DNA of 63,907 nt, filler included, from Basidiobolus meristosporus CBS 931.73 (Eukaryota; Fungi; Basidiobolomycota): NCBI GenBank assembly GCA_002104905.1. It is 3 parts of 3 records of this genome, joined end to end, with 100 filler letters (N's around TTAATTAATTAA, not from the genome) between each part and the next. Parts side by side here need not be neighbours in the genome. Positions count along the whole stretch, not along the records: positions 56,201 to 63,907 come from MCFE01001347.1; 2 more parts are not named here. One strand, written 5' to 3'. Positions 1 to 63,907 of the stretch are shown here, in pieces (the first letter of the stretch is position 1; the number at the start of each line of letters is the position of its first letter). The notes beneath the pieces are model-generated. The model saw only the letters and a list, made by a program, of their open reading frames with translations. It ran no database searches and was not told where the DNA came from. The translations under genes were made by a program, and so were the position numbers.

Positions 1-307
1 TGTATGAATACTTTATATCTGATAAGCAAAATTACGCCTAAACCCGTAATATTACCCCCTATCCTCCAAGTTAAGACTATGTTATATCCATGTGTAGCCA
101 TAAAGGGTATTCTTAAGTAGGTGAGCCAGGTAACAGGCCTCACGGTCCTAATATACATGATATAAACAAGCTTCAAGCGTTTATTAGAGGTAATGGCGGA
201 GTACCCATTTCACTAATTCTCAAGCATACTCATAGAATAATCTTGAATGCCGTATTGATGAGTGTGCACGGTCAGATCCATAGAGTAGTTGACAATGTTT
301 TGAACAT

Positions 308-1554
308 CTAATCTTGTGCGCCGTACAATAGAAGATTAGGTGTGGCCCCCTTTAAGTCGGTAAGCACGTCTCTGGTAGCAGCAGCGGTCAGAGCATTATA
401 TACCTCCTGTGGTGTTGAGACAGCACCCTTGCTCAGGAGCAGTGCGGCAATGCCAGCAACATGTGGACTAGCCATACTGGTACCGGAGAGCTTCTTGGAG
501 GCATCTACTGCACCAATATACGCTGAATTAATATCAGTTCCCGGAGCAGATAGCTTCACACATGCTCCCCAATTACTAGTGTAACGGCGAGAATCGGTCT
601 GGGTCGTGGACCCCACTGCAAAAGCTGATGGGGCATTGGCCGGTGTAAAGCCACAGGCATCCTGGCCTTCGTTACCAGCGGCCACAATAAAGCTAACTCC
701 TGCTCTAACAGCTGCCTCTACAGCAGCAACAAGGGCCTGACTCTTGCCACCGCCTAATGACATGTTGGCTATACTCTTGCGTCCACTAGATTTTGCTTGG
801 TTTGCTACCCAATTGACACCGGCAATTACGCCAGAGGTGCTTCCGGTTCCCTCACCACTCAATACCTTGACACCAATCAGGTTGGCCTTTTTGGCAACGC
901 CATAACTCTTTCCGCCCACAGTTCCAGCAACATGTGTCCCGTGGCCGTTTAGGTCTTCTGCTGTTTCCCCATCGATGAAACTAATAGGAAGACTGGCTCT
1001 ACCCTCGAAGTCTTGATGGGCAGCATAAATCCCGGTATCGATCACGTAGACATCGACGCCCTCTCCGGCTGAATCTGGATAAAGGTACGGAGCAGTCAGG
1101 TTTAGTACCCTTTGGGATATTCTAGACAAACCCCAGCTGGGAGGATTCTCTTGCGATCCATGTACAGTGTACACCTGCTCAGGTTCAATGTAGTCAATAT
1201 CTGAGTGGCTTTGCAACTCGGAAACCAGATCCTTGCTAAGAGTTCCTGCGTACGCTTTGAATGTATCCAGATTGAATCTAGTACGTAACTCATTGCGAAT
1301 TGCATTGCCTCCACTGCGACCACGGTTATATTGATCCAGTTTTGATTTCAGGAATTGATCAACTGTATGGTGGAACGTTTAGTATTTATCATCGAAATGG
1401 CAACACCGAGGAGTTTACCTTGCTTTGAGTTGGCCTCACCCTTTAGCTTGATGATGTAGCGATTCTCCAGCTTCCCAAGTTGAGCCTCAACTAGGGCGTT
1501 CGAGCATACTACAGTAACCAGAGTGGTGATTGCAAGGAAGTTGAAGTTTACCAT
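308..1554 (-). CDS. Secreted subtilisin-like serine protease (S8A, proteinase K-like) with signal peptide and I9 propeptide; 2 exons
   Basis: Catalytic motifs DTG, HGTHVAG and GTSMASPHVAG are intact. ATG at 1554 begins a hydrophobic signal (MVNFNFLAITTLVTVVCSNA). A GT-AG intron at 1363-1418 joins the propeptide in frame (KQ|VDQFLK). Confidence 0.95.
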
Positions 1555-2915
1555 TGTTTCGAGCTGAAGACAAGAAATGGTGAGTGGAGCACTTATATAC
1601 AAGTCGAAAGCTCTCCTTCCGTGCGCGGTACAAATGGTGGGAATGTTATCATTAGACTTGTGATCATTGCGCAGTAGATATGGTGACTCAGGGCAGGAAA
1701 TGTGGTAGCTCAGGGCTTGCAGATACCCTAATGGGTGTTCATCTTGGTTGAGCCGTTCACACCAGTCCTTCATAGCATCGTTCAGTATCCTTCGGCATGT
1801 TAAATTTTACCCACGTAATGGAGCTCGTCTTACACGAAGTGGAAAGTCCCATGATTTCGTATCCTATGGGAAGCACATAGCGTTGATCAATTCCCGCTAC
1901 TGGTAAGCATTGGCAGATTGCACCATTTAATCAAGACTGAGCATATCGCTCACCCAAGGCATACATTTACGCCTGGCACTCTTGATGGCGATTATCCACA
2001 TACTCGGAATATCGCAGGGAAATCCTACAGCATGGGATTGTCATGAGTAAGCATGGATGTGGTTTATTTCTATAACGGTACACATTGTGTGACATAATTA
2101 ACTGCCTGCTGTCCAATTTTACCCTCGGTGCTCTTCGGTACATGCAGGGATTCCATAAAGTATATGGCAATTTGCATAAGAGTTGGTTGGTGGCTCATAT
2201 TGATTGCAGCCTTAGCGGTGGTTGTGCATTCGCTATTCCCACGACAGCTGCTCCCCGAAGTATCTTCTTGGGCTATGCAAATACACCTGGTTGATAGTAG
2301 TGCAGGACGCAGCGAGCGCTTGAGTGGAGCAATGTTTTCGAAGCATTATTGATTATTATTGTGGAGATGTCAACAATGCGTGGTAACGGAAAATATCTCA
2401 GCTATACAGCCTCTGAGTAAAAGCACAACGTAAAATTTCGCACTATTCTCTGGGAAGATCAGCCAGTGGGTGTCCGCGCTAGGTATGTATGCGAAGCAAA
2501 CGTAAAGTACCAATATATACGATAGGTGGTAATACGTAACCGATCTTTATCGAACGCAGGAAGTCACTTCCCTTTCAATGGCCGTCTCTTGGGTTTGATA
2601 GGACGTTATCAGAAAAAACATCGGGATAGGTGGGTGGCTTAGGATTATCTCCTGTGAGGTATGTCTCATAGATCTAACAATATTCAACAACATTGTACCT
2701 TGGATTGCCATTAGGCTACTCGCCTCTCTCTATTCTGCTATGCGATTACTACCGAGTAGTCCGAGTATGTGGAGCATGTACGCTCGAATAGTGTCTGATA
2801 TTCAAGACGTGAGAATTATAAGGCAGCTACGTTGTATAAGAATATTTATTATTTCACATAACAAATATAGGAGTTGTGATATTTAAGTAACTATAGAATC
2901 TAAATAACGCTTCTT

Positions 2916-3522
2916 CTATGGACATACTGGTGGGTTGTAGCGGCCTGGAACAGTGGCAAACCCTTGGGTCCAATAGTACCCTGGCTGACCCAAAGCCCCT
3001 CCCATATGAGTAAACCCAGGATTGAGAATGTTCCGCCGGTGTGCTAGACAATGATTCAGATTAACACGCGATTCATTGCAACAAGATATAGTTATCTAAG
3101 GGAAGAACAAGAACAGCCAACACTTACGGGGTGAATTCATCCATACGCGCATCACACTCTCCTCACTGGTTTGCCCACGAGCGACATTTTCGCCGTATTG
3201 TGTCCACCTGAGGCCGTGCTCATTGATTGCCTTATCCATCGGTGAGTGATCATATCTATCGTGGGTCATACGATTGTACTTGACTTGCATCCGAGAATGG
3301 CGCTGGCATACATCGTTCAGCTCACTGAAGATATGGATTATTACTTGCCCGCCCGAACCGTCTCCTTCCACTGGCATGAACTTACCTGCTAAGTACTAGT
3401 GGTCTGAGTCCACGACTGACCCTCTCACGGTTAACAATACAAATCAAGCGCTCGGGAGAAAATGCGCTGGCAGTAATGAAGAAGAGAGTGGCTGAAACGG
3501 TGAGTGTGTATCTAAAAAGCAT
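2916..3522 (-). CDS. Secreted CAP/SCP (PR-1/YkwD-like) protein; 3 exons
   Basis: Signal peptide, then VNRER, HSRMQ, GENVARGQ, WMNSPPHRRNIL and YWTQGF CAP motifs after removing GT-AG introns 3325-3385 and 3044-3127. Stop at 2916-2918. Confidence 0.88.
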
Positions 3523-3754
3523 TGTAATGGAAGAGGGGATGGATTTTGCGAGGTAACCTCCTCGGATTATAACTGGAGCCACGACCAGCTTCTCGATGGG
3601 AAAAAGTCCCCTCTGCATGCATAGAAAAATTCCCTGGCTTGCTAGGTGGAAATCACCGACTGCGCATCTTCCAGATAGTAGCTAAACATTTTATTGATTC
3701 TTAAAAATATTCCATTCACGATACGGTAAATCATAAAGCAGTCCTTTTTGCTGC

Positions 3755-4867
3755 TTAGAGCTCGGTGTGGCACTTAGTGGGCTTAGGCTTGGGGTGACAT
3801 TTGGTCGGCTTAGGCTTGCAAGTTTTCGAGATGGCGCTTGACGGGACAGAGGTGGTTGATCCGCCACTTGAGTGAGTAAGACTGTTTCCGTGCTGAGTGC
3901 CTACACTACTGAGAACAGTGGTGGTCTGAAGAGCCGTTGGTGCGGCGGTAGTTGTAGCTGTAATGCTTGAGATGACTGTCACCGTAGGGGTAACTGAAGG
4001 ACCTCTTGAGCTACTGACGCCACTTACACTGCCAGAGGGGGAGGCAGTTGGGCTTCTTGAGCTGCTAATACCACTTACACTGCCAGAGGGGGAAGCAGTT
4101 GGGCTTCTTGAGCTGCTAATACCGCTTACACTCCCAGAGGGGGAAACGGTAGGGCTTCTTGAACTGCTGATGCCACTCACACTGCCAGAGGGAGAGATGG
4201 TGCTAATGGTAACTTGCCGCGTTATAGATGAGGTGGGGATAACCCGAGTTACAAGGGTAGAATCCAGAGTTTCGATATATTCGGTGTACGCGCCAAACCG
4301 AGTAACCACTGACCCGGCGCTTGTTTGCACAGATGGATCCCCTACTCCAAGATAGTTGGTCAAGGTTGGCCCCGGGATTGTATTGATCACTTGTCTCGAG
4401 GAGAGCATCTCGATAACTGTTCCGATAATTACTCCGCTAACAGTTGGGCCTGTAATGGTAGTCACATCATCAGTAAGATCGGTATTAGTAATCGTTTGCG
4501 CAGCAAGTGTCTCGGTAAACTGCGAAGACCATAAGGTTCGAGTAATACTGGTCAATTGCAGCGAGTCTTCGATCACCGTTCCAGGTATTTCCCGAGTGAC
4601 TGTTTCTGGGGAAATGGTTCTTGTTACATCTGAACGGCCGGCATTTTCAGTGATGGTATCACCACCCAGAGTCTCCGTATAGGTGATTGGTGGCACAGTG
4701 GCTACCTGAGTATGGGCGGGGATGGTTCCAGTGACAAGCGCAGTCTGAATGAACCATGTGACTGTTTCTTCAGGATAGGAGTGGGTCTTTACTTCAGTGT
4801 CTTGACCATGTACCGCGAGCGTGGAAGCAATAGCGAAGAGAACGAAGTAACTGGTTTTGCGCATCAT
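3755..4867 (-). CDS. Secreted Ser/Thr-rich (mucin/adhesin-like) protein with internal 17-aa repeats
   Basis: Single long ORF; signal-like MMRKTSYFVLFAIASTLAVHG; Thr-rich N-half; four SPSGSVSGISSSRSPT repeats; Lys/Pro/Cys tail. No family recognised. Confidence 0.75.
   Translation of the reverse strand: MMRKTSYFVLFAIASTLAVHGQDTEVKTHSYPEETVTWFIQTALVTGTIPAHTQVATVPPITYTETLGGDTITENAGRSDVTRTISPETVTREIPGTVIEDSLQLTSITRTLWSSQFTETLAAQTITNTDLTDDVTTITGPTVSGVIIGTVIEMLSSRQVINTIPGPTLTNYLGVGDPSVQTSAGSVVTRFGAYTEYIETLDSTLVTRVIPTSSITRQVTISTISPSGSVSGISSSRSPTVSPSGSVSGISSSRSPTASPSGSVSGISSSRSPTASPSGSVSGVSSSRGPSVTPTVTVISSITATTTAAPTALQTTTVLSSVGTQHGNSLTHSSGGSTTSVPSSAISKTCKPKPTKCHPKPKPTKCHTEL
3995..4200 (-). repeat. 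Coding tandem repeat, 51-bp unit x4
   Basis: GCCAGAGGG recurs at 4031 and 4082 (period 51) and the protein repeat unit is 17 aa; boundaries approximate. Confidence 0.85.
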
Positions 4868-5473
4868 TGGTAGTAGAGCAGGATGTAGGGAAATCAATGT
4901 CTGAGTACTAGTTCAATGCCATGTCGGCCGCTTTATACTCACTTCTTGGCTAAGGAAGGGACTATTTTTATGCTGTGTGGATATGAAATCCTGACTCTTT
5001 CCTAAAATGGATGCCACTTGGAGCAATGACTGATAAGTAATTACCAAGTATTTGGTCAGCATCCAAGGTCACTATATTTACATGTGGCTACCCCAGCACC
5101 TGCCGTTCTGGTAGCCGTGATCCGCTCATTTGCCAGGTCTGAGAATGATAAATAGAACTTGCGAATCTCCGAGTGAAGATCCTTGTTAACACTATCAAAA
5201 ATAAGCTCCACGGGGAATCTGCTCTTCTAGCAAAAATAGCAAATCAAAGCAGATTGCATTATCGAATACTAATTTCCAGTACATAATAATAGGATTCCAA
5301 AGTATATGGGAACAGTGACTGTTTCTGAATAATTGAAAGCTGTATAGTGTCTACACGACTTTGGATTGGTGGGGGATAGTGGGGGAGCGCTCATTGACTT
5401 GATGTACAAAAAATAGCTTTATTCGGATGAAATGACGCACCAACTTTCCACCAGCAATGCACCTCGACTTTGA

Positions 5474-6148
5474 TTATTCAGCTTTGTACCCACAATACTC
5501 CTCGAAAGCGGCGAACAGTTTCTGTGGGTGCATTATCTGATAGTAGTACAGCACCGGCTCTTGCCCTGGCTTTTTGATTGCCTTGTAAAATTGTTCGGTG
5601 CAAGGTAGGCAGATGACCTTCTTGAGCTCCTCCCGTGGTAAGGGGTCGCGCCTCACGGAGTTATTTTCCAACGCCACTCCTGCTCGAATGACCTTGGTGA
5701 GGCAACGCGACCCATCGATCTCCTCGCAAGCTATGGTCGCTGCATCCTTACTGGCCCAGGAGTTGTATACTCGTTGGTTATTTGAGGCTAAATTAGGAGG
5801 ATCACAGTTCTCCGATACTAATTTCGCGCCACTGATGGTGTCTTGCAAGCACTCAGGCTTGCACACATCATCCAACGTCGAAAAGAACAGGGGCATTTGT
5901 GAGAAGCACGTACTTAGACTTGGGTATTTCTGATCAGCCTCCAGAATGGCTGATTGGCACTTTGGGCTGGGACTGTGGATTCCATCTGCGAAGTGGCTCG
6001 TTGGCTGGGTTAGTGGTAGTGGGGGGAGCTCCATCATGCTGAACACCTGTTGCTTGATAGTATTCACCACGCTAAAGCCGCTCGCTTGAACGGAGAGGGA
6101 ACTTAGCCCGATTACGGCTAACGACATCTTGAGAGTGGCGCCTTTCAT
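5474..6148 (-). CDS. Predicted secreted cysteine-rich protein of unknown function
   Basis: Intact 224-aa single-exon ORF with an N-terminal hydrophobic signal and about 10 spaced Cys residues. Confidence 0.7.
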   Translation of the reverse strand: MKGATLKMSLAVIGLSSLSVQASGFSVVNTIKQQVFSMMELPPLPLTQPTSHFADGIHSPSPKCQSAILEADQKYPSLSTCFSQMPLFFSTLDDVCKPECLQDTISGAKLVSENCDPPNLASNNQRVYNSWASKDAATIACEEIDGSRCLTKVIRAGVALENNSVRRDPLPREELKKVICLPCTEQFYKAIKKPGQEPVLYYYQIMHPQKLFAAFEEYCGYKAE

Positions 6149-7286
6149 GTTGTGGTGTTTAGGGAATCGGTAGGAGCTAATTCTGCTTAGTGTGGATATT
6201 TATAGCAATCGTGGCAGCTCACCTCAACCAAGATGAAACGAATTAAGGTGCAAGATGCACTTTGATGCAAGAGTATGCGTACATTGGCATCTGCGATCAG
6301 TAATTGGCGCCTATCAAGACGGTTTCATAGGAGTATCAATTCTGAATCCTTGAGTTGGAGCCTGATGATCGTTTCACCACGAATGATTAGGGCAATCCAG
6401 TATAGTTGCAGACGCATCTGATTGCGGAATCTATTCGCCAGGTACACTTGGCATTCTGCATTAGTTTATCCGATTTCACATTATTTTTAGCTCAATACCT
6501 CGCAGTTTAATATCTGGTCAACTATGTACGGGGCAGACGATTCAGTAATGATGATATGTTGGTAACACATAAGCTGGTGTATCTTGAATCCCATGCAAAT
6601 CTACACCAGCTAGAACCCCTTGAGCCCTTGAACATCCATCCGAATCCCACCACCATTGGTAATATTTGGCACAAGTGGCGAGTGGCATGCCATCACTTCT
6701 CACATTTGCCGCTCCCTACCCCACCTCTACTGCTCTGAGTGATCCAAGCGACCAATTTACCCGGCGCAATGGACGAATAGGGAAGCAAGAGTCAAATTCA
6801 AGGGCGTGAAATCGAACGGGATCATTTTTGCCGAAAACAATGTTAGCTGCATACAGGATGTACATGTCTGATTTCGGACGGGAGCCTGTTTACACGTGAA
6901 ATGCATGGCCTGGCCTTCTCAGATATGAGGAAATATCCGCAACTTGACGGAAGGATTCCTTAATTCTGACATGGAGGGGTGTTTGTGAACAGCCATATAT
7001 GGGCCTCGGGGTATCCATATAACCTTATAGTAATCGAGGGAACACAGGCTATAGTCTCGTAAAGGCTGAATACTAAAACATTATCCTCCATGGTGACTTT
7101 CTATATTTGTGAACGGCCCGAAGTAGGATACCCCACATTGGCTACCATGATGCCACTTTGCGCAAGCACCCAATGTGTTGTGAATTTTTGTTGTACCACC
7201 TGAGCATGTCAGCTTCCGGGTATAAAAGAAATATTGTGCGGTGAATGATAAGCATCACTTGGAGTTTAAGTGTTTGAGACTTCATC

Positions 7287-8794
7287 ATGTTGAGAGCTAC
7301 CCTAAGCCGCTTGTCCAATTCCCAGAGCTTTCTCTCCACCCGTCGCTATGCATCGACCTCTGTCAATTCCTCCTACAAGGTAGTGGTCGTTGGTGGCGGT
7401 CCTGGCGGCTTATCAGGTAAATACTGCATCTGATCAGCAATATTACAAGCCGTCCCTTCTAAACAGCCATTGCTCCATCAGTGTCTTCAACCTTGTCAAG
7501 AATATTGGGTAGCAAGAATGTTGCGGTGATCGAGCCTTCAAGTGTTCATTATGTAAGTGCCCTCAGAGATATGCATATCGCTTGTCACACTAATTCTGGT
7601 CGTCTGTTAGTATCAGCCGTTGTGGACTTTCGTTGGCGGCGGGCTCAAGAGCTTCGAGCAGTCCAAGAAGAAGATGGAGGATGTTATGTCGAAAGAAGTT
7701 GACTGGATTCAGAACTCTGCTGCCACCTTCGAACCGGAAAAGAATGTGGTTGTGTTGAGCGATGGCCAGAGGATCAGTTATGATTACCTGGTTGTTGCCG
7801 CCGGTATCCAGATCAACTGGGGAAACATCAAGGGACTCAAAGAGGCTCTTGGAAAAGATTGTGTTACTAGCAATTATTCTGCCGACAGCGTTCAACGGAC
7901 TTGGGAATTCATAAATAACTTCAAGGGTGGGAATGCCATCTTCACTATGCCCTCCACTACAATCAAGGTACGTACGAGTCCCCAGACTTTTGTGAAGCCT
8001 CCCCTAACTTGTCTAATGTCCTCTCATAGTGTGCCGGTGCTCCTCAGAAGATCATGTACTTGGCAGAAGAGCAATTCCGTCACAATGGTGTCCGCGACAA
8101 AGCCAATGTTATGTACAATACAGCAACCGGCAAGCTCTTTGGCATCGACAAGTATGCCAAGACTTTATCCAAGATCTGTCAAGAAAGAGGCATAGCCGTC
8201 AATACCACAACCGAGCTGACCGAAATTAGACCTGAAAATCGGGAGGCAGTATTCAAAAAGACTGGGCCGAACGGTACCGAAGAGCAAATTTACAACTACG
8301 ATTTCCTCCATGTGACTCCACCAATGGGCGCACCTGATTTCATCAAGAACTCCCCCATTGCAGATGCCGCGGGTTGGGTCGATGTTGATGCCTCCACACT
8401 TCAGCACACCAGATACCCAAACATCTTTTCCCTTGGTGATTGCTCCTCTTGCCCAACCGGCAAAACCGCCGCAGCAATCACCTCGGAGTCGCAGGTTGTC
8501 AAGCGCAATTTGCTGTCTTCGATGGCTGGCAAGGAGTTGACTGCCAAGTACGACGGCTATACTTCGTGCCCACTTGTGACCGGAAAGAACAAGCTTATCC
8601 TAGCCGAATTCAGTGGCTATACCTCCAAGCCCCTTGAAACCTTCCCGGTTAACCAGGCAGTGGAGAGAAGCTCAATGTTCCATCTTACCGCCCACCTCCT
8701 TCCCGAATTCTATTGGAATGGAATCCTCAAGGGCATCTGGCATGGCCCCGGTTTCTTCCGTAATATTCTCAACCCTAATGGTGGCCAAATCTAA
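7287..8794 (+). CDS. SQR: Mitochondrial sulfide:quinone oxidoreductase; 4 exons
   Basis: Mitochondrial-type leader MLRATLSRL, FAD motif VVVVGGGPGG, YQPLWTFVGGG, and both redox cysteines (CAGAPQK, GYTSCP). Introns 7417-7481, 7553-7610, 7968-8029. Confidence 0.95.
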
Positions 8795-9281
8795 GTACCT
8801 TTCACAGCCACAGCCTACCCCTCCTCAGCACTAAATAGCCATCATAGTCTCCATTGCATACCACCCCTTTTTGCCACAGCATCAATAAATGTTGAAGATT
8901 CTCCCAACCATTCAAATCAACCTGTCCCCAAACCGGTCTAAACGGGAATCCCCGCACGTACACAAATTTAATCTAGAAAATAAACGGGATTGATGAATCG
9001 CTCAGATGGGCCTACACTTAGCCTTGGATTGCATGACGATTGTTATATCTGTTCGCTCCTTTCTTTTCCCAGCCTTGTGAACCAGTTCATAGATTTCCAA
9101 AGCATTCCCTTTTTTCTCTTTGAGCCCCACTCACCCATATATTCTACCCAAACCCCCTGGTCATCTATTTTACGCCTCCGCACTTCCTCCATCAACCCCG
9201 GAAACCCTGATAGACAGAAGCAAACTGTTGCGGTATCCGATACACATCAACAGCCCATCTTACCAATAGCGTGTACTGCCC

Positions 9282-10194
9282 ATGAGCTTTTTCAACATCA
9301 GGTATATACATCTATTCGTCGAGGAACATGCTTCATCTAGCCGGTTATTGATGAATCTTTTGCAACTAGTAAACTCACATCCAAAAACAAAGTCAAACGG
9401 CCAACCACGCCGACACCACGCCCACTCTTCCTGTCCTCGCCCTTCGTTCATTCCTCTTTAGTCAAAGGAAGCTTTAAGCCCATCGTGGCCCTCCCGAAAT
9501 ACGTAGATGAAAACGAGTGGTTGGCTGTGAATGGTTTGGTTTTCGGGTAAACTCTTTCTCTAGTCTCGCTCACCTAACGAAACGCTCTCTTCCCAGTGTT
9601 TGACTTTTTCAACTATCTGAACCTATTTTACGGGTCCATAAGCGATTTCTGCTCCATGAGGGAGTGCTCCACGATGTCAGCTGGACCAGGGTAGGGTGTG
9701 TTTACTATGCATGATACCGACGAGACCCATTTCTCACGAAGCCTCGTATTTTAGAGTGGAGTACACTTGGGTTGATTCGCAGAAGAAGAGCGTCAAGCTA
9801 CCGGCGCCGCAATACATCGATTATGTCATGTCGTGGATACAGAACATGCTGAACGATGAAAACGTATTCCCAACCAAGGCCGGTACGTTCTTTCCCTGAA
9901 CACGACTAGAGCCCTGCTGAGCCCACACTCACCAATCTATCAACAGGGCGTGAATTCCCGCGAGACTTCTCCCTGACCATCCGGATGATTACCAAGCAGT
10001 TATTCCGAGTGTTCGCTCACATGTTCCACTGTCATTATGAGCCTTTGTTGCACCTATGCGCGGAAGGGCACTTTCAATCTCTTTTTGGGCATTTCATGAC
10101 CTTCGCCAAAGAGTTTGATTTGCTCGACAAAAAGGAGATCCAACCTTTAGCAGAGCTAATCTGTGAGATGGAGAGCAGTGGGACCATTGGCTAA
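9282..10194 (+). CDS. MOB2: MOB kinase activator, Mob2-type; 5 exons
   Basis: Spliced product MSFFNISKLT...PLFLSSPFVHSSLVKGSFKPIVALPKYVDENEWLAVNVFDFFNYLNLFYG...LPAPQYIDYV...FPTKAGREFP...QLFRVFAHMFHCH. Introns about 9302-9369, 9534-9596, 9692-9754, 9883-9945. The first exon is inferred. Confidence 0.88.
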
Positions 10195-10491
10195 CTCGAC
10201 CGCCCTACGTCCTCCACCACCCTCAGCTTTCTTCCGGCCTTTTCAGTAATAGTAAGGAAATCCCACCCATTCGCTCGAAACCCGACGTGTATCAACTATC
10301 TGTTCTTCTCTAACCATAGCCAAAGCATGCATGGTGTCATCAATAAAACCCTTCAAGGCAAGATGTGGTGGATCTTGGAAAATTGCCATGGATCCAGCGG
10401 CGATTGGGATATAAATTTCCCGCCGAATCGAAATTGACCGGCCCCCCTTCATCGCTCGTGTTTCGTGCTTTCATTTATCCCTGCGTTTAAC

Positions 10492-10879
10492 ATGGTGGTA
10501 AGTTGGTTCCCATTGACTGCATGAGAACATACACCGTAGGGCAGTGTTGGATGGATGGATGGATGGATGAAAGAATGCCTGTAGTTGGATGGGATCGCCG
10601 GGCAGCGTGCTGATGCTTTGTTTACTCTAGTTGGCAGTTGACCTTTTGAACCCTTCAGTGGAGCACGAGAAGAACACCCACAAGTTGAAGCGACTGGTGC
10701 AGTCCCCCAACTCATACTTCATGGACGTCAAGTGCCCTGGCTGCTTCAACATCACCACTGTCTTCAGCCACGCACAGACCGTAGTTCTCTGCGGGTCCTG
10801 TGCCACCGTTCTTTGCCAGCCTACCGGTGGCCGTGCCCGCTTGACCGAGGGCTGCTCTTTCCGTAGAAAGACAAACTAG
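10492..10879 (+). CDS. RPS27: 40S ribosomal protein S27 (eS27); 2 exons
   Basis: ATG GTG | intron 10498-10630 | LAVDLLNP...DVKCPGC...LCGSC...GCSFRRK with an intact C4 zinc finger. Confidence 0.96.
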
Positions 10880-12147
10880 ATTAATATCCTTAGCATACAA
10901 GTAATAAACCAGCTCAGCAAAGCAGCACTCCCTGCAACAGATCAATCTCCACGACTGTTGCAACCTCGAGGCGCCTTCAATATGGGAGCCATGTGGCAAG
11001 TTGATATGGTTAGCACCAGTTCCAGCCAATCGACTCCGCGTCTCGCCATATCTGGAGAGGGGTCCGTATAAATAGGCCCTGGCTGGCAAATACGATGGAT
11101 TTCTGGTGGATGGATCATTGCGTGGGGAAATCTATGCCCGAAGTGACCGGCCATTGGGGGACTGGATGGCCGATTTACATCATGGTTTCCTAGCGAGAGC
11201 TTCTATCGGCGAGCGCTGTGATCCATCTGATCGGGATTGGCGTGCATCTAATACCCTTAATGTGATACGACGATTATAAGCTTCAGGCCTCCCAATTTTG
11301 ATGGCCACGAGGCCGTCGAAATCTCCCTTTGTGGCCAATCAAGTACACATCTTCCCCTTCCTTTTCCACAGTCAATGGAGGCCACCGAGGTTGGAGATTC
11401 TAGACCCCCGAGGCGCCGGCGGGCTTGCGCTTCCAGCGAAGAGGCGATGGGCAGTAGCAATCGATGTGGCAGCTCAACAGAGCCGCACCCTGTGCCATGC
11501 AACCTCCATCTAGTCAGGGATGAGCCAACATGACTGATACACCGAGAAATGGGAGCTTGACTGGTTTCAATCGCGATCCCTCTCTCCAATCATTGCCCAA
11601 GATAGAATTCCTGCTGAACCTTCGACACAGTCCTTCCTTCGTCTAATTAAATCGCAGCGACTAATTAAGTGGTGGATTTTCTAGCGATGGCAACATATTG
11701 GACGGTTCCCAGTCCAATCCCAATCCACGCCATTTGAGCGGGCCAACGAATTGAGCTAGGAAGAGCCGAAGCTCGAGTGGCAAAAAATTGAAAAAAATCC
11801 GGACCACTCGACTGCCTTCAACCGGGACATGTCTCTAATTATTTAAGAACTAATCGTCCCCGCTACTCCCCTTGACCTTGCTTAGAGTTTTCATATTCAC
11901 CACCGACCAACCCTGGTTTCACTTGGACCTCCCTAGTTGGCCAGATTCTTAATTACCCCTCTACCCCTTCTTAAACTTTGTCTTACTTTAGAATCCGCTC
12001 CTTTATAGAAGAGCCTGAACTGCCGCTGAACTCCACTGCGCTTCCCCCGACTCTCTCCCTTTAGCATAGACTGGCTTCTTGCTTGATAACTGTCCCTAAT
12101 CACTCAAGTAATTGTATCCCCACTGAAGTTCGCTCTCACGCCTCGTA

Positions 12148-14046
12148 ATGGCCGCACTGTCTTCTTTCCTAGTCACTAGATCCAAGAAGCTACTGCATCG
12201 TATTCACAAAAAGCCCGGCCCAGTTCGCACACACAACATGGTCAGCAAGTTGGTCCAGCCCCCCTCGACCCGCCTCAACGAGGGCCACCGTCTGTTCGCC
12301 CTGGGTGAGCACTATTTATTCGGACGCCAAAACTTCCCACTCGACGAGGCGAAAGCGGTGGAGTATTTCGAGAAATCCGTCGAGCATGGCTACCATCAGT
12401 CCATCGGGCTATTGGCCTTCTGCTATGAGTTCGGTTTAGGCGTCGTCCGAGACTTCAAACTGGCCGAGGAGTATTACCTCAAGGCCGCCGAGTTCGGGGA
12501 CGGTTTGTCCCAGGCCAGGTTGGCCTTTCTGCGCAAGTACGGCCGACCCAACGTGAAGATTGATTGGGCCGAAGCCGACATGTGGCAGCAGCGAGTAGAG
12601 AAGCTTGGTAAGTCGGGGATCTCCTGGCTCCTGGATGCCTCCATCCTCGAAAACCACTCCGCCGCCCAGTACTGCCTTGGCGTCTGTTACCACGATGGGA
12701 TCGGCGTTTCCAAAGACCCCCACGAGGCCTACAAATGGTACAAGAAGTCTGCGGAGCAGGGTCATCCCCGTGGCCAGGGGATCCTCGGCTACTGCTATGG
12801 CGAAGGCTTCGGCGTAGCCAAGGACGAGGTGGAGGCAATGAGATGGTACAGACGCGCAGCTGAGCAAGGCGAATCCGTGGCCATCTACAACGTCGGCTAC
12901 TGCTACGAAGATGGCATCGGCGTTGAGCGAGATGTCGTTGAGGCCGTCAGATGGTATAGACTTTCCGCGGAACAAGGAAACGCCTTTGCTCAGAACTCCC
13001 TCGGTTACTGCTACGAGGATGGTATTGGTTTGGAAAGGAACGAGGTGGAGGCCGCCCGGTGGTACACCCGTTCCGCAGAGCAAGGCTATCCTTGGGCCGA
13101 ATGTAACCTCGGCTACTGCTACCAGAATGGGATTGGCGTTGCGAAAGACGAGACCAAGGGCGCTTATTGGTACCGCCGAGCCGCACTTCAAGGTCACGCT
13201 CGAGCCCAGCACAATCTCGGCTTTTGTTTCCAAAATGGCATCGGTGTAGAGAAGAACGAGAAAGAGGCGGTTAAATGGTACAATGCCTCAGCTGGCCAAG
13301 GAAACATCTTCGCCCTGCATTCCCTGGGGTACTGCTACCAGAACGGTGTTGGTGTCGAGGTCGACCTGCAGAATGCCGTTTACATGTACACCCTGGCTGC
13401 TTACAAGAACCATGCCCCCGCCCAGCTCTCTTTAGGCCTTTGCTATCGTAATGGCTTAGGCACCAAGAGGGACGACCAGGAGGCGGTCAAATGGTTCCGG
13501 CGTGCCTCTGAGCAAGGAAATGTCATCGCTCAAAACTCCCTTGGGTTCTGCTACGAAGAAGGCTGCGGTGTTGAGCGTGATCTGAAGAAGGCAGTCTACT
13601 GGTACATGCGCTCTGCGGAGCAAGGGAACCCTTGGGCTCAATGCAACATCGGCTACTGCTACCAAAGCGGCATTGGCGTAGAAAAGAATGAGGAGAATGC
13701 CGTCCACTGGTACTACAAGGCAGCACAGCAAGACCACCCCCGTGCTCAGGATAAGCTCGGCCTGTGTCTTCAGTATGGTTTCGGTACCAAGCGTATGCCC
13801 ACCTCGGCTGTGTATTGGTTCCGCCGCGCCGCTGAGCAAGGCTACGTCTCGGCACAATACCACCTGGGTAATTGCCTGGAGAAGGGGATTGGAATGGAGG
13901 CCAACTTAGAAGAAGCCGCCGCGTGGTTTCAGCGCGCCGCCTCCTCAGGTGATCAGATGTCCAACTATAGACTCAAGAAATTACTGACTCATCATTGCCT
14001 GAGCTCCGTGCCTTTCCAACATGGACATATCGCCTGCGCAGCCTAG
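12148..14046 (+). CDS. Sel1-like repeat (SLR) protein, about 15 repeats, intronless
   Basis: 36-aa repeats AQxxLGxCYxxGxGVxxDxxEAxxWYxxAAxQG counted by eye (12 contiguous canonical, 3 N-terminal degenerate). The start may be the downstream Met at 12238. Confidence 0.92.
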   Translation: MAALSSFLVTRSKKLLHRIHKKPGPVRTHNMVSKLVQPPSTRLNEGHRLFALGEHYLFGRQNFPLDEAKAVEYFEKSVEHGYHQSIGLLAFCYEFGLGVVRDFKLAEEYYLKAAEFGDGLSQARLAFLRKYGRPNVKIDWAEADMWQQRVEKLGKSGISWLLDASILENHSAAQYCLGVCYHDGIGVSKDPHEAYKWYKKSAEQGHPRGQGILGYCYGEGFGVAKDEVEAMRWYRRAAEQGESVAIYNVGYCYEDGIGVERDVVEAVRWYRLSAEQGNAFAQNSLGYCYEDGIGLERNEVEAARWYTRSAEQGYPWAECNLGYCYQNGIGVAKDETKGAYWYRRAALQGHARAQHNLGFCFQNGIGVEKNEKEAVKWYNASAGQGNIFALHSLGYCYQNGVGVEVDLQNAVYMYTLAAYKNHAPAQLSLGLCYRNGLGTKRDDQEAVKWFRRASEQGNVIAQNSLGFCYEEGCGVERDLKKAVYWYMRSAEQGNPWAQCNIGYCYQSGIGVEKNEENAVHWYYKAAQQDHPRAQDKLGLCLQYGFGTKRMPTSAVYWFRRAAEQGYVSAQYHLGNCLEKGIGMEANLEEAAAWFQRAASSGDQMSNYRLKKLLTHHCLSSVPFQHGHIACAA

Positions 14047-14561
14047 AACCAACCTCACATCTGTATCGCATACATCTTTCCCACATACTTCTCACCTACA
14101 TACATACTTCTAATGCCCTTACACTATTCTAATGAGCCGAGCCCATCTAATACGCCCTCCCCCTCTCACCACCATCAACCTAATCGCCAACCAATAGTTC
14201 CCCAAGTCAATCTGCCTGTACAAAGTTCAATAAAATTGACCCTCAAAGATGGAAAAAAAATCGGCTATTAAGTTTGGTGCCTTAAATGGAGTATTCCACC
14301 CTGACCCATCACCTATTTGTCCTATAGGATCATGTGAGCCCATTTTCTCTCATCTGGTTGCCATTTTGAGCGGGTTCTGGGCATTTCACACTGGATGATA
14401 AGCTGATTGTTCTCCCCTTCTACCATCGACCTCTTTCCGAAGTGAAGACAAGCCCTAGCATTCCTCTTGACCGACATATCCACGTTGAGGTAGTTGATCG
14501 CGGCCGGGATTCCAAGGGTTCATTTACAAGGCGGAATTGCTGACTTGGTTACGTTTTAGAA

Positions 14562-15910
14562 ATGACCATTCCCGACTCCGCCAAAGACTTCGTTGCCGGC
14601 ACTATCGGAGGTTGGGCTCAAGTTGTAGCCGGGCATCCTTTCGATACTCTTAAGGTGAAACACACCAAGCATATAGCGCACTATCGTTCCGGAGCGCTGA
14701 CTGGGGTTTCGATATAGGTTCGTCTCCAAACTCAAGGGGTTCCTCCCAAATACACCGGCGGCATGGATTGCTTCCGAGTCACACTGAAAGAAGAAGGGGT
14801 AAGCAACACTGTTCGAGCATTTCCCCACACAGCCCGTGCTCACCACGAGTTGCACCCGTAGTTGGCTGGTCTCTACCGAGGGGTCACCTCCCCCCTGGCC
14901 GGTATTGGCTTTTGGTAAGAATCAGAATAGGCCGCTCGCGCCACGGGAGAGTTTCTTGCTAACGGGCGGATGATTTCCAGCAACGCCGTGGTATTCAGTG
15001 CCAATGGATACTTCCGAAGAATGCTCCGTGCCGGTGAGGACCAACCCCTGACCCTGAGTACGTGTCTCTTGAATGTTTCCCCAAGTCCCCGCCAGTACTA
15101 AACCAGAGTGCAGCCCAGATCACCGTCGCTGGTGGTATGGCTGGTTCGGTCATGTCGTTCATCAATTGTCCTGTGGAGCTGCTGAAGGTGAAACTCCAGG
15201 TTCAAAGCAATGCAGTGGCCACCGGGGCCGCTGATGCCGTCAAGCCGGTAAATGAGCCAGGGAGGTTGCATCCAGCAGACCCGTCACTAACTCCATCCTC
15301 CCCAACAGTACACCGGGGTGTTCAACTGCGGGGTGAGAACCTTCTCCGAACACGGGATTCGAGGACTGTACCGTGGGATCAGTATTACCATCATCCGAGA
15401 TATCCCAAGTTTCGCCGCCTACTTTGGTACGTTGTTAAGCACACTTGGGCGCCGTAGACCTCCAACTCCGGCCTGATCAACCCATGCTCTTGATGCACCT
15501 AGGTATTTATGAAGGACTCAAGGCTAGCTTTTCCCACAGCTTTGCGGCCGGTCGTGAGCTCAACGGATTTGAGTTGCTCATGGCCGGTGGCATAGCCGGC
15601 ATCGGTTGTTGGACGGTATGCTATCCTCAGGACGTGATCAAGAGCCGCATGCAGAACGACAGAAGGTAGGCTGCCATCCGCCGCGTCGGGCCAATCGATT
15701 GCCTCTTCTCAACCTTAGTTCTCTCCCTATAGCTACAAGAGCTTCGTCGACTGTGCCATCAAGCTGAATGCCGAGTCGGGCTATCGGGCCTTCTTCCGTG
15801 GCTTTGGACCCACCATGGCTCGTGCTTTCCCTGCGAACGCCGCCACATTGTGGGCTTATGAGATGGCGATGAAGTGGATGAACTCCGACGAGGAAGCAGC
15901 CATTCTCTAG
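14562..15910 (+). CDS. Mitochondrial carrier (SLC25), carnitine/acylcarnitine or YMC/ornithine-type; 8 exons
   Basis: Three PX[DE]XXK signatures (PFDTLK, PVELLK, PQDVIK), plus DFVAGTIGG, GLYRG and RAFPANAA, reconstructed across seven GT-AG introns. Stop at 15908-15910. Confidence 0.9.
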
Positions 15911-16192
15911 ACTGCATGGGGGCTCCACTCCATCGCACACCCAACCCCCCATTTAACATCCGATTCAACAGTGAACAGTGCGTTGTTGGATAAACTTCAG
16001 CTTCAGATTTATTTTCCAGATCTACCACGACCGTCCTCCCCCCCCCCCCGAGTTGGTCAGCCAACTGGTAACGGGTGAATCGTTTGGATGAATAAATGGC
16101 ACAAATATGTTCCTTGATCTTGTTACTAGAATAGTCGGATTTTTACATTAAAGGCTTGGGAAATATTACACGTACACTGGCATGACAGTGGG

Positions 16193-18234
16193 TCATGTGT
16201 GGGTCTTTGGAAATTTACACAGTTTAAGTCTCAGTAGATCACCTATCTCGTTGATCTGCTGCAGCGCCCAATCCAGATCCTCCCTGGTGTGCGTCGCGGA
16301 GAGACAGAACTTCGCCCTCCCGCTCACGAGCGGAGTATTCGGGTAGGCGACCACACTGACCGCAATCCCCCGGGAAAGACACTCCCGTGAGAAGGCCCTG
16401 CAGAGAAGTCAGTGAAACTGAGGGATCCTACGTGTTGGTGAGGTGGAGATACTTACGGGATCTTCGCCGGGTTGAACAGGACCAATGGAACGATCGGTGA
16501 ATCGATATCCCCGTAGACGATAAAGCCCATCTCCCGGAGCCTGGAGGAGAAGTAGCGGGCGTTGAAGACCAGCCTCTCCAGCCTTCGGATCCCTTCGTTG
16601 GTTCCGTCCTCGCCCATAACGATCGTCACACTCGAGATGATCTGCTGTAGCACAGGGATCGATAGAGTCTCCGCATAGACCGAGGAATAGCATTGTAGAC
16701 GCAGATGCTCGACGATCTCTCGTGAACCGGCAACATATCCACCAGCCGCACCAAAGGATTTAGAGAACGTTCCCATCATGATGTCCACCTCCGAAGACGA
16801 GACACCCCAATAGTCACAAATCCCCCTGCCACAGGATCCGAGGGAGCCGATGGAGTGTGCCTCGTCGATGTAGAGATAGAACTTGTATCGCCGCTTTAAT
16901 TCCAGTATCTCTGGCAGTCGAACGATGGACCCCTCGTTAGTGTAAAGGCCCTCAACAACCACCAGGATTTTTTTCCATGGTCGATGGGTGCGAGGCTGTC
17001 CCTGGGAGATGGCTTGGCGAAGGACCTGCTCAAGACTATCGATACCTGGTTCGAAGTTAGCGATCTCAACGATGCCGCTTCGCCAGAAATCCATTTGCAA
17101 AGACTTACTGTTATGCTTGAAGACACGACTAGCCGCGCCAGAGATTCGGGCACCGCTGATAAGTGATGGGTGGTTGAACTCATCAGAGATCACCAGGCAG
17201 CTCTAAAACGTTCGTGGTGAGTAGACGCACCCTAGCTACATGCCGATCATCTACAAAAGCAATACCTTGGATACCAGGGCTGGAAGGGTGGTTGCATTGG
17301 CGGCATACCCAGTGCTTACAATCATGACTGCCTCCTGTCCAACAAATCGTGCAATCAACTTCTCGGCGTCGTTGTGCAGCTCATGGGTTCCTAAGAATAC
17401 GCTCACATGAGATGGGGTCGATCTTATGGCTAGGCCTAGCGATAGTAACCAACAAACCTCCTTCGAAACGGGTGCAGTTTGTGCCGAGCCCATACTCTAG
17501 TAAGCTTTCTTCGACAGAATCGGTGCAAGGGCCATCGTTCTCGGAGAAGCCAAGGTAGTTGTAGGAGCCCAAGTTCAGCAGGGTAGTTGTTCCCCCAGTG
17601 TATCTGTTTCATGCGATCGGCAGACGTCAGTACGTGCCCATTGAAGGCCTCGCATTTCTGTTCCCTTACCTAAAAGTGGAATTGAAGTCTATGCTGGTTC
17701 GATCCAAAAGGGTGACGAATCTTCCGGGTATACCGAGCACAGGGCGGTTGAAACAGTCGCTGATCCGGCGATAAAGTCTACGTCTGTAAAAGCTCTCGAA
17801 GTCCGATATCATGGGTGCATAGCCCTAGAGAGGTCAGATCAGTTGGATACTCGAAACCGCGATGGGAAATTGAGTTGACATACGTCCATAAAGCTGAACG
17901 GTATATATTCAGAGCTGTTGAACACCTTCCCGAACAAATCTCTTAGGTGGCCAAAGAGGATAAGAATGATATAGCCGCAGTAGGTCGTGATCAAGATTGA
18001 TAACGGTACATCCTCCAGCTCCTCGGGGTGGCTCTTCACCGTTTTGGGCGGATTTCGAGCAGGAACCAGGTGATCTCGTACTAGGGGCGAATCGTCGTCG
18101 GTTTCACTTAAGAGTGGTGATAGTGAGTGGGCAGCTGAGGATAAGGGAGGTGTCAAAAGGCAGGGCTCCTCCTCGTCTTTCGAGAATGAACTGGTTGAAA
18201 AGATGTGCTGAAGGGAGCGCTTTCCTTTCCCCAT
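16193..18234 (-). CDS. LCB2: Serine palmitoyltransferase catalytic subunit (LCB2/SPTLC2 family); 6 exons
   Basis: [29 protein letters not shown] and the PLP lysine motif [10 protein letters not shown]-terminal exon PAFSRECL...THTREDL ends at TGA 16193-16195. Confidence 0.93.
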
Positions 18235-18781
18235 TCTACCGGTGGGCAGGGCTTTGTTCAGTTGTGGAGTACGAATATGATGGGAGAAGCTGGGGAAGTG
18301 AGAGAGGCGTAACTGGAGGAGTAAACAAGGTATCCGAAGCGCTCGGTGATATACAGATGATAGCAGAATTAAGTGGCAGTGAGGATCGTTTTATGACTCT
18401 CGACGTCCACATCCATTAGTTCACATGCCGAAAAATTCCCCATTTTGATTCGACAGTCTCGACATGCGCTGTATGCTCACTAGGCGACCAAATAATACCA
18501 TGTTGGTGGGAAGTCCGGATGTCGCAGCAATCGAAAAAAACCGGATCCGGTGATCTTATGTGTGGAGGAGAAACTAAATGACTTGTCCAGCTCATCAGAA
18601 AATACGCACGCTGAATGGTCAGAAAAAAGCAGGGAAATTCGAAATTCGATTGATGATTTCTTGCCAAATTTTCCAATTCTTGAAGTCAAAGCCCGCTCAT
18701 TACCTTGAAGCTAGATTAAAATACACATTTTCTTTCTTTGTATAGTTTAATTTTAGGAAGGTCCTTTTCTTAAACACAGAT

Positions 18782-20943
18782 ATGAGTGCCGAAGTACGTG
18801 ATTACGGTTCCTGGGAGAGTCCTATCTCTGCAACCCTACTTGCCTCTTCTTCAGTGGCCATCTACGATGTCCACGTTGAGCCCACCACCAATACTGTTTT
18901 TTGGGTGGAGGGTAGACCGGAAGAGGGTGGACGCGCCGTCCTACTCCTAAAGCGACTTGAGGAGAGTTTGGATGAGAATGCCGTAGAGCTTACGCCACAT
19001 CCATTCAGCCCCAGGACTCGTACGTCGACTAAAGTGCAATATCGCTAACCTTATACTAAGTCCGGTCTTTCTAATCTAGGCGTGCACGAATATGGCGGTG
19101 GAAGTTTCAATGTCAAGGAGAACATAGTTGTTTTCTCTAACGACCTTGACTTCAGACTGTATAAAATAGATCTCAACCAGCCGGAGAAAATCATCCCGGT
19201 GACCCCTGATGATGGTTCTTATCGCTACGCCGACCCCACCATCCATGATTCGGGGAAGTTTCTGATCTGCGTCAGGGAAGAGCACAAACCACTGGGCGAG
19301 GGGCGGGAGGATGTAATCAATACACTGGTTGTTGTCCGACTTGATCTACCCGAGGATGTTTTCAACGTTACGGTCTTGACTCAAGGTCACGACTTTTACT
19401 CTTCCCCAAGAGTTAACCCCTCCGACCCTACACAGCTAGCGTACATCACGTGGAATCTGCCTTTTATGCCATGGGACAGTACCCGTCTCTGTACCGGAGT
19501 GTTGGCCATCGACTCTGATGGTGAAGTAACCCTGTCGGAGAATAAGGAAATTGCTGGTCATAACGTTCTTCCTGAAAGCATTGGTCAGCCTAGGTTCAAC
19601 AACGATGGCTCGCTGTACTTCGCTTGCGACAGAACCGGGTTCTGGAATCTTTATCACTACGACAAAGAGCAAAACATTCCTGAGCTGGTGCTAGAAAAGC
19701 CAATGAAGGCGGAGTTTTCGGTTCCGGAATGGCTCTTCAATCGCTCGACGTTCTCCATTCTCTGCTCAGATGCGACGAAGATTGCTGCAGCATACGCCGT
19801 GGAAGGGACCTTCCACATCGGAATCATCGACACGAAGGAGAAATCCCTGAAGGAGTTGCCAACCCCATTCACTATCATATCGAACGTGAGAGCGTTGAGG
19901 CACCCGGAGAGCAACCACGACATCCTGATCTTCACCGCCGGCAATCCTTACCACGAGCTGAGCCTGGTGCTGTACGATGTCCAAGCTGAGAAGGTAATCA
20001 AGACCATCATCGAGACCGGCCGGGTTCATATTCCCGAATCCGTCATTTCCATCCCCGAATCTATTACCTTCCCCACAGAGAATGGCCAAGTAGCATACGG
20101 ATATTACTATCCACCCAAGAACGACCGATTCAAGGGCCCGGACGACCAGAAGCCACCGCTCCTCACCATGTCCCACAGTGGGCCTACCTCGCAAACGTTC
20201 AGCTACTTCAATTTGAAGATCCTATATTGGACCTCCCGAGGATTCGCGGTGGTGGATGTGAATTATGGCGGAAGCACCGGCTACGGCCGGGAGTTCCGCA
20301 ACCGGCTTAAAGGTAGCTGGGGGATTGTCGATGTTGATGATTGCTGCAATGCGGCCAAGTATCTGGTTGATCGGGGTTCTGTGGATCCTAAGCGTCTTTC
20401 GATCACTGGAGGGTTTGCTGGTGGATACACCACCCTTTGTTGTCTAGTATTCCGACCCAACGTTTTCAAGGCTGGTGCCAGTTACTCTGGCGTGTCCGAT
20501 CTGGAGATGTTGGTCTTGGGCATTCACAAGTTTGAAGCAAAGTATCTTGGTAAGCTGCGTTAGCCCTAAGCCACGTCGAGTCACTGATTAAACTTCCTCA
20601 CCATGTAGACGGTCTTCTGGGGCCCTATCCGGAAGCGAGAGCGGTCTATCAAAAGCGATCCCCGCTCCACCATGCCGACCAAATTACCAGTCCCTGCATC
20701 TTCTTCCAAGGTTTGAATGATCAGATTGTCCCCGCGAAACAGGCCGAGATTATGGTCAACGCTTTGCGGAATAGCAAAGTGCCGGTGGCCTACGTGACAT
20801 TCGAGAATGATCAGCACGGGCTTCATGTGGCTACGAATATCATTCGATCGACTGAAGCGCAGCTCTGGTTCTTCGGCAAGCTGTTCGGCTTCCAGCCGGC
20901 AGACAAGATCAAGCCAGTCCCGGTCGATAACATCGATGCTTGA
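18782..20943 (+). CDS. S9 family (dipeptidyl/acylaminoacyl peptidase-like) protein with Ser-to-Phe at the nucleophile; 3 exons
   Basis: YGSWESPI, TRVHEYGGG, RYAD, NYGGSTGYGREFR, QGLNDQIV (Asp) and QHG (His). The nucleophile elbow reads GGFAGG. Introns 19020-19079 and 20550-20608. Confidence 0.9.
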
Positions 20944-21755
20944 TCAAGAGACCATGCCATATCGAGCTCAGCCGCCGCCACTATCACCACCACCTTTGTT
21001 TCCCTACAAATGTAAGCTAGTTTTACTCCAAGCATTTCACTCTTCAATTTTGAAAGTACACACGAACATCCAAATTAAACCGTAATTGTTTTCAACACAA
21101 CCTACTCCTTCACTTGCTCCTTGTGTCCATCGTGTGATCCTGGAGTTCATCTCGCCCATACTTTCCAGTCCATACAACCTGGCAATGCCATGGCCTTGTT
21201 CTTGATCCATCCGTGTGCGAAAGCCCATCTGAAGGGCTACACTTCACCTTGGCCACAGGCGCTGTCATGGATGCGCCATTTCAATAAACTAGTTCCAAGT
21301 GCCCACCAGTCACGGGAGCCCAACTGACCACCATCTCATCTCCCGTGCACCCTCGCGCGCGCCGACCGGTCCAAGTTCCGTTTGCCAAGGGGCTTTTTGG
21401 GCGCCATCTAATCTTGACGAAATCCACTCGTCATCTATCTGATTTCACCAGCGCAACTGAAACCCACTGTTTCCCTGGATCAACAAAGATAGAAAAATGG
21501 ATTTATCCGCATTGGTAACTCGATCAACCGGAGATTAGGAACGATGAGACACCTTGCCATTTATGGCCCCCTCTGAAACAGCGGTTATCAAGGTTCTGAA
21601 GGTTATGTTCACAGGATAATCGTACCACGCGTCACGATTACTGGAGATTCAACACAATTGGCTATCCCTAAATTATCTCGTGTGCATGCTGTTAATACAT
21701 CTCTATATAAGAGACGGGCGGTCCTTGGTTGACCATTAGTTATCATTGCATCACA

Positions 21756-22310
21756 ATGCCCATCCACAGTGCCAACTCCGAAGTCTCCCTTGTCCCGGTC
21801 TCTAAGAACTCCAAGTACCTCTTCTCGTACGATCTGCTCTCGCCCGAGATTCAAGCCACCCTGCCGAATGGCCTGCTCATGAGACCTCTAGCCGCAACCG
21901 ACTACAACAGCGGTTTCTTCGAATGTCTGGCCCAGTTGACCTCTGTTGGAGACAGCTCCGAGGCCACATTCGTCGAAACCTTCGAGGCCATGCGTAACAC
22001 CAACAACTACTACGTGGTTGTCATCGAAGACCAAGAGAGCGGTCGGATCGTTGGTTGCGGGACCCTGCTGGTAGAGTATAAATTCATCCGCGGCTGTGCC
22101 AAATCCTCCCACATTGAAGACATCGTGATCGATGACTCCCAACGAGGCAAGCGACTTGGGGTCCGCATGATTGAGCAACTCAAGGCCCTCAGCGAGAAAC
22201 TCGGCTGTTACAAGGTCATTCTGAACACCAACCAATCCAACATCGCCTTCTACGAGAAGTGCGGACTAACCTTGAAAGATTACCAGATGTCCTGCTACCA
22301 TCACGCATAG
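21756..22310 (+). CDS. GNA1: Glucosamine-6-phosphate N-acetyltransferase
   Basis: GNAT motifs: FFECLAQLT, LLVEYKFIR, HIEDIVI, QRGKRLG, GCYKVIL, FYEKCG. The start codon is uncertain (21729 or 21756). Confidence 0.9.
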   Translation: MPIHSANSEVSLVPVSKNSKYLFSYDLLSPEIQATLPNGLLMRPLAATDYNSGFFECLAQLTSVGDSSEATFVETFEAMRNTNNYYVVVIEDQESGRIVGCGTLLVEYKFIRGCAKSSHIEDIVIDDSQRGKRLGVRMIEQLKALSEKLGCYKVILNTNQSNIAFYEKCGLTLKDYQMSCYHHA

Positions 22311-24108
22311 CCGCCCCCTTTCCTGCCTTGATTCGTTGTTGTACTAATATAATCTGTAGATTTGTCCAATAAATTCCATGTTTTTCCCAATTCTGACGGA
22401 TCGTGGTGTGATGGGAAGGGTGATACCTCGCGTATCGGGAAGTATTCAACATTGCTTATCTGAAACCTAGGGCCGAATTTGGGTAGGCTTCATGAATTAG
22501 ACTCAGATTGTAATAGATGATCGGAGCACCAACTTGAACCGTGGTTTCAGTTAATTTCCGGCTTTCCTCTGAATTGCCCAGGTAAATTGCCTGCCAAATC
22601 CGGTCCACAACCAAACAAACCCATTCCCATTTCCGGACAGTGGGTGAGGTTATTTTTATTGGGCCAAGGTTAAAAATAGCCAGTGACGTGAGGGGCCACC
22701 CGGATCGAGGGTCGCATGCACGCCTTCCTGCGTAGGTGGATTGCAGGAGCATTTGGTGGGTTTCCATCCTAGCACCAGCTCAACCGACCTCATAGACATG
22801 TGAATACGAAGGCGGTGCCCCTTTCTGCTTCGAATCGAGCCAACCTGTTTCGTATGATATTAATTCGGGTCACCACAACGATCACCTCTTCCCTAATCTA
22901 TTCGCCCATCTCTGCTACCCACGAGCAGGTGGGTTGGCTGAAATGAATCATGCTCAGTGGTTTCGAGGTCGACCTTTCTTGCCTACACCCAAACGCCCAT
23001 TTTCGAACATGTGGTATCTCGATCGATTGCTTAGAGGTGAGATCGATCCCGTGTAGCTCACCCATTACCGTACTAAGAGCACGTTCCCTCTCCAGCTACG
23101 GTATACTTAATGTTGCTTAAGTGGTTTTTACTAGAACTCGGGTAGCTTTGATCCGTCTCTTCCCCCCAACAAACACCAGCATGGCGAGCTGCCAAGTCCT
23201 CCATCAAGGTGATACCAGTCGGGCTGTGTTGAGTTGAACTTTATCGGATCACTGCATCCATTTGCCAAATTTCATCAGGTGGTGGAACCCATGGGTCTAA
23301 CATGCCACCCCACCCCTACCAATTGACTCTTCACCTGATTGTCTCACCTCGATCTCCGTTTCTGTGGAGAAACAGTCTGACCTCTCTCCCCCCAGTGTCT
23401 TTCTAGGGATGGCTTGGTGATATCGATGGCTCGCTCTTGGCCATATGTACTGGATCTGAACCAGCATGCAGCGGCTGCCTAGATATGGTTCGTATCGATG
23501 CTTCCAAATCTTACCGTTATCCAGAGGATCTATAGGGTGGAAAGACTACCTATTCTTTCACGTGAGGTCACCCCCCATCAGGACAGGATCGCCTGTAAAC
23601 AATGATGCCTTCGGATTTTCACTGGGGAACTGATACCTCCGCTACACCCAGTTAGGTCCAGGGGTTGCTCACACCCGTCGTTGCTATCCATGCCACCTAC
23701 CCAGTTCCGGACCCTCGCTGGATTGATGTGTTGCTGACTGAGCTAGATCACGGGTCCCTTCATCGGCCCGGGTGACCAACTTGCCCCGGTGAGGTTCTTC
23801 AGCACACACTCACCCGGTCCTCTGGTTATCCCCAGAATCACCTTGGAGGAAGGTCAATGGGATGGTTTGGGAGGGTCTGTCAGGGGGAATTACTCGCAGG
23901 TCAAAGTATGGCCTGGGATGACGCCCATTGGTGAACGGAATGTTACAGACGAACCACCAGCAAGTGCCCTCGCTCGCCATCCCAGATAAAGTGGGAAGAG
24001 CTGCGACCTTCTCAACGTTTGATGCATCCCCTGGTCAACTGAGTATAGTAACCATGAGAGAAGGTGAGCGAGGGAGTGAGTTCCGGTGCGACACCGGTGA
24101 TCTGTAAC

Positions 24109-24208
24109 NNNNNNNNNNNNNNNNNNNNNNNNNNNNNNNNNNNNNNNNNNNNTTAATTAATTAANNNNNNNNNNNNNNNNNNNNNNNNNNNNNNNNNNNN
24201 NNNNNNNN
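24109..24208. other. Scaffold gap with artificial TTAATTAATTAA linker
   Basis: 44 N + TTAATTAATTAA (24153-24164) + 44 N; the structure is identical to the second gap. Confidence 0.97.
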
Positions 24209-24218
24209 AGGCGCTTCA

Positions 24219-25616
24219 TGTTGTAAATCTTGTAGTTACACCTAAAACTCACTCAACTTGTTCACTTTGATCGCACTCTACTAATCATGAAGAATTTGGC
24301 CCAGGCTCCTTGTTGGGTTTTACTTGGAATATTTCACCAAAATATTGGTACTCAGTGTTGTGAGTTTCGTAATTACACCTGAATATTTGCCCAACTTAGT
24401 CGCTTTGGGCATTGCCTACAAATATTAGAGAATTCTGACCAAATTCCTTGTTGGGATTTACTTGGAATATTTCAGCAAAATATTAGGTACCCAGAACATG
24501 AAGTCTTGTTAAGCTGTCTAAACACCCCCAAACTTTGCCCACATATTCTTGGTGCTGCAAGAGTCTTGGAGATATTGGAAGTGATTGGGAGAACAAATTG
24601 ATTATGTGCTTTTCACTCAATGATTTATCAAATGTAAGAGTAGTATTTATACTTTTACATGGTCTTGGCATAAAAAGCACATATGGTATGTCTAGGAAGG
24701 TCCCAAGAACATGTGTGCAAAGTTTGGGGCTGTTTGGACAACTTTGAGTATTTTCATGCTCTGGGTACCTGATGTTTTTGTGAAATAATTTGAAGTAAAT
24801 CTCAACAAGGAATTTGGTCAGAAATCTCTAAGATTTGTAGGTAATGATCTAAGTGACTAAGTTGGGTGAAGATCTAGGTGGAATTCCAAATTTTTACAGT
24901 ACACTTTGATCAGTGTATACAAATCTTGGAGAATTTGGCCCAGGTTCCTTGTTGGGTTTTACTTGAAATATTTCACCAGAATATCAGGTACTCAGTGTTA
25001 TAAATTTTGTAATTACATCTAAATATTTGCCCATCTTAGTCACTTTGCTCATTACCTACAAAGCTTAGAGAGTTCTGTCTAAATTCTTTAATGGGATTTA
25101 CTTCAAATTATTTCACAAAAACATCAGGTACCCAGAGCATGAAAATTCTCAAAGTTGTCCAAACAGCCCCAAACTTTGCACACATGCTCTTGGAGCCTTC
25201 ATAAGAATGTTCTATGCGCTTTTTTTGCTAAGAACATGCAAAAATAAAAATCCTACTTCTACATTCAATAATATTGTGACAGTTTTGGAGATGTTGGGAG
25301 TGATTGGGAGAACAAGTAAACTATATGCATTTCATACCATAATTGATTCAGTATAAAAGTAGTACTTGCATCTTTGCATGGTTTTGCTGAGATCTACTTG
25401 GAACATTATCATTAGAATGTCAGGTATCCAGAATATGAAATTTTGAGAAGTTGTCCAAACAGCCTTAAGCTTTGCCCATACATTCCTGCAGCCTTTCTAA
25501 GCATACTCTAAGTGTTTGTTCTGGCATGGATCTGATAAAAGTTCTCTTAGATTTGGGTGTATTGATTTTAGTGACTAAGCTAGGGGAGTATTTAGATATA
25601 GTACAAACATTACAGC
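24219..25616. mobile_element. Cluster of nested or partial copia LTRs in both orientations
   Basis: Repeated about 350-bp sequence homologous to LTR 39264-39612. An inverted copy at about 24558-24900 lies among plus-strand copies. Boundaries approximate. Confidence 0.75.
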
Positions 25617-27236
25617 ACTTCCATTTAGCTAAATACTTATATCAACTAATCCTAACAGAGATATGAGATATTCAAATTTGTCTCTGGCTAATGGTTTGTT
25701 AGATATTTCTGCAATCATTTCATCTGTAGGACAGGCAACTAAGTTAGCCTCTATTGCTTCCTATATGCAAGGATGTCTAATATCTATGCACTTAGCTCTG
25801 GTATGAAAAGTTGGATTTCTACATAATTGCATGCATTCCTGATTATCATAAAATAATGTAGTAGGGGCTTTCTGATATGAGCCCAAGTCTTTAAAGAGCT
25901 TTCTCAATCACAATGCTTTACTTGTAGCCTTGTAGGTCACCTTAAACTCTGATTAGGGTTACAATTGGCTACATTCTTGAATTCCATGAAGTTGCTCCTT
26001 TACAGTAAAAGAAGGAGGATCCAGTAGTGGATCTTATGTTTTCTAAATTTTGATTTTTTCAGCTTGCATACCATATGGGGGTTATCTTGGTCAGCAAGCT
26101 CATCAGGCTGATATATACATATGTCCTTATCAAGTTTCCCATTCAAATGTATTTTTAATGGGAAAGTCAATGAATAAATAACCTAAACTGTGCTGCAATT
26201 TCCAATATTCATTTGATGGAATTAAGCTTGGCTACTGGTGCAAGGATCTCAGTGAGGTCCAGTCCTTTTGTTTGTATGTATTGCTTGGCTACCAATCTTG
26301 CCATGTGGTATCCCTATGAATATCATTTGATCCCACAGGTGGATCTAATCTGGATCAGCCATCAAGATCCCACAATCAGGCAGTGATAATGCTGACAGCT
26401 TGAAATGCTGAAGCATAACCCCAAACTCATCAATTAACTCCATTAAAATCCACCACTCAATACGCATTTCTGCTGTAACACTCTATTTCCATAACTTTGA
26501 CTAAAACCCTGTGGCTTTATGCCACTATTCATTCACTGGATCCTGTACATCCTGGTATTCAGCCAGCACAGCAAGGTCTAGCACATCATGTACCAGTCTC
26601 TGCAGTAAATCCTTGCAATATTCAGGCATGTCTTCTTGAGCACCACTCTTGAAGAGTGCTGCAACATCTTGGTCTGCCTATTAATGTTCTAAAATTCTGC
26701 TGTAGGCATTGTGATAGTCTTTTAAGTTCTTAATGTTGTTGCTTTGTTGGTCAGTGGGATCTCCACTCTGAGTGCAATGGAGGACATGGAGGCAGTGGTA
26801 AACAAATAAATTTCCTCTCCAAACACATCTACCTTACAGGAATTTAGCTAAACTGGCTGTGCTTCCAACACTTGAGAAGACAGCAGATGTCTTGTTGATA
26901 ATTCTTCTTGGCTCTCATGGGACTCAGCCTGTTCTGGGCCAAAAGTGTAAATTGATAAAAACTGCAGCTGTTTTCTCACACTTCCCTGTCTTGGGCTTAG
27001 GTAGACCATCTTCTCTTTACCTTTACCTTTATCACTGTCAAATATATCACTGCTACTTTGACTGAGTACTTCTTATACTGTAATCTGTTTTCTCCTTAAC
27101 AAACAGTGCATTGGTGCATCCATTTTTGCCTGCTGTCCCTTGCTGGCATACCCCTAGCAACCTGACATTTATTTGCTGCTTGCTTGAAACTATTAGCCCT
27201 TTAGTAGTAGAGAGTGACAGCTTGCAGCTCATAACC
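25500..27236 (-). mobile_element. Internally deleted or chimeric copia derivative
   Basis: PBS GGTTATGAGC abuts LTR 27237-27585. It is followed by a few gag codons, about 0.8 kb of an unrelated repeat, RT (ARLVAKQYIQTKGLD) and RNase H remnants, and a partial 3' LTR. Confidence 0.6.
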
Positions 27237-30200
27237 TGTTGTAAGAGTCTTGGAGACATTGGAAGTGATTGGGAGTACAAGTAGATTATGTGGTTTTCAC
27301 TTAATGATTTATTGAATGTAAAGGTAGTATTTATATTTTGACATAGTCTTGGCATAAAAAAAACATGTTCAATAGACTTAGGAAGATTGCAACAACATGT
27401 GTGCAAGATTATGGGCTGTTTTGACAGCTTTGAGAATTATCATGCTCTGGTTACCTGATATTGAGATAAAAATATTCTGAGTAAATCCCAACAAGATGTT
27501 TAGTCAGTATTCCCTAAGATTTGAAGGTAATGATCTAAGTGATTAACTTAGGTAAATATTTAGGTGGAATTACAAATTTACAACACTCCCACTCAACTAA
27601 AGCTCTCACTGACTAGTCATAATTTTGACCTAAGATATTCAAACTTGTCTCTAGCTAATGGTTTGGTAAATATGGCTGCAATCATTTCACCTGTAGGAAA
27701 GTAAGCTAAGTTAACCAAGTTATTCTCTATAGCATCATGTATGAAATGGTGTCTAGTATCTATGTGCTTGGTTCTAGCATGAGAAGTAGAATTTCTACCT
27801 AATTGTATACATCTGTGATTATCCTTGAATAAAGTAATAGGCGTTTTTAGACATAAGTCTGAACCTTCAAAAAGCTTTCTTAACCACATTGCTTCTCATT
27901 TGGCTCCACAGGCTGGCATATACTTTGCCTCTGGTAGATGGTCAACAGTTGGTTGCTTTCTTGAAATCCATGAAATTGCTCCTTTACAGCAAAGAATGGT
28001 GTATTCTGTGGCAGATCTTCTGTCTTTTAAAGTTTGTCACCAATTAGTATCAGACTATCTCACCAAATCTTGCTCTAAATCCTTATAGTTTTATCTTAAG
28101 CGGCTATTTGTATTTCCTTTTAGGTATCTAATATTATGCATAACTGCTGTAATATAATTAAATCCATATTTCTGATTGTGCTGGCTGACTACTCCCACTG
28201 AATATGAGATATCTGGACAGGTCCTATGCAAGATATGCATCAGACTTCAACCATAGATTGATAAAGAAAGCTAGGGCTTTTAGATGGCACCTAGCTCTCA
28301 TGATTTGATTGACTTTTGACCAAGTAGAGGTTGTCTCCATTGGGGTAGCTGCCAGTTCACAGTCTTCCATTTGGTACTTCCTTGTAACATCTTGAATATA
28401 CTAGGACTGAGTTAGGGTAATAGTCTAGGTAATTTTGTTCATGGACAATCATTCCCCAAGTTGTAACTGAGTTCCCCTAGATTGGACTTCTTGAACTTCT
28501 TAGATAAGCTGAATTTAATATCTTCCAATGTTTCTAGGTTATTGGTTGCTATCATAAGATCATTCACATACAGAGCTAATAGAACCAAATTTGCTTTATT
28601 TGGCTTGTGGTATACACTATAGTCACCAGTACTGCTTTGGAAACTCAAAGATTCCAAATAAGAGTCTTTCTTGCAACCCTAGGCTCTTGGTGATTGTTTG
28701 AGACCATGTAGAGACTTTTTCAAGCTTCCAGACCAAGTGGTGGTTGTTCTGGTCAGCAAACCATCAGGCTGGTTCATGTACAGTCCTCAGCAAGCTCTTT
28801 ACTCAAAAATACAGTTTTTACATTTATTTGATGTATGAAAAACTTACATTTGACTGCAATAGCAAATATTGATATGATGGCATTAAACTTGGCTACTTGT
28901 GCAAAGGTCTCAGTATAGTCAGGTCCTTTTGTTTGAGAGTATCCTTTGGCCAAAGTTCTTGCTTTGTGTCATTCAATTGTACTATCAGCCTTGTATTGTG
29001 TCCCAGAGACCCATCTGCATCCAATGGATTATTGGTTGATTAGTAGTTTGACTTAGTTGCAAGTTTACTTTTTCATCAAGGCCTGATACTTCTCAGTCAT
29101 TGCATATTTTCAGAACTTTGTATAAGGGCTATTGAGGACCTCTTTTGCAGTCTGGGGCTCATGAAAATGGACCAGATTGGCATAGGCTATATTTTTGCCC
29201 TCAAAGATATTACATTTTGGGTTGTTTCTGGTACAGTAGGATCTCCTGGTTTGTGATACTGAAATGATCACTTCTGGAACATTCCAGGATACTAACTCAG
29301 GCCAAACAATGGTTGTAAAGTCCTCTGAAGCCAAAAATATTCATTACTGTACTTTGATTCAACTGTGACTACTGGTGGACTGGAGATTAGATTTTGTCAC
29401 CTTCTGATGTTATATTTTTTGAAATAATGTAATTTAATCAAATAACACATCCCTGGACTTGATAAGCTTCTTTATTTTGGTATTGCAGAGGCTGTTTTCT
29501 CTATTCTGATTGCAGTTGCCCAAAGATGCACATTTTACGCTATTTGGCTCCTTCTTTGACTGGTCTCCAGGCAGTTTCTTAGCATTTGCTGTACGCTCAG
29601 ATATTCTTGGATGTTCTGCATTTGATCTGTATACATACCCTGCCTGAAATAGAGTAGAACCATAAAGTACTCTGCTAAAACTCCTATTCTGAAGGTATAA
29701 AGCTGTGGCAATGGATTCCACCCAAATATCATATGATAATATTAGATCATAGGTCATAGTTCTTACCATATAGCTTATTTATGTGTTTGCCTATTCTGCC
29801 ACTCCATTTTGCTGTGGGGAGTATGGCTTAGTAGTCTCATGCTTTATCCTCAATCTTTGCCAATGTGGATGAAGCATCTTGAGGGATTCTCTCACCCATT
29901 ATCCGAGCATATTTTCTTGATTTTTTCACTAGTTTCACTCTCCACCATAGCTTTAAACTCACTGAACTTAAACAGAGCTTCTTCCTTTTGCTCCATGAAG
30001 TAGACCCATATGTATCTTGTATAATTATTAATAAAAGTGGTTAAATACTTCACCCCACCTAAGGATATATTTTGCTTAGGTCCACATAGACCTGAGAGAA
30101 TTAGTTCTAATTTTCTCTTAGTCATGATTAACCATAGCTCTTGATTGGTTGTCTGGCTTGTTTCTCATATATGCAGTTCTCACAGTGCTCCAAATTAGCT

Positions 30201-30534
30201 GGGGAATTAGTTTTTAATCAAGAAATTAGCTGATATTTGACCATTTTGTGCAAACAATCAAAATTGATGTGTCCAAATCTCTTGTGCCAAAGAATTGGTG
30301 TTTTCTCATTCAAGTTACAAAAATTGGCTTCCAGATATGATTGAATATAATAGACTTGTTCTGTTGAATAGTGCCACATAGTGCCAGCCTATATATGGTG
30401 CCTGATCAATCTGGCACTCTACAGCACTATCTGACACTATAATTTCTACCATGATGCCAGTGGTATGGTACAGTTACTGGTAATTTTACTCAATCTTACT
30501 TATGTTGCTCAGAATAGTGCTTTCCTTGCTTTAT

Positions 30535-31417
30535 TTACTCTTCATAATGCTCCAGACACATTTCTCTCAGCAGATGTCTTCTTGTATCAACATACTGTGC
30601 ATTAAAAAGTATCTTGACTATTTTACCTCTTCTGCTGTTTTCTCCTATATATGACTTTCCTCTGTATTTACCTGCCAATATGCTGAATCTCTTCAGATAT
30701 CCAAATGTGTGCTCTACCCTCACTCTGAAATGATTAAATATCTCATTGTAGAGCTTCTGCTTCTGCTAAGTACACCATTCCTTGGCTTCCTATAAGCTGT
30801 AATACATCCTAATCTCTGACAATCCTCTCCTATATAGGCTAAGTCTGCCATACATTTCTCCCCTCTACTGAATTCAGGATGATTCTCTACCCAGAGTGCA
30901 TTGTCATGCCTACTTCCAGCAAATGGCCCACTAAACCAGATGATGTTACCCTCAATGTCAGACAGTGCTTGAAATGTCACACAGTGTGCCTTGTACTTGC
31001 CAGAATAAAAGTGCCTCTGCCCTCTAGAAGGTCTATTAATCCTCACTGGAAGGTATCCAAAATACTCCTGATATGGAACCTGTTGCTGAACACTCTGGGA
31101 TATGGAAGTCTACTGGAGCTTCTGAACCTAGTATTCCAAGCTTGCTCTAAGTCATTCATACCCTCTGCAAGGTGGTTCTCCATTGCTGTCAGCTGGGAAT
31201 GAAAGCTTCTAGGACTTTTGTTGCCATGGATGGTGGGATGAAACTTTGTAGGGCAATAGTTCTTGTAATAGCAGAGAAGCTTAACAAGGGATCTCCTTGA
31301 GTAGATTGGGGTTGATGGTCCACAGTACTTGGAATAGATCTCCTCCAGTGTGTCAAAAGGAAATCCAGTGGTAGTGATGGGATTGATGAGAAAAGACCAT
31401 TCAGATGAGTAAGTCAT
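30535..31417 (-). pseudogene. DDE_Tnp_4 (PIF/Harbinger/IS5-like) transposase with two frameshifts
   Basis: Three overlapping ORFs carry SILDT, FYSGKYKAH, GSRHD, MADLAYIG and RVEHTFGYLKRF motifs. Confidence 0.88.
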
Positions 31418-31679
31418 ATTAAAATTGGTGGATGATTGTATGGAGGCGGTTTGAATTGATTTGGTGCGATCTGCATTATTTATCTGATTTTTAATACATT
31501 ATGGTTAAATCTCCATCAATTGCCATGTATCCCATCATTATGTTGCAAAAATCATTTGCAAACAATGCCTTGGTACTTTTATTGATGCTTTAATCATAGG
31601 TCTATAATCAAATAGGAAATCTGCAATTGATGTGATCTGATCTGTGTTAATGCAATCCAAGATGCATCATACATAATAT

Positions 31680-32225
31680 ATGGAAAATTCAACAATCACA
31701 TTAGTTTTCATATATATTTCATATAAGACCAGGTTGACACCAATATACTGCTGTATAAGTATCCAACTCCGTTGCTATGGTCCCCATACCAAGCCTCAAC
31801 TCATCTTTAGTACAACCCAGACAAAACCAATCCACCAGCTCACAAGCGTGGTCCGAACCAGAAAAGTCGATGTTGGATCTGTTCAGGTTCTTGCCAAATG
31901 ATTTTAGTATGGCCCAAGTGTCTATGATGAGCCTTCATACAGATATTTGGGCACTACTGATTAATCTAGTGGAACTAGATACCTCAGAGAGCAACAAAGA
32001 TGGAAGAATTTGAGTAGAAAGCTGTGGCATGAGTTCTACATCAAGATGCCAGCCAATGTATGTAAGCAGATATATAACAAGACAAGTATTGAAATCAAGA
32101 ATGAGCTGAGGGTGAGAGGATTTGACAAAGAAGCCGCTAGTGGAATAATTTTGTGCGCAATTTGCACAGTACAGGGCGGATGCGATCCATTTGTGCATCA
32201 ACTTTGGGAACCAAAGAGATTTTGA
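31680..32225 (+). pseudogene. Second, divergent ORF of the PHIS element (unknown product, in-frame stops)
   Basis: ORFs 31680-31901 and 32010-32225 are in the same frame and are linked through three isolated stop codons. Confidence 0.45.
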
Positions 32226-35209
32226 ATGAGTTTTTGCCTCATAATGACTGAATGTACTATGTGATATATTAGTAGAGCTAAGTGGCTTCCAAGAGCAATA
32301 TACACAGGACTCATCCAGGCAACAGCTCCAAAGTATCAGACAGAGGGTAAGTGAATACCTTGAGGAATCAGATGGTGAGCTTCAGGAGGAAGAATACAGA
32401 CCGCAAGCAACATTGTCCAGATTGCGCCAGGATGCCTTGCTGGATTCCCTACCATCTCTTGCAACCACAGCGTGCCAGCACACATCAGTCCAGACCACAC
32501 CAACACCCTTTACCAGAACGCCCTGCATCAAGTCAACGCGCATTGAGTCAACGCATGTTGGATCAACGCGCATGCTTCAGAGCAAAACTACAAGAACTTG
32601 CCAAACTGCTCATTTAGACACAAGTTCATTGGAGCAGACCAAGTTGCATCAACATGCGGCATCACATCAAACTCAGCCAAGGGCCATCTCAATGTGTTCA
32701 AGGTGTGCCTGCGCATGCCATTTTGCCTGACCATCAGTGAGTTACTTCTGGTGAACTGACTGATGATGACCAACATGCAGTGGCTCAACCACTGGAGCCC
32801 TTGTCAAGTAAATGAACGCGTCAGCGCGTGGCACTACAGGCCAGTTCAGTTGGTTCAGTTAAAGTGATTCAGCACGGCCAAGCTGCAGCATTGCACTCAT
32901 TAACTAGGAGGCAAAATACTGACTACAAATACACAAGTAGCCAAGATGATAATCAGCCAGGAAGTAGTATAGGTGTGCAAAGTGAGCCACTACCATAGTG
33001 CTTCAGTAGTAATCCCTGTGAGAAAAAAACCCAGGAGAAGATGATGCAATTGCTTTGAATTGCTCATATTTGTAATGATCCCAACAACCCATTTTTTTTG
33101 CAATCCAAATTGAGCCATTGCAAATCAGTGATCATCAAATTTTTGATATAAGTAATATCAAGGTTGTCTCACATTTGAGACAGAACCCCTGTAAATAAAC
33201 ACCCTGCATATATATACGTCATCTGTAATACCAGTGCAGCTATTGGATCTGTTTTGCACTTACATAATTGCTTGCGTGCTAGCTTTGACACCTTGTCCAA
33301 TCACTAGGATCAGGGATTTACTTGCTTAATGGGCAAAATGGGATATTTAATGGCAAATCAGGTAGCTTTTTTAGTAGTCAATGAGCCAATTGGGGGCTGC
33401 CAGCTTCTGGATACTTTTGGACCAATTAACCACTGAGATACTGTCCAATTAGAGTGAGGGTAACCAAAATGGTAAGTATCAGTGTAGTTTATAGTGTAAT
33501 ACACATTTATTTCCATTTACATTAAAGAAACATATCCAAATACCGGATTTTACCTGCCATAATAGCGGTATCCAATGGCACATGTGATGCAAACATTACA
33601 AGTTGGCGCAATCATTGGTGCCAATCTAATTGTGTCAGATTGTGCCATAGTGTGCAAGATTGTCCCACATAGTGCAATATTGTCCAAGAACAATCCTGCC
33701 TTCTGGTAGCTATAATATTGCGCCCAATTGTTCTTTACAACCACGGATTGCGCCGTGCACCCTGGCACAGTATGATGGAACAAGTCTAATTCAACTTGTG
33801 TAGATTCTGATCTCTGATACCCAAAGCAATATGTGCACCACTTTGATTAGTGATCCTGCATCCAGAGTTGTCAAAGCTGAAAGTGAGTCCTTCTGCTGTG
33901 GCCTTGCTTACAGATAGTAGGTTCTTGGCTGTTTTGGGCACATAGAGTACCTCATTGAAGGTAAATGTGGGGTTTCCATCACAGCTTCTAAGGCTTAATA
34001 GGACAGTTTCTTCTTCAACTGCATCAGGTGTTCAATTGTTGCCCATCAAAACCTCTAATTGAAATTGCATTACATTGGGTAAAAAGTTCATCATGACATG
34101 TAAAGTGTCACAATGCAACAGAATCAATATATCATGTGAGAGAATCCTGGATTTTGGTCATAGTTGGTGCAGATTTGAATAATCCATCATCAGTTTCTGC
34201 GGCATTTCCATATTCAAGCTTTTGGTTCTTATTATCCCTCACTTTGAGGCACTGGTCTGATCTTTGTCCTTTTCTTTTAAAATGATTGCAAAACAGGTGC
34301 TTTTGCCTTTAATGAGTCTTGAGTACCTCCCTTTGCCAGTTACATTCATTTATCAAAGCATTTTCTTCTTCCAACTTATTAGCCCTTGTTTTTCTTAGTT
34401 CTTCACTGAGGAGCCATCCATGTGCATAGTTTAAGGTCCAATCTTCAGTTCTGGACTCTTGACTAATACAAAGACTCTGAAACTTGTATGTCAGGCTACT
34501 CAAGATGGTGGCTATCAAATCCTCATTAGTAGTTGGTAGATGGTAGATCTGTTAATTAAATTTCTCAGTGCTTTTCCCAACAGCATTTTTGTAGTGAATA
34601 AGTTTTTGCTAGGGTACATTTTTTCAGCAGATGAACATGTTTGTTATGTGTGTTCTGATGCCTTCCAGGCATTCTTTGCCATTTTTGCTCTTCAGAATTG
34701 AAGTTGCAACTTGTGGTTGATATAAGTGCAGTTGAAGGTACTTTGTTCTTTCTTATGGCACTTTGAGGCTTCTTCTCACAATTTTTTAGAAGGGCATTCT
34801 TCTCCCATAACAGTATCCCAATGGCCCCTTTCTTGTAACAGCATCAACATCTTCATCTTCCACACTTGGTAGTAAGATCTATCAAGCTTTTCAGCAGAGG
34901 GAAAAACTCCAGTAATAGCATTAGTAGACATTGCAGAGAGTGATAGATTAGAGCTCAGAACATGTCAAAAGAGTCTTAGAGTTACTGGAAGTGATTTGAT
35001 GAACAAGTAGATGATGCTGTTTTCACTTGATTAATTATTGAATGTAAAAGTAGCATTTAGACTTTTACATGGTCTTGATATAGCAAACAAGTAGAATATG
35101 CTTAACAAGGTCCCAAGAAAATTTGTGCAAAGTTTGGGACTGTTTGAGCAGCTTTGATATTTGTCTGTATTGGGTACCTGATACTCTGGTGAAAGTATTT
35201 CAAGTAAAT

Positions 35210-35939
35210 AGACTTGTTCTGTTGGATAGTGCCACATTGAGCAATGAGTGCCAAATGATGCCATAGTGTGCCTGGGAGGCCAAGTGAGCCTATACTTGGC
35301 CACAGAGTGTGAAACATAGCTCTGCATCTTCATGCAGATCAGTCCTGTGCTTCACCCATTGTTCTGAAGAAAATTCTTTTTTTGACCTTTTTTTTTGGAT
35401 CTATGTTGTGTAGGATTTGTAAGAGCACAAAAGGAATGAAGACATGCATCTGGTACTCAATACCCATGGCACTCTAAATTTATCTTCTGTAGCTTGTATC
35501 ATGTCACAAAAATGTATGGCACTATCTTGGTCCACTTGTACTATTTGGCACTATATACAGATTTTAGCACTAGAGTAAACCTATACAAGGACTTTTAGTG
35601 CCAGTGAGTACCAGTGGACCAAGATAGTGCTGTGCATTTTTGTGACATGTTACAAGCCTCAGGAGCTAGATATAGAGTGCCATGGGTATTGAGTACCAGA
35701 TGCATATCTTCAATCCGTTTGTGCTCTTACACATCCTGCACAATATTGATCTAAAAAAAAGGTCAAAAAAGGAATTTTCTGCAGCACAATGGGTGAACCA
35801 CAGGGGCTGCTTTCCATGAAGATGCAGAGGTATGTTTCACACTCTGTGGCCAAGTATAGGCTCACCTGGCCTCCCTGGCACACTATGGCATCATTTGGCA
35901 CTCATGGCTCAATGTGGCACTATCCAACAGAACAAGTCT
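35210..35939. mobile_element. Palindromic (fold-back) MITE, 730 bp
   Basis: Both ends read AGACTTGTTCTGTTGGATAGTGCCAC. About 340-bp inverted arms surround a short spacer. Inserted in a copia LTR. Confidence 0.9.
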
Positions 35940-36299
35940 ATAATCTAAGTGAATGATTTAGGTAAAAACTCAGGTGGCATTACAAGTCTTTACAATGGAT
36001 ACAATGGCCATTTATTAGTATCCCACTGGAAAGCACTGGAAGCTCATCCAGCTATGGCTAGAGGTAGCTATTCCAGTTGGGTGGCATTTTAGGCCCAGAT
36101 ACCAGTGAGACAACAATGAGATATCTGCTCTGATAAAGTAAGATAGGCAGCAGACTCAGACTAATAAATATCAGCAGCCAGCAGGATTTGTTGGAAGAAT
36201 ACTTCTCTGATTAGAATCCATCAAGTGCCAAGGCAAAGCCATGGTCATACATACCTTTGGAGTAGCCCTTGCTTTGTCATTGTTGGTAATATGTGCCAT

Positions 36300-38900
36300 C
36301 AAATGTAACTCAACTTCCAACTATACTGGCCTATACAAGCCCCTATACTCAACACTAAGATTAAACCCTACCTCACACTTAACAAGTAACTCCATCAAAT
36401 CCACCACCCACTAGACTTGTTCTGTTGGATAGTGCCACATTGAGCCATGAGTGTCAAATAGTGCCATTGTGTGCCAGAGAGGCATAGCAGACCTAAGCTG
36501 GGCCACAAAGTGTGAAACATAGCTCTTCATCTTCATGCAAAGCAGCCCCTGCGTTTCACCTACCATGCTAGAGAAAATTCATTTTTGACCTTTTTTTTGG
36601 ATCAGTGTTGTGCAGGATGTGTAAGAACACAAAAGGACTGAAGACATGCATCTAGTACTCAAAGCCCATGGAACTGCAAATCTAGCTCCTGTAGCTTGTA
36701 TCATGTCACAAAAATGCATGGCACTACCTTGGTCCACTGGTACTATCTGACACTATGTCAAAATATTAGCCCTAAAGTAGAACTTATACAAAGCACTTAT
36801 AGTGCCAGATAGTACCAGTGGACCAAGATAGTGCCATGCATTTTTGTGACATGATACAAGCTACAGGAGCTAGATTCACAGTTTCATGGGCTTTGAGTAC
36901 TAGATGCATGTCTTCAGTCCTTTAGTGCTCTCACACATCCTACACAACGTTGATCAAAAAAAATGGCCCAAATATGGATTTCTCCAGCACAGTGGGTGAG
37001 GCACAGAGGCTGCTTTGCATGAAGATGAAGAGCTATGTTTTACACTCTGTGACCAAGTACAGGCACACTTGGCCTCCCTGGCACACTATGGTATTGTTTG
37101 GCACTCATGGCTCAATGTGGCACTATCCACAGAACAAGTCTAGTAGGTATTTCTGCCAAAACACCCTTCTGCCCTGACTTTGGCAGGTACCTTGTGGCTT
37201 TAGGCCAGTGCTCATTCACTGGTTCTCATATAGCCTAGTCTTCATCCAGCACTGAAAGGTCTAGCACCTCATTTGCTGGTCTTTGCAATATTCAAGTGCA
37301 TTCTGTTGAGCACTGCTCTTGAAGAAGTGCTGCAACCTTTTGCTATGCCTGTTATTGCTCCAAAACTCCATGGTAGGCATTGCCATAGTCTATTGAGTCC
37401 TTGATATGGTTGCTTTGTCTGTCATTGGGATCTCCTCTGTGACTGTAATGGAGGATGTGGATACAGTGGTAGAGAAATTGCCTTTCTCTGCAAGCTTATA
37501 TCTCCTCACTGGAGTGAAGTTTAACTGGCAGCACTTCCAACTCTGGAAAAGTCAGCTCTTGCCTTGTTGGTAATTCTTCTTGGCTATGATGGGATTCAGC
37601 CGGTTCTGGGCTCAAGGCACCAATTGGCAAGAACTGCAGCTTTCTTCTTGCACTTCCCTGTCACTGACCTGAGTAAACCTTTTTCCCTTTCCCTCTTCCA
37701 TTATCACTACTAGGTTGTACACCGTTACTTTGTTGGAGTGCTTCTTTCATTGAACAATGCTTTCTTCCTGATCAATGCTGCACTGATGCATCTATTTCTG
37801 CCTTCTTCTTCCATAATTGCACTCTACTGGCAACCTGACACTTCTTTGCCACTTGTTTTGAGCTATCAGCCTCAGTTGCAACAGGCTCTAGAGGAAGCTG
37901 CTATTTTTTATCACTGACAGGTTCATCAGTACTGTTTTAACTGAGTACTTGTGAAATGGGACTATGTTGATCCCTTGATAAATATTGCATAGGTGCATCT
38001 GTATCTACCTGCTTGCCCCTTATTGGCACTTTTACAGCTACCAGACTTCTCTGTGACACTTGCTAAGAGCTTTTGCCCTGCTTGTAGCAGGCTCTTGAGG
38101 AGACTACTGGTTTTTAGCAATGGCACCCATGCTCCTCTGCATTTAATAGTTACTGCTACTCTTGAGGTACTCTCCTAGCATACCAATGCTGATGCAAGAT
38201 CTGTTTGCTTGTTTGGATCCAGAATAATGCTCATGGAACAGATCAGCACATTCCACCTAGCTTTTGGTTCCTGATGGTCTTGTGGTATGCTGGTGTTAAG
38301 GTGATTGTATGCCTGACTTCTTAGAGCCTCTTGAATATTAGCCCACTGTGCATTATTGCACTCAATGGTATCATGGATCTTCCATGTCTTTTGACTTTGA
38401 GGCATTAGAATGAGTACCACAGTCACTCCTATGCATTCTGCAATAGGTTTTTCTGCAAACTTTATTATTGGGTACTGTTGTGGTGCATCAAAGACTGTGC
38501 AGTGTTCCTCTGTGTTACTTTGGGAAATGGCACAATTCTTGGATGTGACATTGAGCTACTTGCATTTGTGCTTTGCAGCAAAGATACTGTGTTCTTTACC
38601 TGGGATATTGTTAGCTCTACATGTATTATCTGCTCATTCTGTCTCTAGACTATTTCCTTATTTCTCTGGGCCATTGCACCTATCCTATTAGCCACTGCAC
38701 CCATTTGCCTCATTAATGCTCTAGTATAGACTGACAAAATACTTGCTAATATAGGTGGCAATGATGTTATGACAGCCACCTGATGTTCTTCTACCAGAGG
38801 TATTGTGTTTGCTACATACTGTTTGGGCATTATAGTCAGCCTGCAGGTCTGCAGATAATCTCAGTTGCCTGCTTGACTAAGAGCTTGAGGAGTCCACATT
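36300..38900 (-). repeat. Unclassified degenerate repeat with ORF remnants (split by the MITE)
   Basis: About 36370-37900 is clearly homologous to about 26420-27200. The minus strand translates to broken basic/coiled-coil stretches with a GKGK motif. No family recognised. Confidence 0.5.
36413..37141. mobile_element. Palindromic MITE, 729 bp, second copy
   Basis: Same termini and internal inverted arms. Flanks ACT/AGT are consistent with a 3-bp TSD carrying one mismatch, by comparison with the empty site near 26455. Confidence 0.9.
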
Positions 38901-40375
38901 ATTTCCTTCAGTAGACATACTGTCAACAAGGGCTTTTTGGATGAAGCCCAGCTTGTTGCATGAAATGTCAAAGCAAGCTATTGTCTAACTGTATTACTGC
39001 TGCTGTCAGCAGTACACTTTGGTTGGGAACCAGATGACTTGCCTTTTTTTTTAGCTGCATATATATGGAAGTGAGTCAAACCATGAGTAAATAGTGTTAC
39101 ATATACATGTGTGGGTGGTGCCACAGCTGTACTTATAATACTTACTGTGGCAGGTCATCATTGAATCTTACATTTGTTTAGTTGCAATATCTCAAATGCA
39201 TGATTTTCTTTGATATCACATGGGTTTTGGCAAAAAAGCCATATAATAGTGTCATGTTGTATATGTTGTAGAAGTTTGTAATTCCACCTAAATATTTACC
39301 TAACTTAGTCACTTAGATCATTACCTTCAAATCCTAGAGAATACCAACCAAATTCCTTGTTGGGATTTACTTAGAATATTTTCACCAATATATGAGGTAC
39401 CCAGAACATGAAAAATCTCAAAGTTGTCAAAACAGCTCCAAACATTGCACACATGCTCTTGGGACCTTCCTTAACCTATTCTATGTCTCTGTTATGCCAA
39501 AACTATGTAAAAGTATAAATATTACTTTTACATTCAATAAATTATTAAGTGAAAACAACATTATCTACTTGTCCTCCCAATCACTTCCGATATCTCCAAG
39601 ACTCTTACAACTGGTTATGAGCCCCAAGCTGTTACTCACTGCAATGTCTACTACTGCTATTACTGGAATTTTTTCCTCTGCTGAGAAATTGGATGGATCT
39701 AACTACCAAGTGTGGAAGGTGAAGTTGAAGATGCTGTTACAAGACAGAGGCCTTTGGGATATTGTCATGTGAGATGAATGCCCTCCTAAAAACATGGGAG
39801 AAGAAGCCTTAAAGTATTAGAAGAAAGAACAAAGTGTCTTTAACTTCATTTGCCTAAATGTTAAGGACAAATTGCTAATTCAATGCTCAAGAGCAAAAAC
39901 AGCAAAGAATGCCTGGAAGGCATTAGAAGACACCTATCAGTCATGTTTGTGAGTACTCAATGTAGTACCCACTCTTTGCCCAAGAGTTCTCCCAAGAGTT
40001 CCCTCCAGAGTCCTACCCGAAGTCCTCCAGTACCCTCCCTATGATTCCCCCACGTGTCCTCCCCTCCTATCCCTGCCCTTATCTAGTTAGAACACTTACC
40101 ATAACAGGAAGGTGTTCACACCCCTATTTTATAACACATTGTCTATTGTCTAAGCCCCCCCAAGTGATATATATATCTACCCAAATGAACCAGGAAGAAC
40201 AACGAGATTTGGACGAAATAAACAGAAGTCTTTATTACCTTGCTACCTTCTATTGGAAGCTATTCTGAGCCAAGTGGTACTGACTTGACCTACAAGCTCT
40301 CCCACTCACCAAGTACAGTCAGTAATAACCCACATATTTGGTGCCGTCTCTGCGGAAATAAGCACAAGTGAGGTA

Positions 40376-41296
40376 ATGACTACTACAATCAAACTAAAGA
40401 CATACAAGGGAAAGAGAGAGAAAGCCCTTGAGTGGTTCAATAAGTTTGAGAGAATTGCGGTTGATGCAGGATGGGACGACGATAAGAAAGTAAGAGAGTT
40501 TGCAAGACATATGGAAGGGTCAGCATGGCGATGGCATTATGGGTTAGAAGACGCAGTCAAAGACAACTGGGATGCACTAGAAGAAGCCTACAAGACACGC
40601 TTTCTATATGCCAAAGGATACCACTACAAAGCCCTTCTACTGTCCTTGCGGAAGAAAAGCAGTGAAAGCTATGAAGCCTACACTGAACTGTTTCTCCAAC
40701 GAGTTCAATGTCTCCCGAAGGACGAAATCGCCAAACAACAGCTCATGAGGTATTACATCATGGGCTTAGACGATGAAATAAGACGTAGGGCGTCTGAAGA
40801 ACAACAGGGATGTAAAACATTGCAAGAGTTGGTCAAACAAGTACGAGGGGTCATCTTGCTATGGGGGCTACCCTATAGTGATACGAATGATCAAAGGACA
40901 GGGATCCCCCGTAAGAAAGGAAAAATCGCCTCCCCAAAAGACCGTGAGTTAGAGGAATTACGGCGAAAGGTCCAAGAACTCTTGATCAACAATGTCCAAG
41001 AAGTCCCCAAAGAAGGTGATAAACTCTGGGAAGCTGTTGTAGATCTAAAGGCCCAGGTTCAAGTCCTGACCCAACAGATGGAACAACCGCGACAACAGTA
41101 TCTGTGTTATGTGTGTGGAGAAGTAGGTCACCGGGCCCATGAATGTGAAAAACGGTACGGAAGAGAAGCCGTACCGGACACAAAAGAGAAGAAGCGTCAA
41201 AAGACAGAGTCCCTCGCCAGGAGGCCAACGGGACTCAGTCAATTTAAGCCCTCCGGTCAGGACAATCGAAGTGCGGAAGAAGAAGCGACGACATGA
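40376..41296 (+). CDS. gag: Gypsy Gag with CCHC zinc knuckle
   Basis: Retrotransposon gag-like N-terminus (WFNKFERIA...WDD...A..W) and CYVCGEVGHRAHEC. Confidence 0.88.
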   Translation: MTTTIKLKTYKGKREKALEWFNKFERIAVDAGWDDDKKVREFARHMEGSAWRWHYGLEDAVKDNWDALEEAYKTRFLYAKGYHYKALLLSLRKKSSESYEAYTELFLQRVQCLPKDEIAKQQLMRYYIMGLDDEIRRRASEEQQGCKTLQELVKQVRGVILLWGLPYSDTNDQRTGIPRKKGKIASPKDRELEELRRKVQELLINNVQEVPKEGDKLWEAVVDLKAQVQVLTQQMEQPRQQYLCYVCGEVGHRAHECEKRYGREAVPDTKEKKRQKTESLARRPTGLSQFKPSGQDNRSAEEEATT

Positions 41297-44200
41297 TGCT
41301 TCTAGAGAGGAGGCAAAGGAACCTGTAGTAGAGGTTCTGTCAAAAGGAAAGAGCGCGGAATTAGGTGAAGAAGTACGGAATGAACCTTGGGAAGAAGTGT
41401 TAAAGCGAACGAAGAACGCTAGCACGTCTTCCCATGGCCTATTCCCCATAATGAAGGTACTAGAGCAAACCAAGGCAACCCTCCCAATAACCAATTTACT
41501 GGGACTGGCCCCGGCTCTAGTCAAGGAACTGATAGAGGGATTGAAGGAGATAACGACCCTCCATGTCAACCAGACGGTCCTGCAAAAACCAAATAAAGGT
41601 ACATACGTAAAGGTACGTATAGAGAATAAGGAGATTCTTGCCCTTATTGACACAGGATCCTCTACGTTGATCATGTCAGAGTCATTAGCAAAACGTCTAA
41701 AACTAAATATAGTCCCCAACAACACCATTCGAGTACGGCTAGCAAATGACCAACTGGATACAACAGTAGGTGTGGTGCCTAATTGCCCCATTTGGCTAGG
41801 CAACTTGATAATACGCCAAGATGTTGTGGTCCTACCCGTCGCAGCCAACAACTTACTCATTGGCGAGAGTTGGTTTATCCAACATAAGATGGATATACTT
41901 TACAGTACATCTGAACTCAGGTGGGATACCGAGAGTTTCCCACTGATTCATATCACCGATGAGAGCGAGGCGCGTAGCAACAGTGTGACGATCAAAGAGG
42001 TGAAACCGTCGCAGTCTCTGATCATCACACAAAAGGTGATAAAAATACCACCTGCCAGTGAGACGGTGATCTCATTAGAAACACCAATAGCTTATTCAAC
42101 AAGCAGAAGAATGATAACCGCAGCAAAAGCATCCAAGCAACTGGAAGGAATCTCGATCCCTAAAGTATGGATACCACCAAAATTTGAAACGCAAAGCCTG
42201 AAATGCTTAGTGGTTAACAACGGGCGACACACGGTGACATTGCCTAGAGGAGTGCCATTGTTAAACTTAGAGGAAGTTGACGGAAACGACCAAGGACCAC
42301 CTCCAAACAAAGAACCAGAAGAAGAACTCCCCAAACTAGATGTGGACCCCGGTCTACCGCCTACGTTACAAGACAAATTCCTAGAAGGAATACGTCCGCT
42401 TGCCCGAGTATTCTCTAAGAACCAAGTAATTGGTCATATACCTGGGGTATATCACCAAATCCACCTCGCCGACAAATACCCCATCAAGCAAAAAGCCTAT
42501 AGGAATTCAAAAATTGACACAGACTATATCAAAGAGACAATTGAAACTTTATTAAAAGACGACATCATTACAGAGAGCCAGTCTCTGTGGGCCTCCCCCG
42601 TAGTGATAGTCCCGAAGAAAGACGGAAAGCGATGCTTTTGCATTGACTACCGGAAATTGAACGCCGTCACCCGGAAGGACGTGTATCCGCTACCGCAAAT
42701 AGACAACCTCTTGGACAGATTAATCGGAGCTAAATATTTTAGCTCTCTTGACTTAATCTCCGGGTATTGGCAAGTAGAAGTAGCCCCGGAAGATCAACCC
42801 AAAACCACTTTTATAACATCGTTTGGATTATACAAATGGAACCGACTACCCTTTGGCTTGTGCAACGCCCCCGCTACGTTCCAAAGGATGATTGACAAGG
42901 TGCTAGGAAATCTACAATGGGAATGCGCCCTCGTGTATCTGGACAACATCACAATATATTCCCCCAATGTAGAAGAACATATACACAACGTGCAACGTAT
43001 CCTGACATCCCTCCTTGAGAACCAACTCAAACTACATCCCAAGAAGTGCCATTTCCTGTATACAAAATTGTTGTTCCTGGGCCACGAGATCTCGGCAGAT
43101 GGAATATACCCATCTACATCACTCCTGAAAGCCGTTCAAAATGCACCTGCACCAAAGGACATTAATGCAGTGTTGGGATTCCTAGGATTAGCCGGCTTCT
43201 ATCGCCGCTTTGTCAAAAACTTCGCGACAATAGCAGCCCCCCTATACAAATTGACGCAAAAGGGCCAGTGTTTTGTATGGTCAGAGCCTCAAAAGAGAGC
43301 ATTCAATCAGCTGAAACATTCCCTGACGTCACCGCCAGTGTTACAATTTCCCAATTGGGATGCGAGATTTTTTATTAACTGTGATGGAAGCCTCACCGGT
43401 ATAGGCGCCGTACTGGGACAATACCACCAACCCGGCGAATTCCACCCGATTGGTTACGTGAGCCATTTGCTAAACAAATACAAACGCCACTACCCCGTTA
43501 CCGAGATAGAATGTCTGGCTGTTGTTTATTCAATTAAACAATTCCATACATACATACATGGTCGCCGATTCACGATAGTAACGGACCACAGCGCACTGGT
43601 CTGGCTGATGAAAACTAAAGACTTTACCGGCCGACTAGCACGTTGGGCCCTACAACTACAGCAATACAACTTTGAAATAATTCACCGCGCTGGCAAGAAA
43701 CACCAGGACGCAGACTTCCTCAGTCGCTATCCCGTTTGCCAAATACGTGTCAGTGATGAGTATGAGGACGTAATCTGCTTTAAAAAGAAAGGGAGGTATC
43801 CCAAACACGTCGTTACAAACAAACAGAAGAGAGAATTTCAAAGGAAATGGTGTCAGTACAAAGTACAAGAAAATCAACTATGGTTCCTCCAAGGACAGTC
43901 CAGAGCCAAGGTACCCCCACTAGCAGCCCGTGAAGAAATCATACGAGAAAGACATATGTCATTAGGACACGCTAACCCCCTAACGACATATAAGATGTTA
44001 AGAAAAACGTTTTATTGGCGAAAAATGATGACCGACGTTACAAATACGTTACGAAGATGCACCACTTGCAAAAGATTCAACCGGAGTCAGAAGATAGGGA
44101 CAACCGCACCAATACCGGTTGACCTGCCCTTCCACCAAGTAGGGATCGACTTCGTTGGCCCCTTTATGAAAACAAAGAAAGGAGAACGATACATAATAAT

Positions 44201-44989
44201 TGCTACCAATTATTTCTCAAAGTGGGTAGAAGCCCAAGCCATCCGCAATAAAGATCAGAAGACAACCGCCCAATTCATTTAGAACACCTCATCTGCCAAC
44301 ACGGATATCCTCAGATACTCCTGTCCGACAATGGTGGTTCCTTCCTGAACAACACCGTGGCCCACCTGTGCAAAATGATGGGCATGAAACAAGTCTTCAA
44401 GGCCGCATATCACCCCCAGACTAACGGATTAACCGAGAGGATGAACCAGACGTGTTGCCGCATACTAGAGAAGCTTCACTGGGAACTTCCCCAGTCATGG
44501 GCCAAGCTGCTCCCACTGACACTCCTAGCAATGCGCACCACACCGAATAAAACGACGGGTTTCTCCCCATATGAAATCCTATATGGACAAAGACCCAAGT
44601 GGCGGGAGGAAGCTGGATTGACGATGGAAGGTGTCCCCCTGACGACACATTACAACTATATAGAAAGGTTGATACACCGTATTGCCCACCTATACATAAA
44701 AGTATTCGAAAATGTCGACAAGCACCTTCCCCCTCCACCCAAAAATGAGAAACTAACGAGACAAAAGTGGAAACCAGGCGATAAGGTGTGGTACAACCAA
44801 ACCGTTGCAGGCCTCAAGTTCCGCCCACAATTTACACCCCGATGGATTGGCCCATGCACCGTTATCAGTTTGGACCACGGACCAAAGTACACCATCACCC
44901 TGAATAATAAGACAATCAGCAACGTAGCGCCAGCCCATCTGAAACCGTTTCATGATGATCCACCGATCATCACTGAGACCAAAGTGTGA
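41139..44989 (+). pseudogene. pol: Gypsy Pol (PR-RT-RH-IN) with YLDN at the RT active site and a 1-nt frameshift in integrase
   Basis: ALIDTGSS, WASPVV, LDLISGYWQ, PFGLCNAP, YLDN, TDHSAL, HHCC, GIDF. The frame breaks at about 44280 before SDNG. GPY/F-like end and no chromodomain. Confidence 0.93.
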
Positions 44990-45094
44990 TTAAACAATTA
45001 TCAGGACAAGGATAGAGGAAGACACGGGATACATTCAAAGTTTATTGGAGGAAATTTTAGTTGATATAGGTACAAATAATATGCGCGAGGGAGT

Positions 45095-46804
45095 TTGCCC
45101 AAAGGGGAGAACAAAAGAATGCATATGGAAAGCGCCGAAGGAAACAGTTCACCCAAAACTGGCGATACCCCTCCCACTAGCGAGAACCAAGATGATATCG
45201 AAAACGAAACCGACCTGCAAGTGTTAAGAGATATGGTACGAGCGTTACATACGACGAGAGCCACCTATGAAGAGTTGTTTGCCAGAGCAGTCACTCTAAT
45301 ACAAGACACAATCAGAGAGGGACAAGACAAGTTACCCACGCCAATACGAAGCATGGAGATACTACCCAAGAAGACCATGTACCACCTAAGAGGAGGTTCC
45401 TTGATCATTAAGGAGAAGGACGCCGCGCTGATTCCCGTATCCATACTGGACACAGTCAGACAGAAGACACAAGGAATCAACTGTCGCGCCCTCACAAGAC
45501 CTCAAGAGCCCCCCTGTTTTGTTGCATACTTGCCATTAATAGGTACCACAGTTGTTGAGGTATACACAGACCTGGTACGAGCTGCAAGAGCACCAGAAGT
45601 AGAACTCCCGATTGAAGGACTCCTCCGAGAAATTTGCGAACATCTTGAACCACATTTTCAAGAAGGAACCATCTTAGAGAAGATACGCAAACAGATTAAA
45701 TACACCGGCCAGTTAACCCATGCGATCCACCGAGTTGCTGTGTTACAACTATTACAGTGGTTTACCATAGGACAACTCAGGAATCAGTACGAAGTCCAAC
45801 TCCAAGAAGCCGAAGAAACCATGAGGCAAGCACGAAAGCGCCTCGATTGCGCCACAGTTTCTACGGTGTGGTAGGGTAAACATACCTCCCACAGACAAGT
45901 TTATTCATATAGTCATTATGATATACTTATCCATATTTTATCTTATCAGTATTATCCCATTCTTCTTTTGCCCATATTATCAGTATTATCCCCATATGAT
46001 GTTTACCCTGATTAGTTATTAGCATTAGTTATCCCAGATGTTATTCAGCTTTGTGATCAGTAGATGTATCTATATAAGGCAAGTACCCGCGTCAGTACCC
46101 GTGACACATGACCTAGGTCTGTGTTACCATCTCTACCATTTCAATACCATATATGGTATTTCTATGTTGCACAGGTTTCAGACTACTGATTCCTGATTGG
46201 TTGAGAGTGCTGTGCCTTTTAGAACCTTCCAGGACATTCTTGGCATATTTTTAGCTCATAGTGATGTCATCAAGAATTCCACTGATACCTAGAATCTTCT
46301 AGAACCTTGTCATTAGTAATCACTTGGCAATCAGGAAAAGTATTTAAGGGAAAGCAATCCCTCATCAATAAATCATCCCTTCTATCAGTAACACTTCTAC
46401 CTTATTGATTAGCAGTTGATCACTGCACCTGCCTTCAACAGTACATCTCAGACCTGCCATCAAGGAGCTTTTCAGGGTAGTGCACAAGACACACAGAGGC
46501 CTTTGGAGACACTTGGAGCACCTAGGAAGCTAGAGAAGCAGGAGCCTTTACCATAGTGACATATTGACAAAGACACCAGCAGTTTAGACACAGAGGTTAT
46601 TGCACCCATCAGACACCTCACACACCTTGAGCTGTGTAGCTTCTCCCAGGAGTACCTCTACACCACCACAACGGAAGAACTACAAAACATCTTGGAAGAA
46701 GCAAAAACTTGTTATTGACAACGGGTGACTGCCAACCAAGTGAACGCCCTCTTCAAAAGGTCCCCCGCTGTCATATTGAACACAAAAAGGACAAGCCCCG
46801 ATAA
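45095..46804 (+). CDS. Accessory ORF3 of the gypsy element (about 285 aa when the solo LTR is removed); unknown function
   Basis: 259-aa ORF between pol and the 3' LTR. Excising 45867-46720 plus one TSD copy extends it by about 27 codons to TAA near 46804. Confidence 0.6.
45867..46720 (+). mobile_element. Solo LTR (854 bp) inserted in ORF3
   Basis: TG...CA termini with a 4-bp TSD ACGG; internally homologous to about 54040-54330. Confidence 0.8.
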
Positions 46805-49800
46805 CGTTTGCAAGATAAAGAAGCAAGACTTTATCGCGCTATTGCACCTTTTCTCGTTCTCCAACCCTCCCAAGGAACTTACCCAGAACCCTATGGTTTG
46901 CCAACTATTTGGCTCTGTGGAAAACATCCCTTGAGCAACACAGGCCGCACCCCACTCTGCCGCCGAATGGTATCAGGTACTTGCCTGCAATCCCCTTGCG
47001 AGTGACAACCAGCAATGGTACTACGGTGACTCCCCATGCTCCGTAAACGAAATCGATCCTGGAGAAGCAAGTTAGTCAAAGAACTTTGAGGACGAAGCTC
47101 CCACTTAACCCCTGGGATATGTGAGTACTCAATGTAGTACCCACTCTTTGCCCAAGAGTTCTCCCAAGAGTTCCCTCCAGAGTCCTACCCGAAGTCCTCC
47201 AGTACCCTCCCTATGATTCCCCCACGTGTCCTCCCCTCCTATCCCTGCCCTTATCTAGTTAGAACACTTACCATAACAGGAAGGTGTTCACACCCCTATT
47301 TTATAACACATTGTCTATTGTCTAAGCCCCCCCAAGTGATATATATATCTACCCAAATGAACCAGGAAGAACAACGAGATTTGGACGAAATAAACAGAAG
47401 TCTTTATAACCTTGCTACCTTCTATCAGAAGCTATTCTGAACCAAGTGGTACTGACTTGACCTACAAGCTCTCCCACTCACCAAGTACAGTCAGTAATAA
47501 CCCACAATGTTTAGCTGCTAAGAAAATGTATCTGAGACAAAAATTCTTTACTGTAAAGATGCTGCCAGGAGAAGAAATGAGAAATCTAACAAACAGAACT
47601 ACCCTGCTGGTAGATGAAATGGAATCTGCAGGTGTACCAACTACTGATGAGGATGTGAAAGTAACCATCCTAAATAGCCTGACAGACACATTTCAGGGCC
47701 TTGTATCAGCCCTGGAGTTCAGAACTGAATATTTGACCTTAAAAAACATATATGGAAGGCTCTTGGATGAAGAATTAAGAAAATCAATCACCAATTGGAA
47801 GGAAGCAGAAAATGCTTTAGTAAGCAATGAAAATCACCAAAGAAGATACCCAATATCTTTTAAAGGCAATAGCAACCTGTTTTGCAACTACTGCAAAAGG
47901 AATGGAAACACATCAGACTGGTGCTTCAAAAAGAGAGATAGTTAGTAGTAAAAGCCTGAATATGGAAATGCTGCAACAACTGAAGATGGATTATTCATAT
48001 CTGCACTAAATATGACCACAAGCAAGGATTCTTAGTTGTGTTATACTGACTCTGGAGCATCTCAACACTTTACACACCAAAAAGAACTTCTTACCCAATA
48101 TCAAGAAATTCCAATTAGGAAGGTTTTCATGGGTGACAATAGAACACTTGATGCAGTGGGAGATGGAACTATCCAAGTAAACCTAAGAAGCAGTGAAGAA
48201 AGCCATACACTGATCTTTAAGGAAGTACTTTATGTGCCAGAAATAGCCAAGAACCTACTATCTGTAAGCAAGGCCACAGCTGAAGGACTCAGTTTCAGCT
48301 TTAACAATTCTGGATGCAAGATCACTGATCAAAGTGGTGCACATATTGCTTTGGGTATCAGAAATCAGAACCTATACAAGTTGACTTATACCTCATTATA
48401 TCTGGAAGCCAATATAAGTAACTTCAACGAAGAAACACTCATGCTTTGGCACAGGAGATTTGGGCACATTGATTTTGATTATTTGTGCAAAATGATCAAA
48501 GATTAGCTAATTTCCAGAGGAAAAACTGATCCCACAGCTATTTTGGAGTACTGTGAAGCCTGCATATATGGGAAACAAGCCCAACAGCTGTTCAAGAGCT
48601 CTGGGCTAATCTAATCTAAGAAAAAACTAGATCTAACTCACCCAGATCTGTGTGGACCAATGCAAAACTTATCCTTAGGAGGGATGAAGTATTTAATCAC
48701 TTTTATTGATAGTTATACAAGATACACATGTGTCTACTTCATAGAGAGAAAGGGAGAAGCTCTGTCTAAGTTCAGGGAGCTCAAAGCCATGGTGCAGAGA
48801 GAAACTGGTGAAAAAATAAAGAAAATCAACCCGACAATGGTGTAGAATAAACCTCAAAACGCGTCATCCACTTCTGCAAAATTTATGGGATGAAGCAAGA
48901 CACTACTGTATCATACTCCCCACACCAAAAGGAAGTAGCAGAACGTGCTAACAGATCAATAACTGATATGGCAAGATATATGATTTATGATCAAAAATTA
49001 TCCTATGATTTTTGGGTGTAATCAGTTGCCAATGTTAGATACCTATAAATTAGGAGTTATAGCAGAGTACTTTGTGATCCCACTCCATTTTAAGCATGGT
49101 ATGGATACAGACCAAGTGCAGAACATCTAAGAATATTTGGGTGTACAGCATATGCCAAGAAATTGCCTGGAAATTGGGCAAAATTTGAGACAAAAAGTGT
49201 AAAATGCATATTTTTGGGCTACTGCATTGAGAGTAAAGCCTACAGACTCTATAATACCAAAGCAAAGAAGCTAATCAAGTCCAGGGATGTGTTGTTTGAT
49301 GAGAATTCAAAACTCTTACAAAAAATGACATCAGATGATGACAAAATCTGATCTCAAGTCCACAAACTGTCAGGATTGAATCAGAGCAAAACAATGAAGA
49401 TATTTTCACTCCAGAGGACTATTCAACCATGGTTTAACCTGAATCAGTGCCCAGGAATATACCATAAGTGATCATTTCAGTATCAAATGCCTGGAGATCC
49501 AATTGTACAATAAATAGCCCAAATTACTATATCAATGAGGGTACAAACTTAGCCTATGCTTATTCAGTCCATATTGATAAACCCAAGACTGTAAAGAGGC
49601 CAAAAATAGCCCTCAGACAAAGTTTTGGAGATCTGCAATGACTGAGGAATATCAGGCCCTGATGGAAAATCAAACTTGGGACTTAGTCAAATTACCAATC
49701 AACCAAAAATCAATTGGATGCAGATGGGTCTTCAAGACAGAATACAATGCTGATGATACAATTGAATGATTCAAAGCAATACTTGTGGCCTAGGGATATT

Positions 49801-50813
49801 CTCAAACAAAAGGACTTGACTATACTGAGACCTTTGCACTGGTAGCCAAGTTTAATTCCATCAGATTAGTATTGGCTATTGCAGCCAAATTTAAGTTTTT
49901 TATTCATCAAATGGATGTAAAAGCTGCATTTTTTAATGGAGGACTTGATGAGGACATGTATATGAGTCAGCCTGATGGGTTTGCTCACCACAATATCCCC
50001 CATTTGGTCTGCAAGCTTAAAAAGTCTCTATATGGTCTCAGACAATAACCAAGAGCCTGAAATTGCAAGATAGATTCTTATTTGGAATCTTTGAGTTTCA
50101 AAAGTATTAATGCTGACTATAGTATATACTATAAGTCAGATGGAGCAAATCCAGCTCTATTAGCCCTATATGTGGATGATCTTATTATAGCCACCAATAA
50201 CCTAGAAACATTGGAAGAAACTAAATCCAGCCTACCTAAGCAGTTCACAATATCCAACCTAGGATAACTCAGTTATTACTTAGGAACTAAGTTCTTGAGA
50301 GACAGAAGTACCCAGACTATCTGCCTAAGCCAATCCAAGTATAGTCAAGATATACCAAAGAAGTAGCAAATGGAAGACTGTAAACCAGCAGCTACCCCAA
50401 TAGAGACAAACCTTAACTTGGTCAAAACTTAACCAAATCAAGAGAGCTTAGTGCCATCTCAAAGCCCTGACTTTCCTTATCAATCTATGCTTGGCAGTCT
50501 GATGTATATCATTCTTGGAACATTCCCAGATATCTCATATTCAATGGGAGTTGTCAGCCAACATAATCAGAACCATGGATCTGATTGTATTGCAGCAGTT
50601 AAGCGGATTTTTAGATACCCAAAAGGAGCTGCAGATATCTGCTTAATATACACTTATAAGGATTCAGAACATAATCTTGTGGGATACTCTGATGCTGATT
50701 GGGGACAAAATTTGGAAGACAGAAGATCCACCACAGATTTCACCTTTCTTTACTGTAAAGGAGCAATTTCATGGAATTCAAGAAAGCAACCAACTGTAGC
50801 ACTTTCTACTTGA

Positions 50814-53409
50814 TTTGGCTTGATAATAGGAGGCCAGGGATGACATGTGATCATGACACTATTCTCCTCTTTTGAGGGGCTCTCCTCAAGCTTTTAGCTT
50901 TGGCTTGTAGGGGTATATCTGGTCAAATAGCGCAACTAGATCTTGGCAATTTGCTAGGTTAGCTGCTGGTTCTCAAGTTTGATCATTTGGGCTGTAACCC
51001 ACCCAGTCTACCAGAGAGTAAAGTTGGGATCTGATGTAATTTGAATCCAACACTTGCTGAGCTTCAAACTCTTGGTGTTTGTCTACTTGAATGGCTGGGG
51101 GATTTGCTGGGTGCTGGTAGGGTAGAGTACTTTCATGGAATGTTTATAGTAGGGATACATGGAATGTGTCATGGATTATAATACTTGGTGGCAACTGTAG
51201 TTGGTATACAATTGGACTAAGTCTCTTCTTGATCTTGAATGGCCCTAGTTTCTTGTAGTCTAGTTTGTCACATGGGCGGCTGGTAACAATGTTTCTTCTC
51301 AAGAGCCATACCAAATCTACTTCATTAAGCTTGGGGTTAGGCTGCTGTTTGTTGTCTGCAAACTTCTAGTACCCCTCATGGGCTAATGATAGTTCTTTCC
51401 TGAGTGTTTCTTGGATTTCTAGAATTGTTGATGTATGTTTAGCTGCTGGGGGGCTCATAGGATTTGTTGGTACTTGAATATCAAAATGTAGATGAAAACC
51501 ATAATTTGCATAGAATGGTGTGAGACCAGTTGCACTCTGACATGAGTTGTTGTAGCCAAATTCTGCAAGTGGTAGCAGCTGGGTCCAGTTGTCTTGCTAA
51601 TAGTTGATATAGCACCAGAGGTATTGCTTAAGAATCTGGTTAATTCTGCCTGCCTGACTATCAGACTGAGGATGAAAAGCAGTTGAGAGCTTGACTTGCA
51701 CACCCAGATATTGCATGAAGTTTTTCAAGAATCTTGATACAAACTGGGGTCCTCTATCAGATACAATGTCACTTGGGATACCATGCAGCCAGAAAATGTT
51801 CCTTATTACTAGGTGGGCAGTCTCTTTGGCATCTATGTGCTGGGAGCAGGGAATGAAGTGAGCCATCTTTGTGAGTCTATCTGCCAATACCAGGACTCAA
51901 TTAAATTGGTTGGACTCTAGGAGGTTGGTTATGAAGTCCATTGAATTTGACTTCCATTGCTGGTCAGAAATTGGCAAGGGTTGAAGAAGTCCATATGGCT
52001 GGTATCTGGCAGATTTTGCACATTTACATGTGTCACAGGATTGGAGGTACTCCGTGACAAGGGATATCATCTTGGGCCACCAGAAGTCTCTCTTGATTGC
52101 ACTCATAGTTATGGCAGTACCAAAATGTGCCATGGCAATTGCATCATGGCAAGTGTGGATGATATCTAACCTGGTATCAAGGACTTGGACAAACAGTTGG
52201 TGCCAGTGATAGATGAAGTCATTGACTAGATGTAGGTGCTGGAGGTTTGGGAGCTTGGGTGGTAGGTCAGTGGGAGACTTGAGGTACTTCTTGATTGTGG
52301 CCACTGTGGAGTTGGTGGCTTGGCTGGTCTTTACTCTTTTAAGGAGAAGAGGAGCCATAATACTGGAGGACTGGGTTGCAAGGAGCTCAAATTCTTTTTT
52401 GTTGAGTGCAGGGTTTTCATTTGCCTAGAGGCATCATCCCCTTCTTTAAGGGAATACTCCATCTTTCTAGACAGGGCATCAGGATTTTCTTGTTTCACAC
52501 CAGGTCTATAGGTGATGACAAAGTCAAAGCTGGACAGGAAGAAAGACCATCTGCTTGTCTCTGGTTCAGTACCCTTGATGTGGTAAAGTACTCAAGGTTC
52601 TTGTGGTCACAGAAGATCTTTATCTTTTGAGCTGCACAATCAAGGTAGTGTCCCCATTGTTGAAAGGCAACAATGATTGCAAGTGATTCCTTGTCATAGA
52701 TATCACAGTTTACTTCAGCTGGGGTAAACTTTTCCAAGTAGAATGCAATAGGGTGTAGCACATTCTTGTCATCATACTGGGAGAGGATGGCACCAAGGGC
52801 AAAGTCAGAGGCTTCAGTTTCCATGATGAAAGGCCTCTCAAGGTCAGGGTGGGCAAGCAGTGGGGCACACAGGAAGGATTACTTGATAGAATCAAAGAAC
52901 TCAGAATGCTCCTTATTCCATGCAAAGAGCAGATTTTTGTGGGTGAGCTTTGTCAAGGGAGTGACTATCTTGGAGTCCATTCTTGTTACATTTGAGCTTA
53001 CAAGATCATCTGGGAACTCAACTTCTTTCTGGTCAAACTCACACTTTTCCAGTTTGGTATAGAAGCCAGCAGTGCCAAGCTTGGTCAAGACTTTCTTCTC
53101 AAAGGAATTATGTCCTTCATGGGTCTTGGAGTAGATCAGGATATCATCAGGGGAGATAACCACATATTGGTCAAGGTACTCCTGGAAGATATCATTTATC
53201 AGGTGTTGAAAGACAGCTGGGGCATTGGTGAGGCCAAATGGTATTATTTATATTCATAGTGACCATATCTTGCTCTGAAGGCAGTTTTCCATTCATTGCC
53301 AGGTTTGATCCTGATAAGATTATAAGCTCCTCTGAGGTCAATCTTAGTAAGTACTTTGGCAGCAGAGAGTTGATCCAACAGGATGTTGATCAGGGGTAAA
53401 GGGTACTTG
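50814..53409 (-). mobile_element. Decayed chromoviral Ty3/gypsy (RT-RH-IN-chromodomain)
   Basis: RT ([21 protein letters not shown]), RH (ASDFALGAILSQ), IN (DRLTKMAHFIPC, SDRGPQF), and chromodomain EFEAQQVLD...LVDWVGYS...EPAANL at about 50910-51071. PPT at 50859-50876, then a truncated LTR. Confidence 0.9.
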
Positions 53410-54680
53410 TGTAGTGGGGTCACAGTGACACCAACTGACAGATGTGCTCATTTCCATATTTTCAACTTCCCTATTTAGCCACTCTTTATTTGCTTACCCA
53501 CTAATACCTTGGGTATTCCTCATATTGTTTGAATCAAAAAAACTATGGCTCCTGCTTTCAAACCTCTACAAACATGCACACCTGCCACAATTGAAATACT
53601 TCTATCACCTCAACTTTACAGCTTTTTAGTGTGATACTTGCAAAGTTGCTCTACGCCCTGTACTGCTGGTAACATATACATCTAGTAATCATATGCTTTG
53701 TTGTTGCCACTTCTGCCATGAATACCTCTTGAATATCTGCAAAGAGCTTCTTGGTATATAGCCAATATATTTTCTTCTCCCTGCCGGATTCTAGTCCCCC
53801 ATATAGGTGCATTGTAGTGGGGTCACAGTGACACCCACTGACATATGTGGTCATTCCCATACTTTTTACTTCCTTATTTCTCTACTACACTTATTTAGTT
53901 TTATCCCATTTGTCTTACCTGATCAGTCCTATTCCACAAGCCAGTTGACTATCACACCTGTGTACCTTATTGCATAAGTTATCCCTTACTTTATGTACAA
54001 TGACTAGGTATAAGTGCCTCTATATTAGGCAAATACTCACACCAGTACTTGTGACACATGATCAACCTATGTCACTATCCCTACCACTTTCATACCATAT
54101 ATGGTATCCCTACATTACACAGGTTTCAGAGGACTGATTCCTGACTGGTAGGATGTGCTGTGCCTCGTAGAACCTTCTGGCACCTACTTAGAACTCTCTC
54201 AGCTTGTTCTGATGTTGTCAAGATTTCTATTGATCTCCGGAACCTTCTGGAACACCATGATTAGCAATCACTTAGTCAATGAAAAAAGTATATAAGGGAG
54301 GCAATCCCTCAACAATAAATCATCATCCCTTTTATCAATATACCAACTTGCTGATTAGTGTGATCACTGCTACCTGCTGCTACCCAAACTTCAAGCCCCA
54401 CACCAGAGGACACTCCCAGGAGACCATGCTGACAGCTAACTGACCTTGGAGGCACTACTTGTGAGGAATACTCAGAGTAGGTATCTTTTATTATATTTGA
54501 TTCTTTCCCAAGTTTGTTCTTGTACAGGCAAACATACTTTTCTGTCTTTGTAACTATTGACCACAGCTGCATTCTGATCAAGTCCCTGCTGGTGGAGTTT
54601 ACAGTTGTTATGACTTTAGAAGCTTTAGTACATTGTCATCTCCAAGGACGCTGAACTCAGCACATACTTTTGTTAAGACA
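53410..54680 (+). mobile_element. Nested LTR fragments (starts at 53410 and 53813)
   Basis: Both begin TGTAGTGGGGTCACAGTGACACC; the second is homologous to solo LTR 45867-46720. Right boundary uncertain. Confidence 0.6.
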
Positions 54681-54751
54681 CCAACTAAGTTGGGGATTGT
54701 AGCTCAATAATTTTCCCTTGACAAGCTTGTGGCTTTATTCCCCATCACATT

Positions 54752-56100
54752 AGACTTGTTCCATGGTACCATGCCAGGATATGTAGCACAATCTGCGGTC
54801 TTTAGGAATATTGGGTGCAATATCATAGCTACCAGTAGGCAGGATTGCTCTTGGACAATTTAGCACCATGTGGGACAATCTTGCACACTATGGCACAATC
54901 TGACACAATGAGGTTGGCACAAATGATTGTGCCCACTCATAATGTTTGCATCACGTGTGCAATTGGATACCGCTATTATGGTAGGTAAAATACAGTATTT
55001 GGATTTGTTTCTTTAGTGTAAATGGAAATAAATGCATATCACACTGTAAACTACACTGATACTTACCATTTTGGTTACCATCACTCCAATTGGATGGCAT
55101 CTCAGTGGTTAATTGGTCCAAAAGTATCCAGAAGCTTCCAGCCCCCAATTGGCTCTTTGATCAATACACAAGCTACCTGATTTGCCATCAAATATCTCAT
55201 TTTGCCCATTAAGCATGTAAATCCTTGATCTTAGTGACTGGAAAAGGTGTCATAGCTAGCACACAACCAATTGTATGGGTGTAAATCAGATCAAATGGCT
55301 GCACTGGTGCCACAAATGATGTATACATATGCAGGGTGTTTATTTATAGGGGCCCTGTCTCAAATGTCAGACAGCCTTAATATTGGATATATCAAAAATT
55401 TAGTGATCACTGATTTGCAATGGCTCAGTGTGGATTGCAAAAAAAAAAATGCGTTGTTTGGATCAATACAAATAATAGCAATTCAATGCAATCATGTCAT
55501 CTTCTCCAATGCTTTTTTCTAACAGGGATTACTACTGAAGCATTTTGTAGTGATCCACTTTGCACACCTAAATTACTTTCTTGTTGACTATCCTCTTGGC
55601 TACTTGTGTATTTGTAGTCAGTATTTTGCCTCCTAGTTGATGAGTGCAATGCTGCAGCTTGGCCGTGCTGAATTGCTCCAGATGATGCAACTGAGCTGGC
55701 CAGCAGTGCTACATGCTGGCGTGTTCTTTTACTTGCCAAAGGCTCTGGTGGTGGAGGTGCTTCATGCGGGTCATCATCCATCAGTTCTCCAGAAGAGACT
55801 TGCTGATTGTCAGGTGAAATGGCACGCACAGACATGACTTGATGGGCTGGCATGGCCCTTGGCTGAGTTCAATGTGATGCCGCTTGTTGATGTGACTTGG
55901 CCGCTCCAATGGACTTGTGTCTTTTTGAGCAGTTTGGCAGGTTCTGGTGGTTTTCCTCTAAAGCATGCACAATGACCCAATATGAGATGAGACAATGCGG
56001 GGGCGCTCTTGTGAAGAGTGTTGATGTAGTTTGGAATGACGTGCGCTGGTGTGCTGAAGTTGGCAAGGGATGGTAACAAATCCAGCAAGACATGCTGGCG
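54752..56100. mobile_element. Partial second copy of the PHIS element (end opposite the transposase), inverted relative to 30352-33787 and cut by the gap
   Basis: Starts AGACTTGTTCCAT with flank ATT; reverse-complement homology to about 32400-33787. Confidence 0.85.
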
Positions 56101-56200
56101 NNNNNNNNNNNNNNNNNNNNNNNNNNNNNNNNNNNNNNNNNNNNTTAATTAATTAANNNNNNNNNNNNNNNNNNNNNNNNNNNNNNNNNNNNNNNNNNNN
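56101..56200. other. Scaffold gap with artificial TTAATTAATTAA linker
   Basis: 44 N + TTAATTAATTAA (56145-56156) + 44 N. Confidence 0.97.
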
Positions 56201-56618
56201 TTTGTCGGTGTATTTACTTTAGGAGATTGCTTAGCACAGTTACCATTTCGCCACAGCACATATCCAACCTTTGGACTATAGCTCCAGCCCACCCGCCCAA
56301 GCCCTAACCCTAGACGATCATAATAGCTACGATGATTCGCCTTACTGCTCTGATGGCCATATTCACTGTCGTCGTATCCACTCTGATTATTTTTATTCTT
56401 ATCATTCCAATCTTATGAAGACGAGGTTTCCATCGGGCATTGTTGTTACAATTCACACCTGTTCCAATACTCGAATACTTCCCAAAATACTCTCCAGTAT
56501 TACCAAGAAAACATCATTTATGGAAATGTGGCAAACCTTTTTTAGGGATTAGGGTTGTTGAATTTCACTAGTATAAACTTTCCTCTTCCGGAAAGAAAAT
56601 GTCCTGCTTTTGCGAAAG

Positions 56619-56757
56619 AAAAAGCGAGTATACCCCCCATTTATCCCCGGGCATTTGTCTACGTCTAACCTGGTGTTGCGTCTGGTGAATTGAACACTCG
56701 ACCCTGATAAACAGCGGGATTGTTTCTTGGCAAGCTAACCACTCGGCCAAGGAACAA
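56619..56757 (-). ncRNA. tRNA-derived element: A box in a 12-bp hairpin, weak B box, T5 terminator (also 59550-59688, 62481-62619)
   Basis: Minus strand TGGCCGAGTGG, GTGTTCAATTCAC and TTTTT; stem TTGTTCCTTGGC/GCCAAGAAACAA. It cannot form a cloverleaf. Confidence 0.4.
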
Positions 56758-57017
56758 GCTCATCAAATATCGCCTGCAAGCAACTTCTGTATGCGAAGGC
56801 AATAATAGATGGAGTGGAGTGGAGTGGAGTGGATAGCTGGAAATCACTACCCTGAACTCGTGTACAGTAGACGAGGTAGGTAGCTATTGGAAGGGTTCAT
56901 CTTTGGAAAGGTGCTTCTGATTTATCCCAACAAGTTTACAATGCCAGAACAATCACTCAATCACCCTGCATCCGAAAATTATACGATAATAAAAGTTTGC
57001 ATTTAGTGTACAAAAAT

Positions 57018-57089
57018 AGGTCTCGCCGAGAATCGAACTCGGATTACAAGATTCAGAGTCTTGGGTGCTAACCATTACACCACGAAACC
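57018..57089 (-). tRNA. tRNA-Gln (CUG)
   Basis: 72-nt cloverleaf GGTTTCG...CAAGA CT CTG AA TCTTG...GGCGAGACCT, followed by TTTTT. Confidence 0.96.
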
Positions 57090-57267
57090 TTAGTTATTGA
57101 ATGTCGCACCTGTGATAGTCAATATTTCAGGCGTGCCTACTGGGGTGTTGAATAGGATTGGAAGTAGAAAAAGATGTACCATACTCCCTGCTTAACTTGA
57201 CAAAGATAAAGTAAAAGCGCCATACCATACCATACCATACCATGCCATGCCATGCCACGCCGCGCCA

Positions 57268-57326
57268 GCCGTTGCTCGGAATCGAACCGAGGTCCACGCG
57301 ATCCACTGCCGCTATACTACAATGGC
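57268..57326 (-). pseudogene. 59-nt tRNA-His-like mini-tRNA or pseudogene (also 60199-60257, 63130-63188)
   Basis: Acceptor GCCATTG/CAACGGC and T arm CTCGG TTCGATT CCGAG are intact; A and B boxes are good; the middle is 13 nt shorter than a canonical tRNA. Confidence 0.7.
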
Positions 57327-57591
57327 TGGATGCTTAGCAAGCACCGCTCGCTTCCCCCTTTTCCATGCAATCTCTTTACTCAATATGTTGCCCACGATAC
57401 CCGACACTCCTCTAGTAAAGTAAAACATGGCTGGTAGGTGGCATCCAACGCGAACCGTCTAGGGCGGCCGAGCCTATCGCACTATCCTCTGGAATCGATC
57501 TGTGCTAGCTATATACTAATAAGCAAGGGCAAGTATCCCCAACTAATGAATGCATTTCCGTGTAAGCAATCCATGGGCTACCTAGTAACTG

Positions 57592-57664
57592 GCTTTCGTA
57601 GTGTAGTGGTTATCACATGTCCTTCACACGGACAAGGTCCTCGGTTCGATCCCGAGCGGAAGCA
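57592..57664 (+). tRNA. tRNA-Val (CAC)
   Basis: 73-nt cloverleaf, anticodon arm TGTCC TT CAC AC GGACA; T5 at 57671. Confidence 0.96.
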
Positions 57665-58022
57665 CGATCCTTTTTGCTAGATTTGTATCTAGCATAATAG
57701 ATGAGATGAACTAAGTTGTGCGTATCCTATGCAGATTCATATAAATAGCAGTCTGATAGAGCGTTTGTGTATCCACCTATTTTGCTCCATAGATCTCCCC
57801 AGGCTGCATAGTGGCGTATCACCCTTGAAGGGTATTCTGGCAAAGTAAAAGGCACGTATGTATACATCACCGTCAAGTGACCTTGGAAAATACTACTACA
57901 AAGCCCCTTCCCAACTCATAATTTATATTATATAATGGGTTGATCTAGCTCTGCTTTAGAGAAAACTGTGCTGTAAATACATTGGTCGATACTCTGGTGA
58001 AAATTGAGATTGTTGCATATTT

Positions 58023-58094
58023 GCCTGTATAGCACAGTGGTAGTGCGTCAGTCTTGTAAACTGAAGGTCGGTGGTTCAATCCCGCCTGCAGGCA
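58023..58094 (+). tRNA. tRNA-Thr (UGU)
   Basis: 72-nt cloverleaf, TCAGT CT TGT AA ACTGA; T5 downstream. Confidence 0.96.
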
Positions 58095-58350
58095 AAAACT
58101 TTTTACCATTACCTGATTGTATTTGAGGTCCTCTCGAGACCTACTCGTGTATCGGTGATCAATTCTAGCGATCTATATGGTGCGAAAAAGCTCGTCATAT
58201 GGTAGGCCTGATCTGCTCTACCCCACCCCACCCCTACACTTACAATCGAATCTAGTGTCCTGGCGTGTAACATAATGCTTCGTAAATACCAAATGGATTC
58301 GGAGCGAACCATTCTATCACTCTTGCTTCAAGACTTAGTAGGGAAAGTAT

Positions 58351-58432
58351 GTCGGTCTGTCCGAGTGGTTAAGGAGATAGACTTGAAATCTATTGGGCTC
58401 TGCCCGCACAGGTTCAAATCCTGTGGCCGACG
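58351..58432 (+). tRNA. tRNA-Ser (UGA)
   Basis: 82-nt cloverleaf with long variable arm, ATAGA CT TGA AA TCTAT, discriminator G; T6 downstream. Confidence 0.96.
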
Positions 58433-58756
58433 ATATTTTTTACCATTAAATTAATTGGGCGATTTACTTAGCAAGGTCAGCTGAATGATCTGGCAGCATT
58501 GTTCTCTTGTTGGTAATATGGTTGGCGCAATAGGCAGTAACGGCTGCCTACATGGAGGACACCGCATACCAGCCTCGATACAAGCTACCCTCTCCTGAGC
58601 TTGCCCCTAAACCATGAGTGTAGCATTCAAATGACCAAGATGATTCTTTCCAGATGGTATTTTTATGGGTATTTATGAATTCGCTCGCTTGACTCGACCG
58701 GTAAAATGAATGTGAAAAGCATGTAGTAATGCATCGACTGTTATACATATTAATCG

Positions 58757-58829
58757 GGTTCCATTGTGTAGTGGTTATCACATCTGCTTTACACGCAGAA
58801 GGTCGTGGGTTCGATCCCCACTGGAACCA
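58757..58829 (+). tRNA. tRNA-Val (UAC)
   Basis: 73-nt cloverleaf, TCTGC TT TAC AC GCAGA; T4 downstream. Confidence 0.96.
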
Positions 58830-59948
58830 TTTTAACCCATGGGGACACGGGCTTTGCTATTAATCACTGTGTAGATGTACCCTTTTGATATTGGGCGATT
58901 GTGGAGAGACAGATATATATGCTCACTTTCGCTTCACTCCAACCCTGGTTACTCGATAAGCATCTGTTAGTGGGGGAGATGTATACACGTTCTTCCTGAG
59001 TAGAAAAGAGAGGATCAGATCAAGCCTTTTGGGTAGAATAGAGTTAGAGCGGAAAGATTCGGGCCGAGTATGGGTGGGTTCTTCTTTAGGTCGTCCAAAT
59101 ATACTAGAATAGCGTATCAATGAGATTCCTTTTTGTCGGTGTATTTACTTTAGGAGATTGCTTAGCACAGTTACCATTTCGCCACAGCACATATCCAACC
59201 TTTGGACTATAGCTCCAGCCCACCCGCCCAAGCCCTAACCCTAGACGATCATAATAGCTACGATGATTCGCCTTACTGCTCTGATGGCCATATTCACTGT
59301 CGTCGTATCCACTCTGATTATTTTTATTCTTATCATTCCAATCTTATGAAGACGAGGTTTCCATCGGGCATTGTTGTTACAATTCACACCTGTTCCAATA
59401 CTCGAATACTTCCCAAAATACTCTCCAGTATTACCAAGAAAACATCATTTATGGAAATGTGGCAAACCTTTTTTAGGGATTAGGGTTGTTGAATTTCACT
59501 AGTATAAACTTTCCTCTTCCGGAAAGAAAATGTCCTGCTTTTGCGAAAGAAAAAGCGAGTATACCCCCCATTTATCCCCGGGCATTTGTCTACGTCTAAC
59601 CTGGTGTTGCGTCTGGTGAATTGAACACTCGACCCTGATAAACAGCGGGATTGTTTCTTGGCAAGCTAACCACTCGGCCAAGGAACAAGCTCATCAAATA
59701 TCGCCTGCAAGCAACTTCTGTATGCGAAGGCAATAATAGATGGAGTGGAGTGGAGTGGAGTGGATAGCTGGAAATCACTACCCTGAACTCGTGTACAGTA
59801 GACGAGGTAGGTAGCTATTGGAAGGGTTCATCTTTGGAAAGGTGCTTCTGATTTATCCCAACAAGTTTACAATGCCAGAACAATCACTCAATCACCCTGC
59901 ATCCGAAAATTATACGATAATAAAAGTTTGCATTTAGTGTACAAAAAT

Positions 59949-60020
59949 AGGTCTCGCCGAGAATCGAACTCGGATTACAAGATTCAGAGTCTTGGGTGCT
60001 AACCATTACACCACGAAACC
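59949..60020 (-). tRNA. tRNA-Gln (CUG), copy 2
   Basis: Same sequence at +2931. Confidence 0.96.
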
Positions 60021-60522
60021 TTAGTTATTGAATGTCGCACCTGTGATAGTCAATATTTCAGGCGTGCCTACTGGGGTGTTGAATAGGATTGGAAGTAGAA
60101 AAAGATGTACCATACTCCCTGCTTAACTTGACAAAGATAAAGTAAAAGCGCCATACCATACCATACCATACCATGCCATGCCATGCCACGCCGCGCCAGC
60201 CGTTGCTCGGAATCGAACCGAGGTCCACGCGATCCACTGCCGCTATACTACAATGGCTGGATGCTTAGCAAGCACCGCTCGCTTCCCCCTTTTCCATGCA
60301 ATCTCTTTACTCAATATGTTGCCCACGATACCCGACACTCCTCTAGTAAAGTAAAACATGGCTGGTAGGTGGCATCCAACGCGAACCGTCTAGGGCGGCC
60401 GAGCCTATCGCACTATCCTCTGGAATCGATCTGTGCTAGCTATATACTAATAAGCAAGGGCAAGTATCCCCAACTAATGAATGCATTTCCGTGTAAGCAA
60501 TCCATGGGCTACCTAGTAACTG

Positions 60523-60595
60523 GCTTTCGTAGTGTAGTGGTTATCACATGTCCTTCACACGGACAAGGTCCTCGGTTCGATCCCGAGCGGAAGCA
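60523..60595 (+). tRNA. tRNA-Val (CAC), copy 2
   Basis: Same sequence at +2931. Confidence 0.96.
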
Positions 60596-60953
60596 CGATC
60601 CTTTTTGCTAGATTTGTATCTAGCATAATAGATGAGATGAACTAAGTTGTGCGTATCCTATGCAGATTCATATAAATAGCAGTCTGATAGAGCGTTTGTG
60701 TATCCACCTATTTTGCTCCATAGATCTCCCCAGGCTGCATAGTGGCGTATCACCCTTGAAGGGTATTCTGGCAAAGTAAAAGGCACGTATGTATACATCA
60801 CCGTCAAGTGACCTTGGAAAATACTACTACAAAGCCCCTTCCCAACTCATAATTTATATTATATAATGGGTTGATCTAGCTCTGCTTTAGAGAAAACTGT
60901 GCTGTAAATACATTGGTCGATACTCTGGTGAAAATTGAGATTGTTGCATATTT

Positions 60954-61025
60954 GCCTGTATAGCACAGTGGTAGTGCGTCAGTCTTGTAAACTGAAGGTC
61001 GGTGGTTCAATCCCGCCTGCAGGCA
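60954..61025 (+). tRNA. tRNA-Thr (UGU), copy 2
   Basis: Same sequence at +2931. Confidence 0.96.
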
Positions 61026-61281
61026 AAAACTTTTTACCATTACCTGATTGTATTTGAGGTCCTCTCGAGACCTACTCGTGTATCGGTGATCAATTCTAGC
61101 GATCTATATGGTGCGAAAAAGCTCGTCATATGGTAGGCCTGATCTGCTCTACCCCACCCCACCCCTACACTTACAATCGAATCTAGTGTCCTGGCGTGTA
61201 ACATAATGCTTCGTAAATACCAAATGGATTCGGAGCGAACCATTCTATCACTCTTGCTTCAAGACTTAGTAGGGAAAGTAT

Positions 61282-61363
61282 GTCGGTCTGTCCGAGTGGT
61301 TAAGGAGATAGACTTGAAATCTATTGGGCTCTGCCCGCACAGGTTCAAATCCTGTGGCCGACG
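61282..61363 (+). tRNA. tRNA-Ser (UGA), copy 2
   Basis: Same sequence at +2931. Confidence 0.96.
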
Positions 61364-61687
61364 ATATTTTTTACCATTAAATTAATTGGGCGATTTACTT
61401 AGCAAGGTCAGCTGAATGATCTGGCAGCATTGTTCTCTTGTTGGTAATATGGTTGGCGCAATAGGCAGTAACGGCTGCCTACATGGAGGACACCGCATAC
61501 CAGCCTCGATACAAGCTACCCTCTCCTGAGCTTGCCCCTAAACCATGAGTGTAGCATTCAAATGACCAAGATGATTCTTTCCAGATGGTATTTTTATGGG
61601 TATTTATGAATTCGCTCGCTTGACTCGACCGGTAAAATGAATGTGAAAAGCATGTAGTAATGCATCGACTGTTATACATATTAATCG

Positions 61688-61760
61688 GGTTCCATTGTGT
61701 AGTGGTTATCACATCTGCTTTACACGCAGAAGGTCGTGGGTTCGATCCCCACTGGAACCA
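61688..61760 (+). tRNA. tRNA-Val (UAC), copy 2
   Basis: Same sequence at +2931. Confidence 0.96.
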
Positions 61761-62879
61761 TTTTAACCCATGGGGACACGGGCTTTGCTATTAATCACTG
61801 TGTAGATGTACCCTTTTGATATTGGGCGATTGTGGAGAGACAGATATATATGCTCACTTTCGCTTCACTCCAACCCTGGTTACTCGATAAGCATCTGTTA
61901 GTGGGGGAGATGTATACACGTTCTTCCTGAGTAGAAAAGAGAGGATCAGATCAAGCCTTTTGGGTAGAATAGAGTTAGAGCGGAAAGATTCGGGCCGAGT
62001 ATGGGTGGGTTCTTCTTTAGGTCGTCCAAATATACTAGAATAGCGTATCAATGAGATTCCTTTTTGTCGGTGTATTTACTTTAGGAGATTGCTTAGCACA
62101 GTTACCATTTCGCCACAGCACATATCCAACCTTTGGACTATAGCTCCAGCCCACCCGCCCAAGCCCTAACCCTAGACGATCATAATAGCTACGATGATTC
62201 GCCTTACTGCTCTGATGGCCATATTCACTGTCGTCGTATCCACTCTGATTATTTTTATTCTTATCATTCCAATCTTATGAAGACGAGGTTTCCATCGGGC
62301 ATTGTTGTTACAATTCACACCTGTTCCAATACTCGAATACTTCCCAAAATACTCTCCAGTATTACCAAGAAAACATCATTTATGGAAATGTGGCAAACCT
62401 TTTTTAGGGATTAGGGTTGTTGAATTTCACTAGTATAAACTTTCCTCTTCCGGAAAGAAAATGTCCTGCTTTTGCGAAAGAAAAAGCGAGTATACCCCCC
62501 ATTTATCCCCGGGCATTTGTCTACGTCTAACCTGGTGTTGCGTCTGGTGAATTGAACACTCGACCCTGATAAACAGCGGGATTGTTTCTTGGCAAGCTAA
62601 CCACTCGGCCAAGGAACAAGCTCATCAAATATCGCCTGCAAGCAACTTCTGTATGCGAAGGCAATAATAGATGGAGTGGAGTGGAGTGGAGTGGATAGCT
62701 GGAAATCACTACCCTGAACTCGTGTACAGTAGACGAGGTAGGTAGCTATTGGAAGGGTTCATCTTTGGAAAGGTGCTTCTGATTTATCCCAACAAGTTTA
62801 CAATGCCAGAACAATCACTCAATCACCCTGCATCCGAAAATTATACGATAATAAAAGTTTGCATTTAGTGTACAAAAAT

Positions 62880-62951
62880 AGGTCTCGCCGAGAATCGAAC
62901 TCGGATTACAAGATTCAGAGTCTTGGGTGCTAACCATTACACCACGAAACC
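62880..62951 (-). tRNA. tRNA-Gln (CUG), copy 3
   Basis: Same sequence at +5862. Confidence 0.96.
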
Positions 62952-63453
62952 TTAGTTATTGAATGTCGCACCTGTGATAGTCAATATTTCAGGCGTGCCT
63001 ACTGGGGTGTTGAATAGGATTGGAAGTAGAAAAAGATGTACCATACTCCCTGCTTAACTTGACAAAGATAAAGTAAAAGCGCCATACCATACCATACCAT
63101 ACCATGCCATGCCATGCCACGCCGCGCCAGCCGTTGCTCGGAATCGAACCGAGGTCCACGCGATCCACTGCCGCTATACTACAATGGCTGGATGCTTAGC
63201 AAGCACCGCTCGCTTCCCCCTTTTCCATGCAATCTCTTTACTCAATATGTTGCCCACGATACCCGACACTCCTCTAGTAAAGTAAAACATGGCTGGTAGG
63301 TGGCATCCAACGCGAACCGTCTAGGGCGGCCGAGCCTATCGCACTATCCTCTGGAATCGATCTGTGCTAGCTATATACTAATAAGCAAGGGCAAGTATCC
63401 CCAACTAATGAATGCATTTCCGTGTAAGCAATCCATGGGCTACCTAGTAACTG

Positions 63454-63526
63454 GCTTTCGTAGTGTAGTGGTTATCACATGTCCTTCACACGGACAAGGT
63501 CCTCGGTTCGATCCCGAGCGGAAGCA
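63454..63526 (+). tRNA. tRNA-Val (CAC), copy 3
   Basis: Same sequence at +5862. Confidence 0.96.
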
Positions 63527-63884
63527 CGATCCTTTTTGCTAGATTTGTATCTAGCATAATAGATGAGATGAACTAAGTTGTGCGTATCCTATGCAGATTC
63601 ATATAAATAGCAGTCTGATAGAGCGTTTGTGTATCCACCTATTTTGCTCCATAGATCTCCCCAGGCTGCATAGTGGCGTATCACCCTTGAAGGGTATTCT
63701 GGCAAAGTAAAAGGCACGTATGTATACATCACCGTCAAGTGACCTTGGAAAATACTACTACAAAGCCCCTTCCCAACTCATAATTTATATTATATAATGG
63801 GTTGATCTAGCTCTGCTTTAGAGAAAACTGTGCTGTAAATACATTGGTCGATACTCTGGTGAAAATTGAGATTGTTGCATATTT

Positions 63885-63907
63885 GCCTGTATAGCACAGT
63901 GGTAGTG
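63885..63907 (+). tRNA. tRNA-Thr (UGU), copy 3, cut by the window end
   Basis: First 23 nt match copies 1 and 2. Confidence 0.85.

Follow-up and report, generated by a model that had tools for sequence, protein, structure and literature searches.

Tandem multi-tRNA arrays have so far been found in Entamoeba, some vertebrates and plants, and the tRNA genes of fungi are regarded as dispersed. The tDNA repeat of Xenopus laevis has a 3.18-kb unit with several different tRNA genes, and forms a developmentally regulated array of about a hundred or more copies; among other RNA genes, rDNA and 5S rDNA arrays are the paradigm of concerted evolution. In Xenopus, oocyte-type tRNA genes are tandemly arrayed (PMC11500080), and tandem tDNA clusters are present in zebrafish and stickleback, a survey of 74 eukaryotes having shown that large tDNA clusters are not confined to one clade (PMC2888827). 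The arrays of Entamoeba consist of head-to-tail units with up to 5-6 different tRNA genes (Clark et al. 2006; Tawari et al. 2008, PMC2652664; bioRxiv 10.64898/2026.07.06.736064). Their 25-28 kinds of unit, the largest of 2364 bp, hold almost all tRNA genes, lie at chromosome ends and make up more than 10% of the genome, and the near-identity of units within an array is ascribed to concerted evolution (PMC2652664). The Ser/Tyr/Tyr (SYY) tDNA cluster of Arabidopsis thaliana shows that a tandem multi-tRNA array may be heterochromatic and for the most part silent, and not a dosage device (PMC12308677).

Here, we describe a 2931-bp cassette of five intact tRNA genes that is repeated head to tail in sequence assigned to Basidiobolus meristosporus CBS 931.73 (assembly GCA_002104905.1). 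The window analyzed is a stretch of 63,907 nucleotides, filler included, in which positions 56201 to 63907 come from record MCFE01001347.1; all coordinates are those of the window. On balance, we lean towards a genuine nuclear tandem tDNA array whose repetitiveness kept the assembler from anchoring it. If a long fungal array is true, it would extend such arrays to fungi, and would offer a tractable system for studying the homogenisation and silencing of Pol III gene arrays, and for asking whether dense TFIIIC sites organise chromosomes; with a unit depth of about 1x, it would be an assembly curiosity of no consequence.

The piece (7707 nt, 44% GC) consists entirely of 2.63 copies of the unit (7707/2931), beginning at unit phase 0 and stopping at phase 1845 within the third tRNA-Thr gene. 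With a shift of one period, 4776 positions can be compared, and not one of them is a mismatch; no rival period exceeded 40% identity. The sequence-only reading had reported a cassette with tRNA genes on both strands, repeated head to tail at least 2.6 times with no differences between copies, and this description held. It had also placed the start of the array at a scaffold gap, which is uninformative: the run of Ns before 56201 is an artificial linker. A search of one unit for internal repeats revealed tRNA-to-tRNA similarity only (78% between Val-CAC and Val-TAC), with no sign of recent sub-duplications building it and no transposon terminal repeats. The RIP indices of the piece are not RIP-like, which is compatible with a fungal origin and with a non-fungal one. 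Intact tRNA genes in a head-to-tail repeated unit, a defining feature of tandem tDNA arrays of the Entamoeba, Xenopus and Arabidopsis type, are present in the piece; arrays of this type typically have tens to hundreds of copies at a chromosomal locus.

Both contig ends fall inside the repeat and neither has unique flank, a pattern that an array longer than the reads would be expected to leave. We infer that the 7.7-kb contig stands isolated because the array outlasts what the assembler could bridge, so that the true copy number is probably greater than three. An assembly process that inflated or invented the array, the cassette being single-copy or a simple duplication, or reads having been tiled round the repeat so that the 2.63 copies are a consensus, would also account for a short isolated contig made of repeat alone and for absolute identity, microsatellite lengths included; moreover, the cassette was not met with elsewhere in any of the collections searched. 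However, unique flanks would be expected on a contig from a single-copy locus, and building this contig requires a head-to-tail junction in some reads. De Bruijn assemblers collapse such repeats and do not expand them, and the presence of more than two copies suggests unit-spanning reads or mate pairs. We consider an assembly origin unlikely. The PacBio artefact caused by a missed SMRTbell adapter was rejected, as the repeat copies are direct, not inverted. Full identity, even in microsatellites, cannot distinguish between concerted evolution, recent amplification and assembler consensus; since zero differences even in a mutable pentanucleotide microsatellite are the pattern of an assembler or polishing consensus, the term 'homogenised' used in the sequence-only reading is not demonstrated.

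Over the whole piece, ARAGORN identified 12 tRNA genes, five per unit and none with an intron (Table 1). The set comprises Gln-CTG on the minus strand and Val-CAC, Thr-TGT, Ser-TGA and Val-TAC on the plus strand; Rfam model RF00005 scored them at 57.7-70.4 bits (gathering score 29), which bears out the earlier claim of five different intronless tRNA genes on both strands. The cloverleaf is the minimum-energy fold in four of them (Gln, Thr, Ser and Val-TAC), and a run of T4-T6 lies 1-7 nt beyond the 3' end of each. Strict B boxes occur at five sites per unit (four genes and the pseudogene described below, against 0.04 expected), and lax B-box-like motifs at seven (all five genes and both relics, against 0.52 expected), tRNA-Gln having a lax match only. 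By these sequence hallmarks, namely A and B boxes and T-run terminators, the tRNA genes of the unit appear to be of Pol III type; with its own internal promoter and its own terminator, each would be transcribed independently. An organellar origin was rejected, both the terminators (T runs) and the features of the genes being of the nuclear Pol III type, and a scan for bacterial promoters and terminators detected no enrichment.

Table 1. Features of the repeated piece, in window coordinates
Feature	Position	Strand	Basis or remark
Unit copies	56201-59131, 59132-62062, partial 62063-63907		0 mismatches at period 2931
Telomere-repeat-like CCCTAACCCTA	56302-56312		Sequence
Telomere-repeat-like TTTAGGGATTAGGG	56541-56554		Opposite orientation to motif at 56302
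Doubtful second tRNA relic	56683-56756, again at +2931, +5862	-	Motif matches only
Microsatellite (TGGAG)4.8	56810-56833		
tRNA-Gln(CTG), copy 1	57017-57090	-	ARAGORN; Rfam 63.2 bits; cloverleaf; T5 57012-57016 just past 3' end
tRNA-Gln(CTG), further identical copies	59948-60021, 62879-62952		
Microsatellite (CCATA)4.8 grading into (CCATG)3.6	57220-57257		TRF: 7.6 copies in each of three units
Truncated tRNA pseudogene	57267-57326, again at +2931, +5862	-	Rfam tRNA 26.8 bits, E 4.6e-4; B-box match
tRNA-Val(CAC), copy 1	57592-57665	+	ARAGORN; Rfam 62.4 bits; T5 57671-57675
tRNA-Val(CAC), further identical copies	60523-60596, 63454-63527		
tRNA-Thr(TGT), copy 1	58022-58095	+	ARAGORN; Rfam 70.4 bits; cloverleaf; T5 58100-58104
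tRNA-Thr(TGT), copies 2 and 3	60953-61026; from 63884		Third cut off by piece end
Microsatellite (ACCCC)3	58220-58234		
tRNA-Ser(TGA), long variable arm, copy 1	58350-58433	+	ARAGORN; Rfam 57.7 bits; cloverleaf; T6 58436-58441
tRNA-Ser(TGA), copy 2	61281-61364		
tRNA-Val(TAC), copy 1	58757-58829	+	ARAGORN; Rfam 68.3 bits; cloverleaf; T4 58830-58833
tRNA-Val(TAC), copy 2	61688-61760		

Two tRNA relics per unit had been proposed. The first stood: the truncated pseudogene, whose score falls just below the gathering score, has its acceptor, D and T arms and an intact B box (GGTTCGATTCC), the anticodon loop being deleted. The second is weak, as it combines a Ser/Leu-like D-arm motif (GGCCGAGTGGTTAG) with a lax B-box-like motif and has no Rfam tRNA match at E<=10. 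The microsatellites reported earlier are present, though small, and amount to three short pentanucleotide tracts, each of identical length in every copy, including the (CCATA)/(CCATG) tract in all three units; this tract adjoins the pseudogene on its 3' side (minus strand).

No protein-coding content was detected in the piece, in which the longest ORF is of 93 aa. A Pfam search with 10 ORFs of the unit gave nothing significant (one match at E 0.09, below cut-off), and none of the 10 is present in a collection of 15 billion proteins by exact look-up, where references for ORFs starting with GTG or TTG may be translated without the initial M. A word-based search of 5.8 billion proteins with the 93-aa ORF and with an 80-aa ORF overlapping tRNA-Val found no shared words. 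At E<=1, Rfam matched only tRNAs over the whole piece, with no rRNA or 5S gene; faint C/D-snoRNA-like, tmRNA and plastid-ycf2 matches were far under their gathering scores and were rejected as chance or tRNA look-alikes. A pattern running from the 3' end of tRNA-Thr across 241-271 nt to the 5' end of tRNA-Ser had no match in metagenome_contigs or genome_contigs, and a 22-nt spacer sequence had none in metagenome_contigs or viral_contigs.

These searches bear on two further explanations. The contig might derive from a 2.93-kb extrachromosomal circle or multimer, that is, eccDNA from a tDNA locus, possibly rolling-circle-amplified during library preparation and read round repeatedly. Circular DNA would be expected to give a perfect period without flanks, and eccDNA is known to arise from tandem repeats. 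We nevertheless regard a circle as very improbable: the unit lacks genes for replication or maintenance, its ORFs yielded no homologue, we know of no precedent for a free 2.9-kb plasmid bearing tRNA genes only, and such eccDNA usually comes from an array in a chromosome, so that the array would have to exist as well. Separately from the question of structure, a real array could belong to a co-sequenced contaminant eukaryote (protist, plant or animal), given that the contig is short, unplaced and devoid of protein genes, that nothing in the piece links it to fungi, and that lineages other than fungi are known to have tandem tDNA arrays (PMC2652664, PMC12308677, PMC2888827). Against this, no match was found in metagenome, prokaryote or viral collections, and orphan contigs of this sort most often stem from high-copy host repeats. 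Entamoeba genomes are AT-rich, and are excluded by a GC content of 44%. Contamination is decidedly unlikely.

According to the preferred reading, that of a genuine nuclear array, the contig would sample a head-to-tail tandem repeat of a 2.93-kb eukaryotic tDNA cassette, in which five apparently functional Pol III genes, Gln(CUG), Val(CAC), Thr(UGU), Ser(UGA) and Val(UAC), would be accompanied by one decayed tRNA gene and non-coding spacers. An earlier mixed tRNA cluster would most likely have given rise to the array, through unequal crossing-over or through replication slippage. As for its uniformity, the same recombination may homogenise the array, or the array may be very young.

The best reading is that the array is analogous to, and not homologous with, those of Entamoeba, Xenopus and Arabidopsis. 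Its unit size, its several isoacceptors per unit and its mixed strands match the tandem tDNA arrays of Entamoeba (PMC2652664), with which it also shares a head-to-tail multi-tRNA unit, intergenic simple repeats, near-identical units and the absence of protein genes. In contrast, Entamoeba units are smaller, AT-rich and of 25-28 kinds, whereas a single unit type of 2931 bp and 44% GC is seen here, with no evidence of homology. The hallmark of Entamoeba, namely complex polymorphic STRs separating neighbouring tRNA genes, is absent: of the four gaps from one intact gene to the next, three are free of tracts (Val-CAC/Thr, Ser/Val-TAC, and Val-TAC/next-unit Gln across 58830-59131), and the three small microsatellites do not lie between every gene pair. 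The label 'Entamoeba-like' is fair as a functional analogy to Entamoeba and Xenopus arrays, and fails for the STRs. With Xenopus laevis, the locus has in common a tandem unit of about 3 kb and several different tRNA genes, on mixed strands, that would be independent Pol III units, but the isoacceptor set of the Xenopus unit is different. The Arabidopsis SYY cluster is likewise a tandemly repeated multi-tRNA unit; it is smaller, its isoacceptors belong to two families, its place in the chromosome is known and its copies have diverged, whereas five genes, four amino-acid families and zero divergence are found here. The rDNA and 5S rDNA arrays resemble the locus as head-to-tail units of a few kb with Pol I or Pol III RNA genes, but they carry rRNA or 5S genes, lacking in the 2931-bp unit; they are homogenised and evolve in concert, as the present array may do. 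Our literature search, which covered open-access text, found no tandem multi-tRNA array in fungi, in agreement with the sequence-only reading, which was aware of none described there.

Concerning function, the five anticodons all have U34 or C34, and such isoacceptors are the lower-copy ones in many eukaryotes; a large array made only of them fits poorly with a dosage role. We consider neutral amplification, with many copies possibly silent, more likely than tRNA demand as the driver. In a bolder version, the nuclear genome of a fungus would hold a long, concertedly evolving array of tens to hundreds of copies, the first in the kingdom, of which the contig would be the collapsed tip. The main role of that array would be structural or in chromatin (as a boundary, or as a subtelomeric or centromere-adjacent block), and not tRNA dosage; we hold this version to be quite improbable.

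Each 2.9 kb contains about seven TFIIIC-type B-box sites and paired TTAGGG-like motifs, which are cited by the structural-element reading. As to the latter, a match of the TTTAGGGATTAGGG type was attained in 0.35% of 2000 first-order Markov simulations.

The genomic sequence considered is the 7707-nt piece at positions 56201-63907 only, which contains no N; what precedes position 56201, runs of N and the TTAATTAATTAA linker, is artificial, and the earlier remark that the array starts at a scaffold gap is therefore uninformative. Offset against its own sequence by 2931 nt, the piece gave 0 mismatches among all 4776 comparable positions, and identity never exceeded 40% at the other shifts tried (2900-2959). 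The piece thus holds a 2931-bp unit 2.63 times over, head to tail, as the sequence-only reading had it; copies differ by no more than about 0.06% (95% upper bound, 3/4776). The piece starts at an arbitrary phase of the unit and ends 24 nt inside the third tRNA-Thr gene. Within one unit, we found no internal duplication except tRNA-to-tRNA similarity, and no terminal repeats.

ARAGORN identified 12 tRNA genes on the piece, corresponding to five per unit. These score 57.7-70.4 bits with the Rfam tRNA model (gathering score, 29), and the minimum-energy fold is a cloverleaf for four of the five; anticodons were checked in the folds. None of the five has an intron, in line with the earlier description of five different intronless genes on both strands. 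A run of four to six Ts, predicted to be an RNA polymerase III terminator, lies on the gene's own strand 1-7 nt past each of the five 3' ends. The strict B-box pattern GGTTCRANNCC occurs five times per unit (0.04 expected) and the lax pattern GTTCRANNC seven times (0.52 expected), once in each gene and once in each of two proposed relics. Together, T runs and B boxes characterise nuclear tRNA genes that would each be transcribed independently. Val(CAC) and Val(TAC) are 78% identical across the gene and 13 nt of upstream flank.

Features of the repeat unit, with positions in the first copy
Feature	Position	Strand	Remarks
tRNA-Gln(CTG)	57017-57090	-	ARAGORN; T run 57012-57016
tRNA-Val(CAC)	57592-57665	+	ARAGORN; T run 57671-57675
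tRNA-Thr(TGT)	58022-58095	+	ARAGORN; T run 58100-58104
tRNA-Ser(TGA)	58350-58433	+	ARAGORN; T run 58436-58441
tRNA-Val(TAC)	58757-58829	+	ARAGORN; T run 58830-58833
Truncated tRNA	57267-57326	-	26.8 bits, E 4.6e-4
Doubtful tRNA relic	56683-56756	-	Ser/Leu-like D-arm motif and lax B box only
CCCTAACCCTA, telomere-repeat-like motif	56302-56312		repeats at +2931, +5862
TTTAGGGATTAGGG, telomere-repeat-like motif	56541-56554		repeats at +2931, +5862; matched by just 0.35% of simulations
Microsatellites			(TGGAG)4.8; (CCATA)4.8 joined to (CCATG)3.6; (ACCCC)3

That the piece reflects assembly inflation or consensus rather than biology would account for an orphan contig and for the absolute identity between copies, but it still needs a real end-to-start junction, and we regard it as unlikely. 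Since a contig of direct head-to-tail copies requires end-to-start reads, the least that must physically exist is a duplicated unit or a circle. An extrachromosomal circle or rolling-circle product is very improbable: the unit has no maintenance genes, and such eccDNA normally derives from a chromosomal array anyway. A single-copy locus would assemble with unique flanks, while flanks missing at both ends would be expected if an array outran the reads or inserts. With only direct copies and no unique flank, a real tandem array of more than three copies is therefore favoured, with moderate confidence. A missed SMRTbell adapter was ruled out, as it would yield inverted copies and these are direct.

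The absolute identity of the copies argues only weakly for homogenisation: the microsatellites, the most mutable sites, are equally invariant. The microsatellites noted earlier are indeed present, though modest in size, and each has the same length in every copy; the pentanucleotide tract at 57220-57257, 60151-60188 and 63082-63119 does not vary from copy to copy, either in length or in its interruptions. Such invariance suggests that the copies were amplified very recently, or that they show a consensus made in assembly or polishing. Same-length tracts in all copies would be unusual for a real old array.

Of the two tRNA relics proposed, one is a genuine truncated tRNA; it aligns over the acceptor, D and T arms and has lost the anticodon loop. 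The other gave no tRNA match even at E<=10 (131-nt query), and with motif support only it is doubtful. Directly 3' of the truncated tRNA on the minus strand lie (TATGG/CATGG)n (57220-57257) and then a T4 run; this layout (57213-57326, minus strand) resembles that of SINEs derived from tRNAs and ending in simple repeats, or alternatively repeat expansion within a Pol III trailer. Faint C/D-box snoRNA-like matches at 56706-56775(-) and 56797-56858(+) (sR32, E 0.085; ceN40, E 0.18; SNORD75, E 0.29) reach 14-19 bits, where the gathering scores are 35-50, and are probably due to chance; among them, a UGAUGA box adjoins the doubtful relic. Plants do have tRNA-snoRNA dicistrons.

The unit has no coding content: its longest ORF is 93 aa, ten ORFs had no significant Pfam match, and two shared zero words with 5.8 billion proteins. 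Its GC content is 44.2% and its CpG observed/expected ratio 0.78. TpA/ApT (0.91) is just above the usual RIP cut-off and (CpA+TpG)/(ApC+GpT) (1.17) well above; the two indices disagree, and together indicate a sequence that is not RIP-mutated. A contaminant eukaryote as the source, a question independent of the structural one, seems rather unlikely. Conservation of the tRNAs is too high for their sequences to show which organism this is; 44% GC excludes Entamoeba itself.

Entamoeba arrays likewise carry several tRNA genes per unit, head to tail in near-identical units, with some simple repeats. They differ in base composition, in having a largest unit of 2364 bp, and in comprising 25-28 array types that make up more than 10% of the genome; they lie at one chromosome end. 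In E. histolytica and E. dispar, moreover, complex STRs separate all genes. The earlier observation of a tandem multi-tRNA anatomy is borne out, and its interpretation is supported in part. Closest in size and layout is the 3.18-kb multi-tRNA unit of Xenopus. Oocyte-type tandem tRNA arrays are mentioned for Xenopus (PMC11500080), and in a survey of 74 eukaryotes large tDNA clusters were not confined to one clade (PMC2888827). Tandem tDNA arrays are therefore already known as a kind, of which this is probably a new member. We found no fungal tandem multi-tRNA array in literature available in full text, which excludes most subscription journals, and this absence of precedent is only suggestive. 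In outside collections, four scans with two short tRNA-end motifs and a 22-nt spacer gave zero matches. Concerted evolution would show in a comparison with related species, and no related locus was found in the collections scanned with these short motifs.

Each anticodon in the cassette has U or C as its first base, and no A34/G34 isoacceptor is present among the five genes. In many eukaryotes, U34/C34 species are the lower-copy isoacceptors beside A34/G34 species. A large array of U34/C34 tRNAs only thus fits poorly with an explanation by tRNA demand. Tawari et al. argued that many array copies in Entamoeba must be inactive (PMC2652664), and the Arabidopsis SYY cluster is heterochromatic and, in the majority of tissues, silent (PMC12308677); an array of this kind resembles both situations. 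A structural role is conceivable, as speculation, since every 2.9 kb holds about seven TFIIIC-type sites as well as two opposed telomere-repeat-like motifs. The two motifs, in opposite orientation and about 230 nt apart, bracket the 93-aa ORF, which has no homologues, and could be relics of an interstitial telomere tract or candidate sites for a TTAGGG-binding Myb factor.
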